In this document: positions 1-27,291 of the stretch, piece after piece
Position numbering within the stretch: the stretch's first letter is position 1
Layout of the letters: each line of letters begins with the position of its first letter
Assembly (NCBI GenBank): GCA_000934665.2
Contig: JYFJ02001157.1
Span: 62,001 to 89,291, forward strand
Direction: 5' to 3'
Source: Catajapyx aquilonaris
Taxonomy: Eukaryota
Length of the DNA stretch: 27,291 bases
The notes under the pieces: model-generated
What the model saw: only the letters and a program-made list of their open reading frames with translations
Told to the model about the DNA's origin: nothing
Database searches by the model: none
Program-made: the position numbers and the translations under genes

Positions 1-531
1 GCACTGTGTTCTTCATCTGTAACTGGAGAGTGTTATTGGGATATTAGATTAGGACTTCATATTTTAAGATGCACCATGCACTCACTGTTGTCAAACCGCC
101 GAGATTGATAAGGCACGAAAGCTTTGTAATCGTAGAAATTGTGGGTAAAAATAACCGACAATGAGAGTCCGATAACAAAAGCAGCAAACATCCATTTTAT
201 GAGACGTGGCCTTCCACTGGCCATATTGATATGAAGTTCTTTCAGTACTGGTAGGTTGTGTAAATGTATAGTTAACTTCTATCACTGGCAGGGTATATGG
301 CTATGATCTGTCGCAAAAATAATGTGCTTGCACTTTCAATGTAACGCGACAATCGGAAGACCAACCTATAGAAAAATAGAAGGGGTCAGTCGACAGTCTC
401 TTTACCATTATTACAAATCCGTAGTTATACTACCTGATTACACTGAGCACCCTTGGTTTTTCGGTATGTCCAAACCACCACTACACTTCATAATATGTTT
501 TAAAGATTGTTTGATCCTCTCATAAAGAAAC

Positions 532-615
532 ACACCTTTACACCTTTACACCTTTACACCTTTACACCTTTACACCTTTACACCTTTACACCTTTACACC
601 TTTACACCTTTACAC
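532..615. repeat. (ACACCTTT)n perfect 8-bp tandem repeat, 10 full units plus a partial unit
   Basis: Directly visible in the sequence. Confidence 0.97.
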
Positions 616-835
616 AGCAGGCTCTTTAGCGATTCCTTTATAGCAAGTGATGCAAAATATGCTGTAGAATGGTACTGGTAAAGAATACAGTCACATCTGC
701 TACTGAATAGTGATCTGCTGATTGGCCAGGATCTATCAATAGGTTTGCAGGAACAATATGCTAAGACTATAAAAGAATGTATATCTTAGGCGACTTATGT
801 ATATTTCAGGTGTTAGGACAGTCGCATGTCGTGCG

Positions 836-1309
836 TCACTTATTAGGTGTTACGTTGATGGTGCCGATGTTATCAGGGAAATCATCGAAGGGGTTGGGCG
901 CCTGTAACACATCCACTATTTCTTCCTTAGCTCTGATCACTGTCATTGCCTTGCTGAAGGCCTCCTCCAAGGCTTCCTCGATGCACTTCGTCTGATCCTC
1001 AAGAAGGCGCTCATATGCCTTCTTATCCCTGATGACCTGCAACTAATAATGATGGGCAATATAAATTTAAAATGCTGCGGTGAAGACATGGTTACGTACC
1101 CTTGCCTTCTCAGCTCTGGCCTTTTCTTGGGCCTCCAGAAAGAGAACAGCCTCTTCCGCTCGTCGCTTCTGACTTCGCTCCAACTCCCCATATCGAAACA
1201 GCGACTGGGCCACGAAATGGATGGGGTCACGAGGTCGTTTCATGACCGCCTGTAACAGGGCCATCTTCAGAGACGGCCCCACCGTGGACTCCAGGTATGT
1301 GGAGTCCAT
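836..1309 (-). CDS. DYDC: Dpy-30 motif protein, DYDC1/2-like (axonemal radial-spoke family), ~136 aa; exons 1309-1100 and 1036-836
   Basis: The N-terminus MDSTYLESTVGPSLKMALLQAVMKRPRDPIHFVAQSLFRY fits the Dpy-30 motif (YL...VG..L..AL......RP.DPI..A..L). A charged coiled-coil follows. A phase-0 intron (gtacgt...tgcag, 1099-1037) joins the two ORFs in frame. Confidence 0.85.
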
Positions 1310-1367
1310 CGACACCCCCAACCCCCTAAAGACACGTCCTGAAATATAATTGTGTTGACACAATATG

Positions 1368-1380
1368 GTTGCTTGCCAAC
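1368..1380. promoter_or_regulatory. Candidate RFX X-box (GTTGCTTGCCAAC) upstream of the DYDC-like gene
   Basis: Imperfect palindrome close to the RFX consensus GTTGC(C/T)NGGCAAC, ~60 bp upstream of the ATG of a ciliary-family gene. Confidence 0.45.
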
Positions 1381-1418
1381 AGTCTCAGTGGTAGCGACAA
1401 TGGTTTATGTGTTGACAT

Positions 1419-2834
1419 TTATTGGTACAATGTTTCGTCAACTGCAGAATACACAGTCGGACAGAAATTCTCTGCCAAGTAATTGTACGCCGATACGTCA
1501 TCAGGTTGAATGTCTGAATTCAGCTTGTTCCAAATATGCACCGTGTAACTTTTCTCGAACAAGTCGATCGTTTCAGATGCATAGTCGAACTTAAATAGAT
1601 GAATGTTGTCGTCTTCAGGCACAGGATAAAAATCGTCTCGTCGATAAACATTCGGGATATTTTTACATATTCCTTGCTTTTTGTACAATGAGTTGACATT
1701 ATCAACGCCGCATGTGTCCAGAAGCAACGAAGTGAGCAGCTGGGGTCCTAATGACTGCCTGGAAGATGCTTCAAACTTGATGGGTATCTTCACTAACCAT
1801 TTGCTCAGAAAGGGATGTTTGGAGCGGAACTTCATGACGGCTGTAGATACAGTGTCATCGTCTTGTACAGCCACGAAAGATGGCAAGTCTTCCAATGACT
1901 TCTGCACGATGATGTCTGAGTCCAGGCTTATCCCTCCGTACAGGAACATCAGAGCTGGTTTTACAACGTCGCTGAAGTGATAGATGGCATGAGGTGGGTG
2001 GGAATGCAGCTGAGTTATGTACCAATTTTCCAAACCCACTTGTTTCAAGATGATGTCAGGATGAAACTGCAATGTTAACATATCTTCAGGTACTGTGTGT
2101 CAAAAATTGTTTGCTCCTCATTGCAAAAGAGATACTTACAGTTCTGACATGAATATTGGTACAAGTTGTTAGGAGTGACCTGGCCGGACCAGAGTCGAGG
2201 TAAGTGTCTCGTATGAGCAGAAACACCAACTTGAAGGGCATTGCTCTTGCTGCGGATTCGACAGAGCAGAGTACCCTGGGTGACACTGTGTGGTTGCCAG
2301 TTGTCAACACGAAAAATATGGACTCATTTGGAATTAAATTTTGTGGATCAAACTTCTTCAGGTAAGGTAATTCCGATCTGAAATGTAAAAGGAAAATTAC
2401 CAGCTGGTGACCTACTTTACTTTGCACTTCATTGATACAGTACATAATGTAGGGCACGTTTTTGACTTTTAATCAGCACATACCAGGCTGACTGCATAGC
2501 ACTGACTGATTTGGGTTATGTGACCAATAACAATGATGCCAATGGAATTTTAAGTTATATAGAGCAGATATTTGCATTTCAAAGTGTTTGGGGGTGGCAT
2601 TATGATTTTTAAAAAGGTAGTAGTTTTCTATTATCCTAAATAAGTATTAAGTATTATGGAGCCCCATTATAACATGCATCTTACTCATTCTAATTGATAG
2701 TTTTCAAGCCATACTCACCCCATATTTGTTCCACTTCTCAGCAGATATCTCAGTATAAGAGAGATGCTACATAACCCTGCTAACAAGATGATATATTCGC
2801 ATAGTTTATTGCGTGGAATTAACTTGCGTAACAT
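1419..2834 (-). CDS. A4GALT: Alpha-1,4-glycosyltransferase (GT32; lactosylceramide 4-alpha-galactosyltransferase / A4GNT / alpha4GT-like), ~333 aa; exons 2834-2719, 2377-2140, 2066-1419
   Basis: Type II membrane N-terminus (MLRKLIPRNKLCEYIILLAGLCSISLILRYL). Family motifs IFF...R.LCSVESAARAMP, HFSD...YGGISLDSD (DxD), GPQLLT, FYPV, SYTVHIWNKL and AYNYLAENFCPTVY. Splice phases are consistent. Orthology (A4GALT versus A4GNT) cannot be resolved here. Confidence 0.9.
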
Positions 2835-3866
2835 CTGAAATTATCGGAATAGTGAACGGAGAGAAAATGTAACTAATTTCTGGTATTAAACCAACAACCC
2901 TTTAAGCACGCATACATTACCATTAAGATGACAATGCAGCAACAGCGAAATATTACTTGGCACCTTCACAGCTTCAAAAAACAAGAAACATTTATGTTCA
3001 CTGCAGACTTGTGAGACACTATAGGGGGACGTGCTACATTCTCGTTAGACTGATGTTAGTCGTATGTTAACTACCGGCGTACTGAATATGTATGGATCAA
3101 CACTACGCAGCAGCTGGTTACATTATTATGTGTCAAGGTTTCCTCCTGGAAGTGAAGTTGCCTTTTCGTGCTCTATCTCCTTGGGAAAGCCCGCTGCAAT
3201 TTCAGCGGAATGGACATAATCGGAATTTATGAGTAAGTAAAGGTGTTGCGAGTTATTCGTGGCGAATATTATGGAGTATAGAGTGTATCTGCAATATTGC
3301 AAAATCAGATATAAAACAGGAAGTAACGCCATTTTCTTACAATATTAACTATCAGTAGTCAGTCGATATCGTAGCTTATGCAATAAAACCCACAGTTTTG
3401 GACGTTTGGTTCAGGAATTTTTATCCCTGAACATAAAGCCTATATACGGCTATAATATGTTCAGGAATGAAAATTAATGTAATGGTGTTATATTTTTTAT
3501 TCAGTTCTGTTATTAAGTTTTACACACTCGTATTGCGTTACATGCTTGTTATATCATTCGTGTTATATGTTATTATTGATTTATTACCTTTGATTGTTAT
3601 AGTCTCATCAATCGGGCAGTAGCGTTCGCAACATCTCTGAGTAAATATTCATAATTAATAAATCATGTTACTTCCACTAGACTCACAATATGTTGCTTTT
3701 AACACTAACTACAAGAGCAACCTACGTATATTTAAAAATCACTCAATACGGCACCCTATAATTATCATACCATTGAATCCCTTCTATAAGGAAATGAATT
3801 ATCACAATGCTGTATTATACTGTAATATGGATTATGTTATGGATGGACAGCTGCGACGTTTACACG

Positions 3867-5918
3867 TTACATGACGCACTTGGGGGCATCATGAATCAAT
3901 GCCTCGATCCATGGAAGGAATTCTGAAAAAAAATTAAAAATATTTCACTATTTGGAACTGTGAGATGACTCGTTTAGTGGTCATATTTTTAATACAGTTA
4001 ATTATTCCAAAAAAAATTCACTCTGCTTAATATGTGTGAACAGCCTTTTATAAATTTTTTCGGTGATTTTTTACATGGTAATAATATTGAATAAAATGCA
4101 AGAGGAGACATACCTGCTAGAAAAATGAAGTCGGTTTTATTTCGATCACAACAAGTGTTTCCTGCCAGTCCAACGGCCATGCGACGACCATTCAGACACT
4201 CCTGGGTTGCAGGCACTCCTCGGTACATCGATTCCTGTCAGATATGAAATATTCAATACCACAAAATGTTACAAATCACATTTTAAGTGAGCATGACATT
4301 ACTGTGCATTTGTCCTCAGTAATTAAGGGCAGATAATCCTCGGGACTCATTGAGAAATCCATGCTGTTCATGAAAATGTCAAATGGAGAGGACATGAAGC
4401 ACATAGGCGTAGCCACTCCTCGAGGTCCTAATTCCAAGGGATCTTTCAACTCCAGCAGAGTCACCTCTACTCCATTCACATTCACGACGGTTGTCTCCTT
4501 CACTCTGCGACTCGTCTTATTATCACTTTCCACAACCACCTTCAACAATGGCATCGTGACGTCACTGAAAATATACATGCTCGTTGGTCAACAATTTGAA
4601 GTTCATTATTCAATGGCTTACTGTAGAAATCCAGAATTGACAGTCAATATGTGACGATCTGAAATTATTCCTCCTTGCTGGACAGGCACGTCCTCAATAT
4701 TGATGCTGACCAACCATGGATCTATTGCATCCTCATCATTACTGTTGTTCCTGCCGCATTCTGTAAGTAACTGAATGTAATAATTTGAACTGCAGTAACA
4801 CTGTGGTGCCATTTTCGTACCACAATCAAAGGGACACAAGGCTGGTGATGGAACGTATTTTTCATCATCGGGGACATTGACCACTCTGCACTCAAATCCA
4901 GGTTTTTGGACAGAATCATCTGTGTGGAACCATACCACCAAGGTGCGATCATCGGTCCAAATCATTTCTTTGAGCACCTCAGTTCCATTCCCACAAAACC
5001 TTTAAATAACAGGGAATGTACGACAACCATCAGCACTATAGCAAGGTGAAATGAGGAAAACCTTCACCTTGACTCTTGAGTGAGTCATACCGACAGCTGG
5101 CGGCCTTACCTGGAGCTGCTGTTGACATCAAACACCTGCAGGAAGTCCTTAGGACATCCCTGGGACGACTCCTCCAGCTGGAAGCAGGGGCAGTGGATAC
5201 CCAAGGTGCCTCCTTCTTCTGCTTGAAAGACCCACACCTCGTCCACCAGTGGTGAGTAACTCTTGGAATTGAAATCAGAACTTCGAAGCACTCCGATGAC
5301 CCCTGTTTCTAAGACGTATGACCCCGGTGTGAGGTCGCTGTAGACTGATGGGTCCAGAACATCCAGACCTTGAGATGGCCTGATGGTAGATGTTGAAGGA
5401 ACCTGGGTTGTAGGTCTGCTGGTGAAGGCTGTAGGTCTGGTAGGCATACCGCTGGTAATATTGACAATTCTGGTTGTGCCAGCTGAAAATATGGTATTGC
5501 CACCGGTGGTACTGTCGTTGGTGGCAGTTCCGGGTGGAAAAGTGGCTTGTTGTTCCCATGGCAGAGGGTTTTTCGTGGATGGTTGTTCAGTAGTTTTATC
5601 TTTATAGAACATGTCAAATATGGAGCGTTTCAGACGTGTGCTTCGTTCATGGCGGGAGTTGGCTTGGCTATGCAGTGTAATCTAAAATTGGTCGCAAAAT
5701 ATGAGTATGTCGGCATAATAATTATTAGTGTTATATAATCACCCTGTAAGTTCGAGCTCAAAATGTGCAGTGGCTTAATTTTTAGTGCAATATTTTTCCT
5801 CAAGATAATCTGTTCTGTCTCAAATGATGAAATTACATATAAATGTGCATGAATATTCCAAACGTACCTCAGATGCGAAGAGAATAAAGGCGATGCCTAA
5901 TGGGCAAAAAATATTCAT
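3867..5918 (-). CDS. Secreted CUB-domain serine protease homologue (non-catalytic) with a Thr/Ser-rich linker, ~459 aa; exons 5918-5868, 5681-5110, 4999-4821, 4760-4622, 4564-4303, 4234-4114, 3922-3867
   Basis: Signal peptide MNIFCPLGIAFILFASE and an RLKR furin-type site. T/P-rich tract, then a CUB domain (CPCFQLEESSQGCPKDFLQV...RFCGNG...LVVWFHTDDSVQKPGFEC) and a CPFDCECG linker. Trypsin-like remnants: PWLVSI, GGIISDRHILT, VTLLELKDPL, PMC, FLPWI. All six introns are GT-AG with matching phases. Confidence 0.82.
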
Positions 5919-6502
5919 CTTTGTCAGACCAGGAGAATGTTATTCTGCGACGGGTGCTGATGACTACTACTCGAGCTGAACTGAAGGACACCACACAGTC
6001 ATTGTCGCTCTTCTCTGTCGTATATGGCAGAGCAAAATAATGTAGACAAAGGGATACTGCACAGAGTCACGTGAGGCAATACATGCTGATCAAAACAGAA
6101 CAGCTGCAGAGCAATACATAAAGGATCCGGCTCGAACAGCAATTGTCTATACAGATGTGATTTTCACAGTTATTTACGCGATTGCATACAAATAATTGCG
6201 TCGCGATTTTGGAGGTCGTGCCCTTGTTAAAACGTGTGATCGTTATTTTTTATACAAATACACATCTTCAAAGCGAATCGAATGATTGTAATTTGTCATT
6301 AATTGCTTGTTATGCTGTCATATTTTCATCAGGAAAAGCAGTGCAATAATCAGTCAACGTCATATCACATGGAGCAGCTTGGAGGTTTTATTATTACACT
6401 TGTGTAACATTATCATTACTAGTATGTATCTCTTCACATTTCCGTTACAAGTAGTATCCTCTCAGTTGCTACACAAAGTGTGCCTACAATAGTAAATGTA
6501 AA

Positions 6503-7820
6503 TCACTCATCTGTCGTGTAGAGGGATTCTTCAGTATGCTGTTGGCAAGCACTTTGTGTTTGAGTAAACAAACAATTGAAGAAAGTTGCCCCGCTGCTGC
6601 AAGTGTCGGGATCATCTCGGGCTGAGTCCATGCAAGAGGTAACCATCTCACGGTCCATTCGATCATAAGGATATTCTAGCGAATCAGTCGTGAAGTTTCC
6701 GTTTATGTCAACCTGGAGGAACAACGCGTGTCATACAAAAATAATTGCTCTTGTGATACATTGTCATTGTTATTACCATGTTCAGCCATTCCATCACGCA
6801 GGTACCGCCGCACTGAAATTCAGGACAAGTTAGTTATCAACTATAATTATATGATTAAATAGCTCTTTGTATTATTGTGGACATGGTCACTCGTGTTTCA
6901 TAACCAATAAGCAGAGCTATATTTTGTCTGACACAATCTTTTGGCATGTCAAAGGAGTTGTAGTGCATGTTGATTATGCAAGTGTTTCGGATAATTTTTC
7001 AGCAGAAAAAATACAAAACAATTTGCATACATCATACCTCTAAGCATTTCATAAGGTTCATTTCATCCGACTCTGACAATTTAGGATTTCTGCAAGGTTC
7101 ATTTCCAGGGCAAATCTGAAATAGAACATTTATGTAAGAGAAAATACTATGTAGTGAAAAATAAAAGTGCAAAATAATAAGAAAAAGCGATATCATTATT
7201 AGTGAAGACGATTTTGCGTTACTCTTGCAGGTTTAGAATACAATAGGCCTTCTGAATGTAACTTACCTTTGGCAGGGACATGTAGAGACATTTTATGAGA
7301 TACGCATATCCATCACAAATATCATCTGGAATGACCAATTTTTTGGTTCGAGATATGCAAGTATCAAGTAAGTGGCTCATAATTGGTCTGGATTGGGGAA
7401 ACTCCTCTTCTGGGTAGAGCCAGTCCAGTGTTTTATCCACATTGGGATAGCCATCCTCTCCAATCATGTCTTTTTCTTCCAGTAAACATTGAGCTACACA
7501 CTTTTATTAGAGAACATTAGTGAAACATGAGAGACCTACAATATTTTAATGGAATTGCCCTGTTATCACACTTACTAACTGGCATATCTGTTGTCCCTCC
7601 TGATATTGTCTAACTGCTGTGTTAAAGAGTCGGCAGCCCTCATCTACGTCTTCGTCTTCAGAATCCTGGGGGAGGATATACACAGAGGCCATAGTTTAAA
7701 ATAAATCCGTTATAGTACTTAAACTGTTGTTCAGAAATCATGCTAGCATATGAAGAAACTAACCTGTCCATTGACAAGAAAGAAGACGTTGACCAACAGG
7801 AGCAGCAATGTTAGTTTCAT
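6503..7820 (-). CDS. Two-domain OBP-like secreted protein, copy A (intact, 234 aa); exons 7820-7764, 7665-7576, 7500-7267, 7115-7038, 6812-6777, 6712-6503
   Basis: Signal peptide MKLTLLLLLVNVFFLVNGQ. Each domain has the OBP core spacing C-X3-C...C...C-X8-C plus two extra Cys (16 Cys in total). All introns are phase 0 GT-AG, and the structure repeats in the paralogues. Confidence 0.85.
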
Positions 7821-8284
7821 CTTCAGGATGAATACGATGAGTGTTAGTTCACTCGCATAAAGGCACTAATCCAATTTTATTTTGCTAGCAGCACATATAT
7901 ATTTCTCATCACTTCCTTGCGGAAGATGTGCTTCCTGCCTTAGATTAATAAGTTCAGCGTAAATGTCAATGGGCAATCCAGGTACTGCAATCATAGTCCA
8001 AACTGGCTTTGAAAGCAACTGATATAATGGCTCATCACTACCGTGCAGAATACACTCTTCCTGCCTTATAGGCTATGTCACGTCACGATGTTCAGTTTGG
8101 TTGCTTTTATTATACCATTGCATCATAAGAGACACATGTGTAGAGTCTATATCGGAATGTACACATTTCACACTTCCGTTACAAGCAGGATCATTTTGTT
8201 GTTACCCAAGTTCACAGAGCAAATTAAAATCACCCAATGGTCGTGTTGGCTCATTATTCTGCTGATGGCTCGGAGCAATAAGGA

Positions 8285-10029
8285 TTATAAGCACTTAATT
8301 TGGTATTCCCTAAACAGACAAATGAAGAAAGATTCCCCGGCGGCGCAGGAGTCGGAAGCTTCTTGGGCCGAATCCATGCAAGATTTGACCATCGTACGGT
8401 CCATCGCGGGATAAGGCCACATCATTCTACGAGAAGCGGTGAAGTTTCCGTTTTCATCCACCTGCATCAGGAACAACATGCCATGCTAAATAATTGCTCA
8501 TTGATTGCTCTACATTAAGTAGTTTTGGTTTAAATTGTCTTGTTATTACCATGTTGAAATAGTCCATCACGCAGTAATCGGCGCACTGAAATGTATAGAA
8601 CAAGCTACTCATAAATTATAATAATTAACCAACATTATTATTGGGCACAGAAACTTGAATTTCATAACCACGCAAGAGGAAGAGTAGTACTGTAATACTG
8701 CAGAATTTTAAAAAGCTTTGATGTAGTCCTGATGCGTAAACCAAGCCAGGCACATTTGTCTGAAACATTCTTTGCCATATAATAAGTTATATATCAAACG
8801 AATTTCTAGGTGCACCTAAACGATGCAAGCAGTGTTTGAGATGTTTGTGAGCCGGACAAAATACGAGCGCACATTTCACATAGCATACACCATATACCTG
8901 GAAGCATTTTGTCATAAGGTTCATTTGATCCGACTCTGATATCAGAGGATTTCTGCAAGGTTCATTTCCAGGGCAAATCTGAAATGAAACATTTATAATT
9001 ATAACAGCGAGTACAGTAACATACTGTAAATCTAGTACCGTATGTTAGGCTAGCTTACCTTCGGCATGGACATCTCGACACAGCTCATAAGTTTGGCATA
9101 TCCATTGCACAGATCATCTGGAATGATCAAATTTCTGTTTCGAGATATGCAAGTATGAAGTATGTAACCGATAAGTGGTCTGGAATGGGGAAATATCTCT
9201 CTTGGATCGTGGATAGAGCCAGTCCAATGTTTTATCAATATCCGGATAGCCATCTTCTTTAAGGATACCTTTTTCTTCAAGGGCACATTGAACTCCACAC
9301 TTTAATAAATTAAAGTTCTTTAGTGAATCAGGAGAGATTTTGAATATTGTAATAAAAACTAGCAATTATTGCACTTACATATAGGCATACCTCTTGTCCA
9401 TACTCATAGTATTCCACTGCCGTGTTAAGGATTTGGCAATATATATCTGACTGTGAGTTGTCTTCAGAGTCATCAGCCTGGAGGAGGATATACCCAGAGA
9501 ACATAGCTAACAATGATCCATTCTACATTTCTACGCTCCTACATAATATTATTATATAGTGTAGTGCCAATATAGTGGACTTCCTTTCATTCATACCTGA
9601 GAAGTCATATCTGAGTAGTCGTTGTCTTCATAGTCATCATCCTGGAGAAGGATATACACAGAGAACATAGCTAACAATGATACATTCTACGCCGCTACAT
9701 AATTATAGCATAGTGCCAATTATAGTGAACTTCCTTTCATTCATACTTTGTATACTCAACATGCAAAAATATTCCAAAGGAAGGGGCAATATCCATAACT
9801 CAATGGGAAAAGAATTTCAATTACGCAAAATTATTTTGAGACTGTAGAGTACATCTTCACCCCACATACGAGTACATATGGGTAAAGGTTTCAGCAGATG
9901 AAACTTGGAGGTATTTTTAGCATATCTTAAATTACTGTATCATAAATCACACTAGCATAATATTATGAAGAAACAAACCTGTCCATTGACAAGAAGCAAG
10001 ACGTTGACCAACAGCAGTGGTAGTTTCAT
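8285..10029 (-). pseudogene. Two-domain OBP-like copy B, frameshifted; exons 10029-9979, 9641-9597, 9477-9379, 9299-9059, 8978-8898, 8585-8550, 8461-8285
   Basis: Paralogous to copies A and C. The core exon is 241 bp versus 234 bp in the intact paralogues because of a 7-nt insertion within 9203-9214, which gives a stop at 9114. All other exons are open with intact splice sites. Confidence 0.75.
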
Positions 10030-10480
10030 CTTCAGCAGGATTAATCCGTCGTGTATGCACATAGAGGCACTAAGCCAAATTCGTTTTGAAAGCGGCTGTT
10101 ACTGTATAATTGCCCATCACTTTCCTGCGGAAGATGTGCTTCCTCCCTTAGATAAACAAATTGTAGGCCTAAAATAATGTCAACTTGGTTTCTATATTAG
10201 GCCTGCAGTAAAATGCAATGGTAATACTGTATGAGGTTGTAAGTTATTATTCGTATTCTCCTGTATTTTTTAAAATTCTTATATCGGTATAGGGATATCT
10301 TCCTCTTTCTCTCCTTGCTATGATGGTGAATATATTGTTACCTTTTAATTTTACCAACATGCTGTTTTGCAAGTACACTTTGAAAATTCCCTTTATGTTC
10401 CCTAACCAAATGGTAGCAATAATTAAAATTCCAAAGATTACATTTTTTACATTATATATGTAGCCTACTGTACAATATAG

Positions 10481-10670
10481 CACCATCTAACATGCAGATA
10501 ATATTATTCTCAAGTTTATCGCATAGTTTTAACTTGTTCAGGAGAAATTGGTAAATAAAGTATGTATCAGTTTAAATTCAGTCCCAATATGCCGGTAATT
10601 TATGAGGTGGTGGCAATTTTCAATGTGTGCGGTGATAAATCTACATGACAATCTGATTGATATTTGGATA
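10481..10670 (-). pseudogene. Relic of the 3' end and 3' flank of a copy-D-type OBP-like gene
   Basis: Collinear with 13201-13388. It reads ...SKYQSDC versus ...SKYESDCAI* in copy D, followed by the same 3' flank. Confidence 0.7.
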
Positions 10671-11075
10671 ATTATTATCATGCTGATTTTTTGATTGATA
10701 TGCTTCCCTTATTGTTCACCTCATACGGTCTCCACTCCAGACATATGAGTGATATTATAACTCACGTCTCTAGTATAGAGACCGTATGCACAAGAGCACA
10801 ACACACAATCTGGAGGAAAGCAAAAGGATGAGAGAAAAGAGTAACACATCACTGCAACAGCCCACAGACCACATCATGGAGTTCATCTTGGTTGCTTTTA
10901 TTATCGTTGCATAATAAGAGACACATGTGTAACATCTATCAATATCGAAAACGAACACATTTCACATTTACGTTACAAGCAGGATCATTTTGTTGTTATC
11001 CATGGTACGATTCATTTGCAGAGCAAATTAAAATCACCCAATAGTAGTAGTGTTGGCGCAATATTATTCTGATGG

Positions 11076-12729
11076 CTAGAGGCAATACGTTTGGTATTTC
11101 CCAAACATACAAGTGGCGAAAGATTCCCCGGCGGCGCAAGAGTCGGAAGCTTCTTGGGCCGAAACCATGCAAGAGTTGACAATTCTTCGGTCCATCATAG
11201 CATAGGGCTCCTGCATCGAATCAGGTGTGAAATGTCCATTTTCTTCTACCTGCAGGAAGAACATGTCATGCAAAATAATTTCTCATTGATTGCTCTACAC
11301 AAAATAGGTTTGTTTTAAATTGTCTTTGTTATTACCATGTGAAAATATTCCATCACGCAGTAATTGGTGCACTGAAATATAGAACAAGTTAGTCATCAAT
11401 TATAATAATTAAACAACAAACTACTATTGTGCACAAAAACTTGAATTTCATAACCACGCAACAGAAAGAGTTACTGTATAAGACTGCAGAATATTAAAAA
11501 AAACCTTTGAAGTAGTCCTATGACGATAAAGACACATTTGTCTGAAACATTCTTTGCCATAAGTTATATCAAAAGTATGTCTAGGTGCACGTTAACGATG
11601 CAAGTGTTTGAGATGTTTGTAAGTCGGATAAAATACAAGTGTACAGTTCAAAAGGCATGTACACCATACCTGGAAGCATTTCATCATACGGTTCATTTGA
11701 TCCGATGACTCGGCTGATATCTGAGGATTTCTGCAAGGTTCATTTCCAGGGCAAATCTGAAATATAAATATAAAATATATAACAGCGAGTACAATAACTG
11801 TAAATCTAGTACCTTATGTAGCTTATTACCTTTGGCCTAGATAAGTCGACACACTTCGCAAGTATGGCATATCCATTGCACATATCATCTGAAGTGACCG
11901 AATTTTTGGTTCGGGATATGCAAGTGTGAAGTACATGGCTGATAAGTGGTCTGGACTGGGGAAATTCCTCTCTTGGATAGAGCCAGTCCAATATTTTATC
12001 CACATTGGGATAGCCATCTTCTTCAAGCATACCTTTTTCTTCAAGGGCACATTGAACTCCGCACTTTAATTATTAAAAGTTTTTTGGTGAATCAGGAGAG
12101 ACTTGGAATACCATTCTTTAATAAAAACGAACAATGATTCCACTTACAATTTGGCATGTCTCTTGTGTACCCCTATGAAGTTGAACTACCTCGTTAAAGA
12201 TTTGGCAATCTATATCTGAGTAGTCATTGTCTTCATAGTCATCAGCCTGGAGGAGGATATACACATAGTTAACGATGATCTATTCTACGCCCCTACATAA
12301 TTATAGTCTAGTGCCAATGGTGGACTTCCTTTCATTCATACCTGGGTCGTCACATCTGAGTAATCGTTTTCTTCATAGTCATCGGCCTGGAGGAGGATAT
12401 ACACAGAGAACATATAGTTAATGATAATTATATTCTACGCCCCTACGTAATTGTAGCATAGCGCCAATTATAGTGGACTTCCTTTCATTCATACCTGAGG
12501 AGTCATATCTGAGTAGTTGTTGTCTTCATAGACAACAACTTCATAGTCTTCGTCTTCATAGCCTTCATAGTCATCATCCTGGAGCAGGATATACACAGAG
12601 ATCATTGGAGGTATGTTTAGCATATCTTAAATTACTGTATCATAAATCACACTAGCATTTGAAGAAACAAACCTGTCCATTGACAAGAAGCAAGACGTTG
12701 ACCAACAGCAGCAGCAGTGGTAGTTTCAT
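11076..12729 (-). CDS. Two-domain OBP-like secreted protein, copy C (intact, ~271 aa) with a long acidic Tyr-rich N-terminal extension; exons 12729-12673, 12578-12495, 12386-12342, 12246-12148, 12063-11830, 11756-11670, 11371-11336, 11249-11076
   Basis: Signal peptide MKLPLLLLLVNVLLLVNGQ, two duplicated phase-0 mini-exons, then the conserved 16-Cys two-domain core. No stops or frameshifts. Confidence 0.85.
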
Positions 12730-13353
12730 CTTCAGGATTAATCCGTTACCTAACGTTCGTGTATGCACTTAGAGGCACCAAGCCAAATTGATTTTGAAAG
12801 CAGCTGATATAATTGCACATCACTTTCCTGCGGAATATGTGCTTCCTGCCTCCGATAAAAAAGTTGCAAATGCCAATAGGATAATTCAGGTACTGTAATC
12901 TGACTATAAATAAAGAGGCTTTGAAAACAACTGATACAATTGCCCATCGCCCTCCACCACAATATATGTGCTTCCTGCCTTAGATAAACAAATGGTAAAA
13001 TGTCGATTTGGTTATAAAGGTGCTGCAAGTGTACCATCTTAATTCAAATTGAGTATGCGATGGGCTATTGTCTATTGCATAGATATTCATACAAGAAAAT
13101 AAGTTAACATTATTAAAATCCTCACTGCCTTATTTTAACAATAACTCAGACTCCACAGGTACTGCTTGTATATACAAGTTTGCCACCATCTTAAGATGGC
13201 ACCATCTAACATGCACATAATACAAGTATTATTATCAAGCTCATTGCAGAGTTTCAACTTGTTCAGGAGCATTGGTAAATAAAGTGTCAGTTAAATTCAG
13301 TCAGACCATACCATAATTTATTAGGTGGTGGCAATTTTAAATGTGTGATAAAT

Positions 13354-14416
13354 CTATATGGCACAATCTGATTCATATTTGGATATCATGCACTGCATCA
13401 TATTTTCGGCCACCACACACTTGTCATCAATGGTTTCAGTGTCACCAGTACATGACCTCATCATCCCTCGTATCATTCTTGGCAAATTTTGGCCAAATTT
13501 TCCTTCCTCGTCCATCTGCAAGGGTAAAAATAGATTATTCTCAATTGATAAAATTAACTGACATCCAAATGTGTAACAAAAGTATGATGTGCGACTAATA
13601 TTACCCAGCCTTGAAATTCCATGACACACTTCGATCCACACTGAAATTAATGCATTAATATTAAATGAGGTAGCCATTGTAGCCAACAATTCTGGTAGCA
13701 GAATATTGAGAAATTCTGTAAGTTACCTGATTGCACTGATTCATAATGTCCACATCATCTTGTGTTAATTGCATTGACGGATTCAAGCAAGGTTCATTTC
13801 CAGGGCACAGCTGAAATACAAGAATGTTACAAAAACACAATTATTGTCATGGTTTAGCTTGCTGCATAATGCAGTACCTAGTGCACTTAGAATTAAAGTT
13901 AAATATCAAAATAAAAATTGTAACCTTTGGTGAGGTAAGTTCTAAGCATGAGAGTAGATGAGCATATCCATCACACATGTCATCTGGGGATAATGTTTTC
14001 TTGACTCTTGAGATGCATGTGTTCGCAATTTGTTTCATTGTTGGTCTGCTTTCGGGGAATAGATCCTCTGGGTAGAGGAAGTCTATTACTTCATCTACTT
14101 TGGGAAACCCTTCTTCATCGACCCAGCCCTTCTCTCCCAGGACACATCGGAACAAGCACTGCAATGTACACAGCAACTACCTTTATTACCATGCTGGATA
14201 CAAAATGCCAAAAAAGCAGCGGTGCAGCTTACCGCCTGGCAAATGGGTTCGGTTTCTTGCGCCTTCATTAATATCTTCTCTAAAATTTCACATTTCATGC
14301 TGGACTGGAAATGCAATAGTCACATATACACAAATAATTTTAAAAATGCCTGTGATACTCACCTGAACACCCACAAAAAGTGAGGATGCAAGGAGAAGAA
14401 TCTTAAAAGCCGCCAT
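13354..14416 (-). CDS. Two-domain OBP-like secreted protein, copy D (intact, 213 aa, most divergent, no acidic tail); exons 14416-14363, 14304-14233, 14158-13925, 13810-13727, 13640-13605, 13515-13354
   Basis: Signal peptide MAAFKILLLASSLFVGVQS, the same 16-Cys pattern, the CPGNEPC inter-domain linker, and the identical 234-bp and 36-bp exons. Confidence 0.87.
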
Positions 14417-14472
14417 GTTTACAGTCGCACTGTCAATGCAAGTGTAACTAAAGACAGGTTGTAAGGTAGACC

Positions 14473-14480
14473 TTTATATA
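14473..14480 (-). promoter_or_regulatory. TATA box (TATATAAA) of OBP-like copy D
   Basis: Canonical TATA ~60 bp upstream of the ATG at 14416. Confidence 0.55.
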
Positions 14481-14819
14481 ACCTGTTTTTGCAGAATGCC
14501 CCATGACTTTATCTCCTTACATAGAGTGCACTTGATTATCACATTCACGCATCCAAAATGCCAGGGAAGGAGGATGTGCTGCTTCCTCCAGGTTGCGATA
14601 CAGACCGCAATGTTGTGATATCATTAGTAACAGGTACTACAAGGTTGTCTTTCATGACAGTATTTTATCTTCAGATTTCATTAGGTTTTTCTATGGTCTG
14701 CTAACATTTTAGCGGTGATATTGCTCAGGTAAAAGGATGAGAGAAGGTGTAACTCCTCACCGACGATTGCTCTACAGTCTACACAAAGCAGTTGTGATTT
14801 AAATTGTCATTGTTATTAC

Positions 14820-17440
14820 CATGTTCAGCCATTCCATCATGCAGTAATTGCCACATTGAAATGCAGGACAAGTCAGTTATCAACTGCAGTATAACCAAAC
14901 TATACTTTGCATTATTGTGGACATGGTCACTTGTTTTTTGATAGCCACACAAGAGCCAGAGTGACTGGAAAAGGCAACATATTTGTTTGGTTTGATGACC
15001 TAACTATGGTCTTTTAGAGTATTATTTTATGTACTGTACATGTATAAGGTAGTTACAATATTTTCCACATATACAGGCTGCGCAATGTGCACGTGAAATA
15101 CCCACAGAGAAGCATGTGACTTGGAAAAGCAGGTGAACAAACAAGCCTGAAAAATAATGCACCAGTCATTATTGTTATTCTGAGAAGAATAGCGTACATT
15201 GTTCCTCTGTTTATCTGTTGGTGACTACGTTCAATGGTGATGTGTCATGCAAGCCAACGAGGGGAAATCACTGTCCCTGACTGTATGACTGATTTACAGA
15301 TTTGGTTGGACTTACAAGGGGGGGACATGAAGTGGACTCTGTCAGATTTGCATGAAACGTGCACAGTAGGTGTATCACAGGCCTACAATTTCACTGGTAT
15401 GGGCCATTTTCTGCTACGGCCAGCCGTTGTCGATCTATGAGGGACAATAGATCCGCATGGGTGCGTTCAGGAGAGTAAGGTGAGGAGATGGGAAGCGTTA
15501 GGAAAGCTGGCTGTTCAGTTTCCAGGGGCACGCAGCTAGTAAACAACAAAGTAACCAACAGCGCAATTCTCTAAGGAGGGGTTCGAATCACGTTAGAATC
15601 ATCTTCAGTTGTTGTTCCCTTGGCAAGCTGCTTTGCAAGTGAGGCCTGCTTTAACCCTTTAGGTGGCCGAAACACCTTTAACTACTTCGGTGGGGCCTGA
15701 GCGGCCCCAACGGTATATTTGACTCTCTGCTTATCAGCGAAATTGTTATCGTGGACTTTTCACATACCGAAAGTTCAATTCAGATCATTCAGCTTCCGAA
15801 AACGTAAAAATCACACACTGAGTCAGCATATTCCGACAGAAAAATGGGTATTGTTTATGACTTATTAACAGTCACGGGTGGGCTGACTCTTGTCAGTTAT
15901 TTTGAGAGTCACGTGTTCACCTGCCCAATATCGCCTAGCTTGTGGCCTAGCTGGTGAGCGATATCTTTTGAAATTTTCTCCACAAGAGTGTTGATGTATT
16001 GGCTAAAGAGTATTCCTAATTTCAAAGGGTGAGGGCGTGAAAGCGTATGCTGGTTTTGGTTGGCTTCTCTCGAATTCGAGAAGGTTTCGTGTGGTTTTCT
16101 GGGTGATGGTTTCGGAAGATGTCTGCACGAAAGTGTACACCAGTTTCTTGAAGCAGCTACCCCCTCTGTTTTGTTCCTGATTTGCATCGAAAGTTGTCGT
16201 TATTATTGTTTCACATCAATAAGATGCGTGCAACATGGGTCACATAAATGAAGTGAACCATGCATTGGCATTATGGGTACAGGGTAAGGGTAATGTGAGA
16301 CGGAAAAAAAGCAAACATAAAAAATAATTGGTCCTGAAGATGATTAGAACCCCTGCTTAGAAAATTGCGCTGTTGGTTACCTTGTTGTTTACTAGCTGCG
16401 TGTCCCTGGAAACTGAACAGCCAGCTTTCCTAACGCTTCCCGTCCCCTCACCTTACTCTCCTGAACGCACCCATGCGGATCTATTGTCCCTCATAGATCG
16501 ACAATGGCTGGCCGTAGCAGAAAATGGCCCATACCAGTGAAATTGTAGGCCTGTGATACACCTACTGTGCACGTTTCATGCAAATCTGACGGAGTCCACT
16601 TCATGTCCCCCCCTTGTTAGTCGGATTTAGGGAGGAATGATGACCGTCTCGCATTACAAATTGAGTAATACACAACTTGCATGTTGTATGAAGGAAGATC
16701 TGAATAAACAGCTGGACAAACATTGTAAGTGTTTAAGCAGGATAAAATACAATGCAAATGTCATACACAACACCTGGAAGCATTTCATAAGGTCCATTAT
16801 ATCCTAATCCGACACCAGAGGATATCTGCAAGATTCATTTCCAGGTCAAAGCTGCAATGAAACACATATGTATGAGAAAAAATACGACATAGTGAAATGT
16901 CAAAGAATATCTGCAGACTCAATGACATCTACCTGCCCATTTGTATCTAGTGATATTACTGTACGAGAAGGAAATTTTGTGTCATTCTTGCAAACTAACT
17001 GTAAATCTCGAATATTCCTTACCTTTGGCAGAGAATTGCGGACACAATTTGCAATAGGAGCATATCCATTGCCAAATCATCTGGAGTGAGCAAACCTTTG
17101 GTTCAGGATATGCAAGTATGAAGTATGTGACTCATAAATAGTCTGGACTTGGGAAACTCCTCTTCTTCGTAGAGCCAGTTCAATAGTTTATCCACACTGG
17201 GATAGCCATCTTCCTCAAGCATACCTTTTTCTTCAAGGGCACATTGAAATGCACACTTCAATAACATAATTTGGGTGAATCAGGAGACATGGAGACAGGA
17301 GACTATGAATATGAACAATTTGTTATTACACTTACTAGTGGTCATAACTCTTGTCCTTCCAGATAGTATTCAATTGCTGTGTTAAATAGTTCACATTGCA
17401 CTTCTAAGAAGTCATATTCTAAGTATTCATAGTCATCATC
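14820..17440 (-). pseudogene. Two-domain OBP-like copy E, decayed pseudogene; exon remnants 17440-17336, 17255-17023, 16851-16774, 14855-14820
   Basis: At least four premature stops: TGA at two conserved Cys codons, CGA>TGA, and a TAG. There is also a 1-bp deletion (233-bp exon), an AG>AA acceptor at 14856-14857, and a transposon in the intron. The first and last exons were not found. Confidence 0.9.
15315..16616. mobile_element. Non-autonomous DNA transposon, 1.3 kb, with ~290-bp terminal inverted repeats and a putative TTA target-site duplication
   Basis: 15315-~15608 is the near-perfect reverse complement of ~16334-16616 (CAAGGGGGGGACATG...CATGTCCCCCCCTTG). TTA flanks both ends. No transposase ORF. 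Confidence 0.9.
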
Positions 17441-18327
17441 CTGGGGGAGGTTAAGCAAGGAGGACATAGTTACCACTAAGGTAAGTATCCTCTTCCGATG
17501 TGACCAATACAAATTAGTGGACAATCAAGAATGAATTAGGTTTTAATCATACAGCTTATATGCTAATTAGGGATCATGTGGAAGAGTGATGTTGTGGGAA
17601 AGACATCCAGGCATTTGTCAGTGGACCAAGAAGAATAGGAGAATATTTACGTAGTAATGTGTGCAGCAATGAAGTTCACCCAGAGCACTACATGTGCCAC
17701 AAAGTTTCCCAACTGTCACATAGAGTGATGTACTGTAGCCATGTCATGTTCAAAAAAGTGTAGGCCTCTTTTCCAGCACCAATGTGCCATAATGCATTTA
17801 ACTCTGTCTGTTTGTCACAATATTAGAATGTGGTAAGCCCATTACTCCAGAGGTACAGTACACGGGGTGATATGGAAGAGCTCTGAAGAAGGAGAGTCTA
17901 CGTATGCGATTGCACAAGAAGTACATGTGCCATGCTCCACAGGGACATGTACAAAGATACAAAACTACAGGAACGACCACGAAAAAAAACTTCATCATGA
18001 ATGTCAATGAGTAACATCAGCAAGGGAGGACCAAGAGCTGAGAAAAATATGCAAGCAAAGTCGACAAGAGGCAACAGCGACCATCAATAAAAAATGGTTG
18101 GTGGTGACCCAAACGGTGGTCTCTACAACAACCTGCCAGTTCTAGGCAAAATTTGTGGCACGTGAAGCCCTCTGGGAAAACTCCATTACCATGCGGGGAA
18201 CTACATAAATATTGGTCTGCCGATGAGTTGTTATTTTGCCCCAACATTGCCCTTCCATATGCCTCATTAGAATATAATTATGTTGTGTGATGTGATTAAT
18301 ACAGGATTCATTCTTGACTAATTCATA

Positions 18328-18811
18328 CAGTTGACTCCGGATATAACAGCCTCGGCTATAAGAGACACGAAAGGCAGGTCCTGCCATACTTCCATAAGGC
18401 CGTGTATTTTTTACTCTGGATATAGCAGACTCCTTTTTCATCTTGGCTATAGCAGACAATTTCTAATCCCCATGGTGGGAAAACATGCTGTTTTAACTAC
18501 CCAGCATCAGCTTGCCGGGACCAGCCTTTTAAGGCCCGAATCTTCGACGTCTTGCACAAACCTGCGGGAGGGATCATAATCTTCTAGAGAAACTTTCCAA
18601 TGATGTTAATCCCTGACAGGGAAAGAACCCCGGCAGTAGTTAATTTTGTTACTCTAAAATGTGATGATATTTACTCTCGATGGCAGAACCCTGTTAACTC
18701 CCCTCTGTTAGCGCCTCCCACAGGTTTGCGCGAGACGTCGAAGATACGGGCCTAAGCTGGCTGTAACCAAGAATCTGTTACACCCAAGGTTGCTGTATCC
18801 TGGGTGAACTG
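18328..18811. mobile_element. Old pogo/Tc1-mariner-type MITE hosting a nested element
   Basis: TA|CAGTTGACTCCGGATATAAC... at the left end and a degenerate inverted copy ...GCTGTATCCTGGGTGAACTG at the right. Internal GG(A/C)TATAGCAGAC sub-repeats. The right flank is CA rather than TA. Confidence 0.6.
18533..18752. mobile_element. PIF/Harbinger (Tourist-like) MITE, 220 bp
   Basis: 39-bp TIRs (GGCCCGAATCTTCGACGTC..., 4 mismatches) flanked by a TAA duplication at 18530-18532 and 18753-18755. Confidence 0.88.
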
Positions 18812-18921
18812 CAGTTGTCTATCCATGAAATGTCATGCATTTGGAATGCAAAATAGGTTCAGCTTGATTTACTATTAATAATATTTTATTTACAAAAACC
18901 GACACTGAACTGGAATGGGTT

Positions 18922-20549
18922 TTAAAGTGCCTGTGGCACTGGCGCAAGAGGGGCCAGACTCCGTGGTTGAACCACTCTGACAGTCTGGTCCCAGGCGCAG
19001 TCGGCCAGCACTCCCTCTCGATGCAGGTTTAGATCCAGTCCATACACAAACTCCGAGTGGTGTTGCATCTCCTCCAAGGCATACACAGGGGCCTGAAGGT
19101 CCCAGGTGCGTGTAGTAAAGTCATAAGAAACCGAGATCAAACAGGATGCACGGTGAGGAGAGAACTTGATGCGCCGAACAGCATATTGGTGACCCTGATG
19201 AAAACAATCTTTTAAGCATCATCGGTATAGCTTTGTCATCTGGATGCAGCGATTCCTTTTGCATGTGAAGTGCCTGCAAAAGTAATAATGTTCAAGCAAC
19301 TTACGCTCAAAACATGGGCAGGCTTTTGTAGCTTGCGCAAGTCCCACACAAGTGCAAGTCCATTAGTACATCCTGTCACTATGTGATGCTGCTCATATTT
19401 GGACCAATCACAGCACAGAACTTCTGAGTCATGCACTGCGACACTAATTGGGGGTGCGGCAGGTGGGGACTGGGTGCTCCACAACCGCAATGTAGTATCA
19501 CCTGAAGAAGGCCGATTAGGATCATTAATGAAGAAAGGCACTGGTTAATTTCATGGTGAAACGTTGAATATGACACCGTATCATTACTACCAAATGCTAG
19601 TAACTTTTTTCAAATTAAATTAACCCTACTACGTTAGGAAAGTTCCAGACACCTGAGACAGATCCAAATATGTTGGCCATGTGTGGAGACCAAGTCGCAG
19701 AGTAGACAAGCTGCTGGTGACCTACAAACTTCGACACGCACAACTCCTTTGCTGGGTCCCACTGCAGGGAAAGATTAAAATTAGTACAAATTGAATAAGA
19801 ATTCAATACATAAGACAACAACAACAACAACATCACGACATTTCCCTAGGAGGGGTAGTCAGCGATGAAGGGAGACGCAAGCTAACCCAACATATGAACT
19901 AATAAAACTCATGAGAATAAACCTAAAAACAACCTGTCCCACCCCCCACCCCTGCCCACCTCAGACATCAAAAAAAAAAAAAAAAAATGTCTGAGAATAC
20001 ATAAGACACCTGCAAAAATAACTTACAAGTCGAACTGTAGTATCCCACGATGCTGAGAGGACCATAGGTTGAGTCCTGGTTTGCGACCAATCGACTCCAT
20101 ACACTTCTTTCGTGTGACCTCGCAGGCATTTCGGTTTAGGCTGCACAGAGAAGGTCATGTTTACAGATACGAATTGCGGATACAAACTACAGCAACTCAC
20201 AGTTCCAATCTTCCAGAGCTGGACAGTGCCATCCCCCCCTCCTGCGACAAGAACCTCAGGATCATTCTCACTCCAGGTAACATCAAACAAACCGTCGGGG
20301 TACTCCATACGGGCGGCAAGGACCATCTGTCCCGACCCATCGTTGGGGACGTCCAGAACCAATAATTCTCCAGGACCTACAAATCAATGCTGATCCATCA
20401 CCGGATCCATTTGCATTATCCTAAAATCATTTACCTTCAAGCCCATATCTTTGGCAAGCCGCACAGACCAGTCTGTCCGGTAGATAAGGCGACCACTTGA
20501 CCGCGTACCCGTACGTCTCAGGTGTAGAAAAGGTAGCAACAACATCCAT
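18922..20549 (-). CDS. PEX7: Peroxisomal targeting signal 2 receptor (peroxin-7, WD40); exons 20549-20435, 20376-20201, 20140-20027, 19761-19653, 19501-19305, 19194-18922
   Basis: Diagnostic PEX7 motifs GYAVKWSPY, YGLEGPGEL, DGLFDVTWSE, GHTKEVYGVDW, HDSEVLCCDWSKY, GHQYAVRRIKFSPH, SVSYDFTTR, HHSEFVYGLD and ADCAWD. Splice phases are consistent. Confidence 0.96.
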
Positions 20550-20742
20550 CCTTTCTACGTTTCAAATATTTAGGTACAGCTTCAATTTTCGAAGGAAATC
20601 AAGCTGTTGAGCCCACGAGAACCTTCGGCAAACGGCTTTTTATCAAATGCCGGCAGCCATGTTGGATGTGGCCCAAGGTGGCCAGGTCAAGCTCATGATG
20701 CAAGAGTTACCAGATGAAGGGCGGAAACTTTGAACAGGACAC

Positions 20743-20809
<67 letters not shown>
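20743..20809. repeat. (TAA)22 microsatellite
   Basis: Directly visible in the sequence. Confidence 0.98.
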
Positions 20810-20811
<2 letters not shown>

Positions 20812-21029
20812 TAATATTTAAGTGACAATGAATTACTTCATCATGGCTTATAAGTTTACATCGACGTTTATTATGTAACAATCAGTGGTGGATTGTTCAG
20901 CAGCAGTTTCTACCAGGCAGTTTTATTTTGTGGTTATCGGAAACATGGATTGTTTACATGAGGAAGTTGCAGGATACTGACAGTGTTGCGCAGGTCTGGC
21001 TGCTTATAATTTCTGGTCATGGATCTTCT

Positions 21030-22183
21030 TTAGGAGAAACATTTCTGTTGATTAAATGAAACAAGATTTAACAAGTAATAACGTTTTGAAAAATGTCAAA
21101 TAACTGTTATTAATGGCTCATTATACACGTACCTCAAATATGATATCCACTGCGCAGCTCATTACGCTGTTTACCTTTCCGCAATCGCTCCTTTGTTCTG
21201 TCTCTTTTCTCGCTGTAAAATCATAACACATGTGTGTAAAATGGCTGTCGAAATCCATTGATTTTTTTTGAAAGCGTGTGAAATAAAAATGAAGCTTTAT
21301 CTAGGCTCTAGGGGATACAGAATGGGCATGGTGAGACTAATAAAACACACCTTCTTCAAGACATTTCTTAACAGTGTTTGTCATCAAGTCCATTGCTGCT
21401 TTGTGATCTCCGTCAAATGGATACTTCGACATGGCTACGTCCACATCAGGATATCCATCACTTGTCATCTACAAAAAAAAGACAACCACGATACCGAAAT
21501 GTTATTATAAGCAGCACTTCGCATTTACGTAATATTTAATCAATAAAATTTATCATAACGATTTCAAACTTGAAGCTCTTAAGCTGCATACGTCCCACAA
21601 CAATACAATCATGAACACTGAACTTAGCAATAATTGTACGTGTGCATTGTGAAGTCTGCAATTGTACAACTCTTCTATAAACTATTGAAGGACTTACCGC
21701 GCCAATCTTTTCGAAGTAGCACTTCATTTTGCACTTCGTTGTTCATGAAAAAGAAACACAATTACAAACAATTTCGAGGAAAATATCTGGATGTTACAAA
21801 TGAGATAATAAGAATACTGGATATTTCGTTATAATTATTGTATTTTACCCACCTTCATTCCTGCATCTGAACATTCTTCCATGACTTTCATAACTTCGGG
21901 TGGATGCTGCATTGGAATGTCACATTCCGCTCCCTGCCAGTCATGAAAACATCATTGAAACCATCTTGCAATATCGCATGACTTAACACTTTCTGTTCAC
22001 TTTAATATTTAAATAGTTGGAAGAGATATTACCTTGTATTGCATAATTGCATTAGACGTGTTTAACACTTGAAAACTTGATTGGCCACAATTTAGATTTT
22101 TTTTTTTTAATTAGAAAATCTACACTCACCTTATCATCCGCTGAAACTACAGCAATAAGAACAACAGCAATTAACAATTTCAT
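21030..22183 (-). CDS. Single-domain 8-Cys OBP-like secreted protein (127 aa); exons 22183-22130, 21933-21853, 21733-21698, 21468-21351, 21212-21133, 21044-21030
   Basis: Spliced product MKLLIAVVLIAVVSADDK|GAECDIPMQHPPEVMKVMEECSDAGMK|CKMKCYFEKIGA|MTSDGYPDVDVAMSKYPFDGDHKAAMDLMTNTVKKCLEEA|RKETEQRSDCGKVNSVMSCAVDIIFE|KCFS*. The 36/118/80/15-bp exon sizes are identical to those of the paralogue at 24.5-25.4 kb. Confidence 0.88.
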
Positions 22184-22253
22184 GGTGGGACTGTGTACGC
22201 TATACATATTCCACAGATGTCTGGAGAATAACATTTCCTGTGTATCCTCCATG

Positions 22254-22261
22254 TATTTATA
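22254..22261 (-). promoter_or_regulatory. TATA box (TATAAATA) of the single-domain OBP-like gene
   Basis: Canonical TATA ~70 bp upstream of the ATG at 22183. Confidence 0.55.
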
Positions 22262-22786
22262 CACTCCCTCACCCACAAAATAACGAGCATGTCCATCTCA
22301 TTAGAATACTGATCTGATAACCTTGCGGAACACAATTACAATGCTGAAAACACGCCACGATGAAAAGATTCCAAGTTGATATCAAGTGCTTTGTGCACTT
22401 TTTCCTAGATTGAATCATATGCATGTGGCCATCAGTAGCATAAAATAACCAGCAACTTGCATCATTCCGAGAATAATTGATGGTATGTGTGTACCGTACC
22501 AAGACTGCACAGTTCACCTGCAAAAAATGGTAGGCCATACCTTACAGCAAGTTGCACCTGATTCTGATGTTGTAATGTACCACCATCAATCAGGTGATGT
22601 TCAAAATGACAGACCAAAATCCAGATAAAAAAAACAAATTTTAAAAACAATTAATTTGACAAGCAAATGTATATCGAAACAGAAGCTGCAGTGATCAGGA
22701 ATCCTTCCAAATTATCCAGTGTGTTCACCCCCCGACGATTTTCGCAAATTTTCCGCAGCTGATTTTTTGTCTCATCTTCTCTTAGT

Positions 22787-24217
22787 TCACTTGACCGGCA
22801 AGAATGTCCGGGTGTTCCTGTGACTTGCAATGACCACTTGTCCCTCGGGAAGCATGGTTGCCTTGACAGTGGCAAAGTATCCTGCCTTCTTCTTATTCAG
22901 CAACTTGCTCATATCCTTCCTCTGCCCGAAACGAGTTGTGTACCCCTTCATCAGCTTCTGCTCGTATTTCTTGTTGATCTCCAGTTTCTTGTGGCAATCC
23001 TGGTAGTCGTACAGGAGCATGCGGCTGGTCAGAAGTCCAGCCTTTCGGATGTTCATGTCAATCTTGCGTCTGAAATCTTCCTTCTTCTCCAGGGCTGATG
23101 ATGTCTCCTTTCGCCTCTATAATGACGAACAATGACAGATTTTACGACAGACGACAATAAATGATGGAAGACACGTACCTGCCAGATGTCTTTGTCCAAA
23201 GTAGCTATTTCACTTTTCTTCCTTTCAGTAGCCTTCTTGAAGTGCGACACTTTCTCCCTCATGTGAGTCAGCTGGTGTATGTTAGCCACTATTCCTTTGT
23301 ACAGAGCACATATCTCTTCGTCGCCTTCCTCGATCTTCTGCTTGTAGATCTGGTTCTCGATCTTCTTCTGCTCGAAGTCAATCAGCTGCTTACCTTCTCC
23401 GAAAGTGTTCAGGCCCACCAGTTCCTTCTCGCCCTCTTCCACCATTGTCTTCAGCTGGTTGTACTTGACACGAACTGAGGTCAAGGTTGCCTCCTTCTCC
23501 TTCATTTGCCTCAGGTAGCTTTCAATATCCTAAACACAACCGGAAATTATTGCACCTCACAGAATGAGTCAGACAAACAACTCCAGAGGATATCCAGAAG
23601 CAATGGACACTTTTGCATACAACCTCTGGGGCACCTTACCGTGGCTGGGATCGGATTTCCAGTGTTTTCGTCCCTGGCTTGTACAGCGAAATTGGCGAAC
23701 ATTTCGAAGACTCGAGACTTCTCTGCTGTCATCTCCTGGTAGCTCTTGATCCCTTGAGGTCGCAGAATGGCGATTTGTCTTTTGAAGTCTGTCTCCTGCA
23801 CCTCTTTTGTGGCATAAAGCTCCTTGAAGTTCTGCAGATATTTCTTGTACTCATACTCCAGCTTCACCTCATCACGGTCTTTCTCTTGCACCACAAGTTC
23901 GTGAGGCTGCAATAGTTACGACGAAGGTTTGTTGATCAGATTGTTCCTAATGTTTATTAGACAAGAAGTCACATTAATCTCACCTCTACGACGTCAATCA
24001 TATCGCTTATGATCCGCTGAAGCTCCATGTTCTTCTTCCTCAACTGCTGCCTCTCTTTGACGATCTCCTGCAGCCTCTCCAAGACATGGTGTTTCTTCCC
24101 TTTGGATCGGTTTGTTTTTTGCGTGGCCTTAGAGGAGGCTGCTGATCTCGCTGATTCCCGAGGCTCCACATCTTCTCCGCTCTCTTCCCTGATCACACTG
24201 TTTTCATTACTATCCAT
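22787..24217 (-). CDS. CCDC96: Coiled-coil domain-containing protein 96 (CFAP184, DUF4201 family), axonemal; exons 24217-23984, 23906-23640, 23529-23179, 23116-22787
   Basis: GEGKQLIDFEQKKIENQIYKQKIEE, LTHMREK, TGNPIP and GLL....LL.DY match my recollection of the CCDC96 signature (GEGLHLIDFEQLKIEN...KIEERN). Three phase-0 introns join the ORFs. Confidence 0.87.
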
Positions 24218-24336
24218 GACGGAATTTATGTGCCAACAAAGCCAAGGTGTATTTCCTAGGTTATCGTCTAACAATACCCACAACAATGTGGTATTTATTT
24301 TCTAGGGCAATTATTGTGGAGAGAGGGCCAGATCCA

Positions 24337-24349
24337 GTTGCTAGGCACA
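24337..24349. promoter_or_regulatory. Candidate RFX X-box (GTTGCTAGGCACA) upstream of CCDC96
   Basis: Near match to the RFX motif GTTGCTAGGCAAC, 120 bp upstream of the ATG. Confidence 0.45.
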
Positions 24350-24514
24350 ATAATCAAATAATATAAATAATAAATATAAAATAATAGAATAACTAGTCTC
24401 GTCCTATTGTGATTTTATTTTATCAAAGCATCATTAGCAGAGTCAATGAATATACAGTTGATTCTTATGACAAAGACGTGTTGCGGCATTTCCTTTTTCT
24501 TCGTCACTCTTTAC

Positions 24515-25390
24515 TTAGTCGAAGCATTTCTGTAAGAAAAATATTACAGACCATACTGAGAACAAAGTATAATACCGGACCAGTGGCACCATCAGGTCTT
24601 CATTAGAAGTGCAGTACCAGCATTCTGCTATTGTCTACCACTTACCTCCACAATATGATCCGCTAAGCATCCAACCGCAGCTGACACTTTCACACAGTCA
24701 TCTACGTCAGGGTGCTTCTCTTTCACTGCAGATAAAATGAATTACAACCGGAAAAAGTTATCTCAACATGCATATTAATAGCGAGTACAACTATAGTAAT
24801 AACCAGTTGCAAAATGCCACAACTTACCTTTAGCATTGCAAGCTGTGAGTGTTCTTTGCATGAATTTCTTCGCAGCGGCGTACTGCTCTCCGACTGCAAA
24901 CTTGTCAAATGCTACGTCAGCAATTGGGAATCCGTCAGCGTCAATCTGAAACATTAAGTTGGGGGCATGAACATAAAGGATATACGGTACATTATGCAAA
25001 ACAAACTTGTTACTTCAACTGATTAGCCAAGGCACACATGCTAACCAGCGCAAAATTAACAGTAATAAATTGATTATCATCAGAATGAAACTTTAATGTT
25101 AAATCTCTCTGACTTGTCAGAATGTAAATGAATGAGTAGGTAGTAATTTTCTTACTGCATTCATTTTCAGCATGAAGCAACGAGTTCGGCACTATATAGG
25201 TTTGGACATCATCGAAGCAGCACATGAAAAGAAAAAAAAGGTAGTATAATAAGGTTGTTATAGTTATAGTCACAATTATACAGTGTGCATGTAGAATAAT
25301 TACAAAGCGTACCTTTGCTACTTCAACTTTGCATTCATCCATAATTTTGTTCACCTCATCCGGCATTTTCATGGGAACATTACACTCATC
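24515..25390 (-). CDS. Second single-domain 8-Cys OBP-like protein, 5'-partial (signal-peptide exon not found in the window); exons 25390-25313, 25191-25156, 24945-24828, 24725-24646, 24529-24515
   Basis: DECNVPMKMPDEVNKIMDECKVEVAK|CRTRCFMLKMNA|IDADGFPIADVAFDKFAVGEQYAAAKKFMQRTLTACNAKV|KEKHPDVDDCVKVSAAVGCLADHIVE|KCFD*. Same Cys spacing and intron positions as 21030-22183. Confidence 0.86.
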
Positions 25391-25528
25391 CTGAAATAGA
25401 ATAATGAGAGAAAGAATAATGGATTGCTGTACTGCGTACCGCTGTAATTGCTTACAGGATGTCCTGTGTCCAACTGGCTTAAAAATATATTAAAACTATA
25501 TACTATAGCAAAGTGATATAGTCTAAGG

Positions 25529-25610
25529 CAGCGGTTTTCAAACTGGGGTACGCGAACACAATTTTGGGGGTACGCGAAAGATTTCGTGCAATGGCGTCCG
25601 CTGTCCACAT
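25529..25610 (+). mobile_element. hAT/Charlie-like terminal fragment
   Basis: CAGCGGTTTTCAAACTGGGGTACGCG is preceded by GTCTAAGG (similar to the Charlie NTCTAGAN target) and contains a repeated GGGGTACGCGAA. No matching right end was found, so the end coordinate is approximate. Confidence 0.5.
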
Positions 25611-25781
25611 TTGTGGGGAATAAATGGGAAAAAAATTATGGAAAAAACAAACCTGGGATCATCTATAAGGATATGGATCCGATATAAAGTGTAAAACATG
25701 TGGAAATATCGGGAGGAGAGATGGGAGGGTTGGTTTGGTGGGGGCTGGGACTTCAAATGAGCAGCCTAAATATTATTACTT

Positions 25782-25783
<2 letters not shown>

Positions 25784-25869
<86 letters not shown>
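25784..25869. repeat. (AT)43 microsatellite
   Basis: Directly visible in the sequence. Confidence 0.98.
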
Positions 25870-25871
<2 letters not shown>

Positions 25872-26001
25872 GGTCAATATGCAGGACCGTGGAACCGCAA
25901 ATTAGATACAGAGTCTCCCTAACTGTGGAAAGCAACTGCGCACTTATTCCCAGATATTAGCCTATCAAGGCTATCAAGGGGTAATTAAAAAATATATATA
26001 T

Positions 26002-27291
26002 GAGGCATTCCACGTCAAGCGGGCCACCTTCCGACAAATCTTTGAGGACCTTGACTAAAATTTAGTGACATGTACTACTCATCGACCTATGCAGGAATCC
26101 AAATTATTATACCTCTGCGTTGCGTGGTTGCATAACCACAGGGTGTCAAAGATGCCAATTTCCGACCATTTTTTATACGTTCCCTGTCACTAAGATGGCC
26201 ATATCTCCCAGAAGGTCAGGTCAAATATAACATTTGATATGTGTATTCGAAGGGTCATTTTACGCTCTATGAGATGGCCATACTCAAAATTGAAAAAGCC
26301 AAAAATTTAAAATCAAATATGGCGCCCAAAACATTGAATTTGATATTGGTCGTGTATCGACCCTTACGATTTCTTTTGAATGGCACCTAAAATGACAAGG
26401 GCAATGTTTACTTCACATTTTCCAAAAATCTCAAGAACCCTTTTTCGATATTTGCCGACAATAATAACTTATTTGGTTTCAAACGCGTCCCGTAAGTGTA
26501 GTCACCTCATTTGGAGGACCATAACTAGGAGAAGGTCAGGTCAAATCTTATATTTGATTTGCATATTCGGAAGGTATTTTTATGCCCCAGGAGATGGTAA
26601 TACTCAAAATGGAAGAATCAAAAAACTTTAAATCCAAGATAACGACCAATTTTTGATTTTGATTTTGATCAATATTCGACCCCTACGATTTCTTTTGAAT
26701 GGCACTTAAAATGATCAGGGTAATGTTTACTTGAGATTTCCGCAAAATCGGGAGAACCCCTTTTTGATAATATATTGCCTAATATAAAAACATGATAGTT
26801 GCAAGACGCGTTCCGTAAATGTAGTCACCTCAGTTATCAATAAGATTGCTCCAAATGTGTTTGCGGTGACCTTGTTCATACTTTTGTCCTCAAATTATGC
26901 AGCAATGGAGCAAAACAGTGCAAAGGCCTCGCGAGAATGCCTGATTCTACACTCTACATTGGTAATAATAATTAATATATACCGATTTTAAGGACATAAT
27001 GAAAAGATAAGTCCCATAAAGTTAACTGCGACGAAATAGGTATTTATTATATTTACGTAGAGTAATAGAATCAGGCATTATCATTATGTGCAACATGAAT
27101 ATTTAACTCGACAAATTTGGAGTAATTTTATTCATAATTTAGGTGACTACATTTACGGTACGCGTCTCACAACTAACATGTTTTTATATTAGAAAATTGT
27201 CAAAAAGGGGTTCTCCCGATTTTGCGGAAATCTCAAGTAAACATTACCCAGATCATTTTAAGTGCCATTCAAAAGAAATCGTAGGGGTCGA
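26002..27291. mobile_element. Foldback-type non-autonomous DNA transposon with very long, internally repeated TIRs (possibly Sola-like), truncated by the window end
   Basis: 26676-26830 is inverted at 27141-27291. The left arm contains a ~320-bp direct duplication (~26210-26510 versus ~26530-26830). It begins GAGGCATTCCACGTCAAG right after a TA tract; this left boundary is inferred. Confidence 0.75.

Follow-up and report, generated by a model that had tools for sequence, protein, structure and literature searches.

Gene content of the locus

The window analysed here is a stretch of 27,291 nt from contig JYFJ02001157.1 of Catajapyx aquilonaris, which carries a cluster of related OBP-type genes on the minus strand, referred to as copies A, B, C, D and E. 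Introns in the cluster measure 58-298 nt. Copy C (12729-11076, minus strand, as are all features below) consists of 8 exons with an intact ORF and canonical splice sites, and encodes a secreted-type product of 271 residues with two 8-cysteine OBP-type domains. This product is absent from the protein databases searched.

Exon 1 (12729-12673) provides the start codon and, as read from the sequence, a 19-residue hydrophobic signal-type peptide, MKLPLLLLLVNVLLLVNGQ, and ends at the donor CAG/GTTTGT. It is followed by intron 1 (12579..12672, 94 nt) and mini-exon 2a (12578-12495; 84 nt, 28 codons, phase 0), which encodes DDDYEGYEDEDYEVVVYEDNNYSDMTPQ and includes one N-Y-S sequon. The next intron, 2a (12387..12494, 108 nt), has the donor GTATGAAT, a TTAAC branch-like motif and the acceptor CCTCCTCCAG. 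Retention of this intron would add a Val codon and then TGA (GTA TGA), stopping translation immediately. Mini-exon 2b (12386-12342; 45 nt, 15 codons, phase 0) encodes ADDYEENDYSDVTTQ, and intron 2b (12247..12341, 95 nt) is 90.5% identical to intron 2a over ungapped columns. Exon 2c (12246-12148; 99 nt, 33 codons, phase 0) encodes ADDYEDNDYSDID and then, from codon 14 onwards, the first Cys and the first helix of OBP domain 1 (CQIFNEVVQLHRGTQETCQI). Exons 3-6 of the ancestral plan (12063-11830, 11756-11670, 11371-11336 and 11249-11076, stop included) supply the remainder of domain 1, a CPGNEPC linker and domain 2.

Exons 2a, 2b and 2c are all in phase 0, are flanked by AG/GT sites and have lengths divisible by three. 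The added exons have a pyrimidine-rich acceptor ending in CCAG, and their donor reads CAG/GTATGAAT; the hexamer GTATGA is also the donor of the conserved intron 4 in copy A. The upstream (promoter) block of copy C is common to copies A and B. For the core of the protein, dN/dS is 0.22 between C and D and 0.56 between A and C. No competing long ORF was found on either strand of 12100-12650, and Rfam gave 0 matches across the window. For the PEX7 exon, database proteins reach at most 48% identity, the named matches being from a hemichordate, amphioxus, a teleost and an annelid, so no close relative is represented there.

Two of the paralogues are intact. Copy A (gene 7820-6503) carries in exon 2 (7576..7665) the short acidic stretch DSEDEDVDEG before the first Cys, without Tyr. 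Copy D (gene 14416-13354) has only SSMK in that place (exon 2, 14233..14304) and thus no acidic tail. The 5' part of copy B (9379..10029) comprises exon 1 (10029-9979), an orphan repeat intron (9746-9642), a mini-exon (9641-9597) encoding DDDYEDNDYSDMTSQ, a repeat intron (9596-9478) and exon 2 (9477-9379), which starts with ADDSEDNSQSDIYC and has lost its Tyr. A 7-nt insertion in exon 3 of copy B (9059..9299) leads to a frameshift and then a stop, which makes the copy a pseudogene as assembled. Copy E is a decayed gene: its exon 2 (17345..17440) encodes DDDYEYLEYDFLEVQC and then TGA at the Cys codon of its paralogues, and the copy contains in-frame TGA stops, a 1-nt deletion and a 1.3-kb inverted-repeat insertion. 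Exon 1 and exon 6 were not found at the copy E locus.

The acidic tyrosine-rich tail

Exon 2a, exon 2b and the start of exon 2c together encode the 56 residues between the signal-peptide exon and the first Cys of copy C. The counts and coordinates given for this tail in the initial annotation are borne out: it holds 25 Asp/Glu, 9 Tyr and 0 Lys/Arg. In a six-frame scan of the 27 kb, 15-residue windows with at least 7 Asp/Glu and at least 2 Tyr occur in only three places, namely at the same gene position in the paralogues C, B and E. Because these windows are confined to one gene position, they are not explained by chance composition. Since the folded core of copy C already has a net charge of -10, the tail makes an anionic protein more anionic still.

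Tail length had been described as a graded series across the paralogues (D none, A short, then E, B and C). The series is real as sequence, but B and E are pseudogenes as assembled. Tyr-bearing tails are found in 3 copies (C, B and E), 2 of which are broken genes, and C is the only intact one. Sequence searches of the PDB returned 0 matches for exon 2a of copy C. For exon 2 of copy E, they returned only two engineered proteins (E 0.18-0.19), with no single stretch being significant.

Protein family and the question of D7 kinship

The assignment of the host protein to a secreted two-domain OBP family is supported by PBP_GOBP (PF01395) scores and by 16 conserved Cys. With the Pfam gathering score of 22 bits as threshold, exon 3 alone reaches 24.0 bits in copy A, 27.3 bits in copy D and 22.2 bits in copy C, the last being barely above the cut-off. 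Exon 6 alone, which encodes domain 2, displays no PBP_GOBP match. A profile of the three exon-3 peptides was searched against 1.84 billion representative proteins and gave 5 matches at E<=0.001. One of them, P0002, is the sole outside relative found among these representatives. It scores 35.6 bits for PBP_GOBP in 2 stretches, shares 26% identity, carries no tail, and has all 16 Cys columns in common with copies A, C and D. The Cys spacing comprises CGVQC and C-x8-C in domain 1 and CTNYC in domain 2, with C-x3-C and C-x8-C visible in both domains. P0001 was rejected as a homologue, being a long repeat protein matched over only 22 profile positions; P0003-P0005 (678-2722 aa) are matched over 24-32 profile positions. 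A comparison of exon 3 with longer proteins gave 35 candidates, none of them significant.

The cluster of P0002 has 1 member, and a search with P0002 as query found only P0002 itself. Its neighbours in a protein atlas belong to arthropod OBP families (scores 0.80-0.85), which is to be taken as a lead only. An AlphaFold model of P0002 from single sequence is helical, with a mean pLDDT of 44.4 that is too low to use.

The initial annotation called copy C D7-like. This stands for the presence of two domains and fails for sequence kinship: when the PDB was searched by sequence, using either the exon-3 profile or P0002 as query, no D7 chain appeared among the matches at E<=10. D7 structures are present in the PDB. 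The best matches (E 0.2-0.4) were OBP69a (E 0.2) and pheromone-binding proteins (E 0.4). Since these searches gave no D7 chain, the likeness is limited to domain count. D7 proteins are not known to carry a sulfated tail.

The same proposal extended to a gland, saliva or venom effector in a blood-feeding host, and nothing in the data points there. It would make copy C a salivary or venom kratagonist of the D7 type whose hirudin-like arm docks on host thrombin, complement or chemokines. The gene does have both ingredients, two OBP domains and a tail rich in acidic residues and Tyr, and thrombin binding in blood feeders is driven by sulfated acidic tails (PMC9372746; PMC10951654). However, the PDB matches at E<=10 include no D7 chain and are headed by classic OBP and pheromone-binding proteins, there is no indication of a blood-feeding or venomous host, and only a single intact gene is tailed. 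We regard this role as highly improbable.

Origin of the tail

The initial annotation had the tail growing by tandem copying of an exon-plus-intron unit, and the repeat structure supports this. At 12264-12540, Tandem Repeats Finder detects a repeat with a period of 153 nt (1.8 copies, 79% matches, score 350), together with 9- and 15-nt micro-repeats in exon 2a (12539-12577). Sequence comparison establishes a copied unit of ~140-153 nt, made of one 45-nt mini-exon and one ~100-nt intron, and traces the mini-exon to codons 1-15 of exon 2, Cys codon included. The copied Cys codon now encodes Pro, Thr or Ser in all three mini-exons, so that no unpaired Cys results. By the same comparison, the acceptor of the unit was copied from the intron-1 acceptor region, i.e. 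the last 22-30 nt of intron 1; the likeness has z 7.5-10.8 against shuffles, and its score was reached by 0/300 shuffles. Judged by its micro-repeats, exon 2a was lengthened further through 9/15-nt slippage.

All four repeated introns, two in C and two in B, begin with GTATGAATGAAAGGAAGT. This identical start indicates that the CAG/GTATGA donor arose once and was then copied. The units had been credited with a new GTATGA donor each; the donors are there, yet they are not independently new and go back to a single origin. Within the window, the repeat unit is found only at its four sites in B and C. The copies differ by ~10%, which makes an assembly artefact unlikely.

Two candidate sources for the remainder of the new intron find no support, and only its last 22-30 nt can be traced. 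A derivation from the distal part of a duplicated whole exon 2 did no better than shuffles in 15/16 comparisons (one p ~0.013, uncorrected). A derivation of its first ~75 nt from intron 1 did no better than shuffles in 11/12 comparisons (one p ~0.033).

The copies have not diverged evenly. Identity between them is 64-89% for mini-exons versus 87.5-92.6% for their introns; for 2b against 2c, 33/45 positions are identical in the exon part versus 86/95 in the intron part (Fisher p=0.011). Most of the excess exon divergence falls in the last 12 nt. A faster divergence of mini-exons than of introns is not what plain purifying selection would produce. Within their 33-nt core, 2b and 2c show 4 differences, of which 3 are synonymous and 1 is a Glu/Asp exchange. 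The splice sites of the unit are equally intact in the frameshifted copy B, and their preservation is therefore no sign of selection.

These features bear on a neutral explanation, by which the units are recent junk duplications in a birth-and-death cluster. The mini-exons would be skipped or spliced in only as noise, the product would carry a lead of at most 13 residues (ADDYEDNDYSDID), and the tail would have no function. The broken state of copies B and E agrees with this, as do the perfect splice sites kept by the units of copy B despite its frameshift and the faster divergence of exon parts over intron parts. Moreover, 43 open codons are not improbable by chance, the outside homologue P0002 and copy D are both tail-less, and a long tail exists in just one intact gene. 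On the other hand, the exon 1 donor is followed by three near-identical strong acceptors, the nearest 94 nt away, and the skipping of two good short introns would be an unexpected default in short-intron genomes (PMC2891723). The Cys codon is gone from every mini-exon. Both Tyr of the 15-residue unit are kept in 3/3 units of the intact copy C and are lost in the last unit of the broken copy B, and the core differences between 2b and 2c are three synonymous to one conservative. Weighing both sides, we consider the neutral explanation somewhat unlikely.

Sequence context for possible tyrosine sulfation

Tyrosylprotein sulfotransferase (TPST) occurs throughout Metazoa, and most metazoan substrates carry Asp at position -1 (PMC9372746). 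According to the same source, TPST may act rather indiscriminately on flexible anionic segments, and acidic N-terminal tracts of secreted proteins constitute one of four known sulfotyrosine contexts. The rule applied here asks that position -1 be Asp or neutral and never basic, that acidic residues lie within +/-5 and that the segment be flexible (PMC9372746; PMC6272617).

In the copy C tail, Asp precedes Tyr in 6/9 cases, the other 3 having G, V or N; Asp precedes none of the 8 Tyr of the folded core. Within +/-5 of each of the nine tail Tyr, there are 3-7 acidic residues and no basic ones. One Tyr lies 5 residues ahead of a Cys and two are near the N-Y-S sequon. Entry into the secretory pathway is provided for by the signal-type exon 1, again a reading of the sequence, which stands directly before the tail. 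The suggestion that the tail presents a TPST target context fits the published determinants (Asp at -1 in 6/9; acidic, base-free surroundings in 9/9). On these grounds, and given the likeness of the copy E tail to a TPST substrate described below, sulfation of the copy C tail is plausible.

A real tail may also serve as an unsulfated polyanion, for binding of Ca2+, mineral or cuticle, for cation buffering, or for solubility and extension (entropic bristle). Binding of Ca2+ or mineral was already named as an alternative in the initial annotation. The composition is in line with this, having 25 Asp/Glu per 56 residues and zero basic ones. The acidic lead DSEDEDVDEG of copy A carries no Tyr, suggesting that acidity preceded the tyrosines. 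However, Tyr is enriched in the tail (9/56), regularly spaced at two per 15-residue unit and mostly placed after Asp, none of which is needed for charge alone. In addition, the copy E tail comes close to a model TPST substrate. An unsulfated role seems to us unlikely.

Proposed processing and use of the tail

Based on this dataset, we favour the explanation that copy C is a functional secreted tandem-OBP gene whose N-terminus was extended by cassette duplication, with a tail that is probably included and sulfated to act as a docking tract. We put this forward tentatively, at somewhat less than an even chance. Its short introns and splice sites resemble the neighbouring introns, which speaks for separate removal of each and for the full tail as the default. 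Most likely, the three short introns (94, 108 and 95 nt) would each be removed singly by the spliceosome through intron definition, and the default product would carry the full 56-residue tail. If 2a, 2b or both were skipped, the tail would stay in frame at 13, 28 or 41 residues. The tail would form a disordered polyanion that, having no Lys/Arg, contains no dibasic site for cleavage. In the Golgi, the TPST of the animal would probably sulfate several of the nine Tyr. The outcome would be an acidic N-terminal tract bearing sulfotyrosine, of the kind found in fibromodulin, PSGL-1 or hirudin tails. Such a tail could anchor the carrier on a basic protein or surface, the number of units setting the valency.

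A more ambitious version holds that the tail is a modular sulfotyrosine arm on a tandem OBP, convergent with PSGL-1 and hirudin, whose length is tuned by copy number and by four splice forms (13, 28, 41 and 56 residues). The carrier would then be held on one particular basic protein or matrix, in a non-olfactory, effector-like use. We hold this version to be quite improbable.

Significance

As such, copy C combines known kinds, a dimer OBP and an N-terminal acidic tract of the sulfotyrosine type. Provided that its tail is expressed and sulfated, copy C would be the first OBP-family protein in the literature searched to bear an acidic tract of this type. Full-text searches gave no paper that brings OBPs together with sulfotyrosine, and co-mentions of OBPs with tyrosine sulfation were limited to unrelated work and a study of a rodent urinary lipocalin. 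Literature searches likewise found no dimer OBP whose N-terminus bears an acidic, Tyr-rich tail. If true, the favoured explanation would strengthen the case that OBPs frequently have roles other than olfaction.

The locus displays stages, from no tail (D) over an acidic lead (A) and a Tyr-bearing lead (E) to one (B) and two (C) extra cassettes. It illustrates how a disordered interaction module can join a folded carrier via duplication of an exon-plus-intron cassette of ~150 nt. Should the modular docking-arm version be true, it would provide a worked example of how an intron-exon junction can give rise to a disordered module that bears modifications. Without expression of the tail, the locus reflects ordinary turnover in a fast-evolving gene cluster.

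Comparison with known systems

Dimer or two-domain ("atypical") OBPs are known in Diptera (PMC8067015; PMC3595023). Copy C resembles them in joining two OBP cysteine signatures in one secreted polypeptide, and differs in having 8 instead of 6 Cys per domain, a CPGNEPC linker and a very divergent sequence. The D7 long-form salivary proteins of mosquitoes and sand flies are likewise secreted and have two OBP-type domains (PMC6440969; PMC2994686), but copy C matches no D7 chain in PDB searches.

The tails of hirudin and madanin, anticoagulants of leeches, ticks and insects, are flexible anionic Tyr-bearing segments on or beside a functional module (PMC9372746; PMC10951654), a feature that copy C shares. 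However, they have 2-3 sulfotyrosines within six residues, in a conserved motif fitting the thrombin exosite, whereas copy C has nine Tyr over 56 residues and bears them on an OBP. A closer parallel in layout is offered by fibromodulin, lysyl oxidase and GPIHBP1, in which an acidic flexible Tyr-bearing mature N-terminus stands just ahead of a folded Cys-rich domain (PMC9372746). These are vertebrate matrix or endothelial proteins of unrelated folds (LRR and others versus OBP), and for copy C sulfation is only predicted.

In PSGL-1, Thr/Ser follow the tyrosine cluster, and the units of copy C have Thr/Ser after their Tyr cluster too. The PSGL-1 peptide ATEYEYLDYDFL is sulfated in vitro by Drosophila TPST, as listed in a table of PMC6272617. 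The copy E tail DDDYEYLEYDFL is identical to it at 8/9 core positions, a match that was recognised post hoc, so its significance is inflated by choice. Copy E, however, is a pseudogene, and what the copy C tail has in common with the peptide is limited to the DDDYE start and the overall composition. The resemblance between copy E and PSGL-1 is a matter of convergence, not homology.

As for the growth of the gene, the proto-splice-site model describes gain of introns and exons by small tandem duplication, in which in-frame alternatives are possible when the length of the unit is divisible by three (PMC2891723). The copy C locus agrees with this model in that a local tandem duplication yields a new short intron along with a new segment of coding sequence. 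It differs in that the copied stretch reaches across an intron-exon junction and is afterwards multiplied as a cassette of exon plus intron.

Gene cluster and protein family

The region is animal DNA with short introns and carries five paralogous two-domain genes of the odorant-binding protein (OBP) type, clustered in tandem on the minus strand: copy A (7820–6503), copy B (about 10029–8288), copy C (12729–11076, the gene with the long tail), copy D (14416–13354) and the decayed copy E (about 17440–14817). Cluster introns span 58–298 nt. At least one single-domain OBP-like relative is present on the same strand (22183–21040), with its own leader (MKLLIAVVLIAVVSA...) and without acidic tail. Neighbouring minus-strand genes encode an alpha-1,4-glycosyltransferase (1419–2472; Gb3_synth, 92.7 bits), a CUB-domain protein (4276–5681; 21.5 bits, at the cut-off), a WD40 protein with PEX7 as best named matches (18922–20383; 48% identity of its PEX7 exon being the ceiling among matches in named animals) and a CCDC113/CCDC96 coiled-coil protein of ciliary type (23053–24301). 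Perfect or near-perfect microsatellites lie at 532–615 (ACACCTTT, 10.5 units), 20743–20816 (TAA, 24.7 units) and 25784–25869 (AT, 43 units). Upstream of copies A, B and C, a block GGAAGCACAT-TTCCGCAGGAAAGTGATG followed by a TATA-like AATTATA is conserved on the minus strand (7900–7950, 10090–10150 and 12760–12830, respectively), about 75–120 nt from the start codon; a partial second copy lies 5′ of copy C at about 12940–12990.

Exon 3 alone scores 22.2 (C), 24.0 (A) and 27.3 bits (D) against PBP_GOBP, so that all three intact copies reach the Pfam gathering score of 22. Their 16 shared cysteines, eight in each domain, show C-x3-C and C-x8-C spacings. The inter-domain linker (minus strand; 7038–7115 in A, 11670–11756 in C, 13727–13810 in D) contains CPGNEPC, unchanged across copies A to D. 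Public protein sets contain almost nothing of this family: a word-based search with exon 3 returned no significant match, and of five matches (E ≤ 0.001) to a profile among 1.84 billion representatives, P0002 is the single genuine relative. This protein of 239 amino acids, the sole member of its own cluster, aligns with all 16 cysteines matched (26% identity, blastp E 1.7e-15), has a recognisable linker (CAPGNPRC, residues 128–136), scores 35.6 bits for PBP_GOBP and lacks the acidic tail; its predicted model, with a pLDDT of 44, is too poor to judge the fold. Core dN/dS is 0.22 for C–D and 0.56 for A–C, and the core of the window genes evolves under purifying selection.

The PBP_GOBP scores, the 16 cysteines and the near-lone homologue mark the copy C protein as a strongly diverged tandem ("dimer") OBP. 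The initial annotation had called it D7-like, which holds for the two-domain layout but not for sequence kinship: among PDB sequence matches at E ≤ 10 there is no D7 chain, and classic OBP/PBP chains appear instead (E 0.2–0.4). That the protein is an anti-haemostatic effector of the D7 type, as was also proposed, appears very improbable, and nothing in our analysis speaks for it.

Construction of the tail by cassette duplication

Copy C encodes 271 residues in eight minus-strand exons; each is in phase 0 and flanked by canonical AG/GT sites. Exon 1 (12729–12673) encodes a hydrophobic leader of 19 residues and is followed by the mini-exons 2a (12578–12495, 84 nt) and 2b (12386–12342), the first Cys-bearing exon 2c (12246–12148), the PBP_GOBP-scoring exon 3 (12063–11830), the linker exon (11756–11670) and two final exons (11371–11336 and 11249–11076). 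Rfam gave no family at this locus, and no competing long open reading frame lies across the tail exons on either strand. Recounting the tail between leader and first Cys reproduced exactly the 56 residues, 25 Asp/Glu, 9 Tyr and absence of Lys/Arg reported initially.

According to the 5′ alignment of A, B and C, each mini-exon (consensus [A/D]DDYE[D/E]N[D/N]YSD-x-x-x-Q) duplicates codons 1–15 of exon 2, including the first-Cys codon, which now reads Pro in 2a, Thr in 2b and Ser in B. Micro-repeats of 9/15 nt, built on a Tyr-Glu-Asp/Gly unit, account for the greater length of exon 2a. A copied intron-1 acceptor, TGTGTATATCCTCCTCCAG, stands ahead of every mini-exon and an identical donor, CAG|GTATGAATGAAAGGAAGT, behind it; the cassette period is 153 nt (TRF). 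The four repeated introns, two each in B and C, are 87.5–92.6% identical to one another and occur nowhere else in the window. Together with the shared donor, this shows that the donor arose once and that the exon-plus-intron cassette was copied afterwards. Thus the proposed derivation of the units from the 5′ part of exon 2 stands, but the GTATGA donor was copied along rather than gained anew in each unit. In the repeated intron, descent from intron 1 is traceable for the last 22–30 nt only (z 7.5–10.8; score reached in 0 of 300 shuffles). For its remainder, origins from decayed distal exon 2 or decayed intron 1 are unsupported, with 15 of 16 and 11 of 12 comparisons, respectively, no better than shuffles. 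The locus is a clean example of module growth via cassette duplication and provides a testable lead.

Splicing and constraint

The predicted tail introns of copy C (94, 108 and 95 nt) lie inside the cluster's range, the GTATGA hexamer also serves the conserved intron 4 of copy A, the tail-exon acceptors are strong and near-identical, and that of exon 2a is the nearest to the exon 1 donor. In short-intron insects, introns are described in the relevant passages of PMC2891723 as largely defined by donor and acceptor alone; hence we would expect the mini-exons to be included by default. Either new intron, if retained, reads GTA TGA and stops translation, and since 2a and 2b are multiples of three in length, skipping yields in-frame tails of 13, 28 or 41 residues.

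A neutral or unspliced by-product appears rather unlikely, with signs on both sides. The unpaired Cys is gone from every mini-exon, the two Tyr of the unit are retained in all three units of intact copy C, and the four differing sites between the 33-nt cores of 2b and 2c comprise three synonymous changes and one Glu/Asp exchange. On the other hand, introns are more conserved than whole mini-exons (e.g. 86/95 versus 33/45, Fisher p=0.011), the excess divergence being concentrated in the last 12 nt. Intact splice sites prove little, since the unit sites of copy B are perfect despite a frameshift in its exon 3 (9059–9299, minus strand), where 7 nt inserted by local duplication after TGGCTCTATCCA bring a stop into frame. 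Copy B has lost the tyrosines of its last unit (ADDSEDNSQSD) and carries an orphan repeat intron without its own mini-exon; as it otherwise looks intact, it is either a recent pseudogene or misassembled. Judged by its lesions, copy E is plainly dead: a TGA replaces a Cys codon, a CGA has changed to TGA, 1 nt is deleted, and a 1.3-kb foldback-type insertion (282-nt inverted repeats at 15309–15590 and 16341–16622, 96% complementary, 750 nt apart) separates the remnants of exons 4 and 5; its exons 1 and 6 were not found in the window. The graded series of tail lengths described initially is real as sequence, but its only intact members are the tailless D, A with an acidic tail free of Tyr, and C with the full tail.

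The 3′ half of exon 2, encoding the first helix of OBP domain 1 (minus strand; 12148–12201 in C, 9379–9432 in B, 7576–7629 in A), is just 61–69% identical among these copies. Between B and C it matches at 33/54 positions versus 612/739 (about 83%) for the remainder (Fisher p=0.0004), copy C deviating with NEVVQLHRGTQET versus NTAVxxYxEGQ. This part, adjoining the tail, may be subject to fast or diversifying evolution. Exon 1 of B (9979–10029) and C (12673–12729) is identical at 51/51 aligned bases, and identity in the intron directly preceding the Cys-bearing exon 2 is 92.6% versus a background of 83% (p=0.012), a pattern that points to gene conversion or to constraint on the 5′ part of both copies.

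Sulfation potential and comparison with known systems

Tyrosine sulfation, as treated in the relevant sections of two papers (PMC9372746, PMC6272617), is confined to secretory proteins and occurs in flexible segments with acidic residues within ±5; most good metazoan substrates have Asp at −1, a basic residue there is disallowed, and tyrosylprotein sulfotransferase (TPST) may be rather indiscriminate on multi-Tyr anionic segments. In the copy C tail, Asp stands at −1 for six of nine Tyr (Gly, Val or Asn for the others), versus none of eight in the folded core, and every tail Tyr has 3–7 acidic and no basic residues within ±5. One lies five residues ahead of the first Cys and two near an N-Y-S sequon; sulfation may be reduced at such positions. 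The nearest functional analogue is the acidic sulfotyrosine tract at the N-terminus of secreted proteins such as fibromodulin, lysyl oxidase and GPIHBP1, listed in PMC9372746 among four known contexts of this modification. An unsulfated polyanion serving cation or mineral binding, or solubility, is an unlikely reading. We tentatively favour, at somewhat under even confidence, real and mostly included mini-exons that would add to the carrier a disordered polyanionic arm, probably sulfated as predicted, which putatively tethers it to a basic partner.

Among about 8.1 million PMC papers and 0.36 million preprints, the terms "odorant-binding protein" and "sulfotyrosine" occur together in none; with "tyrosine sulfation", the parts of this literature covered gave only an unrelated mite genome paper and a rodent urinary lipocalin paper. 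An OBP review contains no word starting with "sulfat". The copy E tail DDDYEYLEYDFL agrees with the PSGL-1 peptide ATEYEYLDYDFL at 8/9 core positions, a match spotted after the fact and in a pseudogene. According to a table in PMC6272617, this peptide is sulfated in vitro by Drosophila TPST. At the level of peptide likeness, the match shows the form of the tail in this lineage and the acceptance of such a sequence by an insect TPST; it does not demonstrate sulfation of copy C. With D7 proteins, copy C shares the two-domain layout as the only likeness, and the tail-bearing OBP combines already known kinds in a new form.
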